Shown piece after piece: positions 1 to 39,486 of a stretch of 39,486 nt of DNA. The DNA lies in IMG/VR virus record IMGVR_UViG_3300036717_000038, positions 1-39,486 of that record; one strand, given 5' to 3'. The number at the start of each line of letters is the position of its first letter. Within the stretch, counting starts at the first letter, position 1. A program made the translations under genes and the position numbers. The notes beneath the pieces were generated by a model. The model was not told the origin of the DNA and did no database searches. It saw only the letters and a program-made list of their open reading frames with translations. The DNA is from a virus.

Positions 1-91
1 GCACGCTCAAAATCCCAATGCGCGCTGTCATCTCCATCATTACAGTGGATTCCACAAAATGGAAATCACTGTAACGCTGGACGGCTACGGC
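1..91. repeat. Terminal direct repeat, copy 1 (identical to 39396..39486). It is either a circular-assembly overlap or terminal redundancy. Bases 1-74 are a duplicate of the 3' end of the gene at 39140..39469.
   Basis: Bases 1-91 match 39396-39486 base for base when aligned by eye. The ATG at 59 corresponds to 39454 and the TAA at 72-74 to 39467-39469. Confidence 0.95.
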
Positions 92-358
92 GCCGGCTCC
101 GGCTACGGCGACGGCTCCGGCTACGGCGCCGGCTACGGCGACGGCGCCGGCTACGGCTACGGCTACGGCTACGGCTACGGCGACGGCTACGGCTACGGCT
201 CCGGCGCCGGCTCCGGCTACGGCTACGGCTACGGCTACGGCTACGGCGACGGCTACGGCGACGGCGCCGGCTACGGCTCCGGCTACGGCTACGGCTACGG
301 CGACGGCTACGGCGACGGCGCCGGCTACGGCTACGGCGACGGCTACGGCTCCAACTGA
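59..358 (+). CDS. Gly-X dipeptide repeat protein (silk-like low-complexity protein), 99 aa
   Basis: The ATG at 59 overlaps the upstream gene's stop (72-74) by 16 nt. After MEITVTLD the product is 45 uninterrupted G-X dipeptides (X = Y, D, A or S) followed by N. It lies on the same strand as the early operon. Confidence 0.6.
   Translation: MEITVTLDGYGAGSGYGDGSGYGAGYGDGAGYGYGYGYGYGDGYGYGSGAGSGYGYGYGYGYGDGYGDGAGYGSGYGYGYGDGYGDGAGYGYGDGYGSN
83..352 (+). repeat. Hexanucleotide tandem repeat GGC-NNC (GGCTAC / GGCGAC / GGCGCC / GGCTCC), 45 units
   Basis: Direct reading shows that only these four hexamers occur over 270 nt. Repeat-shaped ORFs appear on both strands of the ORF track (GY-rich on +, RS-rich on -). 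Confidence 0.95.
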
Positions 359-396
359 ACACTATTCATCCACCACGCAAACACAGGAGAATCACC

Positions 397-597
397 ATGG
401 CAACAGCAAAGAAGTCGCTCGATATGGGCGCACTGCAGGACAACGCGGAGAAGGCGGCGCGCGAATACAAGGCCGCTAAAACGGCCTATCAGCGCGCATT
501 CGACGCCTTCACCCGCGCCGAAGAGAATCACGAAGTCGCGCAGAAGTCGCTGAAGGCTGGCGCTGGTCAATTGCTCGTTCAGACGAAGGTGATCTGA
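397..597 (+). CDS. Hypothetical small helical protein (66 aa)
   Basis: AGGAGA lies about 7 nt upstream of the ATG. The product is rich in Ala, Lys and Glu. No motif recognised. Confidence 0.6.
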   Translation: MATAKKSLDMGALQDNAEKAAREYKAAKTAYQRAFDAFTRAEENHEVAQKSLKAGAGQLLVQTKVI

Positions 598-905
598 TGG
601 CTACCGTCAAAGCGTTCATCCATGCCAAGCTTGAACCGCACTTCACACTGGTCGGCGGTAGCGAGCAGCGAGTCGGCTATTCTATTTTCTCGTTCGACAT
701 GACCAAAAGCGGTTACACCGTGGTCAAGGAAATCGAGGTCGAATTCGACGAGCCGGATTACAAAGACGTGGTCGCTGGCACTGTTCAGGCGATGCGCGAA
801 AAGCAAGCGGAATTGCGCGACGAAGTCAACACGAAAGTGGCGAACATCGAAGAGCAGATTCAGCGCTTGCTGTGCATCGAAAATCACTTTCAGAACGAGG
901 CGTAA
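597..905 (+). CDS. Hypothetical protein (102 aa)
   Basis: Its ATG shares a base with the upstream TGA (TGATG coupling). No motif recognised. Confidence 0.65.
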   Translation: MATVKAFIHAKLEPHFTLVGGSEQRVGYSIFSFDMTKSGYTVVKEIEVEFDEPDYKDVVAGTVQAMREKQAELRDEVNTKVANIEEQIQRLLCIENHFQNEA

Positions 906-907
906 CC

Positions 908-1867
908 ATGGCACTCTCACCCAAAGACCTAGCAATCCGCTCGACAGCGCTGTGGAGCACCGAAGCGGCCGCATGCCTTGGCCTGTCGAAGTACGGCACG
1001 CCGGTATCGGTCTGGATGGAGAAGGTCGGCCAGCGCGCCGAGGCTGACTCTGACGATGTCGACGAGGAAGACGCCGCCGCTGAGGAAGTCACGCAAACCG
1101 AGGCGATGTATTGGGGTCTCGCTTTGCAACCGGCCATTGCACGGCGATACAGCGAAATAACGGGCGAGCCACTCGACAGCCTAGAAGGCGTGACGATCTT
1201 CTCCGACGAGCATCCGTGGATGGCATCCCATTTTGATTATCGCCTGTCAAATAACCGTCGAAAGCTGGTCGAATGCAAGTCTTTCTATCCTTCTAGGAGA
1301 ATAGAGTTCGGCGACGAAGGCAGCGACGACGTGCCGATGGACTGCCTTGTTCAGTGCTTGCACGAGGGCTACATCGCGAAAGCCGATGTCGTGGATCTGG
1401 CCGTTCTGTTCGGCGGTCAGAAGTTCGAGATTTTCACAGTGCCGGTGCGTCAGGATGCCGTCGATATGCTGATCGACAAGCTTCATGCGTTTTGGCAGCA
1501 CGTCGAGAAGCGCGAGCCGCCGACGCCGCAAACCGACGAGGAAGTCAAGGCGTTGTGGCAACGTGACAACGGGCGGGAAGTCATCGCCACGCCGGAAGTC
1601 GAGCGGGCCTGCGCGCAGTTGGCGCAGATCAAGGAAAACCTGAAGGCCGGCAAAGAGGCCAAGGAATCCCTTGACGTGCTCATCAAGAACGCCATCGGCG
1701 AAGCCGCAGCACTCCGCAGCGCCGACCGTTCGCGCATCCTGGCGACGTGGAAGAACTCGAAAGACAAGTTGTCGTTCAACAAGACGCAGTTCGCGATCGA
1801 CAACCCGTCGCTGTACGAGCGCTACACGTCGATGGCTCCGGGTTCGCGTCGGTTTTTGCTGAAGTGA
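908..1867 (+). CDS. YqaJ / lambda-exonuclease-like PD-(D/E)XK recombination exonuclease
   Basis: I chose the ATG at 908 (MALSPKD...), just after the upstream TAA, instead of the track start at 872. The N-terminus STEAAACLGLSKYGTPVSVWMEKVG is typical of YqaJ. Putative catalytic residues are seen in ASHFDY and LVECKS. Confidence 0.8.
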   Translation: MALSPKDLAIRSTALWSTEAAACLGLSKYGTPVSVWMEKVGQRAEADSDDVDEEDAAAEEVTQTEAMYWGLALQPAIARRYSEITGEPLDSLEGVTIFSDEHPWMASHFDYRLSNNRRKLVECKSFYPSRRIEFGDEGSDDVPMDCLVQCLHEGYIAKADVVDLAVLFGGQKFEIFTVPVRQDAVDMLIDKLHAFWQHVEKREPPTPQTDEEVKALWQRDNGREVIATPEVERACAQLAQIKENLKAGKEAKESLDVLIKNAIGEAAALRSADRSRILATWKNSKDKLSFNKTQFAIDNPSLYERYTSMAPGSRRFLLK

Positions 1868-1874
1868 GGATGGG

Positions 1875-2510
1875 ATGACCCTATACGACGACTTGGGAGT
1901 GCCGAAAACCGCCGATACGCCGACGATCAAGAAAGCGTATCGGCGCAAGGCGCAGAAAGCGCACCCGGACAAGGGCGGCGACAAGGCGAAGTTCTACGCC
2001 ATCCAGCGCGCCTACGATGTCCTGGGCGACGAAATGCGCCGCAAGAAGTATGACGAGACGGGCGACGAGTCGGACCCGCAACCTGTCGAGCTTCAGGCGA
2101 TGGGCATCTTGGCAAGCCTGCTGCTGCAACTAGTCGAAAAGATCGATGTCGAGCACCAAAACCTGATTGACATTGCGCGGCAAGAGATAGCCAACAACAT
2201 CTCGAACATCAAGCGCGAAGTCAACAATGTCAAGGAGTCGATCAAGAAGCGCGAGAAGGCTATCAAGCGGATTTCGACAAAGGACGAGAAGAACATCGTT
2301 CGGCAGATTCTTCAGAACAACATTGCGGACCATAACCGGCATCTTTACGACATGCAAAACCAGATCGAAACGCTTCAAGCGTGCGAAGTGCTGTTGAATG
2401 GCTACAGCTACAAGGCCGATCCGAGCATGCAGCGCGGGCCGAGCATCAGCAGTATGTCGATTTTCGAGGCGATGAGTCGTCAAGCCGGTTGGCAAACGAG
2501 GAAATATTAA
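1875..2510 (+). CDS. J-domain (DnaJ N-terminal domain) protein with coiled-coil C-terminus
   Basis: LYDDLGVPKTADTPTIKKAYRRKAQKAHPDKGGD...YDVLGDEMRRKKYDETG carries the HPD tripeptide. No Gly/Phe region or zinc finger follows. Confidence 0.85.
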   Translation: MTLYDDLGVPKTADTPTIKKAYRRKAQKAHPDKGGDKAKFYAIQRAYDVLGDEMRRKKYDETGDESDPQPVELQAMGILASLLLQLVEKIDVEHQNLIDIARQEIANNISNIKREVNNVKESIKKREKAIKRISTKDEKNIVRQILQNNIADHNRHLYDMQNQIETLQACEVLLNGYSYKADPSMQRGPSISSMSIFEAMSRQAGWQTRKY

Positions 2511-2747
2511 ATGGAAATCCGAGAAGAACAACCCCCGAAGCAACGGCGCGGAACGCTCCAATTCCCGGAACTGCGCGACCTGAAGTCGGGGCAGGTTGCG
2601 GTCTACGATCTGGCCTATGCGACGAAGGTTCGGGCTTCCGTGGCGTACCTGCGCCGGTATGACGGGCTGGACCTGAAGACGACGACGGTCCCGGAAGCGA
2701 ACGAAATCAAGGTATGGCTCAATCCTACAACTGAGAAGGAAGAATGA
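2511..2747 (+). CDS. Hypothetical protein (78 aa)
   Basis: The ATG directly follows the upstream TAA, and the stop overlaps the next ATG (ATGA). Confidence 0.55.
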   Translation: MEIREEQPPKQRRGTLQFPELRDLKSGQVAVYDLAYATKVRASVAYLRRYDGLDLKTTTVPEANEIKVWLNPTTEKEE

Positions 2748-3085
2748 TGTTCGAATGGTTCAAAAAATTGCGAAAAATTGTTCGCAACTACGATTCGGAA
2801 AATGCTGGTCTGCATGCTCGTATGAAGGGGGCGGAAAATGCAATAAAAGCCGCTACCGTGATTGACGTTGACGTCGGATTCAGCAATCGTCGAATGGAGA
2901 ACAACATCATCGTTTCCGGAGTGTACCGGGGAAAAGCGCACATCGACATATTCACCGTTCACACGGACGATTTCAAACGATTGGTCGAGATTTTGAAGGA
3001 TATGGAGAGATACGGAAACGTTCGACGTATCGATGCACCACAAACAGTTAAAGCAACTTTTGAGCGCGAATTTAGAAATATCTAA
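2744..3085 (+). CDS. Hypothetical protein (113 aa) in a visibly AT-richer segment
   Basis: ATGA overlap with the upstream gene. Its composition differs by eye from the neighbouring genes. Confidence 0.6.
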   Translation: MMFEWFKKLRKIVRNYDSENAGLHARMKGAENAIKAATVIDVDVGFSNRRMENNIIVSGVYRGKAHIDIFTVHTDDFKRLVEILKDMERYGNVRRIDAPQTVKATFEREFRNI

Positions 3086-3097
3086 CGAGGAAAAATC

Positions 3098-4192
3098 ATG
3101 TTCAACGACGACGAAACCACGACCGAGAGGGTCGAAAACCCGTTCGGCACCAACCAAATGGCGCAGCGTGTCTCCGGAGCGCTGGCCGATGCCCAATCGA
3201 GCGGGGCCGTTGCTGAGATTCAAGGCATGATGATCTTGGCAAAGCGATTCCCGCGCGACGAGAAAGCATCGGTCGACAAGATACTGATGGCTTGCACGCG
3301 CCCGTCGCTGGCCGAAAAGGCGACTTACCAATACGCCCGTGGCGGCACCGACATTACTGGCCCAAGCATCCGCCTGGCCGAGACTATCGCGCAGAAGTGG
3401 GGCAATATAAAATTCGGCGTCGTCGAGATGTCGCGCAGCCAAGGGCAATCCGAAATGCAAGCCTACGCGTTCGACATGGAGACGCTGACCTTCGCCGAGC
3501 GCAAGTTCATCGTGCGTCACATTCGCGACAAGAAGGGCGGCGGCGTGGCCCTGTCGGATGAGCGCGACATCTACGAGTTGTCGGCCAACATGGGCGCTCG
3601 CCGGTTGCGCGCTTGCATCTTGGAATTGATACCGGGCGACGTGGTGGAGATGGCCGTAAAGCAGTGCGATACGACCTTGCGCACCAACATCGAAATCACG
3701 CCGGAATACCTGAAGCAAATGCTGGTGGGCTTCCTGAAGTACGGCGTTTCCAAGCAGCAAATCGAAAAGCGCATCCAGCGCACAATCGATTCGATTACGC
3801 CGGCGCAAATCGTGAATCTAGGCAACGTCTTCAATTCGTTGCGTGACGGCATGTCAGAGCCGGTGGATTGGTTCGAGCCGGAAGCCGAGACAGGCATCGA
3901 CAAGATGATGAAGGCAACCGAAAAGCGGGCCGCCGCCGCGTCAAAACCGGCCGACGTGAAGGAAGATAGCGGCAAGGTCGAGAACGCAGCGCCTGCGGGC
4001 GATACGCAAGGCGGTGGGGATTCCGTGACGCTTTCCGATGTCACGCAAAAGCTGATTAAGGCATTCCGGCGCGCGACTGATATAGACGTGCTCCAAGCCG
4101 ACGCAACGCTGATCGAAACGCTGCCGCCCGAAGAACAGGAAGACGCGCGCGCGGTCTACATCGAGCGGCTTGAAGCGCTGGGGGTGAAATGA
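3098..4192 (+). CDS. Putative single-strand annealing / recombination protein (function inferred)
   Basis: GAGGAAAAA lies upstream of the ATG. This 364-aa ORF sits in the same module as the YqaJ exonuclease and the RuvC-like resolvase. The segments AEIQGMMILAKRFPRDE and ITGPSIRLAETIAQKWGN resemble phage recombination-module proteins I recall. I cannot name the family with certainty. Confidence 0.5.
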   Translation: MFNDDETTTERVENPFGTNQMAQRVSGALADAQSSGAVAEIQGMMILAKRFPRDEKASVDKILMACTRPSLAEKATYQYARGGTDITGPSIRLAETIAQKWGNIKFGVVEMSRSQGQSEMQAYAFDMETLTFAERKFIVRHIRDKKGGGVALSDERDIYELSANMGARRLRACILELIPGDVVEMAVKQCDTTLRTNIEITPEYLKQMLVGFLKYGVSKQQIEKRIQRTIDSITPAQIVNLGNVFNSLRDGMSEPVDWFEPEAETGIDKMMKATEKRAAAASKPADVKEDSGKVENAAPAGDTQGGGDSVTLSDVTQKLIKAFRRATDIDVLQADATLIETLPPEEQEDARAVYIERLEALGVK

Positions 4193-4389
4193 TGGGAACC
4201 ATTACCAAACAAATCGCCGATGACGTTATTGCCGGTAAGTACGAATGCGACCGTCCTACTAAGATCATCAAATACACCAACGCATGGGGCGGCGAGGCTT
4301 TCGGCCTCGTGTGCGCCCATGAGGATCAAGACAGGTATCGGCCAACCGAATACGTCATTAACCCCACCGTGTATTGGGTGCATCCATGA
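4189..4389 (+). CDS. Hypothetical protein (66 aa)
   Basis: ATGA overlaps at both ends. Confidence 0.55.
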   Translation: MMGTITKQIADDVIAGKYECDRPTKIIKYTNAWGGEAFGLVCAHEDQDRYRPTEYVINPTVYWVHP

Positions 4390-4580
4390 CCAACTTCGTT
4401 GAATGCGACGAGTGCAAGGGGCTGGGGCGGAAGTGCGTCGAGAAAACGTCTTTCGTCGGGACAATGAAAACGGGAAAGCTTGAAACCGTCAACTGCGACC
4501 ACTGCCACGGCACCGGCCATGTGGAAATCAAGGAAACGCCGCACATCCAAGAGCGGCCCAAGCGCGTGAGGGATTGGTAA
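4386..4580 (+). CDS. Stand-alone DnaJ-type zinc-finger protein (two CxxCxGxG motifs)
   Basis: I chose the ATG at 4386 (ATGA overlap) instead of the track start at 4374. The motifs are CDECKGLG and CDHCHGTG. Confidence 0.7.
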   Translation: MTNFVECDECKGLGRKCVEKTSFVGTMKTGKLETVNCDHCHGTGHVEIKETPHIQERPKRVRDW

Positions 4581-5110
4581 TGGACAACTTCAAACTGCTC
4601 GGCACCGTCGAGGCCAAGTTCGACATCCCGCCCGAGCTTTGGGCGCAGGAGACTTGGCGCCAGGAGGCCGAGGGCAGCGCGCACGGGGATACGGAGACGA
4701 TATTCCTGCGCATGTGCCGACCTCGGACCGCTTGGGCGGTGTTCAACGATCTGCAGGCGTTTTTGACCGAGTATTCGCCACGGTTCGCCGATGCGTGCGC
4801 CTCAGTTTTGGCGCACACGATTATCGATTTCCCGAAGTCCAACGTCGTCGAAATTGGCCGTATCATGCTCGTCAAGCTCCGTGCCGGCGGCCAGATCCAA
4901 CCGCACATCGACCAAGGAAAGTACGCCGACTACTATGACCGAATGCACTACGTCATCGGCGGGGAGTGCGATTTCACCTGCGGCGAAGAGACCGTGCACA
5001 TGCGCCAAGGCGAGGCTTGGTGGTTCAATCACCGGCTGATGCACTCCGTCGTCAACAACGGCGCGGAAGACCGCGTACACCTGATTATCGACTATCGGAG
5101 GGCGGCGTGA
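4580..5110 (+). CDS. Aspartyl/asparaginyl beta-hydroxylase-type 2OG-Fe(II) oxygenase (cupin fold)
   Basis: The ATG at 4580 overlaps the upstream TAA (TAATG). The motifs are QPHIDQG (HxD) and WWFNHRLMHSVVNNGAEDRVHLIID. Confidence 0.75.
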   Translation: MDNFKLLGTVEAKFDIPPELWAQETWRQEAEGSAHGDTETIFLRMCRPRTAWAVFNDLQAFLTEYSPRFADACASVLAHTIIDFPKSNVVEIGRIMLVKLRAGGQIQPHIDQGKYADYYDRMHYVIGGECDFTCGEETVHMRQGEAWWFNHRLMHSVVNNGAEDRVHLIIDYRRAA

Positions 5111-5652
5111 ATATCCTCGCGCTTGATCCTGGAACCACGCAGACCGGATGGGCAATCGTCGCCGACGACATGCGTGTGATTCAACACGGCATCGAAAAAA
5201 ATTCAGAAATACTCGAAATCATTCGAAATTTCGAAACATACGCAGACGGTAAAATCGCTACCGAGATGATTGCCAGCTACGGCATGCCAGTCGGGCGCGA
5301 AGTCTTCGAAACCTGCATCTGGATCGGACGGTTCATCCAGGCATGGCGCGCGCCGGAAGAGGTCATCATCATCTACCGCAGGGAAGTGAAGATGCACCTG
5401 TGCGGAACGACACGCGCCAAGGATACCAACGTGCGACAGGCGATAATCGACCTGTACGAGCCGACCGGCGGCGGCGCAACTCCGCAGATCGGAACAAGCA
5501 AGCAACCAGGCCCGCTCTACGGCGTCTCGTCGCACGTCTGGCCGGCAATCGGCGTCGGCATCGTTGCGCACCATCAGAGCGGAAAATTGAAGCTGCCTGA
5601 CACGCTTCCGCTTTATCAGACCAACGGCGAAGAGAAGGCAGCACCTTTTTAG
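5107..5652 (+). CDS. RuvC-like Holliday junction resolvase
   Basis: I chose the GTG at 5107 (GTGA overlap). The N-terminus NILALDPGTTQTGWAI is typical of the RuvC/RNase H fold, and the product is about 181 aa. Confidence 0.8.
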   Translation: MNILALDPGTTQTGWAIVADDMRVIQHGIEKNSEILEIIRNFETYADGKIATEMIASYGMPVGREVFETCIWIGRFIQAWRAPEEVIIIYRREVKMHLCGTTRAKDTNVRQAIIDLYEPTGGGATPQIGTSKQPGPLYGVSSHVWPAIGVGIVAHHQSGKLKLPDTLPLYQTNGEEKAAPF

Positions 5653-5661
5653 GAGAAGAAC

Positions 5662-6042
5662 GTGAGCAACAATAATGCAGTAGTCATCCAGTATCTGGAA
5701 ACGCTGCGCGGAATTTGTTCTCTGCTGGAGAAAATCAGTTACGACGAAACGGGAACGTGCGTGGACGATGTAATTGAAGCCCTCAAGCAATCGCTCGCAC
5801 AGCCGCAAGCGCCGGTTGTGCCGGAAGGCGAGTATCTGTGCCCAAACTGTGTAACGCCGTGGAAGTGCAACGGGCCTCATATTCCCGAGCCAGCGCAACG
5901 GGATGAGAGGGCTGAATACGAACGCCATATGTCGCTGATAAATCCGTGCAAAGACGTGTTTGACGAGCATCAGTGCGAACGGATAATGCAATTGACATGG
6001 TGCACTTGGCAAGCCTGTGCCGCATCAAGGAGCAAGCCATGA
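5662..6042 (+). CDS. Hypothetical Cys-motif protein, paralogue A
   Basis: AGGAGAAGAAC precedes a GTG start. The C-terminal motif LINPCKDVFDEHQCERI...C.W is shared with the next gene. Confidence 0.6.
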   Translation: MSNNNAVVIQYLETLRGICSLLEKISYDETGTCVDDVIEALKQSLAQPQAPVVPEGEYLCPNCVTPWKCNGPHIPEPAQRDERAEYERHMSLINPCKDVFDEHQCERIMQLTWCTWQACAASRSKP

Positions 6043-6374
6043 ACGACCAACAGAAGATTGAAGCGTTGCGCGATGCATTGGACGATTTGATTGATGCCTA
6101 TGATGCGCACGATGGAAGTGCGTATTGTCAGCACGGCGTAGACGATGCGATTGTACTTTCTGGAAGGGCAGTTCTCGTGGCCACCGCCACCCCTCCCGCT
6201 CCAGCCGATGGGGGTAGGCTGGATGCGGAGAAAGAATTTGACCGTTGGGCGGCTTTAGTGAACATCTGTCAGGACGTATGGGATGAGCGTCAGTGTGACC
6301 AAATAAGGCATATCGCACGGTGCGCATGGAACGCCGCCATCGCCATGCAATCCAGCGGCAAGGAGGGGGTGTGA
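6039..6374 (+). CDS. Hypothetical Cys-motif protein, paralogue B
   Basis: I chose the ATG at 6039 (ATGA overlap). The motif is LVNICQDVWDERQCDQI...C.W. Confidence 0.6.
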   Translation: MNDQQKIEALRDALDDLIDAYDAHDGSAYCQHGVDDAIVLSGRAVLVATATPPAPADGGRLDAEKEFDRWAALVNICQDVWDERQCDQIRHIARCAWNAAIAMQSSGKEGV

Positions 6375-6568
6375 TGCTGAGATTTATAGTCGAATGCCAT
6401 GAATTTGATTTCAACACGGGCATGGAGCGTAAAGACATTGTGACGCTAGACCATACGATGCCAAAACTTGAGGCCATGTTAAAGAAAGGCGGCCAAGGTC
6501 CATCTGGTTTTGAATCATGGCGGCTACTTGGAGTTGAAATATTGGAGGTGAAAAGTGAACAAGGATGA
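6374..6568 (+). CDS. Hypothetical protein (64 aa)
   Basis: I chose the ATG at 6374, which shares a base with the upstream TGA. Confidence 0.55.
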   Translation: MLRFIVECHEFDFNTGMERKDIVTLDHTMPKLEAMLKKGGQGPSGFESWRLLGVEILEVKSEQG

Positions 6569-7055
6569 ACTGCCGGAGTTGCCTGTTGCTGAGGCATGGA
6601 GAGTAAAAGGCCACTACACGGAAATTTTCGTTGACTTTGGAGAAGCCAACAAATACGCGCTTGCAATAGGCGCAAAAGTAGAGCCGCTAATAGTAAGAGA
6701 TGAATGCCGAGAATACGCCCTTGCCACCATGCAAGCGGGGGAGCCGGTTGCCTATATGTGGATTGAAGGCGGCAAGCGTCTGAATGGAAGTGAATACGAA
6801 GCATGGCAAGAAACCGTATTCTCGCTCGAAAAGCCAGATGGCGAGCCATACTGCCTGACTTCACTATTCGCCCGCCCCCAAGCCACCAGCGAGGCCGAGG
6901 CAATGCTGGCGTATGCAGCAGAGAATGGGTGGCCTATGAGCATCGGCTATGGTGACGGAAAACCCTTGCGATGGGTATACCCAGGTCAAAGTATCGAAGG
7001 TTACGCCACGCCTCAAGACGCAATCCGCGCAGCGATGAAAGGGGCGGGATCGTGA
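6555..7055 (+). CDS. Hypothetical protein (166 aa)
   Basis: GGAGG lies 6 nt upstream of a GTG start. Confidence 0.6.
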   Translation: MNKDELPELPVAEAWRVKGHYTEIFVDFGEANKYALAIGAKVEPLIVRDECREYALATMQAGEPVAYMWIEGGKRLNGSEYEAWQETVFSLEKPDGEPYCLTSLFARPQATSEAEAMLAYAAENGWPMSIGYGDGKPLRWVYPGQSIEGYATPQDAIRAAMKGAGS

Positions 7056-7537
7056 TGCTCAGAACAGAAGGCGATTTTGTGCGAGCTGTGGATATGGCGA
7101 GGGATTTGACCAATCTTGTCATGCAATATTTGGCGCTGTGGCACAAGCACGCAAACGGCGTGAATGGGCTTGAAGCTCCATCAGGTCGGTATCGGATTGT
7201 GTTCCTTGCTCCGAGTAAGTCTGACGAAATCCATTTTGAAATTTTGTTGGCGGAAACGATAAGTCGTGAGGAACCTGTCTACTATGACTCAGATAGTGAT
7301 TACTTCTCTGAGTCATGGGGCGCTAGCAATATCAGTGGCTACACGACATCGTTCAGTACTGATATTGTGCAACGCTGCGTGAAGATGCCTATAGCTGCGC
7401 TGATGCAATCGCCGGAACAAATGGAGCGTTCAGTGATTGAGATAGCAGCAAAGGACAAGGTCGCCAAAGCAGAAGCGACAAGGCTGGCGAAAGTAGCCGC
7501 CTTGGAAAAAGAACTCAAGGAGCTGCAAAAATCATGA
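7055..7537 (+). CDS. Hypothetical protein (160 aa) with coiled-coil C-terminus
   Basis: I chose the ATG at 7055, which shares a base with the upstream TGA. Confidence 0.6.
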   Translation: MLRTEGDFVRAVDMARDLTNLVMQYLALWHKHANGVNGLEAPSGRYRIVFLAPSKSDEIHFEILLAETISREEPVYYDSDSDYFSESWGASNISGYTTSFSTDIVQRCVKMPIAALMQSPEQMERSVIEIAAKDKVAKAEATRLAKVAALEKELKELQKS

Positions 7538-7587
7538 TCGACACCAAACAGTTGGAAGAGTTGAAGGCCAAGGCGAGAGCGGCATGA
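7534..7587 (+). CDS. Possible 17-aa coupling micro-ORF (MIDTKQLEELKAKARAA)
   Basis: ATGA overlaps at both ends bridge two larger genes. It is too short to support otherwise. Confidence 0.25.
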   Translation: MIDTKQLEELKAKARAA

Positions 7588-7955
7588 ACGACGAAGCGCC
7601 AGAGCAACTCGAACTCCCGGAGAAATGGAAGATACCTTCCGCTTGGGCATCGTGGGCGATGGAGGAACGCAAAGGATGGACGCTCGCGCACGTCAAGAAG
7701 TCGGCCAAACGCTTCCACGAATACCACCGGCTCAAGCACAGCACGCGCTCTAACGTGGACGAATGGGAACTCGCCTTCAGGAGTTGGATTCGGAAGGAGC
7801 GGGATATAGGACCGCAGCAGGAAGACGGTAAGCAGCACCAGGGTGCGTTGTGCGCCGCGCCGAACTGTACGGCGTTAGGATCAATGGCACATCAGGGCGC
7901 CGGGCCTTGGTATTGCAGCGAGCATTTTTCTTTTTCTCACACCGAAAGGGCTTAA
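7584..7955 (+). CDS. Hypothetical protein with Cys/His-rich C-terminus (123 aa)
   Basis: ORF in the early operon. CAAPNC...WYCSEH suggests metal binding. Confidence 0.6.
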   Translation: MNDEAPEQLELPEKWKIPSAWASWAMEERKGWTLAHVKKSAKRFHEYHRLKHSTRSNVDEWELAFRSWIRKERDIGPQQEDGKQHQGALCAAPNCTALGSMAHQGAGPWYCSEHFSFSHTERA

Positions 7956-7958
7956 ATC

Positions 7959-8051
7959 ATGTTTCACTTGAAAGAACAGAAAGCAAAACTCAACCACGTC
8001 AACGGGCACCCGCCTGATCCGAAGACGGCTGCCGAGTTGTTCGACAAATGA
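7959..8051 (+). CDS. Possible 30-aa ORF
   Basis: GAAAGGG lies about 10 nt upstream of the ATG, and the stop overlaps the next ATG (ATGA). Confidence 0.3.
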   Translation: MFHLKEQKAKLNHVNGHPPDPKTAAELFDK

Positions 8052-8275
8052 CCATCCAAGAAGCCCGTATTGAACGCAAGCTCGCCAAATTACGCGGGCG
8101 GGACTTGCGTGCGGATACTGAACGTTGGGTGAAGCGATGCTGTTGGCGAACTGCGGATGATCGAAAGAGGATGCAGGAGATGTATTCGATTACTTTGCGC
8201 AATGCGTTGCCGGGTCTGGTGCGTAACCTCTACAACCAAAACCCACTTCTATCCCGTCTTATAGGTCGGGAATGA
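8048..8275 (+). CDS. Hypothetical basic protein (75 aa), last gene of the rightward arm
   Basis: ORF in the track. Its 3' end overlaps the convergent lipase gene by 17 nt. Confidence 0.55.
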   Translation: MTIQEARIERKLAKLRGRDLRADTERWVKRCCWRTADDRKRMQEMYSITLRNALPGLVRNLYNQNPLLSRLIGRE

Positions 8276-8858
8276 TGTTTTCCAGCATGTGGTCGTGTGT
8301 GTTCCAGAACGGGAAATAGGCCGTCCCAAACTGTTCGATTTCGCTGTCCAGGCAAGGATGCTGCCAATCCTCTTCTGGAATATCAAGCGGTAGTTCTGGA
8401 ACGATATCTTTGCCGTGTCGACGAATATGCAATTCGACGCCGTGCGCTCTGAAAATATCCCGCAGCTTGGTATCGATGCTGGCGCAGGCCGGCTCCCATG
8501 CCCATATCACCTTGGGCGGATTGCCGGCGAGGCACAGACGCGCGCCCAAGAATAAAACGCCTGTTGCCCCCTCGGAATGCCCGACAAGCGCATAGACGTG
8601 CATCGTCGAAACTTGCGGCCATACCGGATCAAAAGCGTCCCATATCCCGCCGTGCACCTTTCCGAAGTCGCCCATATCTTTTGGCAGGAACTTGGCGTCG
8701 GCTCTCGCGCAAGCGCCGTTGTTCGTTCCCGGCGCAGCCAAGACAAGGCCGGCATCGGTCGCGTTGAAAACGATCCGGCCGGCCGAGTCTTCAGGGCCAA
8801 GGTTAGGCACGGCGATATAAGCCGCTTGCGCCATCAAGGCCCAATCCTTGGGTGTCAT
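8259..8858 (-). CDS. Class-3 lipase-like alpha/beta hydrolase (serine esterase), last gene of the lysis cassette
   Basis: Nucleophile elbow VGHSEGA (GHSxG). The motif GKDIVPELP resembles the Asp-containing DIVPxLP motif of Lipase_3. A C-terminal His lies in NTHDHM. The stop of the upstream gene overlaps this start. Confidence 0.8.
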   Translation of the reverse strand: MTPKDWALMAQAAYIAVPNLGPEDSAGRIVFNATDAGLVLAAPGTNNGACARADAKFLPKDMGDFGKVHGGIWDAFDPVWPQVSTMHVYALVGHSEGATGVLFLGARLCLAGNPPKVIWAWEPACASIDTKLRDIFRAHGVELHIRRHGKDIVPELPLDIPEEDWQHPCLDSEIEQFGTAYFPFWNTHDHMLENIIPDL

Positions 8859-9334
8859 GCCGTCGGGGCCGCAGGCGCTACTTGCGGGTCGATTGCAGGA
8901 ACCATGGCGGGCGCAGGCGCTGCCGGCGTTGCAGATGCAGCCTGCACAGCCTGGACGGCAGCCACGACAGACGGAAGCGTTGCGCTAATGGTTTGGACGG
9001 TCGTGTTGACGGTACCGGGATCTGATTCAGTTGCAGCTATCAAAGTCGGGCCTACGATGCTTGTAACGGCATTGACCTTGTGCAGCGTCTGCGCCTTCGG
9101 AAAGACTGCCTCAAATGCCTGCAGCAACTCGGAAATGAGCGTGATGGTGGAAAGTGCGTTCATGGTGCGATTCTCCTGACGGATAATGCCGGAATCTGCC
9201 GGCGCAGTTGGTGAAACCGGGGCTGTGCACTGCACAGGCAGTGTACCGCAGAATTTGTCCTTCAAGTGATCGACGCGCTTGCAGCCGGAAGTCCACAATG
9301 CAAGCAGCACCATAGGGATGGTCGACCACTTCAT
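8855..9334 (-). CDS. Putative lipoprotein (spanin-like position), 159 aa
   Basis: The N-terminus MKWSTIPMVLLALWTSGC has a signal peptide and a lipobox-like TSGC. The middle is helical and the C-terminus is Pro/Ala-rich. No C-terminal TM segment. Confidence 0.6.
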   Translation of the reverse strand: MKWSTIPMVLLALWTSGCKRVDHLKDKFCGTLPVQCTAPVSPTAPADSGIIRQENRTMNALSTITLISELLQAFEAVFPKAQTLHKVNAVTSIVGPTLIAATESDPGTVNTTVQTISATLPSVVAAVQAVQAASATPAAPAPAMVPAIDPQVAPAAPTA

Positions 9335-9789
9335 GATGTCGGCTCGTCGGGCATCACACCAGTCTGCATCGCGGAAATCAATCGCGTAGCGCGGTCTCCG
9401 ACCTGGGCGGCCCAGGCGCTGGCCGACATGCCCGCCGCCGCGCCGAGATAGTCTCCGGTCTGCATGGCGCGCAAGGTGTTGACGAAGCCGTCAAGCCGGG
9501 TCTCTCCGAGGTTGAACGCCATGTTTGCCAACACACGCTGGCGCACTTCGTCCATCGTCGTCCACCATGGATGATGCAGGTCGAGGCCGGCAAAGGTGGT
9601 ATCCAGATCGTGGTTGAGAAGGGAATTGACCTGATCGTCGGTCAGCGGGTAAGTCCAGCCGGCGGGCAGAGGGACAGCTTGGAGGTTATGCCCTACGCCG
9701 ACTGTGGAAATTCCCTTCGTGTCGAGGTACGGGCTGTAGCGCACGCCCTCGTCGCGGCGCAGTTCAGCATCAAGCAGTATCAGATTCAT
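9331..9789 (-). CDS. GH24 (T4-lysozyme-type) endolysin
   Basis: RRDEGVRYSPYLDTKGISTVGVGH contains the E-x8-D-x5-T catalytic triad spacing. Confidence 0.9.
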   Translation of the reverse strand: MNLILLDAELRRDEGVRYSPYLDTKGISTVGVGHNLQAVPLPAGWTYPLTDDQVNSLLNHDLDTTFAGLDLHHPWWTTMDEVRQRVLANMAFNLGETRLDGFVNTLRAMQTGDYLGAAAGMSASAWAAQVGDRATRLISAMQTGVMPDEPTS

Positions 9790-10030
9790 TTTTCAAATCC
9801 CGTCGAAACTTGCGCCATGCGGCTGGCAACTTGGAAATCTGGATAAAGAGGCCGACTAGGGCAGTAAGTATACCGACCGCAATTGCGGTGTCGGACAGCA
9901 CTTCGTGAACCAACGGCAAGTCTTGCGCCCATTTATTCATGGCGCCCGCCGCCGCCACCGAACTTCCTACGATGATCGATATCGTCGGATGCTCGATCAA
10001 ATCGTTTATTCTGTCGCTCCATTCGATCAT
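9770..10030 (-). CDS. Putative holin (two TM segments, charged C-terminus)
   Basis: Hydrophobic stretches ISIIVGSSVAAAGAM and AIAVGILTALVGLFIQI are followed by the tail RKFRRDLKNE. The gene lies directly upstream of the endolysin. Confidence 0.65.
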   Translation of the reverse strand: MIEWSDRINDLIEHPTISIIVGSSVAAAGAMNKWAQDLPLVHEVLSDTAIAVGILTALVGLFIQISKLPAAWRKFRRDLKNESDTA

Positions 10031-10473
10031 TATGGATGCCTCGCAGAAGCCTTATTCCCCACGCCAAAATCGCCAAAAAGTAGCCAAAAACCGCGAGGAC
10101 GAGCCATATGTTTGTCATCTGTCCCCCCGAAGGTTAGCCACACGAAAGTTAACGTCACTATGCCATAGATTGCAGGGTTATAAAAGGACGATGCATATAC
10201 GTGAAATCGGTATAAGACCCATCCGACGAACTGGATAATGAATTGAGCGAAGACGAGGCGGAAGATGTCGAACCATATTTTGCTGCGGCAACCTCGTTCG
10301 AGTGCCTTGAGCATGAGAGCGTTGATTGTGACGCCGGTTGCGAAATACAGATCGTTGCGCGGTGCCGCGTGCATTGCCAACATCCCGAAGAACTCGAAGA
10401 TCAACAGGAGGTAGGCAATATTCACGCGGTCGCGCATGTCCATCCTTTCAAGGAAGATCGGGACCATCGCCAC
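10030..10473 (-). CDS. Multi-pass membrane protein (about 4 TM segments)
   Basis: Four hydrophobic stretches in the ORF-track product. The start is ambiguous: GTG at 10473 or ATG at 10443. Confidence 0.55.
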   Translation of the reverse strand: MAMVPIFLERMDMRDRVNIAYLLLIFEFFGMLAMHAAPRNDLYFATGVTINALMLKALERGCRSKIWFDIFRLVFAQFIIQFVGWVLYRFHVYASSFYNPAIYGIVTLTFVWLTFGGTDDKHMARPRGFWLLFGDFGVGNKASARHP

Positions 10474-10588
10474 CGATTTGGTCTGCCGGCTGGGCCGGCG
10501 TCTTGTTCGGAACCTGCTTCGGTTCCGGCTTTGGTTCAGGGTCTTTCACCTTAACCGGGCTGATGGGCCTTTTCTTCGACTTCGACAT
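10448..10588 (-). CDS. Possible 46-aa Pro/Lys-rich ORF (MSKSKKRPISPVKVKDPEPKPEPKQ...)
   Basis: Read manually, as it is below the track cutoff. It fills the gap between 10600 and 10473. Confidence 0.25.
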   Translation of the reverse strand: MSKSKKRPISPVKVKDPEPKPEPKQVPNKTPAQPADQIGGDGPDLP

Positions 10589-10599
10589 GATCGCCGTCC

Positions 10600-10950
10600 T
10601 TATGAGATGACAACCGTGATTCCGATCGCCACTTGCAACGTGACAGGAGGATCGGCCACAACGATAGGAGCGGTGACCGATGCGGTAACCGGGTTGCCGC
10701 TGGCATCGGTCGTGGGGATTGCGGCGCCGTTCGCGTCGAGTGTGGTAGCTGTCATGGTGTATGTCCCGTCAGGGATTCCGGGTAATACTGCGGTCAACGG
10801 CGTTCCTGTTGCGATGGTTGGATTGCCAACTGGATTGCCGGCCGAATCAGCCAAGGAAACTTGGACTTGCGACGGGCCAGGGGTGCCGGGTACGAAGGTA
10901 ATGCCGTTCGTGGCGATTGTTGCTGTTACGGTGTGCGTGGGGCTTGTCAT
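10600..10950 (-). CDS. Thr/Pro/Gly-rich beta-sandwich-like virion protein (116 aa)
   Basis: GAAGGA lies upstream of the ATG. The composition is typical of Ig-like or fibre domains. Confidence 0.6.
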   Translation of the reverse strand: MTSPTHTVTATIATNGITFVPGTPGPSQVQVSLADSAGNPVGNPTIATGTPLTAVLPGIPDGTYTMTATTLDANGAAIPTTDASGNPVTASVTAPIVVADPPVTLQVAIGITVVIS

Positions 10951-11065
10951 GATAATTCCTTCAGGTTAATGAAATTGCAGGCATAGCACTTCTAATTTAA
11001 ATGCCTACGGGATCGAGTACATCATTATTCGTTAAGCACATCGGTGCGGTAGAGAACATTGCACC

Positions 11066-11503
11066 TTAAAATTGAATGATGGTGAGTTGCGCATAGACTT
11101 CTGGTTGACCGCTGGTAACTGGATCTGGTGCGACACCACCAGACTCAACGAAGATATTCAGGCCGACTGCCGTAGGACTGAGCAGCGTAATCGGGCCACT
11201 GACTTGCGAGTTGGCGTTCGATGCGTAGCCAGGTCCCGCCAAGAAGCCGCCAGCGTTGACGCCGTTTAGCAGAGCAACGTTGTTGGTGAAGTCCCACAAG
11301 GCAGTCTGCGCGCGCTTGCCGTTGGTATTCGCGATGCCTTCAATCCAGTATTTACCGGGTTGTAGCGTGACTTGACCAGACGCCAATGTCGCGCCCACTG
11401 TATTGGCAACAGTGGTATTGAGCATTGACTGATTGAATCCAGTCGCGGGAGTCAAGCCAGCCGTGCCGCTTGCGTATTGCTCTTGAAATGAGGCGTATGA
11501 CAT
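11066..11503 (-). CDS. Putative tail-fibre / receptor-binding tip protein (145 aa)
   Basis: Beta-rich composition in the distal structural block. Function is inferred from position only. Confidence 0.55.
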   Translation of the reverse strand: MSYASFQEQYASGTAGLTPATGFNQSMLNTTVANTVGATLASGQVTLQPGKYWIEGIANTNGKRAQTALWDFTNNVALLNGVNAGGFLAGPGYASNANSQVSGPITLLSPTAVGLNIFVESGGVAPDPVTSGQPEVYAQLTIIQF

Positions 11504-11512
11504 GATTTTCCT

Positions 11513-11950
11513 TTAATTTATGCGAGTGACGCGCATCCACGAACCCGCGTTTAACGAATCAGGAGAAGCTGGTGCAGTTGCGACTCCCGGCTGAAAAGTT
11601 CCCCCGGCATTGACGACTATAGTGCCGGTAATTCTAAATCCGACGGTAGCGGCCGCCACCCCCGCAGTTGTCGATAGTGAAGTGATGATGGTATCGGCAA
11701 TTGACGACCCTTTTAACGTTTCTATTGCGCCGGTGATCGATGTTGCTGTGACGGTGCCTGAATTCAGACTGACGGTAAATGTTGACGTATTGGTAGGGTA
11801 GAGATATGCCTCAAAAGAATATGTGCCGCCTGATGCCATCGCCACAGACAAGCCGGAAGAAGACGGTGTGGCGCTTGCCGGCGTGACTGCCGATGTCGTG
11901 ACAACCTCAACGGGGGTGCCTATATTGGCCGGTCCGGGAACCCAGGTCAT
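11513..11950 (-). CDS. Putative fibre-associated structural protein (145 aa)
   Basis: Thr/Ser/Ala-rich beta-type sequence ending GSWMRVTRIN. Confidence 0.55.
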   Translation of the reverse strand: MTWVPGPANIGTPVEVVTTSAVTPASATPSSSGLSVAMASGGTYSFEAYLYPTNTSTFTVSLNSGTVTATSITGAIETLKGSSIADTIITSLSTTAGVAAATVGFRITGTIVVNAGGTFQPGVATAPASPDSLNAGSWMRVTRIN

Positions 11951-12414
11951 GATGCGCTCACTGCGATGCCTGGGTTGGTAATGATGGCGGTCGTTCCTGA
12001 CGTATTCGTGATCGTCACTTGAAAGTAGAGGAACGGCAAGCCCGGATTACCTCCGGCGTAAGGCGTGGTGCTCGAATTCGACGTGCCGACCGTGCCGACA
12101 GGGCAAAGGCCGCCCGAGTCGATGTAGCAGGTGATCGTGATCGTGACTGCCTGCGTCGAGGTCAACGCGGCTGAAACCTGGCTCCACCAGCACTGCTGCT
12201 TCGGCAGATTCTGCGGTGTCGCAAGTACCCCGCTCGCTGCAACAGGAGGCGGCAAACCGAAGATCGGAATCACCCCGGAGTTCCAGGCGTTGCCCGTGCC
12301 GGACAATACCGCAGTCGGGAAACCGTTGAACGGTGGTTGGTAATTGGCTGGGTAGACTTGGGCCGGCGCGCCCTTGGTTAGCGGCTGCGGCGAGTTCGAG
12401 GTATAGAGACCCAT
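11947..12414 (-). CDS. Putative structural protein (155 aa)
   Basis: Start and stop overlaps with both neighbours. Confidence 0.55.
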   Translation of the reverse strand: MGLYTSNSPQPLTKGAPAQVYPANYQPPFNGFPTAVLSGTGNAWNSGVIPIFGLPPPVAASGVLATPQNLPKQQCWWSQVSAALTSTQAVTITITCYIDSGGLCPVGTVGTSNSSTTPYAGGNPGLPFLYFQVTITNTSGTTAIITNPGIAVSAS

Positions 12415-13538
12415 TATTGCACTCCCGGATTCGTGTTCAAAGCCGCTCGTTGTGCTGTTGTGGATGCTGCTGCCTGCGCCGTCGTGATCGCCACCAGTTG
12501 CGCCGTGGTCATCACGCCGAAGTCAGCCGGCGTAACGGCCACAAACTGCGCCGTCGTCAAGTTGGCGACTTGCGCTGTGGTGAGCGATGGGAACTGGCCT
12601 TGGGACAGGACGGCCACTTGCGCAGTAGTCAAGGCGACGGTCTGCGCTGTGCTCATGACGGAAAGATTTGCCGTTGGTATCCACGGCACCTGAGATGTCG
12701 TCAGGGCTGCAATCTGCGCGGTCAGCAGCGCAGAAACGTGCGCTGTCGTCAGGCCGGAGGCGATGACTGCATTGTTGAATCCCGGTATCTGCGCAGAGGT
12801 CAAGGCAACAATCTGCGCCGTGCCAAGAGGCGACGTCTGCGAAGGCGTCAGGCCGCTCAACTGCGACGTGGAAAGAAGTGATACCTCCGTCGTCGTCAGG
12901 GCATTCAGTTGCGCTGTCGTGAAGCCGGGTATCTGCGCCGACGTGATGACGCCAAGCTGATTCGAGGTCAAGGCAACGATGTCGGCAGTCGTCAGGCCGA
13001 GGTTGATCTGAGCCGTGTTGAGGGCAGGAACCTGCACCGTCGTCAGCAACGCCACCTGGGCAGTCGTCAGTGCGTTGACCTGGGCAGTCGTCATGCCCTG
13101 GTTGATTTGGGCAGTCGTCAGGTTCGTCAGTTCCAGCGTCGTCAGGTTCACGACTTGCGAGGTAGTCAGGCCCGGAATCGCTGCCGTGGTCAATGCGGTA
13201 ATCGTCGCCGAGTTCAACCCCGCGGCGATTTGTGCCGTCGTCAAGGCCGCCACCTGCGTGCTGGTGACCTGCGCCAACTGCGTGGTAGTCAGTGCAGCTA
13301 CCTGCGCCGTAGTGAGCCCTGCATTGATCTGAGCGGTCGTGAGTACCGGGATATCCCACGTTGGCATCGCCGCGACTTCGGCAGTGGCCAGCGCGACGAT
13401 CTGCGCGGTCGAGAGGGCAGGGACTTGATTGGTGGTCAAGCCCTGCATGTCGAGCGTGGTGAGCGCCGCAATCTGCGCCGTGGTGAGCGCCGCTACCTGA
13501 TCGGTCGTTAGGGCCGGCGGGCCATTGAATACGCCCAT
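12414..13538 (-). CDS. Octapeptide-repeat protein with 44 tandem TTAQ(I/V)xxL units (374 aa)
   Basis: Manual parsing tiles the whole protein. There are a 10-aa N-terminal cap, 39 octamers, 5 nonamers and a 7-aa C-terminal cap. Confidence 0.75.
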   Translation of the reverse strand: MGVFNGPPALTTDQVAALTTAQIAALTTLDMQGLTTNQVPALSTAQIVALATAEVAAMPTWDIPVLTTAQINAGLTTAQVAALTTTQLAQVTSTQVAALTTAQIAAGLNSATITALTTAAIPGLTTSQVVNLTTLELTNLTTAQINQGMTTAQVNALTTAQVALLTTVQVPALNTAQINLGLTTADIVALTSNQLGVITSAQIPGFTTAQLNALTTTEVSLLSTSQLSGLTPSQTSPLGTAQIVALTSAQIPGFNNAVIASGLTTAHVSALLTAQIAALTTSQVPWIPTANLSVMSTAQTVALTTAQVAVLSQGQFPSLTTAQVANLTTAQFVAVTPADFGVMTTAQLVAITTAQAAASTTAQRAALNTNPGVQ

Positions 13539-13541
13539 GGG

Positions 13542-13751
13542 TTACTCCTTCGGCTTGCGCGTTGAGAAAGCGTCGTTCGGCTCCGCTGGCGTCTGCGGAT
13601 TGATCTTGCCGGCGCGGTAGACCGGGTTGAAGCCTGAGTCAGGCACCTTTCCCGATTGCCACTGCCGGCGCGGTCCCCACCAGTCGCTGCCCTCGACACC
13701 GTTGCCCATCGTTGGCGTCGGTTTGTGCACGCCTTTAAAGATGTTCGCCAT
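13542..13751 (-). CDS. Hypothetical protein (69 aa)
   Basis: AAGGAG lies upstream of the ATG at 13751. Confidence 0.5.
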   Translation of the reverse strand: MANIFKGVHKPTPTMGNGVEGSDWWGPRRQWQSGKVPDSGFNPVYRAGKINPQTPAEPNDAFSTRKPKE

Positions 13752-13965
13752 TTTTCCGCTCCTTGTCTATTTTCTTTACCGCTTCCCAATATTTTTCAAC
13801 CTCTGCGATGACTCCTGAAAGGGGATAACAAATCGTGAATTTCCCAAATTCTTCAGTATCGAAAGTGATTCCGAGTTGATATTGATGGGCTCTGTTAAGA
13901 GGAACAGGCATGCTTACACTTTTGGGAATTATTACATCGCCAATACCTTCAAAATTCTCAATCAC
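13735..13965 (-). CDS. Hypothetical protein (76 aa) in an AT-richer island
   Basis: I chose the GTG at 13965, preceded by AAGGAG plus 7 nt, instead of the track start at 14019. Confidence 0.5.
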   Translation of the reverse strand: MIENFEGIGDVIIPKSVSMPVPLNRAHQYQLGITFDTEEFGKFTICYPLSGVIAEVEKYWEAVKKIDKERKNGEHL

Positions 13966-14215
13966 TTTGATTCTCCTTCGGGTCAAAAATGGCCCGGTTC
14001 GCTGCCTGGTTGCTATCAAGCCTTACTATAGGCAGGAATACCAAAATTGCAAACAATGTCACGCCTGCAATGCGTTCCCACGTCGGCCAGTACGCGGCAT
14101 AGCAAAACAGGCCAAACACCATCGCCAGGGCCAACAGCAGCACCAGCCGCGCGGCCAGCACCTTCAAGCCGACCGAAATCCATAATACCAACACCTTCAT
14201 CTGATTACCGTCCAT
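13958..14215 (-). CDS. Small membrane protein (85 aa, 2-3 TM segments)
   Basis: Hydrophobic stretches VLVLWISVGL, LVLLLALAMVFGLFCYAAY and VTLFAILVFLPIV. Confidence 0.55.
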   Translation of the reverse strand: MDGNQMKVLVLWISVGLKVLAARLVLLLALAMVFGLFCYAAYWPTWERIAGVTLFAILVFLPIVRLDSNQAANRAIFDPKENQSD

Positions 14216-14236
14216 GGAGCCCCCATAGTTACATCG

Positions 14237-14449
14237 TCAATCGTCGGAAAACCCCGACCCGTACCCTTCGTCCTGCATCTTCGCCTTGATCGTTTCGAGT
14301 TTTAGGCACCTGTCGATCACCCGCATCCGATCGGTCATGCTCATGATCGACTTGCCTTCGGCATCGACCTTCTTCGCCTCTTTCAGCATCTCCGTCAGCA
14401 TCCGCTCCAACTCTGGATTGACGCCGGATTTCGGCTTAGTCGCCATCAC
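14237..14449 (-). CDS. Hypothetical protein (70 aa)
   Basis: ATGA overlap with the upstream 766-aa gene. Confidence 0.55.
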   Translation of the reverse strand: MMATKPKSGVNPELERMLTEMLKEAKKVDAEGKSIMSMTDRMRVIDRCLKLETIKAKMQDEGYGSGFSDD

Positions 14450-16746
14450 TGATCGTCCTTTTGCTGCGCCTGCGAAGCTTGGTTGACGCCGACATAAACA
14501 CCCATCTTCTGCATGTCTGTCAAGCCTTTCTTAATTGTCTGCGGAGTTGGCGACGAAAGCAAGTTTTTGGCTACTTCCGGGTCAACTGCCGCCATTGTGA
14601 GGATGTTTCTCGATTGGTCCAAGGCATTTTTCAACACCATGTCATTTGTGCCGGAAAGGAAGGTCGAAATTGACTTGCCGAAAGGAATCGTTTTGCCTGC
14701 AGCTTTCATGGCGTTGCTGATGATATGCTCCATAACCGTCTTAGGCGTCTTGCTTAAGCCGATCTTGTAAAGTTGGTCGAATTTCTGCGTCACGGACTCG
14801 ATGTTTTTGATGTCGGCAGGAGTGAACAGGCCGGATTTCTGAAGGTCTGGCATGATGGCCTTGCGCGACAATTGAGCGGTCGCCTGATCTTCCGTAACCA
14901 AGTGCATGGCGATACCGTGGCGCAGCGCCATGCGGGCTTCAGGGTCCGAGGCGGTCAGGTTCTTCAGTTCGGTCAGTCCAGCGGCGCGCTGCCCTTCGCC
15001 GGATCGCAAAATCTTGCCAAGCGTGGCGAACGTATCCGGGGCATTGCCTTGCGACTTGGCTATTTTTCCGATGGCGGTATTCTCGATAGCCTCGCTCGCC
15101 TTCAACTGCGCGCGCGCTACGTTGAATTTCGGCTCTGCGCCGATTTCCTTGATAACGTCGCCGTGCTTCTGCATGAAGCTGTCCATCGCGGAAGGCGTCA
15201 TCTTGTTGTTCTTCGACATCTCTTGGACTTGCTGCCATAGACGCCCTTCAACCGCGCTCTTTATTTCCGGCGAGTTGCCCCCCGCCTCCATCGCGGCCCG
15301 AATGCGTGTTGCGCCGCCTTCGATTAGGTGGTCAACGACTTTCTCGCTAGGAACTTCATGCTTACCGGAGAGAGGGTCAACCTCGGTGATCTTGCCGATT
15401 TGCGCACCTTCTTGGCGACGGAATGCGTCGAGCGGCGCTGAATGCTCCTTGTACTTGTCAAGAAATTCGCCCCAATTTGGCTCAACCGAAGAGGCAGATG
15501 CCTCAAGCATCTTTTTCGCCTGGTCGATTACTTCGGCCCGAACTTGATTTATCGGCTGACCTTCGATTTTCCTTTTCTTCATATCGTCGAGGAAAGCACG
15601 GCGATTCTCGAAATTGGCAGAGGATATGCCTTTCGTCTTTACCTTCTCTCCTGTGGTCTTCAAGAATGCGTTCTGCTTTTCTGGTGACATTTTCAGCAGC
15701 TTAGTCATCTCGTCCGGAGACATGTTTTTCAGGGGGTCGACCTTCCCGCCTTCTGACTTGCCTCGAAGCTCACGGGCTATTTCGCCGTACATCGCTTTTC
15801 CTTGGGCAGTTTCGCCTTTAGCCTTCTCGCGAAGGAAGTCGATGATGTGCTGCGTTGGAATGGGCGTTTTATTTTGTCTGGCTTGCTCTGCCAGCGGAGC
15901 AGTTTCATCCGTCCTTTTTTTAATAAGAGCCTTTTCCCTATCTGATATCGGCTTTCTTGCCTGTTCTCCAAGATCCTCAACAGTAGATTTAGGCGCATTC
16001 CTTTGCGTGGCATTGGTGGCTGTCTTATCAACCGCTGCGGCCCTCGCTGCGGCAGTATCGGACAGCTTTGAGACATCCCCGCCGAAGCCAGCCTGTTCGA
16101 CATTCTTGCGCATGGTCGCGGCGCGCTCTTGCGGGGTGAGATTCTTGGATATCTTGGCTTCTTGGGATGCTGCCTTTGCTGCCGCTCTGGTCGATGCATC
16201 GCCTATGCCGCCAACTGCTTTTACGCCCTTGCCAAGCAAGAACCCCGCGCCCTGGTTGATGCCTTCCTCGACGAGGTTGCCCGCCGCGCCACGCGCCGTA
16301 TCCGATGCGGCCCCGCCGCGTATTAAATCACCTGCGGTCTTGCTGGCGAGTCCTACCGCCTTGCCCGGTAAGGACATGACGGTATCGGTCGCGCCAGCCA
16401 TGCCCTTGGCACCAGTCCCGCGCGGCTCGTAGGTCATCGCTTTCTGCATACGCTGCCGTGCGATATCGGGATCGTCGAAGTTGCTTTTCATGCCAAGCAT
16501 TTTTTCAGCAGTTACGCCTAGGCCTGCGAGATTTCCGGCAACAGGAGCGACAAAATTACTCGCCGTGTGCAGCCCGGTTTCCAGTCCGGCGAAGGGGGAC
16601 AGCAGGATGTCTTTGAAGGCAGAAGGTTGATCGTCTTGCGCAGCAGCAGGGGCGGCAACCGGCGCGGGCGCGGGAGCACTGTCAGGCACGAACCGACCTG
16701 TCTTCTGCGGTTGCTGCTGATCTGGTACGAATGGCATCAGTTCCAA
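14446..16746 (-). CDS. Large internal-virion / ejection-type protein (766 aa)
   Basis: A long ORF that is Ala/Gly/Lys-rich and helical, in a run of three large genes after the tail protein. Function is inferred from position. Confidence 0.65.
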   Translation of the reverse strand: MELMPFVPDQQQPQKTGRFVPDSAPAPAPVAAPAAAQDDQPSAFKDILLSPFAGLETGLHTASNFVAPVAGNLAGLGVTAEKMLGMKSNFDDPDIARQRMQKAMTYEPRGTGAKGMAGATDTVMSLPGKAVGLASKTAGDLIRGGAASDTARGAAGNLVEEGINQGAGFLLGKGVKAVGGIGDASTRAAAKAASQEAKISKNLTPQERAATMRKNVEQAGFGGDVSKLSDTAAARAAAVDKTATNATQRNAPKSTVEDLGEQARKPISDREKALIKKRTDETAPLAEQARQNKTPIPTQHIIDFLREKAKGETAQGKAMYGEIARELRGKSEGGKVDPLKNMSPDEMTKLLKMSPEKQNAFLKTTGEKVKTKGISSANFENRRAFLDDMKKRKIEGQPINQVRAEVIDQAKKMLEASASSVEPNWGEFLDKYKEHSAPLDAFRRQEGAQIGKITEVDPLSGKHEVPSEKVVDHLIEGGATRIRAAMEAGGNSPEIKSAVEGRLWQQVQEMSKNNKMTPSAMDSFMQKHGDVIKEIGAEPKFNVARAQLKASEAIENTAIGKIAKSQGNAPDTFATLGKILRSGEGQRAAGLTELKNLTASDPEARMALRHGIAMHLVTEDQATAQLSRKAIMPDLQKSGLFTPADIKNIESVTQKFDQLYKIGLSKTPKTVMEHIISNAMKAAGKTIPFGKSISTFLSGTNDMVLKNALDQSRNILTMAAVDPEVAKNLLSSPTPQTIKKGLTDMQKMGVYVGVNQASQAQQKDDQ

Positions 16747-18110
16747 GTCCCTGTTTGGCCGCCGATGGTGACACGCGCGCCGGGTTTCAACGTCCCTGCC
16801 TTGGCCGCTGCTTCGGCTTCAGCTTCGGTCGAAAATGAAGAACCTGCCGCTGGTGAGCCTTCTTGATTCATTTCCTTTTGTGCCATGCCAGTGATAGCCC
16901 TGATCTGAGCCAATTTGGCCTTGATGGTTTCCGGCTTGTCGCCCAAAGTCGGCACCAGTTTGCGAGCCTCGCGCACCTTCGAGTCGGAAACTTGGCCCCG
17001 GCCCATGCTCTGGATACTGGCAATGGCGACAGCCATGCGGTTCGCATAGACGTCGTAGACCTGCATTTCCTCCGGCGTGGCCGCCTTGCCTGTTAGGGAA
17101 CTCCAAAACCCCGGCTTGTCGGCATTGAAAAATGGGCTTCCTTCCTTGGTCTTCAAGGTGCCAATCTTTTCAAGCGATTGGTTCAACTCTTGGATGTCCA
17201 GTTGCACGGAGTGCTTCATCGTCGGAGACATGCCCTTTCCGCCACCAGAAGCCTGCATCTTGGCGATTTCGGCGTCGTGGTAACGCATCGTTTCTTTCAA
17301 CTCCGCGTCCTGATGCGCAAGAGAATCTTGGTGATTCTGCTTTTCCTGCCCGATCCGCGCCCATTCAGCCGACAGCCGCTGATGTTCCATGTCGAGCGTA
17401 TCCTTGTGCTGTTGGGCCGATTCCTGCGACTTGACCGAGGCGTCGATCGCCGACTGAATGCCCTTGTAATTGTTGTTCCGGGCTTCCGCGCGCACCAGCT
17501 CGTCGCCGTACTTGTTCGCCACCAGCCCGGCCTCGCGGATTTTCTCGTCGAGCGTCATCTTGTTGTTGGCGAAAACGCGGTTGTATTCCTCCAACTTGGC
17601 CTTGTTCTGGTCTACCGCCTTCTGGTAGTTTTGCTGAAATTCCTTGTAGGATTGGTCGTATTGCGCCTGGTCGCCAGCCTGCACCCCGTTGATTGCCGCC
17701 GTCATGTTGTTGAGTGCCGCCGTCATCGGCGTGCGGGAAAGCAGCCCCGCCAGCGCGCCCAGCGTCATGAAGGTCGAGAACGCGTCCGAGAGTTGCTTCG
17801 GGTCCATGTGCTTGGCGTTGTTCTCCGGCAGGGCTTGTTGATCCGGTCCCTTCGCCGCCATCGCGCCCAAATCCTTGTTCTTCTGCTCGATATCGGCGTT
17901 GATCGGAGCCATCTCCGCTTCCTTGCGCTTGGCGATGTCCGCCTGCTCGGCGTCGGCCTTGGCTGCTTGCGCTTGCGCCGCCTGCACGCGCGGGTCTTGC
18001 GCTACTGCAGGCGGCAGGGTCGCGCCAGCACCGCCTGGGAGCGCCCCGCCGGCGGCTATCGAAGGCGGCAGCGAGCCTTGGCTGATCTGGTCGATTGCGC
18101 TGACGCTCAT
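16737..18110 (-). CDS. Internal-virion-type coiled-coil protein (457 aa)
   Basis: Long Gln/Ala/Lys/Glu-rich helical ORF with a 10-nt overlap with the next gene. Confidence 0.65.
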   Translation of the reverse strand: MSVSAIDQISQGSLPPSIAAGGALPGGAGATLPPAVAQDPRVQAAQAQAAKADAEQADIAKRKEAEMAPINADIEQKNKDLGAMAAKGPDQQALPENNAKHMDPKQLSDAFSTFMTLGALAGLLSRTPMTAALNNMTAAINGVQAGDQAQYDQSYKEFQQNYQKAVDQNKAKLEEYNRVFANNKMTLDEKIREAGLVANKYGDELVRAEARNNNYKGIQSAIDASVKSQESAQQHKDTLDMEHQRLSAEWARIGQEKQNHQDSLAHQDAELKETMRYHDAEIAKMQASGGGKGMSPTMKHSVQLDIQELNQSLEKIGTLKTKEGSPFFNADKPGFWSSLTGKAATPEEMQVYDVYANRMAVAIASIQSMGRGQVSDSKVREARKLVPTLGDKPETIKAKLAQIRAITGMAQKEMNQEGSPAAGSSFSTEAEAEAAAKAGTLKPGARVTIGGQTGTWN

Positions 18111-18111
18111 C

Positions 18112-19236
18112 TCATCCTCCTGGCGTTGTGGTGGTCGAGGTAGTGCCGGTCTGCTGCGTGTTCATCTTGGCCAAGGCGGCCATGAAGCTCGAACTTGCTT
18201 GGCTCAACTGCTGATCGGCGGCGACGGAGGCATTGACGGCGGCGACTTGCGGGCCTTGCGCCAGTCCTGCGGCTTGCAATCCGCTGTTCATCATCGCGGT
18301 CAGTGCCTGGCTGCGCATGGCGTCCGCTTGCGCGCCAACCTGCGACAAGGCGCTGGCTTCCATTGACGAATTGCTCAACCCGGCTTGGGCGTAGTAATTC
18401 TTGATCGATGCGGTTTGCTGCTGGGACCATTGTGCAATAGCGAAGGCGTCTGACGGATTCAAGGTGCCGGATTTGTATTGCCCAAGCAGTTGATTAGACA
18501 CGTCTGAGGCAGGCTGCGCCACGCCCTTTAGTTGATCTGCGGCACTCTGCGCCTTGTGCTGCGCGTAGGCGTTCATGCCGAGGCTGGCCAGCGGAGCATA
18601 CTTCATCGCACCGTTCCCGGCAGCGCCGAGTTGTTTCAAGGCATTGTCGAGCGACGAATTGCCGGTTCCGCTGTCGAGCGTGTTCGCGGCTTGGTTCGGC
18701 AGCGTCGTTGTGTCGCCGGTCGGCGAGGTATAGGTTCCCGTCGCGTCGTTGAAGTCCGCAGCACCAGTGCCACCGCCAGCGGCGCCAGCGCCGTAATCTG
18801 CCGTTCCTGCGCCGACATAGCCAGAATCGAGGCCGGTCGCCGCGCCTGCATCCGATGCGGCAAAGCCAGCGTCGGAGAAAGCGCCGCCCACGCCGCCTGT
18901 CACACTCGCACCGCCAAGGCCGGCATCTGCGGCCGCAGTTCCCAAACTGGCGTCTACGGCGCCTGCTCCTGCCCCCGCACCAGCGGCCCCAATAGCAGAA
19001 TCCGTCGCACCAGCGCCCAGCGCGGCCGCATCTGCAACGCCGGTTCCGCCGGCTATGCCCGATGCCGCAGTGCCACCAGCAAGTCCAGCGTCGAGGCCAG
19101 CCCCAGCGGCAACATCGGCTGCACCAGCACCCGCACCGGCCGCAGCGGCTCCGGCACCCGCATCCACGGCAGCAGCGCCAGCGGCATCGGCTGCACCCGC
19201 GTCAGCCAAACCACCTATGACCGCGTCAAACCCCAT
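18112..19236 (-). CDS. Gly/Ala-rich internal-virion-type protein (374 aa)
   Basis: I chose the ATG at 19236 (MGFDAVIGG...) instead of the track start at 19308. The N-terminal half is almost entirely G/A/D/V. Confidence 0.6.
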   Translation of the reverse strand: MGFDAVIGGLADAGAADAAGAAAVDAGAGAAAAGAGAGAADVAAGAGLDAGLAGGTAASGIAGGTGVADAAALGAGATDSAIGAAGAGAGAGAVDASLGTAAADAGLGGASVTGGVGGAFSDAGFAASDAGAATGLDSGYVGAGTADYGAGAAGGGTGAADFNDATGTYTSPTGDTTTLPNQAANTLDSGTGNSSLDNALKQLGAAGNGAMKYAPLASLGMNAYAQHKAQSAADQLKGVAQPASDVSNQLLGQYKSGTLNPSDAFAIAQWSQQQTASIKNYYAQAGLSNSSMEASALSQVGAQADAMRSQALTAMMNSGLQAAGLAQGPQVAAVNASVAADQQLSQASSSFMAALAKMNTQQTGTTSTTTTPGG

Positions 19237-19699
19237 GATCGCTCTCCAATATTTTTCCCATGAGAACTTCCTCTTCAATATAGCCCATGCGCGCCAGGAT
19301 CGGGCCAAAATCGCGTGATTTCTTGATGTGCCATATTACCTTGTTGACCCCCAATTGGCGAAGGCGTTTCTCCGACTCCAAAATAAGGCGAATCCCGACA
19401 GTCGTTCCCTTCCGGTACGGCTTGGCCAAGAAAAGCACGTCGTTGTTTGCTGTCTTCAAGTCCATATAGTGCATGTTGGTGCCGAGGATAAACACCGAAT
19501 AGCCGATTAGCTCTCCGTCGAGTTTGGCAAATATCGGCAGCAATTTCCTTGCGCGCTCCAAGGAACGGTATCGCTCCCAATCCACATTCAACTTGACGTT
19601 CTCTTTGTGCAGGGTCAATTCGTCGTAGTGCTGGTCGAGCAACGCCGCGCCGACGCGCTCCATTTCGTCCACCGTTCCGACAGAGAATTCAACGCTCAT
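19226..19699 (-). CDS. GNAT-family N-acetyltransferase (157 aa)
   Basis: I chose the ATG at 19699 (ATGA overlap with the upstream stop). The motif-A-like segment KPYRKGTTVGIRLI is followed by a helix. Confidence 0.7.
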   Translation of the reverse strand: MSVEFSVGTVDEMERVGAALLDQHYDELTLHKENVKLNVDWERYRSLERARKLLPIFAKLDGELIGYSVFILGTNMHYMDLKTANNDVLFLAKPYRKGTTVGIRLILESEKRLRQLGVNKVIWHIKKSRDFGPILARMGYIEEEVLMGKILESDHGV

Positions 19700-20043
19700 G
19701 TTCCCAGCCCCAAAATTGTGTTGACGACGTCGTGAATGTAGGCGTGATCCGCCATCCAATCTGCATACTGCCCTTCGTTCTTGAAATCGCACTGGCTGAT
19801 ATCAGGCAAATTGGACGCGCCCAAGCCGAGCTTGTCGAACTGATCGAGATGGATCAGGTAATGCGTGCCGAGCCAGTTTTGATCGACGCGCGGGTCGGAG
19901 TACATCGGCGCGTATTCCGGCGTCAGGCCCAGGCTCAACATTTTCTCCTGCTGCTGCTGGTGATTCAATTCGTTCGACGCGAGAAAATCCATGAACCCCT
20001 GTTCGTCGCCGAATTCCGTTTCCGAAGGCAGGTCCATGTTCAT
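19696..20043 (-). CDS. Hypothetical acidic protein (115 aa)
   Basis: ORF in the track, located between the tail protein and the GNAT gene. Confidence 0.6.
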   Translation of the reverse strand: MNMDLPSETEFGDEQGFMDFLASNELNHQQQQEKMLSLGLTPEYAPMYSDPRVDQNWLGTHYLIHLDQFDKLGLGASNLPDISQCDFKNEGQYADWMADHAYIHDVVNTILGLGT

Positions 20044-20050
20044 GTCGGCC

Positions 20051-23000
20051 TCATGTGCAGATTATTTGATATGGTACGGTCCCGGCAGTAAGGGTCAATT
20101 CATACGGCGAAAGCGGCGTTAGAAGTCCGCCTGTCCCTATTGAGAATTGCCCGACTCCGTATAATGGCGCGCCCCCATTGATAACGACATAAAGGTATTT
20201 TCCATCCGCAGAAGCGGCGATTGCTCTAGGACTTGTCGAAGTTCCGGTCGATACTGTTGGAGACGCCAAGGATGTCAGTGCGCCGCCCGCTCCGATTGAA
20301 AATTGCGAAATCGTCGAATCGCCTGTGTTGCTCACGTAAAGGTAATTTCCGTCCTTCGATGTGCAAGTAAAGTATGGATTCGTACCAACTCCAACCGGCG
20401 ATGTTCCCAACTGAATAGGATTAGCTCCGCCAATGGCATAAATAGAAATCGTGTTGTCGTAGCTGTTTGTGCAATACAACACCCCTTTCGGGCTGACAAT
20501 GATGCTCTGATATCCGTTTGAAGCCCCGCAAGCAGCGGAGCCAGCAATAAGCAATTCGCCGGATATCCCGCGAGTGAAATGCGTAATGTTCCCAGGGAGA
20601 TTTACGAGACTTCCTGTTGACGCGACATAGACATCAATTCCATTTGGATGACAAACAACACTAGATGCATCCGTAGAAGACAAGAAGGTATGCGCGTTCG
20701 CCGAAGCACCCGAACCGCCGCCGCCAGAGAATATCACTGATGGAGCAGACGTATATCCACTGCCACCAGAGGTAACATTGATGCCTGTAACTCGGCCACC
20801 ACTAACCACCGCTATAGCGGTCGCGCCAGAACCGCCGCCACCTGTGAAAGAGATTATCGGAACACTCGTGTAACCGCTTCCATTTCCGGTTATCACGACT
20901 TCTGCAACAACCTGAAGTGCTGTCAAATTTCCAGACAAATCCCTTGCGTATTGATGTATTGTTCCACCCGCAGCGACATATAGATTTTTCCCATCAGGAG
21001 ACACGCCACTTCCACCCGGCGAATTAGAAAATCCACCCAATGTAGTGACGTATGTGCATAGGCCGGATGCAATGCTTCTGGAAAAGACATTTAAAGTTTG
21101 TGACCCTACGGAAGAACCATAGAGGGATATTCCGTCAGGGGAAATGGTAAGAGCCTGAATATTGTTTCCGCCGGTAATGTACTCGGGAGAAAGTGCAGAA
21201 AGTTGACCGTTCGATGCCTTTGTAAGTTGGGCCAAGGTGTCGCCGGAACTGTTCAACGAGACATACACTGAAGCGGCGAACGGCGTTGCACTGGCCTGAT
21301 TCGACGGTCCAGATTCACCGGCAGCATTCACCGCCGTCACGACGTAGTAATACGTGGTGCCGTCCGTCAGGCCGGTATGCACGTAGGTTGTCGCAGTAAT
21401 CCCGGAAATCTTCGTCCCAGCGGTTCCGGTTCCAGAAACCAAAGACCAATACAAATTGTAAGACGTGGCCCCGGCAGCGCCGACCCAAGTTTCCGTCGTC
21501 TGTTCGTTTCCTGCAACCGCCGTCAAAATGCCGGGATTTGGCGCAGGAGTCGGCGTCGGCGTAGGAGCAGGCGTAGGCGTGGGCGTGGGCGCTGGCGGGA
21601 AGAAAGGCGGCAATCCGGCGAACGTCGGCAGCGTCGTCCAGTCCGCGCGCATCTCGTACTGAATGTGAAAGGCGTTGTAGTGGATGTTCGGATACTGGTC
21701 GCTCAAGCGAACGCCGATGTACTTTCCGCTGACCTCGATATCGGTCTTGTTGAAGGCGTAGTTGAGCGTGCCTGACACGTTGCCCGGATAAAAATTCCAG
21801 TAGTTGAAATTGGTCGATTGCTCGGTGTCCACGATCCCGATTGTCGGGTATGGGTAATACGCTGCAACGGTCGTTTCGAGGCCGAACTTGATGACCTCTT
21901 TCTCGCGCGTCGTCGCTCCCATGTCCCACAACTTGCTGACGATAAGATGCTCGTACCGAAACGTGTAGACGCCGAAAATATTGTCGTTGGTCAGCAGGGA
22001 GTAGAAGTTCGTCCCGTCCGTTCCGTAAAGCACCGGAATGCCGTTGTACAGCGCCGTGCAGCAGAAAGTCAGGTTGTCGCCCTGGCTTGAAAATGTCCAC
22101 TTCTTATTGAAGTAGATGGCGAGCAATGCCCTAGGGTTAGCCGAGTATGTGAGATCGTTGGTGTAGGCCAAAAACCCCAAGCAGATGTTCTCGTGCGTAA
22201 CGAAGTAGCCGCCGGATATCGGAATGACGCCAGCCGGCAGAGTCGTGAAATAACCGTCCAGATCGTTCGATATTTTCTCGCAAGTCGTCCCGTTCAGGAT
22301 GTAAAAGCCGTAATTCGTGGCGAACGCCAGGCCGCGATAGTACGGCGTGATCGAGGTGAATTGGTTGGTGCCGATCGACGCCGTGATGTTCGTGTTCGAG
22401 AAGACCGTATTCCCGCTGACAACCTGCACACCGGAGACAACGTTGATCGATGTCTTACCGAAGATGTAGAGATAGTTGTTTGCGGAATACAGCGCCGTGA
22501 TGACGTTGATGAGCGTCGAGTCGGTCATGACAAACGAGCCGCCAGCATTGGCCGAACTGAAGTCCGTGAAGCTGCCGGGCGCCGAAAAGATGATCGTGCG
22601 GTTCGCGTTCGCAATCCACACCCGGCTTGCGTAGGTCGCGATTTGCACGCCGTTGCTGGGCGCCACGCTGACATCTGCCGTCAGGGACGCGCCCGAGCCA
22701 GATCCGCCGGAGAGCGTGACCGCGGCGTTCGCCGTGTATCCGGTCCCCGGATTTGTGATCGTTACCGGGCCCACACCGAAACTGAGAGTAAAAGTGGCGC
22801 CCGTGCCGAAGCCGCCAGTCACCGCTACTGAGCCGGTCGGAATGACGGAATACTGCCCGGTGTTGATGATGTTGAAGCCGGTTATCGCTCCGGTGCTCGG
22901 ATTCACCGCCGAAATCTCGAATTGCGCCGCAGTGACGAAGGTGCCGCCCACGAGGGTCAAAATGTCGTTGGCTTGGTAGCTGGTGCCGGCAGCCGACGCC

Positions 23001-23563
23001 GTGGCCAAGACAACCTGCAATGAAGCGGTTGCCGTCGCCGTGGTGCCGCTGCCAGGCGCTGCGATGGTCAGGGTCGGGACGCTCGTGTAGCCGCTGCCTG
23101 GAAGCGTCACCACGACCGTTTGAATCGTTCCTGTGACCTGTGTGAGCGTTGTGCCGTCGTAGGTGAAATACCCGTTGGCCGGATCGATAATGAGGATTTG
23201 GGTGTCGGACCATGACGTTGCCACCGTGCCGGCGTCCGAAAAGGTGCCGTCTGCGGCGAATTGCGTCACCGCGTTCGTTTCCAGATTGATGCTGTAGCCA
23301 CCGCCAGTGTTCGTGAAAACGATCAATATCGGCGTGTCGTTGAGGTTGTAGGACTGGAAAAACGTCGCCGTGCCGGTCGGCCAACTTCCGAGAATTCCGC
23401 TCGGACCGGCAATAGACAGCATGTTTCCGTAGCCGAGTGGAAACACATTTTCCAGCCATGCGAACTGATCGTCGCCGATATTCTGGCGCGAGGCTTGGGT
23501 ATTGACGCCTTTGAAGTCGCGCAGCGTGTGCGTGAGCTTGGTGCCTTCTTTCGGACCGGCCAC
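20051..23563 (-). CDS. Mosaic tail / receptor-binding protein (1170 aa). It carries GxGYT[ST]xP modules, a Pro-Thr linker, an FN3 domain and a YVTN-type beta-propeller.
   Basis: GGAGGG lies 6 nt upstream of the GTG at 23563. The PT linker is PPFFPPAPTPTPTPAPTPTPTPAPNP, at about 21533-21610. The FN3-like segment is YNLYWS...YYYVVTAVNAAGESGPS. The C-terminal repeats include LYVSNTGDSTISQFSI and LYCTNSYDNTISIYAI. Confidence 0.8.
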   Translation of the reverse strand: MAGPKEGTKLTHTLRDFKGVNTQASRQNIGDDQFAWLENVFPLGYGNMLSIAGPSGILGSWPTGTATFFQSYNLNDTPILIVFTNTGGGYSINLETNAVTQFAADGTFSDAGTVATSWSDTQILIIDPANGYFTYDGTTLTQVTGTIQTVVVTLPGSGYTSVPTLTIAAPGSGTTATATASLQVVLATASAAGTSYQANDILTLVGGTFVTAAQFEISAVNPSTGAITGFNIINTGQYSVIPTGSVAVTGGFGTGATFTLSFGVGPVTITNPGTGYTANAAVTLSGGSGSGASLTADVSVAPSNGVQIATYASRVWIANANRTIIFSAPGSFTDFSSANAGGSFVMTDSTLINVITALYSANNYLYIFGKTSINVVSGVQVVSGNTVFSNTNITASIGTNQFTSITPYYRGLAFATNYGFYILNGTTCEKISNDLDGYFTTLPAGVIPISGGYFVTHENICLGFLAYTNDLTYSANPRALLAIYFNKKWTFSSQGDNLTFCCTALYNGIPVLYGTDGTNFYSLLTNDNIFGVYTFRYEHLIVSKLWDMGATTREKEVIKFGLETTVAAYYPYPTIGIVDTEQSTNFNYWNFYPGNVSGTLNYAFNKTDIEVSGKYIGVRLSDQYPNIHYNAFHIQYEMRADWTTLPTFAGLPPFFPPAPTPTPTPAPTPTPTPAPNPGILTAVAGNEQTTETWVGAAGATSYNLYWSLVSGTGTAGTKISGITATTYVHTGLTDGTTYYYVVTAVNAAGESGPSNQASATPFAASVYVSLNSSGDTLAQLTKASNGQLSALSPEYITGGNNIQALTISPDGISLYGSSVGSQTLNVFSRSIASGLCTYVTTLGGFSNSPGGSGVSPDGKNLYVAAGGTIHQYARDLSGNLTALQVVAEVVITGNGSGYTSVPIISFTGGGGSGATAIAVVSGGRVTGINVTSGGSGYTSAPSVIFSGGGGSGASANAHTFLSSTDASSVVCHPNGIDVYVASTGSLVNLPGNITHFTRGISGELLIAGSAACGASNGYQSIIVSPKGVLYCTNSYDNTISIYAIGGANPIQLGTSPVGVGTNPYFTCTSKDGNYLYVSNTGDSTISQFSIGAGGALTSLASPTVSTGTSTSPRAIAASADGKYLYVVINGGAPLYGVGQFSIGTGGLLTPLSPYELTLTAGTVPYQIICT

Positions 23564-23566
23564 GGC

Positions 23567-24439
23567 TTACCCTCCGTAGGAATTCGGGATGCGGCGCGTG
23601 AACGACTGGCGCAGCGCGTCTTTAGCCCTTCCGAGGTACTGATCCTTGAAGCTGGCCGCCTCGCCGTAGGACTGCTCTTTGATCTTGGCCAAATACGCGG
23701 CGTAGAACGGGATCGGAAACGAGTACGGCTGGTTTATCAAGTCCACGTCGGTCAGGTTGACGAGCGGTGCCGGCAGGACGACGGTGTCGATTTCGGCGCT
23801 GTAGTATTGGTCTGGAATCGGTCCCAGGTAAAAGGCGTTCTGTCCGTAGGCAGACCACACCGCTGGCCGGGAAAGGATCTGCTGCCACACCCGCATGCGC
23901 GCGTTGAACTCGGTCCACGCCATGTAGTCGAGCACGATGCGCTGGGTTCCCCAAATCACGGTGACGTTCAGGATGTCCAGGGTGTTGGTGTTCAGGATGC
24001 TGGCGGTCGCCGCCGCGCCGGTGCCGCTGCCACCGGTGAAGCCAATCGTCGGCGTTGCCGTGTAGCCAGTGCCGATGTTGACCATTTGCACCTGCGACAC
24101 TAGGCCGCCGTTGACGGTAGCCGTCGCCGTCGCCCCGGTTCCTGTGGTGTCGCCCGCGCCATTTGTGACGGTAACAGTTGGTGCGCTCGTGTAGCCGCTG
24201 CCGCCGTTCGTCACCAGTGCACCAGTCACCCCGCCGCCGGTTGGCCCGTATGTGTACGTTTCAATCGCGGCAGACAGGTAGATGGTTTGCAGGCTGCGGT
24301 TGCAGCCGGTATCGCAAACCAGCATCGAACGGGCTTCGTTGATGTAGTCGGTCAGCTCGGCAACGGTCCAGTATTGCGCCGTGGCGTCATGCAGAAGTCG
24401 TTGCGCTTGCGTGACATAGGTTTGAAGGGTGTTTGGCAT
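23567..24439 (-). CDS. Virion protein (290 aa) with two inserted GxGYT[ST]xP modules, possibly an adaptor or neck protein
   Basis: Contains GGSGYTSAPTVTVTNGAGDTTGTGATATA and IGTGYTATPTIGFTGGSGTGAAATA. Confidence 0.6.
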   Translation of the reverse strand: MPNTLQTYVTQAQRLLHDATAQYWTVAELTDYINEARSMLVCDTGCNRSLQTIYLSAAIETYTYGPTGGGVTGALVTNGGSGYTSAPTVTVTNGAGDTTGTGATATATVNGGLVSQVQMVNIGTGYTATPTIGFTGGSGTGAAATASILNTNTLDILNVTVIWGTQRIVLDYMAWTEFNARMRVWQQILSRPAVWSAYGQNAFYLGPIPDQYYSAEIDTVVLPAPLVNLTDVDLINQPYSFPIPFYAAYLAKIKEQSYGEAASFKDQYLGRAKDALRQSFTRRIPNSYGG

Positions 24440-24445
24440 TGCTCA

Positions 24446-24874
24446 TCATTGCGCCGGTGCTCGCGCTTCCTCGACGCGCTTCAAGATGCTGCGTGGAGGA
24501 TTCTTAGGTGCCGGTCCCGAAGACTTCCCCGACTCGTCAGCGTCGGTTTCATCCCCGGTCCCGGCGTTTGCATGGGGGCTTTTTCCATGCTCGATACGAG
24601 CGAATTCGACATCGTACTGTTGCTCGATGAGTTCGAAGGTGAAATTGTTGAGCTTCGCCATCGCTTCTTCAAGCTTGTCCGATGCCTTCATCCACCCTTG
24701 ACGGGTCAGATAGGGCCGCTTTTCTGCGTCACCAACGCCAAAAATATGCCGTGCCGCCGCGTCTTCGCACATGACTGTTTTCCCGGCCGGGAAAAAGTAG
24801 TCTTGCCCGTCGTAGCGGTCTGCAAGATCGAAATCGTTGTTGTTGGTAACTTTCAGCATGATAAGCCCTATCAA
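24446..24874 (-). CDS. Hypothetical structural-module protein (142 aa)
   Basis: ORF in the track within the co-directional late operon. Confidence 0.6.
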   Translation of the reverse strand: MIGLIMLKVTNNNDFDLADRYDGQDYFFPAGKTVMCEDAAARHIFGVGDAEKRPYLTRQGWMKASDKLEEAMAKLNNFTFELIEQQYDVEFARIEHGKSPHANAGTGDETDADESGKSSGPAPKNPPRSILKRVEEARAPAQ

Positions 24875-24889
24875 AAAAGAGATGAAAAA

Positions 24890-25987
24890 TCAGATCGGAA
24901 TGACGAAACTCTGATCTGTGACGCCGCCGGACGCGCCGGAAGCGAAGGTGGTTGCGCCAGGAATCGTGCCGTTCGACGCGAACGCGAGCGCAACTTGGTT
25001 CGACGCATCGACCTGATTCAGGCCGCCGTCGAGGATGGCGAACGACGCCAAGGTCGCCGATGTGCTGTACGCGGCATAGCCCAGGCGCGGGGTGTAAAGC
25101 TGCGTCGTGTAGGCCGGGTTGGTCGTGGTGTTCGAGCCAGCCGTGACCGCACCGCCGAAGAACGCAATGCTGCCGTTGCCCATGTTCGTGGCGCCGGAAG
25201 CAGTCGGCGCCGTGGTGACGGCAAAGCACATGATCGCGGTCGCCGCCGGCGAGCCGGCCAAACCGGCAATCGTGATCGTCGGCACGGCGGTGTAAGCCTG
25301 GCCTGGATTCGCCATCGTGAGCGCCACCAACTTGCCGGTGTTGGTCACGGTGTCGAGTGTCGCCGTGGCGGTCGCGCCGTTGCCGGGGTCGCCGTTGACA
25401 GGCGTGATCGTGATAGTTGGCGCAGATGTGTAGCCTGCGCCCTGGTTGGTCACGGTAATGCTGGTAACGGTGTTGCTGGTCAGTGTCGCAGTGCCAGTCG
25501 CAGCGAGTCCGCCTGCCGGAGGCGGGCTGAACGTCACCAGCGGCTGATAAACGTACCCACTACCGGCCGTGTTCACCACAACGGTGGTGCTGACGACGCC
25601 GCCAACAATCGCGTTGAAGGTTGCCGTGCCGGTAGTGGTCGCCACCACGCCTGGAGTCGAACTTGAACCTGCTGGCCAAAAGCCGTTCTTCGTCGTGTTG
25701 GCCGTGCCGCCGTTCGTGACGACAGCGCCAACAACGGTGCCGGTCGGGTTGAACAGGCGGTAGTTGTAACCGTCGCTGGACAGATAATGGCAGTTGCCCT
25801 GCGTCGGGCCTTGAAAGTTTTTCCACGTCAGCGACACGGGATCGTACCACTGCAGGAACGTGTACTTCCCAGGCATGACCATGTACTGCCCGTTCGGCAG
25901 AACCGCGTATTGACCGCTTTGCAGCGTGACGCCGGTCGAAGGGTTGGCAAGGCTTTTCAGACCCGAGCCAATTTGATTGAATGCCAT
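24890..25987 (-). CDS. Putative capsid decoration / surface protein (365 aa) with three GxGYxxxP-type modules
   Basis: AGGAGA lies upstream of the ATG, and the gene is immediately downstream of the major capsid gene. The modules are AGSGYVYQPLVTF, QGAGYTSAPTITI and NPGQAYTAVPTITI. Confidence 0.6.
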   Translation of the reverse strand: MAFNQIGSGLKSLANPSTGVTLQSGQYAVLPNGQYMVMPGKYTFLQWYDPVSLTWKNFQGPTQGNCHYLSSDGYNYRLFNPTGTVVGAVVTNGGTANTTKNGFWPAGSSSTPGVVATTTGTATFNAIVGGVVSTTVVVNTAGSGYVYQPLVTFSPPPAGGLAATGTATLTSNTVTSITVTNQGAGYTSAPTITITPVNGDPGNGATATATLDTVTNTGKLVALTMANPGQAYTAVPTITIAGLAGSPAATAIMCFAVTTAPTASGATNMGNGSIAFFGGAVTAGSNTTTNPAYTTQLYTPRLGYAAYSTSATLASFAILDGGLNQVDASNQVALAFASNGTIPGATTFASGASGGVTDQSFVIPI

Positions 25988-25999
25988 GTCGTTTCTCCT

Positions 26000-27004
26000 T
26001 TACAGCGTGATCGAGTTGTAGCCGCTGACCCGGCCCATCGCCTTCGGCTTGGTAACGACCAATTCCGCGATGGTCAGCAGCGCGCCGACGTAGCCAAGTT
26101 GCCAGTTCGAGAGCGTCGACTCAAAGCCGGTGAAGGCGAACGACGCTTGCTCGTGGATGTACAGGGACATGTAATTGCTGTTAGGCAAGTACATAATGCC
26201 TTCAGGGCAGTACGGGTCCGGGTAAATCGGCACGCCGGCCACCATCAGGGCAGTGAACGCGGAACGCGGGCCGTCTGCGTCGGAGCCGTCAAACGATGCG
26301 CCCGGCGTGACTTGGTAGACCTCCTGGCCGACGAAATCTTGCGCCAGCAGCGCCCAGGTTCCCATGCCCATAAGGCCAAATGTCGGCTTTTCGGCAGCGC
26401 TCTTGATGACACCGATAATGTATTGCAACACATTCTGCCGCGTCGGATTGACGGTCCCTGCTGCATAAACCTTCGATTTCCAGTACGGCGACGTGTTGCG
26501 GTTGATATTGCCGTAGGTGACGAGGTTGGTGCCGTCGTCGATCGCGCCCGGAAGGCCGATGAAGGCTTGCAGGTTCGTCGTGTTGTTGTAGAGCGCCGTC
26601 GCCATGATGTCGCACGAGACGTTCGTCGCGTCGTTCATCCGGGCATCGATCAGCGGAATGACCGCGTAATCCAACTGCACCGCGGCTTCCATACCGAGGA
26701 ACGGCACCGGCACAATTAGCGCCTTGAGGTTGAATTCCGAGAGGAACGCACCTTGCAACGCCGCCGGCTGGTTGAACGAACCGGAATAGTCCGTCCATTG
26801 GCCTTGCACGTAGCTGCCGCCCTGCACCGGGACGCTGACGGCAGAAACACCGCCTGACGCACCTTGCGAGTTCGAGAGCAACGCGGCGAGCAGCGGCGTC
26901 GAGTTGTAGAGTTGGACGACCAGCTTAGGCACGAATGCCCTACGGGTCACAGCCGTTAATTCTGCGGCGATTGAGCCAGACGGGACAATTCCTGTGCCTA
27001 TCAT
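26000..27004 (-). CDS. Major capsid protein (334 aa)
   Basis: AGGAGA lies 8 nt upstream of the ATG. The size, the position directly after the scaffold-like gene and the composition fit an HK97-fold coat protein. No search was run. Confidence 0.75.
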   Translation of the reverse strand: MIGTGIVPSGSIAAELTAVTRRAFVPKLVVQLYNSTPLLAALLSNSQGASGGVSAVSVPVQGGSYVQGQWTDYSGSFNQPAALQGAFLSEFNLKALIVPVPFLGMEAAVQLDYAVIPLIDARMNDATNVSCDIMATALYNNTTNLQAFIGLPGAIDDGTNLVTYGNINRNTSPYWKSKVYAAGTVNPTRQNVLQYIIGVIKSAAEKPTFGLMGMGTWALLAQDFVGQEVYQVTPGASFDGSDADGPRSAFTALMVAGVPIYPDPYCPEGIMYLPNSNYMSLYIHEQASFAFTGFESTLSNWQLGYVGALLTIAELVVTKPKAMGRVSGYNSITL

Positions 27005-27026
27005 GATGCGTTTCTCCTGTTAAAAA

Positions 27027-27563
27027 TCAAACTTTGATTTGGCCCTTGCCACGGATTTCATCCAATACAGAATGCGCCTTTGCAATTGCCCATTGATTGA
27101 GATTTCCCTTGAATGGCTTGGTGTCGACAGCCGGCATCGTCGTTTCGCGCACGTTGGCGCGCGCATCGCGCGGCGTCGGCTCGGCGGCCTTCTGCTGCAT
27201 GGCGTAGAACTCCGCTGCCGTCTCGTGATCCGGGATGTGCTTGTCGATCATCAGCTTTTCGATTGCCGCGATGTCGCCCTTGGTCGCCTTGCCGGCGTCG
27301 ATCAGCGCTTGCCGGCGGTTCAAAATGTTCCGCTCGGTCTCGTATTCCGCGTTCTTTTTCTCGGCGGCTTCGAGGCGCTTCAGGCCAGCTTCGAGCATCG
27401 TGTTGACCTGGGCCGGGATATCGACTTCGGGGATATGCGCGTTCGGGTTGGCGGCCTTGGACAGGTGCAGGAATCCCTTGCGGGTCTTCGGGTCGTTTGC
27501 CAATTGATCGGCCAGTTCGGCCAGGGCCGAAATTTCTTCTGCGGACTTTCCTTCGAGACTCAT
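27027..27563 (-). CDS. Putative scaffolding protein (178 aa)
   Basis: A highly helical, charged product immediately upstream of the capsid gene. Confidence 0.6.
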   Translation of the reverse strand: MSLEGKSAEEISALAELADQLANDPKTRKGFLHLSKAANPNAHIPEVDIPAQVNTMLEAGLKRLEAAEKKNAEYETERNILNRRQALIDAGKATKGDIAAIEKLMIDKHIPDHETAAEFYAMQQKAAEPTPRDARANVRETTMPAVDTKPFKGNLNQWAIAKAHSVLDEIRGKGQIKV

Positions 27564-27593
27564 GATATTTTCCTCTGACGTGGAGTTGATGGG

Positions 27594-27770
27594 TTACTTC
27601 GTATCACCTGGCTTACGCAGCGTCATATCGTTGCGCTTCATGGCACCGTTCTTCAGGCCGCCGATTTCGGACAGCCGAGGCGGGTTCGTGATGCGGCCAT
27701 TCTGGCGCGCGTTCGACGTTGGCTGACGAATCGCGGTTTGGCGGGGCTTGAACAAGGTATTTTCGGACAT
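27594..27770 (-). CDS. Hypothetical basic protein (58 aa)
   Basis: I chose the ATG at 27770 (MSENTLF...) instead of the track start at 27866. Confidence 0.45.
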   Translation of the reverse strand: MSENTLFKPRQTAIRQPTSNARQNGRITNPPRLSEIGGLKNGAMKRNDMTLRKPGDTK

Positions 27771-27783
27771 GACGATTCTCCAG

Positions 27784-28254
27784 TTATTGCATCGGGGGTT
27801 GCATCGGGGGCTTGGCTTGCATACCTGGCGGACCTGCTGGCGCGCCACCTGGGGGGCCACCTGCACCCTGCAAAGCCTTCATTTCAGGCGACATCCCGCC
27901 CATTTGCGGCAGGTTGTGCATCATCTGCATCAACTCGGCAGGGACCAATTCCTTCGATTTCCGGGCCGATTCGCCGAATTTCTTGCTCAGAATGCCCAAA
28001 ACCTTCAGGATTTCGGCACCTTCGTCAGTCTCGGAACCCAGGGCCGGGAGCGTTTGCTCAAGCAGATCCTGCGCGAGGCTGACGTTTATCATCGCATTCT
28101 GCTTCTCGCCCTGCTTTGGCTCCGGCGAAGACATCGGCGCGGATACGGGCGGTGCAGGCGGTTGCGCTCCGGGCTGTGCGGCGGCAGCGGGCGGCGCTGG
28201 CGGGCCTTTCATGCCACCGTTCACCACGTTCATCAGTTCGCTCGGGACGCTCAT
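27784..28254 (-). CDS. Hypothetical protein with Pro/Gly/Met/Gln-rich termini (156 aa)
   Basis: ORF in the track with low-complexity ends around a helical core. Confidence 0.55.
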   Translation of the reverse strand: MSVPSELMNVVNGGMKGPPAPPAAAAQPGAQPPAPPVSAPMSSPEPKQGEKQNAMINVSLAQDLLEQTLPALGSETDEGAEILKVLGILSKKFGESARKSKELVPAELMQMMHNLPQMGGMSPEMKALQGAGGPPGGAPAGPPGMQAKPPMQPPMQ

Positions 28255-28460
28255 TAGTGGCTCGTGGGCAATTGCAATGGGACACGCATGGCTTTGTCTT
28301 GAATCCCGCCGAAACTATATGCAGGAAGAACCAACAGACTCAATTCCTGAATAGTTTCGCCATTCTCGACAAGTGATCCGCGAGAAGGCACGGCGCTGAT
28401 CGTGCCATCCGCCTCGACATCGTATTCAATGACGATTTTCATGGTAGACATTCGCCCCAA
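28254..28460 (-). CDS. Hypothetical protein (68 aa)
   Basis: ORF in the track whose stop shares a base with the next start. Confidence 0.5.
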   Translation of the reverse strand: MGRMSTMKIVIEYDVEADGTISAVPSRGSLVENGETIQELSLLVLPAYSFGGIQDKAMRVPLQLPTSH

Positions 28461-28942
28461 ATGTAGAAGTCAGCCGTAGCAGCAGCGCCCTGCGCCGTCC
28501 CGATGCGGATATAGAGCGTGTCGGCCAGCCCCAGCGTCGTCGTATTGAGCACGGTGTTTGATGCGGCAGAAGCCAAGGTGAGATTCGCGTTTCCGACGCC
28601 CACGACTGTCAAGGCTGACAGCGCTTGGTCGGCGGCAAGCGCCGTGCCAGAACCGCCGCCGCCACCGGTCGCCGTGTACAGGCTGGCCGTGGCCGTCGTC
28701 AGCGACACCGAAGCGTTGTTGACTTGCAACTTTGTAACGGTGAAGTTCGTGCCGGGTAGGAGAAACAGCGTGACCGGGGTGTCGGTGTTCGTCTGGTTGA
28801 CGTTGACCTGAAGGGCATATCCGATAATGCGCGGAACGCCCAACGTCTTGGCCTGCGCGAAAAATCGGGTCTCAAGCGCTCGCCCGACGTTATTTCCGAT
28901 CAAAGCTAAGAGATTCATGGAAAATTGCTCCGGTAATTTCAT
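28439..28942 (-). CDS. Hypothetical beta-rich structural protein (about 167 aa)
   Basis: The start is ambiguous: ATG at 28942, or the later MNLL start preceded by GGAG. It is the first gene after the 330-nt gap below the portal gene. Confidence 0.55.
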   Translation of the reverse strand: MKLPEQFSMNLLALIGNNVGRALETRFFAQAKTLGVPRIIGYALQVNVNQTNTDTPVTLFLLPGTNFTVTKLQVNNASVSLTTATASLYTATGGGGGSGTALAADQALSALTVVGVGNANLTLASAASNTVLNTTTLGLADTLYIRIGTAQGAAATADFYIWGECLP

Positions 28943-29101
28943 GCATCCTATAACCAAAAAATATAGAATGCAAACTCTTTATACCGGGAAGTTATATTGT
29001 AGCGCGTATGGATGCTACATTGAGGCGGGATTTTGTTGCGGAGCAGGTCTGACGCCCTGTCCTCGTTGAGATTGAGTTTTCCCCCACCACGGGGGCGCCG
29101 A

Positions 29102-29131
29102 CTAACGGCGATGTTTGCGGCCTCTGCGCAT
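29102..29131 (-). CDS. Micro-ORF encoding MRRGRKHRR (9 aa)
   Basis: GGAAAGGAG ends 7 nt upstream of the ATG. The ORF is followed by the hairpin CCCCC-gtggt-GGGGG. Confidence 0.3.
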   Translation of the reverse strand: MRRGRKHRR

Positions 29132-29194
29132 GATTGCACTCCTTTCCTTTTCCGAGTTGAATGGCCGGTATGTCCGGGCTGTCCCGCGCTACGG

Positions 29195-29230
29195 TTACTT
29201 GCGCTTGTGTTTGCGTTTGCCGCGTGCCAT
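29195..29230 (-). CDS. Micro-ORF encoding MARGKRKHKRK (11 aa)
   Basis: AGGAGG lies 5 nt upstream of the ATG. The ORF is followed by the hairpin CGGG-acag-CCCG. Confidence 0.3.
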   Translation of the reverse strand: MARGKRKHKRK

Positions 29231-29284
29231 CACAACCTCCTATTTTCAAAGGGGCCACCTAGTTTAAGGCCGGCAGCCAGCGCC

Positions 29285-30928
29285 CTACTTCACCTGCTTC
29301 AAAGGACCGCCGCCATGCTTGGCCGCCTCCTTTTCATGTTCTGCCTGGGCTTGAGCCTTCGCAGCCTCGGCCTCTTTCTTCTCGATTTCCTTCAACTCGG
29401 TCAGGATGATTTCCTTGCCGGGTGGATCGAGCATTTCGACGAACCGGGCCCGGTTGATTGCCTTGGCTTCAAGCAACTCTCCCGCCATCGACTTGTGATC
29501 TTCGACGAACAGCGGGCTATTGCTGTGGCCGTCAACCTTGACAACATACGATTCCGTGAACTGCGAAGCGGCGAACTTCAGCCCGTCCTCGGCCTTGTAG
29601 ACTTTCTTATCGTACACCTGCATCCATTTCAAGTAAAGTGTGGACAGTTTCTCCAAGCAGTCCTCGATTGTTAGAGAGCGCTTCTTGATGCGCGCGGAGC
29701 CGAGGCGGGCGAGTTCGCTTGTCTGGCGCCCGCTGCGCACGCCGGATTCACCCTTGCCTTGCAGCAGGTTTTGCAGGCCGGACTGCTCTGCGAACATCTC
29801 GTCGATCATGCCGATTTCGCGGAACAGATCAGACGGGATCTCCGGCTTGAATTCCTCGATCTTCGCCATTGGGTCGCCGCCCATGTTGAGCCATCCGCCA
29901 GGCACATCCATGCCGTACAGTTTCTCGTCCGTTATGCCCATGCCGTTGTAGGACTTCGGCGGCCGCACTTGCTTGGCTAGCAGCATGCGCATTTGCCCGA
30001 TGCGCTCGTTGCGCCACCTCTGCAGGCCCGACAGTCGATCAACCTCGGACGAACCCCAATAATAATTGTAGAGCGGGCTTGGGCAAATCTGCACGAACGG
30101 CAGTTCGCCGTCGAGAAAGATGTTCTTGCGATCGTAGATCGTGACGCGGTTGTCGGCGCGCGTGACGACGCGGTAATCGCCGATTTCGTCGTCCCATACC
30201 CACAACTCCTGCATCTCGATCAGTTCCTCGTCCACCTTCGGGATGAAGCGGTTGCGGTCGGTCAGGTCGATGTTGACGTTGCCCTGGATGTTCGGCTGCG
30301 TGTTGAGGATGATGATGCGATCGAGGCCGGAAAGCTCGTAATTCAACTCCTTTTTGCTGCCTTGAAGAAAAGGTAGAAGAGTGTCCTTGTTCGGATGCTT
30401 TTCCAGCTTTCTGGTCAGTTCCGAGCGCGTGATGAAGTAGCTTTGCACAACGGCTTCCTGCCGGTCGGTATGCGGAATATCCTCTCGCAGCACGCCAAAC
30501 TGCTGCGGCTCGATCAAAAACGGGTTCAACTCGCCGTTTTCCGGGATCAGCTTGACGATCATCGTGTTGTAGACCAGCGCCCAGGTCACGCCCTCCCCGA
30601 AAATCAAATCCGCGTTGGAACTCAGCCAGTTGTCGCCGACGGCGCGGCCCAGGATCGGTATTTTGTTCGCTTCGGACTTATCGACCTCGGCTCCGGTGTG
30701 GATGGCGAACTTGGTCGTGTCGGCAGAGAACAAAAAGCTCATCAGCAGATCGATATGCGGGAAAATCTTGTTGTATGGGCTTTCCTCGTCGTCCTGCGAC
30801 CCGCCGAAGAGGTAATAGTTGCGCATCGTGGCGTAGTGCCGCGAGCGTTCTTCCTGCGAAACCATGCATTTCGTAATCAGATCGTTGAAAAACACGTCGC
30901 GCGCGTTATCTTCCTTCGGAATTTGCAT
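29285..30928 (-). CDS. Portal protein (547 aa)
   Basis: The size, the position between terminase and the scaffold/capsid genes, and the charged C-terminal tail (KEIEKKEAEAAKAQAQAEHEKE) support the call. It rests on position and size, not on a motif. Confidence 0.7.
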   Translation of the reverse strand: MQIPKEDNARDVFFNDLITKCMVSQEERSRHYATMRNYYLFGGSQDDEESPYNKIFPHIDLLMSFLFSADTTKFAIHTGAEVDKSEANKIPILGRAVGDNWLSSNADLIFGEGVTWALVYNTMIVKLIPENGELNPFLIEPQQFGVLREDIPHTDRQEAVVQSYFITRSELTRKLEKHPNKDTLLPFLQGSKKELNYELSGLDRIIILNTQPNIQGNVNIDLTDRNRFIPKVDEELIEMQELWVWDDEIGDYRVVTRADNRVTIYDRKNIFLDGELPFVQICPSPLYNYYWGSSEVDRLSGLQRWRNERIGQMRMLLAKQVRPPKSYNGMGITDEKLYGMDVPGGWLNMGGDPMAKIEEFKPEIPSDLFREIGMIDEMFAEQSGLQNLLQGKGESGVRSGRQTSELARLGSARIKKRSLTIEDCLEKLSTLYLKWMQVYDKKVYKAEDGLKFAASQFTESYVVKVDGHSNSPLFVEDHKSMAGELLEAKAINRARFVEMLDPPGKEIILTELKEIEKKEAEAAKAQAQAEHEKEAAKHGGGPLKQVK

Positions 30929-31508
30929 GGTTTTCTGCTGCCTTTACCTGTGCGGCGTTCGGTTCGTACTTTGCCACTTCGACGTGTTGCGCAAGCATAT
31001 CGTGCTTTTGCCTGCTCGAGACATTCGCCAATGTTACGGCAGAACCATCCTCCAAAGCAACCGAGACATGCCCGATATCGTCGCGCGCCACGGCGCTACC
31101 GCCTTGCGCTCCCTTGCTCGATATGGTTTCGATTGCCCCGTTTCCACCGCCTTCTCCCTGCCTGACCTTCTTGTCTGGTCCCATCACACCGCCAGGGGCT
31201 ACATCCTGCCACGTCGGGCCGAATTTCTCCTGCACCCACCGTTGATATTCCTCCGCGCGCTTGACCGCCATCGGGTCAGGCCGCTTCACCGGCTGGCCGC
31301 CCCGGTTGTCCATGTCGGTCAAACCGAACTGGTTGGCGAGGTTGCGCGTGATGGCGTCGAGATTCTTGGTGCGCTGCGTGCCGATGCCGGGAGCCTTCAG
31401 GTGGACGACGCTGACGAAGCCGGTTCCCTTGCAGCCGTGCGGACAGACGGCCTCGAAGCCCTCGAATATGCCGTGCGCGAGGCAGTTGTAGTCATGCAGG
31501 ACGGCCAT
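30906..31508 (-). CDS. Hypothetical protein with N-terminal Cys/His cluster (200 aa)
   Basis: YNCLAHGIFEGFEAVCPHGCKGTG suggests a zinc ribbon. The start overlaps the upstream stop (TAATG). Confidence 0.6.
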   Translation of the reverse strand: MAVLHDYNCLAHGIFEGFEAVCPHGCKGTGFVSVVHLKAPGIGTQRTKNLDAITRNLANQFGLTDMDNRGGQPVKRPDPMAVKRAEEYQRWVQEKFGPTWQDVAPGGVMGPDKKVRQGEGGGNGAIETISSKGAQGGSAVARDDIGHVSVALEDGSAVTLANVSSRQKHDMLAQHVEVAKYEPNAAQVKAAENHANSEGR

Positions 31509-31909
31509 TATCGAAGACCTTTCGGAAAATGCGTTGCTGCCGAAAATGCTGTCAACAGCAGATTGGAAATCTGGTCAGCCACAGCCTTTCGCAAGGCTTC
31601 CCAAGCTTTATACCTGAATTCTTCTTCCTTGAACTTATACCGATCAATTTTCACGTTTGTCTCCATCGCGTGTCCGTTCATGGAAAACTTGGCGAATAGA
31701 ATATATTGAGAATTCTTAAAATCATCCAAGCAATGGACAACGCACTCAAAATTGGTGTCGGCGACTCGAATACTATCGATGATTTTTTGCTGCGCTTTTT
31801 CTTCAAGTTCCTTGAGTAAGCGCACGGATTCATCGGTCGGCGCGCGATGCTCGGTGATATTGACATTTTTTGTGACATGCTCTGTCACCTGACGAATGGT
31901 GTCAAACAT
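31508..31909 (-). CDS. Hypothetical protein (133 aa)
   Basis: I chose the ATG at 31909 (MFDTIRQ...), a TAATG overlap with the upstream stop, instead of the track start at 32293. Confidence 0.55.
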   Translation of the reverse strand: MFDTIRQVTEHVTKNVNITEHRAPTDESVRLLKELEEKAQQKIIDSIRVADTNFECVVHCLDDFKNSQYILFAKFSMNGHAMETNVKIDRYKFKEEEFRYKAWEALRKAVADQISNLLLTAFSAATHFPKGLR

Positions 31910-32379
31910 TATCGTAGCCCCTTCGGTAGTTGGATGGTCGGCGCAACCTTGAAAATGTCCATGAACTTCGGCATCGCGCGCGGCTCCGCTAGCTGCACGC
32001 CCTTGGTCAGCGTCGGCCCGGTCAGGCCCAGCGACACGCGGCGAACGATCGGCATCGGCCTGGTCGGCTCGTTCAGGTGCAAAATCTTGCCGTCGCGCTT
32101 GACGATCATGCCGCAGGCTTCCTTGATAAGCCAGCGCGAGAGCCTCGTCTGCCGCTGCTTGCCGAAATACTTGGTGTTGCGCAACTGCCGGAAGTCCTTG
32201 CCGTCCATCATCCAGCGCAACGCCGTGCGGGATATGGCGACTTCTCGCTCGATGTCGACGAAGGTGATTTCGTTCTGGTAGGTATTCGCCCACTTCCTCG
32301 GCTTCCGGTGACGCAGCAACAAGCGCCGAATCTCTTCCATCGGCAGCATGTCGAACTCTTCGGAGTATGGTGTTGTCAT
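31909..32379 (-). CDS. Hypothetical basic protein (156 aa), possibly DNA-binding
   Basis: ATGA-type overlap with the terminase stop. The product is Arg/Lys-rich. Confidence 0.55.
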   Translation of the reverse strand: MTTPYSEEFDMLPMEEIRRLLLRHRKPRKWANTYQNEITFVDIEREVAISRTALRWMMDGKDFRQLRNTKYFGKQRQTRLSRWLIKEACGMIVKRDGKILHLNEPTRPMPIVRRVSLGLTGPTLTKGVQLAEPRAMPKFMDIFKVAPTIQLPKGLR

Positions 32380-34157
32380 GTCGTCACAATCCCACGTTCT
32401 TTAAGGTACTTCGCCACATTGTTGATCGGCAACTGCGCGTTGCTCTCGTCGGCCTTCTGGCTGCCGGCGCGCGTCACGTTCCCCTGAATCAGCCTCATTC
32501 GAGTGTAGTCAATCCAGGCGATGTGAGCAAGGGAGGCGGCGATTACCCGGTCATCCTTGCCGCGCCCAGGTGCGCCGAGCGAGCCGTCCGTCCGAATGAC
32601 GTTCTTCATTTCTTCGAGCAGCGCCGGAGAAGTGACGAGGCTCGTCCCGCGCTCGAAGCAATCCTTGAAGAAGCCGAGCATGCGCTCCTTGACCTGATAC
32701 GTGGTCTGCGTGTGGTATGCGGTCGGTCGGCCGCCGATGGAATCCTGCCGGCCGTAGAGGTAACTCTGCACATTCGACACGACATCAAGGATGCCTTGGC
32801 CGGCGCCGCCCGGAAGCGATGCGGCCGTGCGCTTGAGGTTGTTCATTTCTGTGAGTACAGCTTGGCCAGGGCCGTTAATTTCCAAGTTGAGCATGGTGTT
32901 CTTATAAGCCCCAGCGAGATAACAAATGACCCACGCGAATTGATAAGGGCTACACTCAGAAGTATTAAATTCGGCCACGAGGTCCATGCCATCAGCATAG
33001 CAACGCCAAACACTTGCACAAAAACGGTCGGCCCATTCACTTGAGCCGTATGCCGGGTCAGCACCAATAACATAATGTCCTCCTGCTGCAGGAAACTGCC
33101 AGATTTTCAGGTTTTGCATCTTCTCCGAGCACTCGTCCAGTTCGGTTCCCTCGAACTGATCCTTGAGCACGAAACGGAAATTGTGATACGAGAACTTGCG
33201 CGCGCGCTTCATCTCGTCGTTGAGCCGCGCGGAGTTGAAAAACTGCGAACCGGACAGGATGAAGGCATATTCCTCGGTCGGCGGGAACTCCTGATACATC
33301 ATCTGCTCGTCGCGAATGACCTCGTTCATCTTCCAGCGCCACCAGGCGATCTGCTCGTCGTCGATGTCGAAATTGTAGGTCTGCTTGATTTCCCGAACCC
33401 ACTTGCGCTCTGCCGGAGTCAGGCGCCCGTCAGCGTATACATCGTAAATCGGGTCGCCTTTCTTCTTGCGATATAGCTCGTTGCGCCACCAGCCGATGAA
33501 AATGGCCTTGCACGAACTCGCGAGCTTGGCGTCGTCCCAGGTATCCTTGAAGTGGTTGTAGCCGTTGGCCGTGGTTTCCCAAATGAACAGCCGATCCGGG
33601 TTGATTTCGGCCAGCGAGGCTTCGAGCGCGGCGATACCGTCGGAGTCACCCCAAAACGCAACTTCGGTCGCGTGCAGGAAGGTCAAGCCCTTCGACCGTC
33701 CGAGTCCGTTTTTCGTCTTCTTGGTGCCGGCGACCTGATACGCGAAGCGCGAGCGGTTGCCCAGGGTGAAATAGGTGCGGTTGTGGCTCTTGACCGGCTG
33801 CTTCCATTCCTTCGGCAACCCGTCCGTGTACATCGTGAGCATGTCCTTTATCATGTCCCGCGTCGGCTCGTCCTGCGTACAGATCGACCCGGACATGCCC
33901 TTGTTTTTGAACAGCCAGTACAGATCGAGCGCCAGGCACATCGTGGTGCACATGACCTGCCGACCCTTGAGGATGACGAAGGTGTGAACGCCGTTGTTCA
34001 GGCCGTCCGCAATCTGCTCCATCATGTAGGTCTGCGTGCCGGTGCGGTGCTCCGCGTCGAGCAGGATCTCGCCGAACTCTTTGCTGTCGATGCGCAGGTG
34101 GTCGCAGAATAGGTAGAAGGCGCTCAGGTTGAAGACCGGCTTGGTTTCTTCGGTCAC
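32376..34157 (-). CDS. terL: Terminase large subunit
   Basis: I chose the GTG at 34157 (GTGA overlap with the upstream stop) instead of the track start at 34310. The Walker-A-like segment is VILKGRQVMCTT. LTFLHATEVAFW is Walker-B / coupling-like. The nuclease segment is HYVIGADPAYGSSE. Confidence 0.85.
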   Translation of the reverse strand: MTEETKPVFNLSAFYLFCDHLRIDSKEFGEILLDAEHRTGTQTYMMEQIADGLNNGVHTFVILKGRQVMCTTMCLALDLYWLFKNKGMSGSICTQDEPTRDMIKDMLTMYTDGLPKEWKQPVKSHNRTYFTLGNRSRFAYQVAGTKKTKNGLGRSKGLTFLHATEVAFWGDSDGIAALEASLAEINPDRLFIWETTANGYNHFKDTWDDAKLASSCKAIFIGWWRNELYRKKKGDPIYDVYADGRLTPAERKWVREIKQTYNFDIDDEQIAWWRWKMNEVIRDEQMMYQEFPPTEEYAFILSGSQFFNSARLNDEMKRARKFSYHNFRFVLKDQFEGTELDECSEKMQNLKIWQFPAAGGHYVIGADPAYGSSEWADRFCASVWRCYADGMDLVAEFNTSECSPYQFAWVICYLAGAYKNTMLNLEINGPGQAVLTEMNNLKRTAASLPGGAGQGILDVVSNVQSYLYGRQDSIGGRPTAYHTQTTYQVKERMLGFFKDCFERGTSLVTSPALLEEMKNVIRTDGSLGAPGRGKDDRVIAASLAHIAWIDYTRMRLIQGNVTRAGSQKADESNAQLPINNVAKYLKERGIVTT

Positions 34158-34405
34158 GACATCAACCTTTCCTCGATCCACTTCCCGGCCAGCGTCTTGA
34201 AGCACTCGCTCGCGTGCTTGTCGTCGAACTGATCCCGGCGCGTCTTGAGCATGACGAGAAAGTTGACCTTCGCCTCTTCGCTTCCGAGCTTTGGCCAATG
34301 CTGCATCCACGCCTTGATCTGCGTGAAATCGCGCTCGTGCTGAAGGTCGCCCAGGTCCGGGGCGAGCGGGATGTTGTTCAAGATCATGCTCTTAGGTTGC
34401 ATCAT
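34154..34405 (-). CDS. Hypothetical protein (83 aa)
   Basis: ORF in the track, located between the HTH protein and the large terminase. Confidence 0.55.
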   Translation of the reverse strand: MMQPKSMILNNIPLAPDLGDLQHERDFTQIKAWMQHWPKLGSEEAKVNFLVMLKTRRDQFDDKHASECFKTLAGKWIEERLMS

Positions 34406-34691
34406 CGCTCTCCACCTTCTTCATTCTGACAAAATCCTCTGGAAGCGTCGAGGCGAAGCCGTCGAGGTTGATTTCGATGTTGCCCCCGCACGGCTTCTTG
34501 AGCAAGCCCTTTTCGATCAACTTGTTGGCGTTGCGAAATACCGTTGACCGATGCAAGCCCAACTGCTCCGCGCACTTGTTGACCCAACCTCGACCCGCAA
34601 CATGCCCCATGCAACCGACATCGACGAGGAACCAAATCAGCCGGTGCTCCGTCGCGCTGATGTCGGCGCGCTTCCAGATTGGATCGGACAT
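34392..34691 (-). CDS. Winged-helix/HTH DNA-binding protein (99 aa), candidate small terminase or regulator
   Basis: I chose the ATG at 34691 (MSDPIWKRADISATEHRLIWFLV...). NKCAEQLGLHRSTVFRNANKLIEKGLL looks like an HTH. Confidence 0.55.
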   Translation of the reverse strand: MSDPIWKRADISATEHRLIWFLVDVGCMGHVAGRGWVNKCAEQLGLHRSTVFRNANKLIEKGLLKKPCGGNIEINLDGFASTLPEDFVRMKKVESDDAT

Positions 34692-34693
34692 TT

Positions 34694-35044
34694 TTACCCG
34701 TTCAACACCGTGCGCACGGCGCCGGCCTGCTCCTGCTGCGCAACCTTCTGTTGGTACAACTGCGCCTTGACATGGCGCTCCAGATGCCGCTTCGTGTCGC
34801 TGTTCAACTCGCTGCTGGCCGGCAGGCCGGCAATCCAGCCGAGCGTTTTGCCCTGGTCGAACAGGTTGTCCACCACGTCCAGGGCATGCGATGCAATCGA
34901 TCCGGGTGTCGCTTCCAATGCCCGACCGCTCGACAGCATAGAATTGACGAACTGCAGCGCCGTTCTGAAACGCAAGTCCATGACGCAGCCGTCGGCGTAG
35001 GCCGCGAGCGGATCGGGGTAATACTCGATGTTGGAGTCGGTCAT
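34694..35044 (-). CDS. Hypothetical protein (116 aa)
   Basis: ORF in the track with an ATGA overlap with the upstream gene. Confidence 0.55.
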   Translation of the reverse strand: MTDSNIEYYPDPLAAYADGCVMDLRFRTALQFVNSMLSSGRALEATPGSIASHALDVVDNLFDQGKTLGWIAGLPASSELNSDTKRHLERHVKAQLYQQKVAQQEQAGAVRTVLNG

Positions 35045-35436
35045 GATGATTTCCCTTCATGCAGTTTTTGTTTCAAGAGATAGCCTTCGATCGGCCAAAT
35101 CTTGTCAAGTGCATTCTCCATTGCAATTTTTTGGCCGAGGCTTGCGTCGAAATTTTCCGGGCTGACGCATGCCGACTCGCCAGTGACAGTAAAGCCATTT
35201 TCCAGTACCAGCACACAGAAAGTCAGAAGCCCCAAAGTAGGATCAATGGAATAGGTTGGATGTGAATTGGTTGGATGTGTAGAAGCATTTGCTAGAACGC
35301 CTTCTGCGGCTGTGAAATAGTAGGCGTCTTTGACGAGAGCATGAATTCGGATAGGCGTGACGCGCGCTGCCGTCTTCCATTTATCTTTAATTTCCTGCTT
35401 GATTTGTTGGTCAGTGCTCATGTCGTTGCTCCCCAC
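35041..35436 (-). CDS. N4 Gp49 / Sf6 gp66-like protein
   Basis: LTFCVLVLENGFTVTGESACVSPENFDASLGQKIAMENALDKIWPIEGYLLKQKL matches my memory of that family's conserved core. An alternative start is at 35421. Confidence 0.7.
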   Translation of the reverse strand: MGSNDMSTDQQIKQEIKDKWKTAARVTPIRIHALVKDAYYFTAAEGVLANASTHPTNSHPTYSIDPTLGLLTFCVLVLENGFTVTGESACVSPENFDASLGQKIAMENALDKIWPIEGYLLKQKLHEGKSS

Positions 35437-35846
35437 ACGCCCTTGATCGTGTCGGCCAGCATGTTTCGCGTTGACGTCGACATCCCGGCGGTGAACTGCT
35501 GCAGCTCGCGCAGCGACGACACCTTGTCCGCGTGCTCCGGGTAGCCGTCGTATTGCGTGATGCCGGCGGCTATGACATCCGTCAATCGGTCAAACTGCTC
35601 GACAGTTGCGTCAAGGCCGGAGCCAGGAGAAGCGGACGCCGCCTCCGCTGCGCTCGCAATGGTCTCCAACTCCGTAACGGCCACAGCAACCGCATTTTGG
35701 TCAGGCGCAATATTCGCCGCGTCTTCTTCAATTTTCGCCTCCGCTGCAGCGACTGCCGCCTGGTCCTGCGCTCTCTCGACGGATGCCGCATAGGCAGCGT
35801 CGTTCTCCTGCGTCTGTGCGTCGGTCAGTTGGTTTTCGTCGGTCAT
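35418..35846 (-). CDS. Hypothetical acidic Ala-rich protein (142 aa)
   Basis: ORF in the track. It is the first sizeable gene of the late arm. Confidence 0.6.
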   Translation of the reverse strand: MTDENQLTDAQTQENDAAYAASVERAQDQAAVAAAEAKIEEDAANIAPDQNAVAVAVTELETIASAAEAASASPGSGLDATVEQFDRLTDVIAAGITQYDGYPEHADKVSSLRELQQFTAGMSTSTRNMLADTIKGVWGATT

Positions 35847-35882
35847 GATAAAGCCCTCTTTTTCGGTTGAATTTCAGGAAGT

Positions 35883-35956
35883 GGGGGCCGGGCTGAATCG
35901 AACATGCCGGCCTCCGACCTTAATGGTCGGTGCTCTTCCACTGAGCTACGGTCCCC
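35883..35956 (-). tRNA. tRNA-like element, non-canonical. It has UUA at the anticodon position and could be a suppressor-like tRNA or a pseudo-tRNA.
   Basis: The minus strand reads G-GGGACCG-TA-GCTC-AGTGGAA-GAGC-A-CCGAC-CATTAAG-GTCGG-AGGCC-GGC(A)TG-TTCGATT-CAGCC-CGGCCCC-C. The D arm and anticodon stem are perfect. There are three defects: A instead of U at position 33, a bulged A in the T stem and an A-C mismatch in the acceptor stem. Confidence 0.5.
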
Positions 35957-35963
35957 GTCGTCG

Positions 35964-36101
35964 TTACCCGCGTATCCCAATCGTGACGCTCGGACGTGGT
36001 TTCTTTCCGCTTCCGCCCGTGGGTTTCGGCGCCGGTGCTGGTGTTGCCTTTTGCTGCGGCTGCGGAACCGGCTTCGCAGTCGGGGGTTTCGGTATCGCCA
36101 T
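35964..36101 (-). CDS. Possible 45-aa Pro/Lys-rich leader ORF (MAIPKPPTAKPVPQPQQKATPAPAPKPTGGSGKKPRPSVTIGIRG)
   Basis: Read manually. AAGGAGAG lies 6 nt upstream of the ATG at 36101, and the TAA at 35964-35966 is just upstream of the tRNA-like element. Confidence 0.35.
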   Translation of the reverse strand: MAIPKPPTAKPVPQPQQKATPAPAPKPTGGSGKKPRPSVTIGIRG

Positions 36102-36139
36102 GCTGCTCTCCTTCGAAGGTTGAATGGAACTGCATGGAA

Positions 36140-36168
36140 AGCATATACCACCTTCCGCTATGTTGCAA
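36140..36168 (-). promoter_or_regulatory. Candidate leftward (late-arm) sigma70-type promoter
   Basis: On the minus strand, TTGCAA (36168-36163) is followed by a 17-nt spacer and TATGCT (36145-36140). An alternative reading is a TGgTATATG extended -10. It lies about 40 nt upstream of the leader ORF RBS. Confidence 0.4.
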
Positions 36169-36303
36169 GCATGTAGCTACACTATTTCTCTATGCATCCC
36201 CCTCGACGCCTGCTCGCCATACACCGTCGCAATTCAGCAACAATTCTGTCTTCAATAATCCCCCTCAACCTCTGTTGCCTTGGCGTACTTCGTGATTTTT
36301 TTT

Positions 36304-37337
36304 GGTGGGGGAAACGGTGGTGGCACCCAACAAACTCAGTCTCAAGTCCAACCTATTGTCCATTGGGCAACGGCAGAACGATGAAGCGCGGCCTCAGCAC
36401 CGGGAGACCGGCCGACCCGCTCGCGAGCAAGCCAGGGGTGAGAGGTATCACATTCCGATACTCGACCGCAGAAGGTAGCACTCGAAGGTATCAGTTTTCA
36501 ATACTTGCCTTGGGGAATGTGACGGCCACCACAAGTTTTCACGCCTCATTAAGCATGCTGAATCAACAAAGTGAAGCACCGAGGGTAATAGAAGGTCGGG
36601 ATACGATGGAGAGCCGCTACGCTCTAACCGTCACGGAAAGAGTCAAGAACAACGGCGTCTACAGGGATGGCAGGAGAAGACCGACGATAACCAGTCTTGA
36701 CGATTTCAGAATCCTTGGGTTTTAAATGTCCAAAAGCCACGGTTTGGTTTCGCTCAGGTCCAAACCTCACCCGAGGAAAAAAGGGAGAAAAGTCCTACCG
36801 ATGGCGGTTTATCTATGCCTCGGAGTGCGCGGCCTATGGTCTCAAGGCGCTATCGCGGTCTCCGCACGGGTTCGAGTCCCCTGTGTCGGCAACGTTTATC
36901 GAGGTCGGATCGGCTCCGAGTGCATGCCCGCCTGGACTGCGGCGGCTTCCTCTAGGGCTGGGTTATGGCCCCCGCTGAAGGGGCGCCGCGAAGTGAATCA
37001 AGCCCTTGCACACGGCGCCGCTTCAGAGGGCGCGCGTCACCAGTAAAGACAAAAAGCTACGGCATCCTCAGCAGACCCACTATACGGCCGAGCCGGATGA
37101 AGGAATCGAAGATCCAGAAGAGAAAAATCGGAAACGGGCCGGCGTCGGTGGAATCGAAAACGACAGGGATACGCCTGGTGCACGGCTTTGAGGATCGGAT
37201 TTAGCGGTGGAAGCTTTACGCGTGATGAGCTAGGCATGGGCGAAAAAAACTCAATAGATGAGGCCGGTCGGCGGCCTGGCGGGCGAAAAAGCATGTGGTA
37301 ACGGCACGATGCAAATCACCAGCCTCATCTATTGAGT
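36304..37337 (+). ncRNA. Candidate large structured non-coding RNA (family unassigned; boundaries approximate)
   Basis: No credible ORF is present. Helices seen: 36317-36324 GTGGTGGC with 36525-36532 GCCACCAC. Twin hairpins at 36444-36462 and 36486-36506, each with one G-U pair that works only on the + strand. 36741-36747 GGTTTGG with 36760-36766 CCAAACC. 36819-36825 CTCGGAG with 36914-36920 CTCCGAG. A 14/16-bp stem at 36973-36988 / 37013-37028. A T-arm-like GGGTTCGAGTCCCC at 36868-36881. A terminal 16-bp stem at 37249-37264 / 37322-37337. Confidence 0.3.
36866..36890 (+). other. tRNA 3'-half-like element (T arm plus 3' acceptor strand) without a matching 5' half
   Basis: ACGGG-TTCGAGT-CCCCT-GTGTCGG-C has 4 of 5 T-stem pairs. 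I found no convincing D or anticodon arm upstream. Confidence 0.4.
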
Positions 37338-37345
37338 CTGTTGTT
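37243..37345. terminator. Long hairpin with A7 and T-rich flanks, a candidate bidirectional factor-independent terminator
   Basis: Perfect 16-bp arms ACTCAATAGATGAGGC (37249-37264) and GCCTCATCTATTGAGT (37322-37337) flank a 57-nt loop. The hairpin is preceded by A7 (37243-37249) and followed by CTGTTGTT. Confidence 0.45.
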
Positions 37346-37494
37346 CCGTTACAACTTTATCGGTAGCCAGCCGATGACCGAATATTGCGCCTGAACGATT
37401 TGCCCTGTCAAGCGCTTTATGCGAAAAATCTGCATTTTGTTGAATCGATATAGCCACACGATCTAGAATATTGACTAAAAACGTGAATAAATGT

Positions 37495-37522
37495 TTGAAT
37501 ATCTTCGAATATAGTCTATAAT
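37495..37522 (+). promoter_or_regulatory. Rightward early sigma70-type promoter
   Basis: TTGAAT (37495-37500), a 16-nt spacer and consensus TATAAT (37517-37522) lie in an AT-rich tract. GGGAGA and the first early ATG (37566) follow. Confidence 0.55.
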
Positions 37523-37565
37523 TTAGTCATCGAATCACAAACAGCCAGCAAACGGGAGAATAAAA

Positions 37566-37784
37566 ATGATTGAACTGACCTACACCGGAATTTCCGCAGA
37601 ACAGGCAACTGGTTACATGACCTATGCCACGATGGACACGGTTTTTTCGGTTGAGGAATACGCTGAAAAATACAATCTTAACCATCACGACATTGACGCC
37701 GCATCGGTTCATGCCGTGCAAGACGCGATAGCACAGTTGAATCAAGGTCAATTTTTGCATATTGATCACGAAAACATCAACTGA
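37566..37784 (+). CDS. First early gene: small strongly acidic protein (72 aa)
   Basis: GGGAGA lies 7 nt upstream of the ATG. By my count there are 11 Asp/Glu against 1 Lys and 0 Arg. Confidence 0.65.
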   Translation: MIELTYTGISAEQATGYMTYATMDTVFSVEEYAEKYNLNHHDIDAASVHAVQDAIAQLNQGQFLHIDHENIN

Positions 37785-37913
37785 TCTGGTAAAAATACCT
37801 GCGGGATAATTTGGAGTTCGACGCCGGACGGATGCAGGGAATCCGGCAAATTTAAACACCAACCCCTGAATAGCCTAACCTCAACACCACAACACAACAA
37901 CAGGAGCAAGAAA

Positions 37914-38138
37914 ATGAAATCGGGCGAATACAACGGTTTCCCAAACTGGAACCAATGGAATGTCAGTCTCTGGCTGAACAACGACGAAGGCATGTACAAC
38001 ACCATGCGCGAATGCTTGAAAACATCCAAGACACGGCGCAAAGCTGCCTGCCGTCTACAGGGCATGCTTCCAGCCAAAACACCGGACGGTGCGCGCTACT
38101 CGGTTGTGGCAATTCTTGGCGCCATGGAAGGACTGTAA
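37914..38138 (+). CDS. Hypothetical Trp/Asn-rich early protein (74 aa)
   Basis: CAGGAG lies upstream of the ATG. The motif GFPNWNQWNVSLWLNNDEGMY resembles a widespread uncharacterised phage family I recall. Confidence 0.65.
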   Translation: MKSGEYNGFPNWNQWNVSLWLNNDEGMYNTMRECLKTSKTRRKAACRLQGMLPAKTPDGARYSVVAILGAMEGL

Positions 38139-38140
38139 TC

Positions 38141-38290
38141 ATGACCACCAAAATCCTCCCCCTGGCGCACCCGACCGAAGCCACGATGCGCGACTACGAA
38201 CAGGCCAAGATGCGCCTGGAGCTGATCCTACTGCGTGACTTCTGGATGGCGCGGTGGAACCTGATGCGCGGCGTGCACCAGATAAAGTGA
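38141..38290 (+). CDS. Hypothetical protein (49 aa)
   Basis: I chose the ATG at 38141 (MTTKILPL...), 2 nt after the upstream TAA, instead of the track start at 37955. Confidence 0.45.
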   Translation: MTTKILPLAHPTEATMRDYEQAKMRLELILLRDFWMARWNLMRGVHQIK

Positions 38291-38297
38291 GGAATTC

Positions 38298-38552
38298 ATG
38301 TCTACATCAAAAAAATACGCGATGCTGAACGGCGATGGTGAATTTATCGCGGTCTATTCGCAGACAACGCACACCGGATTCCATGTTCACGTAACGTCTA
38401 CCACGGATATTGAAAAGGCATCCACGTTTCAACAGCCAGTCCTTGAAAACAGGATGATGAAATCTGTGGAGGGCGCCTATCCGATTATCCGATGGGTACC
38501 GGTTCAAGAAACACGAACCGTTGAGCTTCTTGGTTTTGGCATCAGCACATGA
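38298..38552 (+). CDS. Hypothetical protein (84 aa)
   Basis: GAGGA lies upstream of the ATG, and the stop overlaps the next ATG (ATGA). Confidence 0.6.
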   Translation: MSTSKKYAMLNGDGEFIAVYSQTTHTGFHVHVTSTTDIEKASTFQQPVLENRMMKSVEGAYPIIRWVPVQETRTVELLGFGIST

Positions 38553-38827
38553 ACCGCGAAGAGTGCATCAAGGCGATACACGCTGCCGAGCTAGACCAGG
38601 CGCACCACGTATCGATTGAACTGTTCGCCTTGGGCCTAATCAGCTACCGGATTTATCAACACATCAAGCGCGATGCGCAAAGGGAGAGAGAGCATGTACA
38701 AGGACTACAAGCCGATGTCAAGGATTCGCAAACTGCAGGTGCGCTATTGGCTATGGCAGCACGATCGGCGAGTGATGCTGTCGAGATTGACGGCGCAGCA
38801 GAAGGAGGAACGGCTGCAGCGGATTAG
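38549..38827 (+). CDS. Hypothetical protein (92 aa as drawn; the 3' portion is doubtful)
   Basis: The start is coupled by an ATGA overlap. The last ~45 codons overlap the next gene out of frame and look like Ala-rich shadow sequence. Confidence 0.45.
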   Translation: MNREECIKAIHAAELDQAHHVSIELFALGLISYRIYQHIKRDAQREREHVQGLQADVKDSQTAGALLAMAARSASDAVEIDGAAEGGTAAAD

Positions 38828-38954
38828 CGGCTGGGTCTGCATCGGCATCATCATCGTGCTTACGCTGGTGCTGATCGTTGCGAACGTTTGGCGCGACCTG
38901 AACGCAGAGGAAACGCTTTTGACGGTGCCGGCGCATACCGGGAAGATTACGTAA
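38694..38954 (+). CDS. Small membrane-anchored protein (86 aa)
   Basis: GGGAGAGAGAG lies upstream of the ATG at 38694. The TM segment is WVCIGIIIVLTLVLIVANVW. Confidence 0.55.
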   Translation: MYKDYKPMSRIRKLQVRYWLWQHDRRVMLSRLTAQQKEERLQRISGWVCIGIIIVLTLVLIVANVWRDLNAEETLLTVPAHTGKIT

Positions 38955-39139
38955 CCGAACCAACCAGGCCACACCCGCACGAAGGCGAACAAAAGACCGT
39001 GCGCGCCAAACCTGAGACCGTAGCTGCTGGCACTTGTGAGTACGACAGTATTGAGCCGAAAGCACTTTAGACCAGCAGTGAGTAGGACGTAACCCGGCCG
39101 CGTAAGTGCCGGGACCTTCAACCAAACAGGAGCAGAATA

Positions 39140-39469
39140 ATGTCAAAACAAGAAACAATACGAATCGATGAAGTCGAGTACGTCCGCGCGGACAAGGTGA
39201 GGACGTTCGAAGGCGACATCAAAATAATCGTCGCTGATCGCGGCTTCGTGTACATCGGCGTGATGTCGCCAGTTACCGCAGAGTCGACCTTCGTCGAACT
39301 CAACAAGGCGCACAATATCCGCGTGTGGGGAACGACAAAAGGTCTTGGCGAACTGGTCAACGGGCCAACAACGTCAACAAAGCTCGATTTGGTCGGCACG
39401 CTCAAAATCCCAATGCGCGCTGTCATCTCCATCATTACAGTGGATTCCACAAAATGGAAATCACTGTAA
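39140..39469 (+). CDS. Conserved-looking hypothetical phage protein (109 aa). Its 3' end lies in the terminal repeat.
   Basis: CAGGAG lies upstream of the ATG. The segment IRVWGTTKGLGELVNGPT resembles an uncharacterised phage family I recall. The stop at 39467-39469 corresponds to 72-74. Confidence 0.65.
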   Translation: MSKQETIRIDEVEYVRADKVRTFEGDIKIIVADRGFVYIGVMSPVTAESTFVELNKAHNIRVWGTTKGLGELVNGPTTSTKLDLVGTLKIPMRAVISIITVDSTKWKSL

Positions 39470-39486
39470 CGCTGGACGGCTACGGC
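39396..39486. repeat. Terminal direct repeat, copy 2 (identical to 1..91)
   Basis: Same alignment as copy 1, with a constant offset of 39,395. Confidence 0.95.

Follow-up and report, generated by a model that had tools for sequence, protein, structure and literature searches.

Low-complexity tracts built from glycine and aromatic residues have been described in several settings. The prion-like domains of FUS-family proteins, viewed in terms of "stickers and spacers", carry Tyr flanked by Gly or Ser in [G/S]Y[G/S] motifs at high density, are disordered, depleted of aliphatic residues and tolerant of length changes, and are linked to domains of an RNA-binding-type fold. Synthetic prion-inspired (X-Tyr)n heptapeptides (GYGYGYG, SYSYSYS and NYNYNYN, designated GY7, SY7 and NY7) are reported to self-assemble into amyloid fibrils with tight or polar zippers (PMC8163036; PMC10510724). 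Some Hfq proteins combine a small Sm fold with a glycine-rich or amyloid-forming C-terminal region, as in the GGFGGQ repeats of Acinetobacter (PMC11617691) or the E. coli CTR, which bridges DNA (PMC12257945). Strict Gly-X alternation is seen in the crystalline (GAGAGS/GAGAGY)n repeats of silk fibroin, where X is mostly Ala or Ser. The Gly-Ala repeat of Epstein-Barr virus EBNA1 is a viral dipeptide-type repeat of variable length, encoded by a biased, purine-rich codon set and acting through its physical properties (protease and translation effects) rather than through a fold. Finally, high-glycine-tyrosine keratin-associated proteins and lamprin are vertebrate structural matrix proteins of similar Gly/Tyr-rich composition.

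Here we analysed a stretch of viral DNA of 39,486 nucleotides (the window; IMG/VR record IMGVR_UViG_3300036717_000038), in which an earlier note, made from sequence alone, had pointed out an ORF consisting of a short head followed by 45 Gly-X dipeptides encoded by perfect GGC-NNC hexamers. That observation proved correct. TRF reports a period of 6, 45.0 copies and a score of 365, and one codon per amino acid holds exactly (GGC x45, TAC x25, GAC x9, one of them in the head, GCC x6 and TCC x6). The note's remark that the assembly breakpoint sits exactly at the array is roughly right, as the contig is a circular assembly of 39,395 bp whose terminal overlap ends just inside it. The note inferred from this that the copy number may be collapsed; the longest exact internal repeat in the array is 53 nt, shorter than the 91-nt overlap, so collapse is not indicated, although it cannot be excluded and the exact copy number remains uncertain. 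The coordinates of the locus are collected in the table below.

Features of the Gly-X locus and its surroundings in the window (GX, the Gly-X repeat gene; L followed by a number, a related locus in our set)
Position	Strand	Feature	Details	Basis
59..358	+	GX gene	ATG...TGA, 99-aa protein MEITVTLD-(Gly-X)45-N; 9.55 kDa, pI 4.05, 25 Tyr, 45 Gly, no Lys or Arg	Sequence; orthologous ORFs with a conserved head, G-X alternation and a stop in at least 106 related loci
83..352	+	Hexamer array	45 units: GGCTAC x25, GGCGAC x8, GGCGCC x6, GGCTCC x6; X string YASYDSYAYDAYYYYYDYYSASYYYYYDYDAYSYYYDYDAYYDYS, with internal block duplications (YYYYYDY twice, YDYDAY twice)	Sequence; TRF
59..74	+	Overlap junction	GX start ATG (59-61) made of the last base of the partner's Lys codon plus TG of its conserved Trp codon (60-62; AAA-TGG); partner stop TAA at 72-74; overlap 16 nt, GX in the -1 frame	Sequence; same design in 85 of 94 distinct junctions (60 ATG, 25 GTG)
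39140..39469	+	Partner gene	109-aa DUF6948-like protein, pI 9.0, predicted small Sm/LSm-like beta-barrel; equals 39140..39395 + 1..74 on the circle	Pfam, homologue searches, AF2 and Foldseek (see text)
39115..39486	+	Left part of the 650-bp two-gene cassette	Insertion boundary about 39114/39115; partner Shine-Dalgarno AGGAG at 39128-39132; 39396-39486 duplicate 1-91	blastn against L003, L002 and L007; sequence
1..369	+	Right part of the cassette	Homology with cassette-free relatives resumes at about 370 (CCACCACGCAAACACAGGAG)	blastn; sequence
1..91	.	Terminal assembly overlap	Identical to 39396..39486; circularisation point ends 9 nt inside the array	Sequence
397..597	+	First gene downstream of the cassette	66 aa, own RBS; in relatives without the cassette it directly follows the non-coding leader; followed by phrog_2479 (597-905), a RecE/YqaJ exonuclease (908-1867) and a DnaJ-domain protein (1875-2510)	Sequence; profile searches

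The interpretation offered in the note, a silk-like early phage protein that self-assembles or else a hypervariable contingency locus, is only partly supported. It was right that the ORF is a translated-type gene of the early operon, that its ATG overlaps the upstream gene and that the array changes length quickly, apparently by slippage. Frame-breaking length changes in related phages had been named as the observation that would count against a coding repeat; we found instead that related phages change length only by whole hexamers, in frame, with L024 as the one possible exception among more than 100 loci. Absence of peptide evidence, also named, would not refute the gene, as a protein without Lys or Arg cannot be seen by trypsin-based proteomics. 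Self-assembly into a fibre or condensate remains plausible as an inference. A contingency locus in the sense of an on/off switch is not supported, since a 6-nt unit cannot switch the frame; the locus is better described as a length-variable coding minisatellite. Nor is single-codon usage explained by recent slippage alone, because the same GGC/NAC codons recur in unrelated genomes with flank GC from 0.29 to 0.71. What the note missed is the obligate pairing with the upstream DUF6948-like gene and the fact that the pair is an accessory cassette, in place of which near-identical relatives have 6 nt.

Several lines of evidence indicate that the repeat is a gene rather than a chance ORF. A homologue of the partner is followed directly, on the same strand, by a (G-X)n ORF in at least 106 of 116 loci from phages and prophages of many phyla. 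The same holds in 115 cultured Rheinheimera Barba phages (gp018 and gp017), in MW202613 and for 4 of 4 GX proteins of other architectures (P0001, P0002, P0006 and P0013). The protein pattern is kept under different DNA: L008 uses GGC-TAT/TCT/GAT, 13 arrays use GGG and two use GGT, yet the heads (ME.xLTLDG or ..SLGEDAQ..), the strict alternation, the X set (mainly Tyr, Asp, Ser and Asn) and the tail are retained, while the minus-strand Ser/Arg frame is lost in those lineages. The window head, MEITVTLDG, is identical in L035, and L008 and L129 have METTLTLDG and MESTLTLDG. At the junctions, four-fold-degenerate codons before the Trp are fixed to A or G, and other lineages use a 1-nt overlap or a 3-6 nt gap with their own ATG. 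Arrays range from 16 to 61 units; Barba alleles are 210, 216, 240 and 252 nt, and L041/L043, L044 and L042 have 34, 40 and 57 units behind an identical partner C-terminus. Barba18A gp017 and gp018 are transcribed in the early/replication cluster (PMC9305737, Table S2). It should be noted that transcription is shown only for this distant homologue (37% identity in the partner), and that the case for the gene otherwise rests on sequence, without peptide, ribosome-profiling or biochemical evidence for any family member.

The partner belongs to a large family, with 458 homologues retrieved and 1,406 clusters at 50% identity. Its score against Pfam DUF6948 (PF22253) is 20.4 bits against a cut-off of 27 (E 5.6e-4), while close homologues carry PF22253, BFVD structural matches are DUF6948 proteins, and PF22253 genes precede GX ORFs in L133, L135 and L136. 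The Sm-like assignment is a prediction of moderate confidence. The AF2 model has pLDDT 76.9, and Foldseek hits to Naa38, SmAP, Lsm and 3by7 have E 5e-4 to 3e-3 and TMq 0.45-0.58, with the N-terminal helix of canonical Sm proteins replaced by a beta-hairpin. At the sequence level there is no LSM Pfam hit, no hit to any PDB chain at E<=10, and hhalign against E. coli Hfq gives a probability of 0.4%. The only hint of self-association is the existence of tandem two-domain forms of the partner.

Compared with FUS-like domains, the window tract has 25 G-Y-G triplets in 90 residues and no Leu, Ile, Val or Met after residue 7, and it is predicted to be disordered (AF2 of GX alone gives pLDDT 34.5 with no secondary structure, and is otherwise uninformative). 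It differs in that the alternation is a strict dipeptide, that the tract is rich in Asp and lacks Gln and Arg, that it is bacterial-viral, and that tail and folded domain are separate polypeptides, inferred to be translationally coupled. The binary pattern and residue set of the synthetic heptapeptides are identical to those found here, but the natural tracts are 30-120 residues long, always have Gly as the constant partner and interleave Asp, which should oppose fibrillation. In Hfq the tail, likewise Gly- and aromatic-rich and variable in repeat number, is part of the same chain and its repeat is a hexapeptide. With silk the locus shares strict alternation (45 of 45 units) encoded by a repetitive, recombination-prone DNA array, but silk crystallites need small X residues for tight sheet stacking, whereas X in the window is Y25, D8, A6 and S6, mostly bulky Tyr plus charged Asp. 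Silk proteins are secreted and hundreds of kDa in size, while GX is 9.6 kDa and cytoplasmic-type, its head has no hydrophobic signal segment, and its homologue is expressed in the early, non-structural cluster. "Silk-like" is therefore not supported. EBNA1 comes from a eukaryotic virus, its repeat contains only Gly and Ala and it is embedded in a large protein; an effect on proteolysis is not indicated for GX. The keratin-associated proteins and lamprin lack strict alternation.

Across the family, Tyr+Phe has a median of 43% of X, Asp 23% and Ala under 1%; of all tract residues, Tyr makes up 21%, Ser 7.5% and Ala 0.5%, so that the 6 Ala of 45 in the window are unusually frequent. Aromatic residues and Asn are reported to be strongly under-represented in the low-complexity regions of prokaryotic and phage proteins (PMC6821194), which makes conservation of such a tract in phages of many bacterial phyla unusual. 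Neighbouring genes of the module include YqaJ, ERF, Rad52, RecT, Sak, SSB, helicases and methylases.

Taken together, we consider it established by this analysis that GX is a genuine protein-coding gene, the second of a conserved two-gene phage module that is here an accessory cassette in the early, plus-strand replication/recombination operon, and that the tract grows and shrinks by whole hexamers (L024 possibly excepted) under selection that keeps Gly at every second position, keeps aromatic residues at 21% or more of X, excludes basic and aliphatic residues and keeps C-ending codons. Coupled translation of the two proteins, with ribosomes starting at the ATG built into the Trp codon, is inferred from sequence design. 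The Shine-Dalgarno sequence before the window's ATG is weak, and only 50 of 94 junctions have a 4-mer SD. Function is likewise inferred, including any docking, ring formation, RNA binding or reversible self-association. We tentatively propose, as the likeliest reading, that the product is an acidic protein, disordered as a monomer, whose head docks on a probably oligomeric partner and whose Tyr "stickers", spaced by Gly, Ser and Asn and tuned by Asp, form a length-tolerant multivalent tail that would self-associate into a gel, fibril or condensate, or bind a target by aromatic contacts, early in infection near the replication/recombination machinery. Asp content varies from 0 to 56% of X and Ser+Asn from 0 to 64%, which weakens any mechanism that needs a fixed charge; the codon lock across lineages is not fully explained by a purely protein-level function; and the cassette is dispensable in close relatives, so the function is conditional. 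We hold the explanation as a whole with moderate confidence and its functional part with less. Should the tract self-assemble, it would be a natural, minimal, length-tunable sticker-spacer polymer made by viruses of bacteria, a simple system for studying condensate or amyloid biology in prokaryotes and a source of biomaterials. The cultured Barba phages, with natural length alleles and published transcriptomes, offer a model system.

A bolder reading, which we regard as unlikely, is that the pair is a previously unrecognised class of two-component system in tailed phages, in which an oligomeric Sm-like adaptor is co-translated with a Tyr-rich dipeptide-repeat polymer of genetically tunable length. 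Together they would build a membrane-less scaffold (condensate, gel or fibre), or a multivalent decoy, around early replication/recombination in small, ordinary phages, and the codon-locked (GGC-NAC)n array would itself be under selection for translation.

Among the alternatives, the one that survives best, though still unlikely, is an acidic decoy or nucleic-acid mimic, in which the Asp/Tyr-studded extended chain, made early beside the exonuclease and annealing-protein genes, would bind and block a host nuclease or defence sensor in the manner of lambda Gam or T7 gp5.9, with the partner as chaperone or adaptor and rapid length change reflecting an arms race; this would be a new type of counter-defence protein. 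The low pI and lack of basic residues, the location in recombination regions (YqaJ, ERF, RecT, Rad52, Sak and DUF3799 neighbours, and a DUF7666-GX gene between YqaJ and RecT), presence or absence in near-identical phages and length polymorphism within one phage genus on one host are in its favour. However, acidity is not conserved, as some arrays are almost all Ser/Tyr or Asn/Tyr; known DNA mimics are folded proteins with fixed charge geometry, whereas GX is predicted disordered; and early regions of temperate phages carry recombination genes anyway, so the context is weak evidence. PADLOC gave no hit for either cassette protein, although that library holds defence systems rather than counter-defence proteins, and only a marginal LmuC match (E 0.0098) for the neighbouring 102-aa protein.

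Much less likely is a programmed -1 ribosomal frameshift that adds a Gly-X tail to a fraction of the Sm-like protein, as in the phage tail chaperones G/GT, giving mixed oligomers with and without tails. GX does overlap the partner's end in the -1 frame in 98 of 106 loci, other families carry the tract fused in one chain to a small domain such as DUF7666 or TIGR02996, and in the window the Lys tRNA could re-pair on A-AAA at 56-59. Against this, a canonical slippery heptamer is present in only 1 of 94 junctions, the conserved ATG or GTG sits at that exact spot in 85 of 94, the GX frame is closed by a stop 15 nt upstream of the start in much of the IDVEQ class, and several lineages, the cultured Barba phages included, have +1 or 0 frame arrangements or a gap with their own ATG. 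Similarly improbable is that translating the array, or the RNA or DNA repeat itself, is the function, for instance by sensing or titrating tRNA-Gly(GCC) and the queuosine-family tRNAs (Tyr, Asp, Asn), or as a structural DNA repeat, with the peptide as a by-product. GGC is 87% of Gly codons and NAC 84-87%, independent of flank GC, wobble positions vary 5-8 times less than positions 1-2 of the X codon, and three of the four main X residues are NAY-coded. Yet the peptide pattern is unchanged in the arrays with other codons, Ser (TCC) is the third commonest X and not a NAY codon, His (CAC) is rare, and heads, start codons and stops are conserved; moreover, C-ending two-fold codons and GGC are the usual choice of highly expressed genes, and GGC is prevalent in prokaryotic low-complexity regions (PMC6821194). 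A non-coding repeat, a minus-strand Ser/Arg-rich ORF (66-362, 98 aa) or an assembly artefact, suggested by the five of six frames that the repeat leaves open and by the circularisation at the array, is largely refuted by the array's presence in more than 100 independent assemblies and 115 isolate genomes, by a conserved product, head, start and stop in the G-X frame only (the Ser/Arg frame acquires stops or other residues when codons change) and by the plus-strand orientation of all neighbouring genes.

We also rejected non-coding iterons or a replication origin, as head, start and stop are conserved and the peptide is kept under different codons; a bacteriocin or microcin precursor with a double-glycine leader, as the head is only 8 residues, there is no transporter and expression is early and intracellular-type; and a virion structural protein, as the homologue falls in the early expression cluster. 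Megablast of window positions 1-3000 against INPHARED phages gave no match, and searches of IMG/VR with single flank proteins found no relatives, which were retrieved only with a profile. Exact-sequence look-ups of the GX protein and the partner found nothing on record, probably because contigs break at the array, and an exact scan of JGI metagenome contigs for the head DNA gave 0 hits. PHROGs gave no hit for either protein, Pfam and NCBIfam hits to GX (TrAA12, ser_rich_anae_1) are compositional and far below their cut-offs, and Rfam at gathering thresholds gave no match in the whole window. The conserved non-coding leader (38955-39125) folds no better than shuffled sequence (z -0.34). Literature searches on DUF6948, DUF7666, lamprin in phages, GYGYGYG and tyrosine-rich low-complexity phage proteins found no paper on this family and no described function for either gene, and the two Barba phage papers do not discuss the gene. 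The arrays break short-read assemblies, with about 25 of 116 related contigs ending in or just before their array, and they are missed or mislabelled by annotation; one GenBank record (MW202613) labels its GX ORF "lamprin", which is a compositional annotation artefact.

Re-examination of the sequence confirmed the observation made in the earlier note, namely that an ORF encodes a short head followed by a tract in which every second residue is glycine. The ORF comprises 99 codons from ATG to TGA and specifies MEITVTLD, then 45 Gly-X dipeptides and a final Asn. The underlying array consists of 45 hexamers (GGCTAC x25, GGCGAC x8, GGCGCC x6 and GGCTCC x6; Tandem Repeats Finder: period 6, 45.0 copies, score 365), and every amino acid in the tract uses a single codon. 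The ATG overlaps the upstream 109-codon ORF by 16 nt. As the terminal 91 nt of the window are duplicated, the window represents a complete circular phage genome of 39,395 bp, the junction of which ends 9 nt inside the array, while the upstream ORF runs through it. The longest exact internal repeat of the array is 53 nt, and collapse is therefore not indicated, although the copy number is not proven. It should be noted that five of the six frames are open over the array simply because of its composition, including a minus-strand Ser/Arg-rich ORF, so that openness alone says nothing about coding.

Early genes lie on the plus strand and virion genes on the minus strand. Downstream of the Gly-X ORF, and on the same strand, are a 66-aa ORF, a phrog_2479 protein, a RecE/YqaJ-type exonuclease and, just after the latter, a DnaJ (J-domain) protein with a long coiled-coil-like tail; whether the proximity of a phage J-domain protein to a putatively aggregation-prone protein is more than a coincidence is uncertain. 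Promoter-like sites are located upstream. Contigs that encode exactly the same 66-aa protein (L002-L007) are 92-95% identical to the window on both sides but lack both the 109-aa gene and the Gly-X ORF, a 650-bp segment being replaced in them by 6 nt, which identifies the pair as an accessory cassette in the early operon. A further contig, L001, starts inside the array, and another, L010, stops just before it. A non-coding stretch conserved in relatives lies just upstream of the insertion point and ends in the hairpin CCCGGCCGCGUAAGUGCCGGG; it has no Rfam match and folds no better than shuffled sequence (z -0.34). Five of the cassette-free relatives (L002 and L004-L007) carry a small extra ORF (MMIYVMQFITRPFVVAGYLAFWIKLAFNHGWSLAKKPFVDFEE, membrane-like) about 130 nt after the 86-aa gene, which is absent from the window and from L003 and marks another indel hotspot in the same leader region.

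Coordinates of the features in the window and in related loci
Sequence	Coordinates	Strand	Feature
Window	59..358	+	Gly-X ORF
Window	83..352	+	hexamer array
Window	39140..39469	+	109-codon upstream ORF (partner)
Window	1..91 and 39396..39486		identical terminal segments (assembly overlap)
Window	39115..39395 + 1..369		cassette
Window	37440-37522		promoter-like sites
Window	38955-39114		conserved non-coding stretch
Window	1875-2510	+	DnaJ-domain protein
Window	29285-30928	-	portal-like protein
Window	20051-23563	-	1170-aa virion/tail protein
Window	21540-21597		second tandem repeat, within ORF 20051-23563
L013	4130-4273		additional Gly-X array
L038	2451-2588		additional Gly-X array
L116	2387-2951		additional Gly-X array
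L121	1151-1342		additional Gly-X array
L018	3853-3960		additional Gly-X array
L123 (MW202613.1, UOF79295.1)	3234-3548		Gly-X ORF annotated "lamprin"
L134 (protein P0098)	3001-3507		DUF7666-(G-X)n fusion

The Gly-X ORF proved to be one half of a conserved two-gene module. The 109-aa partner has 458 homologues in a word-indexed search and matches 1,406 clusters at 50% identity (703 at E<=1e-10) in an exhaustive search, and it appears to be a divergent member of Pfam DUF6948, with PF22253 being assigned to homologues. Using a profile of 20 homologues, we retrieved 80 loci from IMG/VR and 32 loci from GTDB genomes, the latter being prophages or MAG contigs of Actinomycetota, Bacteroidota, Alpha- and Betaproteobacteria, Chloroflexota, Myxococcota, Patescibacteria and others. 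In 106 of 116 loci, a (G-X)n ORF follows the partner gene immediately on the same strand. Of the remaining ten, five are on contigs that end within 70 nt of the stop, two (L018 and L022) show an array in a looser scan, and about three may truly lack it. About 20 further contigs end inside the array, indicating that these repeats routinely break short-read assemblies. Some phages carry additional Gly-X arrays elsewhere in the same region (L013, L038, L116, L121 and L018) and may have more than one such gene, or long-head variants.

The module is also present in cultured phages, as 115 Rheinheimera "Barba" myophages carry it as gp018 + gp017; for two Rhodobacter capsulatus phages, the match concerns the partner protein. 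Two spring-water Caudoviricetes genomes carry the module as well, and there the Gly-X ORF is annotated as "lamprin", a vertebrate cartilage protein, which is a compositional mis-annotation. Four Gly-X proteins with other architectures, drawn from a direct search with the ORF, comprise two with a 75-aa "GAC-motif" head, one with a C-terminal globular domain and one with a Zn-finger-like tail, and all four likewise sit right behind a DUF6948(-like) gene. The exception is a DUF7666-(G-X)n fusion, which in locus L134 lies between YqaJ and DUF1351/RecT. Fusions in one chain to DUF7666 or, in a planctomycete-size genome, to a TIGR02996 repeat-companion domain (proteins P0098, P0012, P0062, P0077 and P0115) show that the tract behaves as a portable module.

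Four lines of evidence agree that the array is coding, and that it does so in the Gly-X frame. First, the peptide is kept while the DNA differs: locus L008 uses GGC-TAT/TCT/GAT and encodes METTLTLDGDGYGSGYG...GYGSNG, thirteen arrays use GGG for Gly, and locus L129 mixes TAC/TAT, TCC/TCA and GGC/GGT/GGA. Second, short heads are conserved, one class being ME.xLTLDG, which includes the window and has an identical head in locus L035, and the other ..SLGEDAQ.. or INFE(D/E)SQ. Third, the minus-strand Ser/Arg frame is not conserved. Fourth, length differences between close relatives are whole hexamers. Within the Barba genus, on one host strain, the alleles are 210 nt (41 of 60 sampled genomes), 216 nt (17 of 60), 240 nt and 252 nt, while L041/L043, L044 and L042 have 34, 40 and 57 units behind an identical partner C-terminus; only L024 looks frame-broken. 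Frame-breaking length changes had been named beforehand as what would speak against a gene, and the comparison comes out in favour of one. Complete ORFs hold 16-61 units with a median of 34, placing the 45 units of the window in the upper quartile.

The junction between the two genes suggests how the Gly-X ORF is expressed. In 85 of 94 distinct junctions, the start (60 ATG, 25 GTG) is formed by the last base of the preceding codon and the TG of the partner's conserved C-terminal Trp codon, in the Gly-X frame and open to the array, and where the preceding codon is four-fold degenerate, its third base is A or G. The result is a -1-frame overlap of 10-22 nt in 98 of 106 loci. Although this pattern invites a frameshift model, a canonical slippery heptamer occurs in only 1 of 94 junctions, the Gly-X frame is often closed 15 nt upstream of the start, and several lineages, including the cultured Barba phages, use a 1-nt overlap or a 3-6 nt gap with their own ATG. 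Coupled, independent initiation is the better reading, albeit one inferred from sequence design. Published transcriptomes of Barba18A place gp017 (logCPM about 10-11) and gp018 (about 13) in the early/replication cluster and not in the late structural one (PMC9305737, Table S2), which is evidence at the transcript level and for a distant homologue only. The window protein has no Lys or Arg, and tryptic proteomics could consequently not detect it.

Over 110 distinct arrays, Gly makes up 49% of tract residues, Tyr 21%, Asp 12.5%, Ser 7.5% and Asn 6%, while all other residues are below 1% and Lys+Arg together amount to 0.4%. As fractions of X, aromatic residues (Tyr+Phe) are never below 21% (median 43%), whereas Asp ranges from 0 to 56% and Ser+Asn from 0 to 64%; Tyr is therefore the constant element, and charge is not. 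Codon usage is striking, with GGC accounting for 87% of Gly codons against 38% in the partner genes, and TAC, GAC and AAC for 84-87% against 47-51%. This holds whatever the flank GC (0.29-0.71) and also in the DUF7666 and long-head variants, and Tyr, Asp and Asn, with rare His, are the queuosine-tRNA amino acids. Within arrays, the wobble positions carry 0.15 and 0.21 bits of entropy, compared to 1.14 and 0.64 bits at the first two positions of the X codon. Slippage explains homogeneity within an array but not the recurrence of the same codons in unrelated genomes. Translational selection on a very repetitive message would be the simplest explanation, although it leaves the point short of explained, and GGC is reported as prevalent in prokaryotic low-complexity regions (PMC6821194).

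For the partner, AlphaFold2 with the family alignment predicts an all-beta barrel with one short helix (pLDDT 76.9). Foldseek matches this model to Sm/LSm-like proteins (Naa38, archaeal SmAP, Lsm1-7 and the metagenomic Sm-like 3by7) at E 5e-4 to 3e-3 and TMq 0.45-0.58, and in BFVD to DUF6948 proteins and a cyanophage Sm-like protein. Searches revealed no sequence-level link to Hfq or to any PDB chain, and "Sm-like small beta-barrel" is therefore a fold-level statement of moderate confidence. The most conserved element, NIR.WGT(T/S)KGLGEL..GP, lies in the loop between strands 3 and 4. Tandem two-domain homologues of about 180-230 aa exist (proteins P0241, P0243, P0246, P0268, P0274 and P0280), which hints at self-association of the domain.

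With respect to genomic context, we considered 281 ORFs of 110 aa or more flanking about 100 loci. Those with a Pfam match are dominated by recombination and replication proteins (YqaJ 9, ERF 5, DUF3799 3, Rad52 2, and also RecT, Sak, SSB, Sipho_Gp157, DnaB, AAA_24, helicases, methylases and HNH), and no further gene is constant. The module is thus an accessory pair of the early region in both temperate and lytic tailed phages.

Taken as shown by the analysis is a conserved pair of genes, one encoding a predicted folded barrel and the other a length-tolerant, Tyr-rich and usually acidic tract with a conserved docking-type head, whereas co-expression by coupled initiation, docking, self-association and target binding are inferred. 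AlphaFold sees the tract as disordered (pLDDT 34.5). By analogy, Gly/Ser/Asn-Tyr binary peptides self-assemble into amyloid fibrils (PMC8163036). [G/S]Y[G/S] tracts drive FUS-type condensation. Sm-fold proteins with Gly-rich or amyloid-forming tails also exist, namely Hfq (PMC11617691, PMC12257945). This led us to favour a tethered, multivalent aromatic "sticker" tail that self-associates or binds a target during early infection. We are highly confident that the ORF is a real gene of this module and fairly confident in coupled initiation over frameshifting, but the self-association mechanism remains tentative. The main rival is an acidic decoy or mimic acting on a host nuclease or defence system, which would fit the recombination context, the accessory status and the fast length change, but is weakened by the non-conserved Asp content.

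The interpretation offered in the earlier note, a self-assembling silk-like early protein or a contingency locus, is only partly supported. The product is not a silk-type crystallite, because X is not small, nor is the array a phase-variation switch, because the unit is 6 nt. Neither is the pair of the G/GT frameshift type. In principle, it resembles FUS-like low-complexity domains and Hfq with its tail, but differs in the strict dipeptide periodicity, in composition, in being split into two coupled polypeptides and in the locked codons. Literature searches found no paper on DUF6948, DUF7666 or these phage proteins, and as a survey of prokaryotic and phage low-complexity regions reports aromatic residues and Asn as strongly under-represented (PMC6821194), the family is atypical. 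Gly/Tyr low-complexity proteins as such are known; there is a fair chance that the pair constitutes a new kind of phage two-component system, and the natural length alleles in cultured Barba phages make it testable. The second tandem repeat in the window encodes a PTPTPTPAPTPTPTPAP linker inside the virion/tail protein, an ordinary Pro/Thr linker unrelated to the Gly-X array.

Follow-up and report, generated by a model that had tools for sequence, protein, structure and literature searches.

The window analysed here, a 39,486-nt stretch of viral DNA from IMG/VR, raises the question of what a phage keeps in some 1.2 kb of sequence (36169-37345) lying between two divergent operons. A preliminary description made from the sequence alone had called this block free of genes and rich in helices, and had proposed a single large structured RNA of the GOLLD or ROOL class, or of a new one.

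The block is non-coding. From the leftward operon, with its tRNA (35881-35956) and 45-aa ORF (35964-36101), up to where the first rightward gene starts at 37566, there is no credible gene. Two ORFs, 36192-36725 and 36726-37046, had no Pfam or PHROG match; in a search of 5.8 billion proteins their matches were confined to their own three lineages, and they are frameshifted in the L011 lineage. Substitutions between the window and the L008 lineage, counted on the alignment, number 10/13/9 at codon positions 1/2/3, with no third-position bias. A protein-coding gene was rejected because the frame is broken in relatives, third-position changes are not in excess and wider homologues were not found. 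The absence of genes asserted in the preliminary description is thus borne out, and the "proteins" of 177, 254 and 143 aa in public gene calls over the block are spurious. It is extremely improbable that a hidden gene is expressed here by read-through of its in-frame stops by the adjacent tRNA acting as an ochre suppressor. Frame 0 is interrupted between 36192 and 37097 only at 36723 and 37044, both stops are TAA, ARAGORN assigns the anticodon UUA to the tRNA at 35881-35956, and the 177-aa ORF was predicted by gene callers in public assemblies. Against this, and in addition to the confined homology and the even spread of substitutions, the frameshifted L011 lineage gives the same product in six independent assemblies, the invariant core described below contains a 1-nt indel, L008 has a CUA anticodon yet TGA at the aligned stop, and ordinary genes in the window end in TAA, TAG and TGA alike.

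A single ornate RNA filling the whole block is also very unlikely. The block is long and without genes, a tRNA is nearby, several conserved hairpins are spread along it, and a more distant relative, L022, likewise has a gene-free gap of about 1.7 kb with partial homology. Rfam searches gave no support: with cmscan set to gathering thresholds the complete window had 0 matches, and at E<=10 the interval 35500-37700 yielded only the tRNA and three chance-level matches (sX9, MIR946 and Methylosinus-1). The GOLLD, ROOL, tmRNA, RNase P and intron models found no match even at E<=10, and across the 4227 covariance models of Rfam 15 there was no window match to RNase P RNA, group I or II introns, ribozymes or riboswitches. 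Plus-strand minimum free energy z-scores in 300-nt windows, relative to shuffled sequence, ranged from -0.05 to +1.7 across 36001-37300. Distinctly negative values were limited to the terminal hairpin (-2.7 on the plus and -3.8 on the minus strand), whose orientation is that of a terminator acting on the opposite strand. In a five-sequence alignment, column-shuffle z-scores lay between -1.8 and +1.3 on both strands, and the "compensated" pairs proposed globally by RNAalifold were similar in number on the plus (13) and minus (10) strands, for which reason its long-range pairs were discarded. Close relatives show large deletions, insertions and replacements across the block, and L065, L071 and L083, more distant members of the same terminase clade, retain only an element of about 200 nt in a short intergenic gap. 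The preliminary description had named the lack of an Rfam match, and folding energies no better than those of shuffled controls, as outcomes that would tell against it; both were observed, the terminal hairpin excepted, and the proposed 1.2-kb RNA is further contradicted by relatives in which the flanks of an element of about 220 nt are inserted, deleted or replaced.

The individual helices that had been listed fared unevenly. The twin hairpins (36443-36462 and 36486-36505) and the A-rich tract (36773-36795) are present as described, whereas the claim of a helix content beyond chance does not agree with the z-scores, most of the named helices show no covariation, and a long-range pairing (36208-36217 with 36423-36432) is uncompensated in relatives. 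The T-arm-like sequence GGGTTCGAGTCCCC is indeed present at 36868-36881, but its patch is replaced in L008 and L017; a tRNA, tmRNA or tRNA-like element at this site was rejected, the only ARAGORN prediction being the tRNA at 35881-35956 and Rfam having no match there. That tRNA is close to the block as stated, but it lies outside the conserved element, about 800 nt away and on the other strand. The terminal 16-bp stem is likewise real, though the T-rich tail said to follow it is not conserved. GOLLD (RF01998) and ROOL (RF03087) resemble the element in being phage- or prophage-borne orphan ncRNAs discovered by comparative genomics, often with tRNA genes nearby. They differ in the length of the conserved unit, roughly 580-800 nt against about 200 nt, and in having many conserved helices over more than 500 nt, whereas here only about 220 nt is conserved beyond the immediate lineage; the distant tRNA found here is also absent from the L011 lineage.

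On balance, we favor reading the block as a composite control region, non-coding and set between divergent operons, with a member of a widespread family at its conserved heart (36759-36976, plus strand). Alignment with four close lineages and with the more distant L022 revealed a mosaic organized around an invariant 86-nt core. Its features, with those of the adjoining promoter zones, are as follows.

36140-36168, minus strand: putative leftward sigma-70-type promoter PL, read from the sequence, with a -35 hexamer TTGCAA (36163-36168), a 17-nt spacer and a -10 hexamer TATGCT (36140-36145)
36169-36758, no strand: lineage-specific non-coding spacer, defined by alignments and block identities
36641-36647 with 36695-36701: GUCAAGA/UCUUGAC stem within that spacer
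36759-36976, plus strand: widespread RNA-like structured element, one copy, located with covariance model R1
36968-37033, plus strand: long helix with arms 36968-36988 and 37013-37033 and a 24-nt apical part
37034-37242, no strand: variable spacer, defined by alignments and block identities
37243-37342, minus strand: leftward intrinsic-terminator-like hairpin, from its inverted repeat and folding z-score
37343-37565, plus strand: control region of the rightward (early) operon, from a consensus scan and about 97% identity in close lineages
37440-37469, plus strand: promoter-like site TTGAAT-18-TAGAAT, from the consensus scan
37495-37522, plus strand: promoter-like site TTGAAT-16-TATAAT, from the consensus scan
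Within 37343-37565: inverted repeats TGACTAAA and TTTAGTCA, read from the sequence
Ahead of the 72-aa gene at 37566, plus strand: ribosome-binding site

PL faces the 45-aa ORF, the tRNA and the late operon. Although it scores 8/12 in a consensus scan with a threshold of 9/12, both hexamers are invariant in the four close lineages while the spacer between them varies, L022 has TTGCAT-17-TATGCT at the same position, and homology between the L011 lineage and the window begins exactly at PL. The adjoining spacer (36169-36758) carries neither a coding nor a folding signal and consists of near-identical blocks alternating with indels and replaced patches, including a 59-nt insertion in L008 at 36275/6, an insertion or deletion of about 78 nt at 36444/5 with GTATC repeats on both sides, and a replaced patch at 36661-36731. 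L022, whose terminase is 75% identical and whose region is about 62% identical to the window, has weak homology to it (62% identity over 36140-36376). Within the second spacer, 37034-37128 differs in every lineage, and conservation of 37129-37236 is limited to the window and L008. Beyond short two-copy families, no iterons or tandem repeats were found in the block. At the rightward end, a perfect 16-bp stem (37249-37264 with 37322-37337) with a branched apical part is followed directly on the minus strand by U7, the complement of the plus-strand A-run at 37243-37249. In L017 and L022 this site is occupied by a hairpin with another sequence, the A7/U7 is kept and there is no plus-strand T-rich tail, so that a stable stem with an adjoining U-run, kept in relatives, is found on the minus strand (z = -3.8). 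The consensus scan omitted this terminator because its apical part is atypically long (about 57 nt) and branched. The alternative offered in the preliminary description, a regulatory region, fits the remainder of the block well, with its two promoters, its terminator and its rapidly evolving spacers.

Within the element, the following parts were recognized on the plus strand.

36763-36773: 5′ block AACCUCACCCG
36770-36785: hairpin H1
36806-36807 with 36972-36973: closing pairs P1
36807-36813: first GUUUAUC copy
36814-36890: variable center, including a hairpin at 36832-36848 and the T-arm-like motif
36894-36900: second GUUUAUC copy
36901-36904 (GAGG) with 36949-36952 (CCUC): helix Px
36905-36919, and 36928-36932 (CCGCC) with 36941-36945 (GGCGG): two lineage-specific hairpins inside Px
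36955-36960 with 36966-36971: hairpin C, with the loop GGUUA

The conserved single-stranded blocks are AACCUCACCCG, the two GUUUAUC copies and AGGGCUGGGUUAUGGCCCC. The interval 36892-36977 is identical in the four close lineages, with 0 substitutions and a single 1-nt loop indel, while their flanking genes differ by 8-30%. In the hairpin at 36832-36848, two different pairs are changed with compensation, one from UA to GC in L008 and L017 and the other from CG to AU in L022 (the latter by eye).

The element is not confined to these lineages. At least 119 IMG/VR contigs contain the exact 17-mer AGGGCTGGGTTATGGCC, and an exact 22-mer of the core was found in the unrelated contig L101; about 113 of the 126 17-mer occurrences examined are also accompanied by the upstream GTTTAT motif and covarying flanks. 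Covariance model R1, built from 32 copies with 204 model positions, gave full-length matches at 78 of the 80 loci searched (73 distinct sequences, 19-159 bits), and each of six loci picked by terminase homology alone (L065, L071, L083, L085, L089 and L082) has a match. The window contains a single copy, matched at 36759-36976 on the plus strand over positions 1-204 of 204 with 112.3 bits and E about 2e-40, a score from a model whose 32 training sequences included this copy and three close relatives. Family members are about 190-230 nt long, come from phages of 41-66% G+C and share their core despite terminases of unrelated size classes (419, 517 and 593 aa). Rfam produced no family match for 17 other element loci at gathering thresholds or at E<=10: L022 had only its tRNA, L101 and 14 further element-bearing loci had nothing, and the compact copy in L107 gave chance-level matches at E<=10. 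BLASTN of the region, and of two compact family copies, against 50,697 GenBank phage genomes returned no match; the sole occurrence in these records is a 28-nt core in MW202825.1, an unannotated uncultivated genome. Exact-pattern scans of IMG/VR, JGI metagenomes and GTDB genomes with lineage-specific parts of the core retrieved nothing, and a literature search on the core sequence and on terminase-associated phage RNAs turned up no description of the element. Judged from these comparisons, an element of about 220 nt is common to more than 100 uncultivated phages, matches no Rfam family and, as far as we checked, is previously undescribed. The preliminary description was right to suspect a structured RNA encoded by the phage and not assignable to a family by eye; the size and class that it put forward found no support. 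In addition to the element, two lineage-specific hairpins retain their fold as their sequences change.

Covariation argues strongly that the fold is real. The 15 established pairs, in the 3′ domain and the closure, are paired in 93.2% of alignment cells, compared with 74.1% in shuffles, and contain 199 double-change cells, compared with 69; 0 of 500 shuffles reached either value, and slid controls gave 10-58 double changes. Double changes occur in 10 of the 15 pairs, including all seven Px/Py pairs, and covariation extends over the nested helices Px and Py, hairpin C and the long-range closing pair P1. In the R1 alignment P1 is CG 37 times, GC 21, UG 8 and UA 4, with one non-pair, and all 31 sequences of an unfitted alignment can form it (GC 15, CG 14, UG 2). 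Hairpin C retains invariant U·G and G·U pairs, with U·G replaced by U-A in two sequences and C-G by G-C in one. Strong covariation, for which the preliminary description had proposed a test among related phages, was found in 36759-36976. Folding energies, for single sequences and for the alignment, are unremarkable, and RNAalifold on the family MAFFT alignment found nothing in the 5′ and central domains; it recovered hairpin C alone, so the other helices were placed manually. The G·U pairs point to a fold on the plus strand: U·G at P1 and the wobbles of hairpin C are workable only on the motif strand, although some C/A mismatches in Px/Py would be wobble pairs on the other. Taken together, these patterns make it highly probable that the element represents a true structured RNA family.

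Immediately downstream, a long helix (36968-37033) begins within the 3′ strand of hairpin C and P1, and the two sets of pairings are mutually exclusive. Its 18 pairs are 100% kept in four sequences, and L017 has three compensatory double changes and two G·U changes valid on the plus strand only. In L022 the corresponding position holds a helix whose sequence is unrelated (CCCCGAcUAAUCUUU / AAAGAUUAaUCGGGG), with one C/A mismatch that would be G·U on the other strand. Such a competing helix was seen in the window, L017 and L022. Family-wide, hairpin C is kept in 11 of 51 native contexts, compared with about 29% when the downstream sequence is shuffled. The long helix could act as the partner in a switch or as a site of double-strand processing.

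The genomic surroundings of the element vary across the family. It sits at the junction of early/replication and late/packaging modules. In some phages it lies upstream of TerS-TerL on the same strand, in the clade of the window it lies upstream of early genes, and in one large subgroup the genes on either side of it are on the strand opposite to its own. These mixed contexts imply that no single cis-regulatory target fits all members. A search of 72 loci found no protein that always accompanies the element, a RecE-like exonuclease being near 11, and neither a consensus scan nor reading of the sequence revealed a convincing plus-strand promoter upstream of it.

Two explanations dispense with an RNA. 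One holds that, apart from the promoters and terminator, the block is neutral, recombination-scarred spacer and that the shared core is a functionless hitch-hiking relic such as the end of a mobile element. The mosaic patches, the flanking genes that vary between lineages, the deletion with flanking GTATC direct repeats and the abrupt loss of conservation after GGCCCC are in keeping with this. It is nonetheless hardly credible: 17-25 nt remain invariant, and helices remain compensated, across phages of 41-66% G+C with unrelated gene content, which requires purifying selection, and the 86-nt core has 0 substitutions where the neighboring genes of L017 diverge by about 9%. The other explanation, that the element acts as DNA or as transient single-stranded DNA in a replication origin, a single-strand initiation site or a packaging (pac/cos) signal, deserves more weight, though we consider it unlikely. 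In such a role the GTTTATC repeats and a 19-bp core would be protein-binding sites. Consistent with it, the element is always found at module junctions and in either orientation to its neighbors, as an origin could be, often near replication or recombination genes such as the RecE-like exonuclease; a 492-aa ORF judged helicase-like from its sequence lies 66 nt upstream in L171, a wHTH-type protein abuts the element in one subgroup, and in other phages it is directly upstream of TerS-TerL. The core GGGC...GCCC is also partly symmetric, and the consensus scan found no promoter for the element. What weighs against a DNA role is the structure itself. Nested helices whose sequence changes freely while pairing is kept are unexpected for double-stranded protein-binding sites, and invariant G·U pairs favor a folded single strand of one polarity. 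The four bases after TTATC covary with a distant partner and so do not form a constant box of the DnaA kind, the contigs do not end at the motif, and the same core accompanies terminases of all three size classes.

We therefore return to a structured RNA, for which our best guess is a role as a promoter-proximal regulator or as a stand-alone ncRNA. The element would be transcribed rightward from the divergent promoter zone, giving either an independent ncRNA or the 5′ leader of the rightward (early/recombination) unit. A multi-helix body closed by P1 would present the invariant loop of hairpin C and the GUUUAUC strands to a conserved partner. Host machinery is the probable partner, given that the core stays the same in phages of 41-66% G+C with unrelated terminases. 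In the lineage of the window, the long helix could form instead by re-pairing of the 3′ strand shared by hairpin C and P1, producing either a switch with two states or a double-stranded site for processing that would set the 3′ end at the sharp conservation boundary, and the hairpin at 37243-37342 would halt leftward (antisense) transcripts from the early-promoter zone short of the element. A trans-acting ncRNA is a tentative proposal, and a regulatory leader or switch is slightly more doubtful still.

Known RNAs offer partial parallels. The processive-antitermination leaders, such as putL/putR of HK022 and the EAR RNA, are structured, promoter-proximal RNAs that head long phage or operon transcripts and act on RNA polymerase, and many family elements likewise head TerS-TerL or an early unit. 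Put RNAs are about 70 nt with two hairpins and have no sequence resemblance to the element, for which no promoter was identified and which in one subgroup has convergent genes downstream. Riboswitches and other leaders with competing helices are similar in their conserved junction nucleotides among variable helices and in the alternative pairing of a 3′ closing strand seen in the window lineage. The element differs in having no Rfam riboswitch match and no U-tract after the alternative helix, and here the next gene is 590 nt away with a separate promoter between. The pRNA of phi29-type phages is a phage-encoded, packaging-linked structured RNA of about 120-170 nt with conserved structure and variable sequence, and is known only from phi29-like phages, which replicate by protein priming. 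It has no sequence or model match to the element, which in the window points away from the terminase genes. From IMG/VR, Fremin and Bhatt (2023) predicted candidate structured RNAs (csRNAs), covarying intergenic motifs in uncultivated phages, with candidates of 29-151 nt, 14 of them upstream of a putative large terminase (PMC10690425). Judged from the published description, these share with the element their data source and the kind of object they are, and differ from it in length (PMC10690425).

For annotation, the model R1 and the landmarks given here are ready for labeling the element in other genomes. Because it belongs to no Rfam 15 family and is found in no cultured phage, it has escaped experiment, and as a marker of the junction between early/replication and late/packaging modules it may bear on how the gene-expression program of these abundant environmental phages is started or switched. 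Time and again, structured orphan RNAs whose nucleotides are strictly conserved have been found to act as riboswitches or ribozymes or to form part of new molecular machines. It is conceivable, at about the level of the trans-acting proposal, that the family is a new, widespread ncRNA class with a defined tertiary fold, in which the invariant 19-nt 3′ hairpin and the GUUUAUC strands dock on a universally conserved cellular machine (RNA polymerase, the ribosome and an RNA-processing enzyme being candidates) or form a catalytic core. If so, it would be the means by which a large group of uncultivated phages of about 33-39 kb takes over or times gene expression, and would stand on a par with orphan RNAs later shown to be riboswitches, ribozymes or RNA-only assemblies.

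The window, ~39.4 kb long, is a phage genome that assembled as a circle. An exact 91-nt direct repeat at its ends (1-91 and 39396-39486) is most simply an overlap left by the assembly of a genome that is circular or terminally redundant, so that + strand genes at the right end run on into those at the left. No integrase was found in the window. Divergent late (-) and early (+) units are separated by the gap at 36169-37345 (the block), around which lie the following features:

35846 down to ~8259, - strand: structural and packaging genes (major head protein, portal, terminase-like 593-aa protein, tail proteins, endolysin)
35881-35956, - strand: tRNA, left of the block
35964-36101, - strand: 45-aa ORF, left of the block, with a strong AAGGAGAG ribosome-binding site
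37372-37383 / 37521-37532: inverted repeat CGATGACCGAAT / ATTTAGTCATCG, kept in all close lineages
37474-37481 / 37522-37529: inverted repeat TGACTAAA / TTTAGTCA, kept in all close lineages
37566 across the window ends to ~7955, + strand: early and recombination genes (RecE-like exonuclease, Holliday-junction resolvase, primosomal protein)

The portal gives a weak SU10-type match. The 45-aa ORF is Pro/Lys/Ala-rich (MAIPKPPTAKPVPQPQQKATPAPAPKPTGGSGKKPRPSVTIGIRG) and has the tRNA on one side and a putative leftward promoter on the other; in public gene calls its place is taken by a 74-aa ORF that overlaps the tRNA, and the region is ~30% divergent in L017, a related contig. On the early side, two promoter-like sites are bracketed by inverted repeats and repeated GAATAT motifs, which look like operator sites.

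Among close relatives the anticodon loop of the tRNA varies and the remainder is nearly identical. The anticodon is UUA (ochre suppressor) in the window, CUA (amber) by eye in the related contig L008 (~365-440, where ARAGORN fails after a 1-nt insertion), CGC ('Ala') in L017 (1768-1842) and a 4-base CCUU in the more distant L018 (23-101). Position 33 is A, not U, in the window and L008, and the L011 lineage is without this tRNA. No recoding is evident; window genes end in TAA, TAG and TGA.

The block is gene-free, as the preliminary description held. Two long + strand ORFs (36192-36725 and 36726-37046) share one frame with a TAA between them, and neither these nor eight other stop-free segments matched Pfam or PHROG. 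Among 5.8 billion proteins the 177-aa ORF matched just three products, which three lineages encode at one and the same locus; of these, P0003 (six independent assemblies) shifts into another frame at an indel. Substitutions between the window and L008 showed no excess at third codon positions, with 10, 13 and 9 at codon positions 1, 2 and 3 (counted from the substitution list), and the most conserved stretch of the block contains a 1-nt indel. Taken together, these data mean that read-through of the in-frame TAA by the neighbouring suppressor tRNA is not viable.

The block had also been described as helix-rich and tentatively proposed as a ~1.2-kb RNA of the general GOLLD and ROOL class or of a new one. 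All of the motifs named in that proposal are present, and the overall structure is not unusual. Minimum free energies of the + strand in 300-nt windows across 36001-37300 equalled those of dinucleotide shuffles (z -0.05 to +1.7), and RNAalifold energies of a five-sequence alignment differed by less than 2 SD from those of column-shuffled alignments on either strand. Among the 300-nt windows the exception was the terminal hairpin at 37243-37342 (z -2.7 on the + strand, -3.8 on the - strand). Rfam 15 gave no match in the whole window at gathering thresholds, and at E<=10 only the tRNA and chance-level matches.

Further lineages were recovered by exact-protein look-ups and one protein search (L008, the L011-L016 group and L017). 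Homology with the window starts precisely where the putative leftward promoter has its -10 end, at 36139, and in lineages reaching that far it continues to ~37540; in the L011 group the genes differ on both flanks. Between these limits the pattern is mosaic, blocks of 95-100% identity alternating with wholly replaced patches and insertions, including one of 59 nt and one of ~78 nt with GTATC repeats at its flanks. The long-range pairing that closes ~200 nt (36208-36217 / 36423-36432) is uncompensated in relatives, and the T-arm-like GGGTTCGAGTCCCC lies in a patch swapped for unrelated sequence in L008 and L017. In contrast to the 8-9% divergence of the adjacent structural genes in L017, 36892-36977 has zero substitutions in any lineage. 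In L017 all 18 pairs of a helix at 36968-36988 / 37013-37033 are retained: three have changed on both sides, and two have become G·U, which pairs only on the + strand. The small hairpin at 36832-36848 changes from U-A to G-C in L008 and L017, and at least four positions of the terminal hairpin are compensated in L017.

The ~78-nt segment is present in L008 (~993-1067), L011 and L017 and missing from the window at 36444/36445, which leaves the twin hairpins without a third upstream copy of GTATC. Because direct (A/G)GTATC repeats bound the segment, its sequence suggests a slippage deletion. The start of L017 (contig k141_295236; 1-~75 versus 215-280) is an inverted duplicate of sequence ~200 nt inward, in the region of the terminator hairpin; the duplicate, probably an artefact of MEGAHIT at the contig end, was left out of comparisons.

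A scan of JGI metagenomes with the terminase-like protein yielded 80 loci. In one of them, L022, whose terminase is 75% identical, ~1.7 kb without genes separate the same two divergent operons, and parts of the block are matched there at 62% nucleotide similarity. L022 carries TTGCAT-17-TATGCT at the place of the window's TTGCAA-17-TATGCT, and this retention supports the putative leftward promoter at 36140-36168. A long helix of unrelated sequence starts at the same nucleotide as the 36968 helix, and a long hairpin, also of unrelated sequence, is preceded by A7, as at 37243-37342. The T-rich tail ascribed to the terminal stem (37249-37264 / 37322-37337) is not kept on the + strand in relatives; since the A-run is retained instead, this hairpin is better explained as an intrinsic terminator for a leftward transcript than as the 3′ terminus of a + strand RNA.

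The 22-mer TCTAGGGCTGGGTTATGGCCCC is exact in L022 and recurs in L101, an unrelated contig of 66% G+C, where a gp49/66-family gene and a portal gene flank it and only 25 nt are common with the window. A 17-mer, AGGGCTGGGTTATGGCC, was found in at least 119 IMG/VR contigs, and an upstream CGTTTATC is common to ~113 of 126 examined occurrences. The four bases after CGTTTATC covary with the four just before AGGGC (TGAG/CTCA, TTGG/CCAA, GCGG/CCGC, CGCA/TGCG; GAGG/CCTC in the window). This core is part of a widespread element of ~190-230 nt that extends from AACCUCACCCG to GGCCCC. Besides a variable centre and two GUUUAUC blocks, it has 5′ hairpins in which, by eye, pairing is kept although the stem sequences differ. 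In one IMG/VR contig (L214, ~7770-7810, +) the 3′ core is tandemly duplicated (GGGCTGGGTTATGGCCCCCGGGCTGGGTTATGGCCCCC).

Thirty-two copies served to build a covariance model, R1, whose 15 pairs were set by hand (P1, Px, Py and hairpin C). It found a single copy in the window, which spans 36759-36976 (+) and scores 112 bits across the whole model, and 78 full-length matches (73 distinct) in 80 sources. Six loci chosen solely for terminase homology (L065, L071, L082, L083, L085 and L089) also matched; there, as in the window, the element is on the strand opposite to the terminase gene and 2.4-4 kb upstream of it. In the R1 alignment 93.2% of cells were paired versus 74.1% in shuffles (reached by 0 of 500), and double-sided changes numbered 199 cells versus 69 in shuffles and 10-58 with slid 3′ partners. 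The long-range P1 pair was CG in 37 copies, GC in 21, UG in 8 and UA in 4, with one exception, and was paired in 31 of 31 sequences of an unfitted MAFFT alignment. Hairpin C (36955-36960/36966-36971) is almost invariant and holds one U·G and one G·U pair; in diverged members U·G becomes U-A and C-G becomes G-C. These wobble pairs and the U·G at P1 assign the fold to the motif strand, the + strand of the window. A structured phage RNA is probably present in the block as proposed, at ~220 nt rather than 1.2 kb and without the likeness to GOLLD or ROOL; the remainder comprises two putative promoters, the conserved helix after the element, the putative leftward terminator and fast-evolving spacer.

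Searches of 17 loci, and of a compact copy at E<=10, gave no Rfam family for the element, and a literature search did not find the core sequence in any phage context. Among 50,697 GenBank phage records only MW202825.1 has the element, unannotated, in an uncultivated 34-kb genome from Manatee Spring. That record is flagged UNVERIFIED_CONTAM; the element (L221, 34-221, -) lies antisense between + strand genes. Fremin and Bhatt describe 8,495 short candidate RNAs from IMG/VR, 14 of them upstream of a putative large terminase (PMC10690425). By comparison with Rfam, GenBank phages and the literature, exclusive of the PMC10690425 candidate sequences, the element appears to be an undescribed, widespread family.

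At its 5′ end the element usually adjoins a divergent gene. What follows downstream differs: same-strand TerS-TerL in L165, L103, L163 and others, early or recombination genes in the window's clade and in L060-type loci, and convergent genes in MW202825.1 and in a large subgroup of 44-49% G+C. No constant companion protein was found in 72 loci; a RecE-like exonuclease is nearby in 11. Proteins sharing a similar winged-helix-like segment (e.g. ...GWVNK.AEQLGLHRSTVFRNANKLIEKGLL...) are encoded at 34392-35060 (-) in the window, at 3503-3787 in L022 and by a 244-aa ORF in L115. They lie two genes upstream of terminase in the window's clade, directly adjoin the element in the 44-49% G+C subgroup (L115), and could be small terminase subunits or replication initiators.

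A DNA-level role of the element, as an origin or packaging site, is possible but less likely, given that its nested helices covary freely, its wobble pairs are strand-specific, and contig ends do not fall at the motif. Because the context is mixed across the family and no companion protein is constant, the element is best read as an RNA at module junctions that is either independent or promoter-proximal. Its invariant nucleotides would then touch a conserved partner, and in the window's lineage the 36968-37033 helix may serve as a switch partner or processing site.
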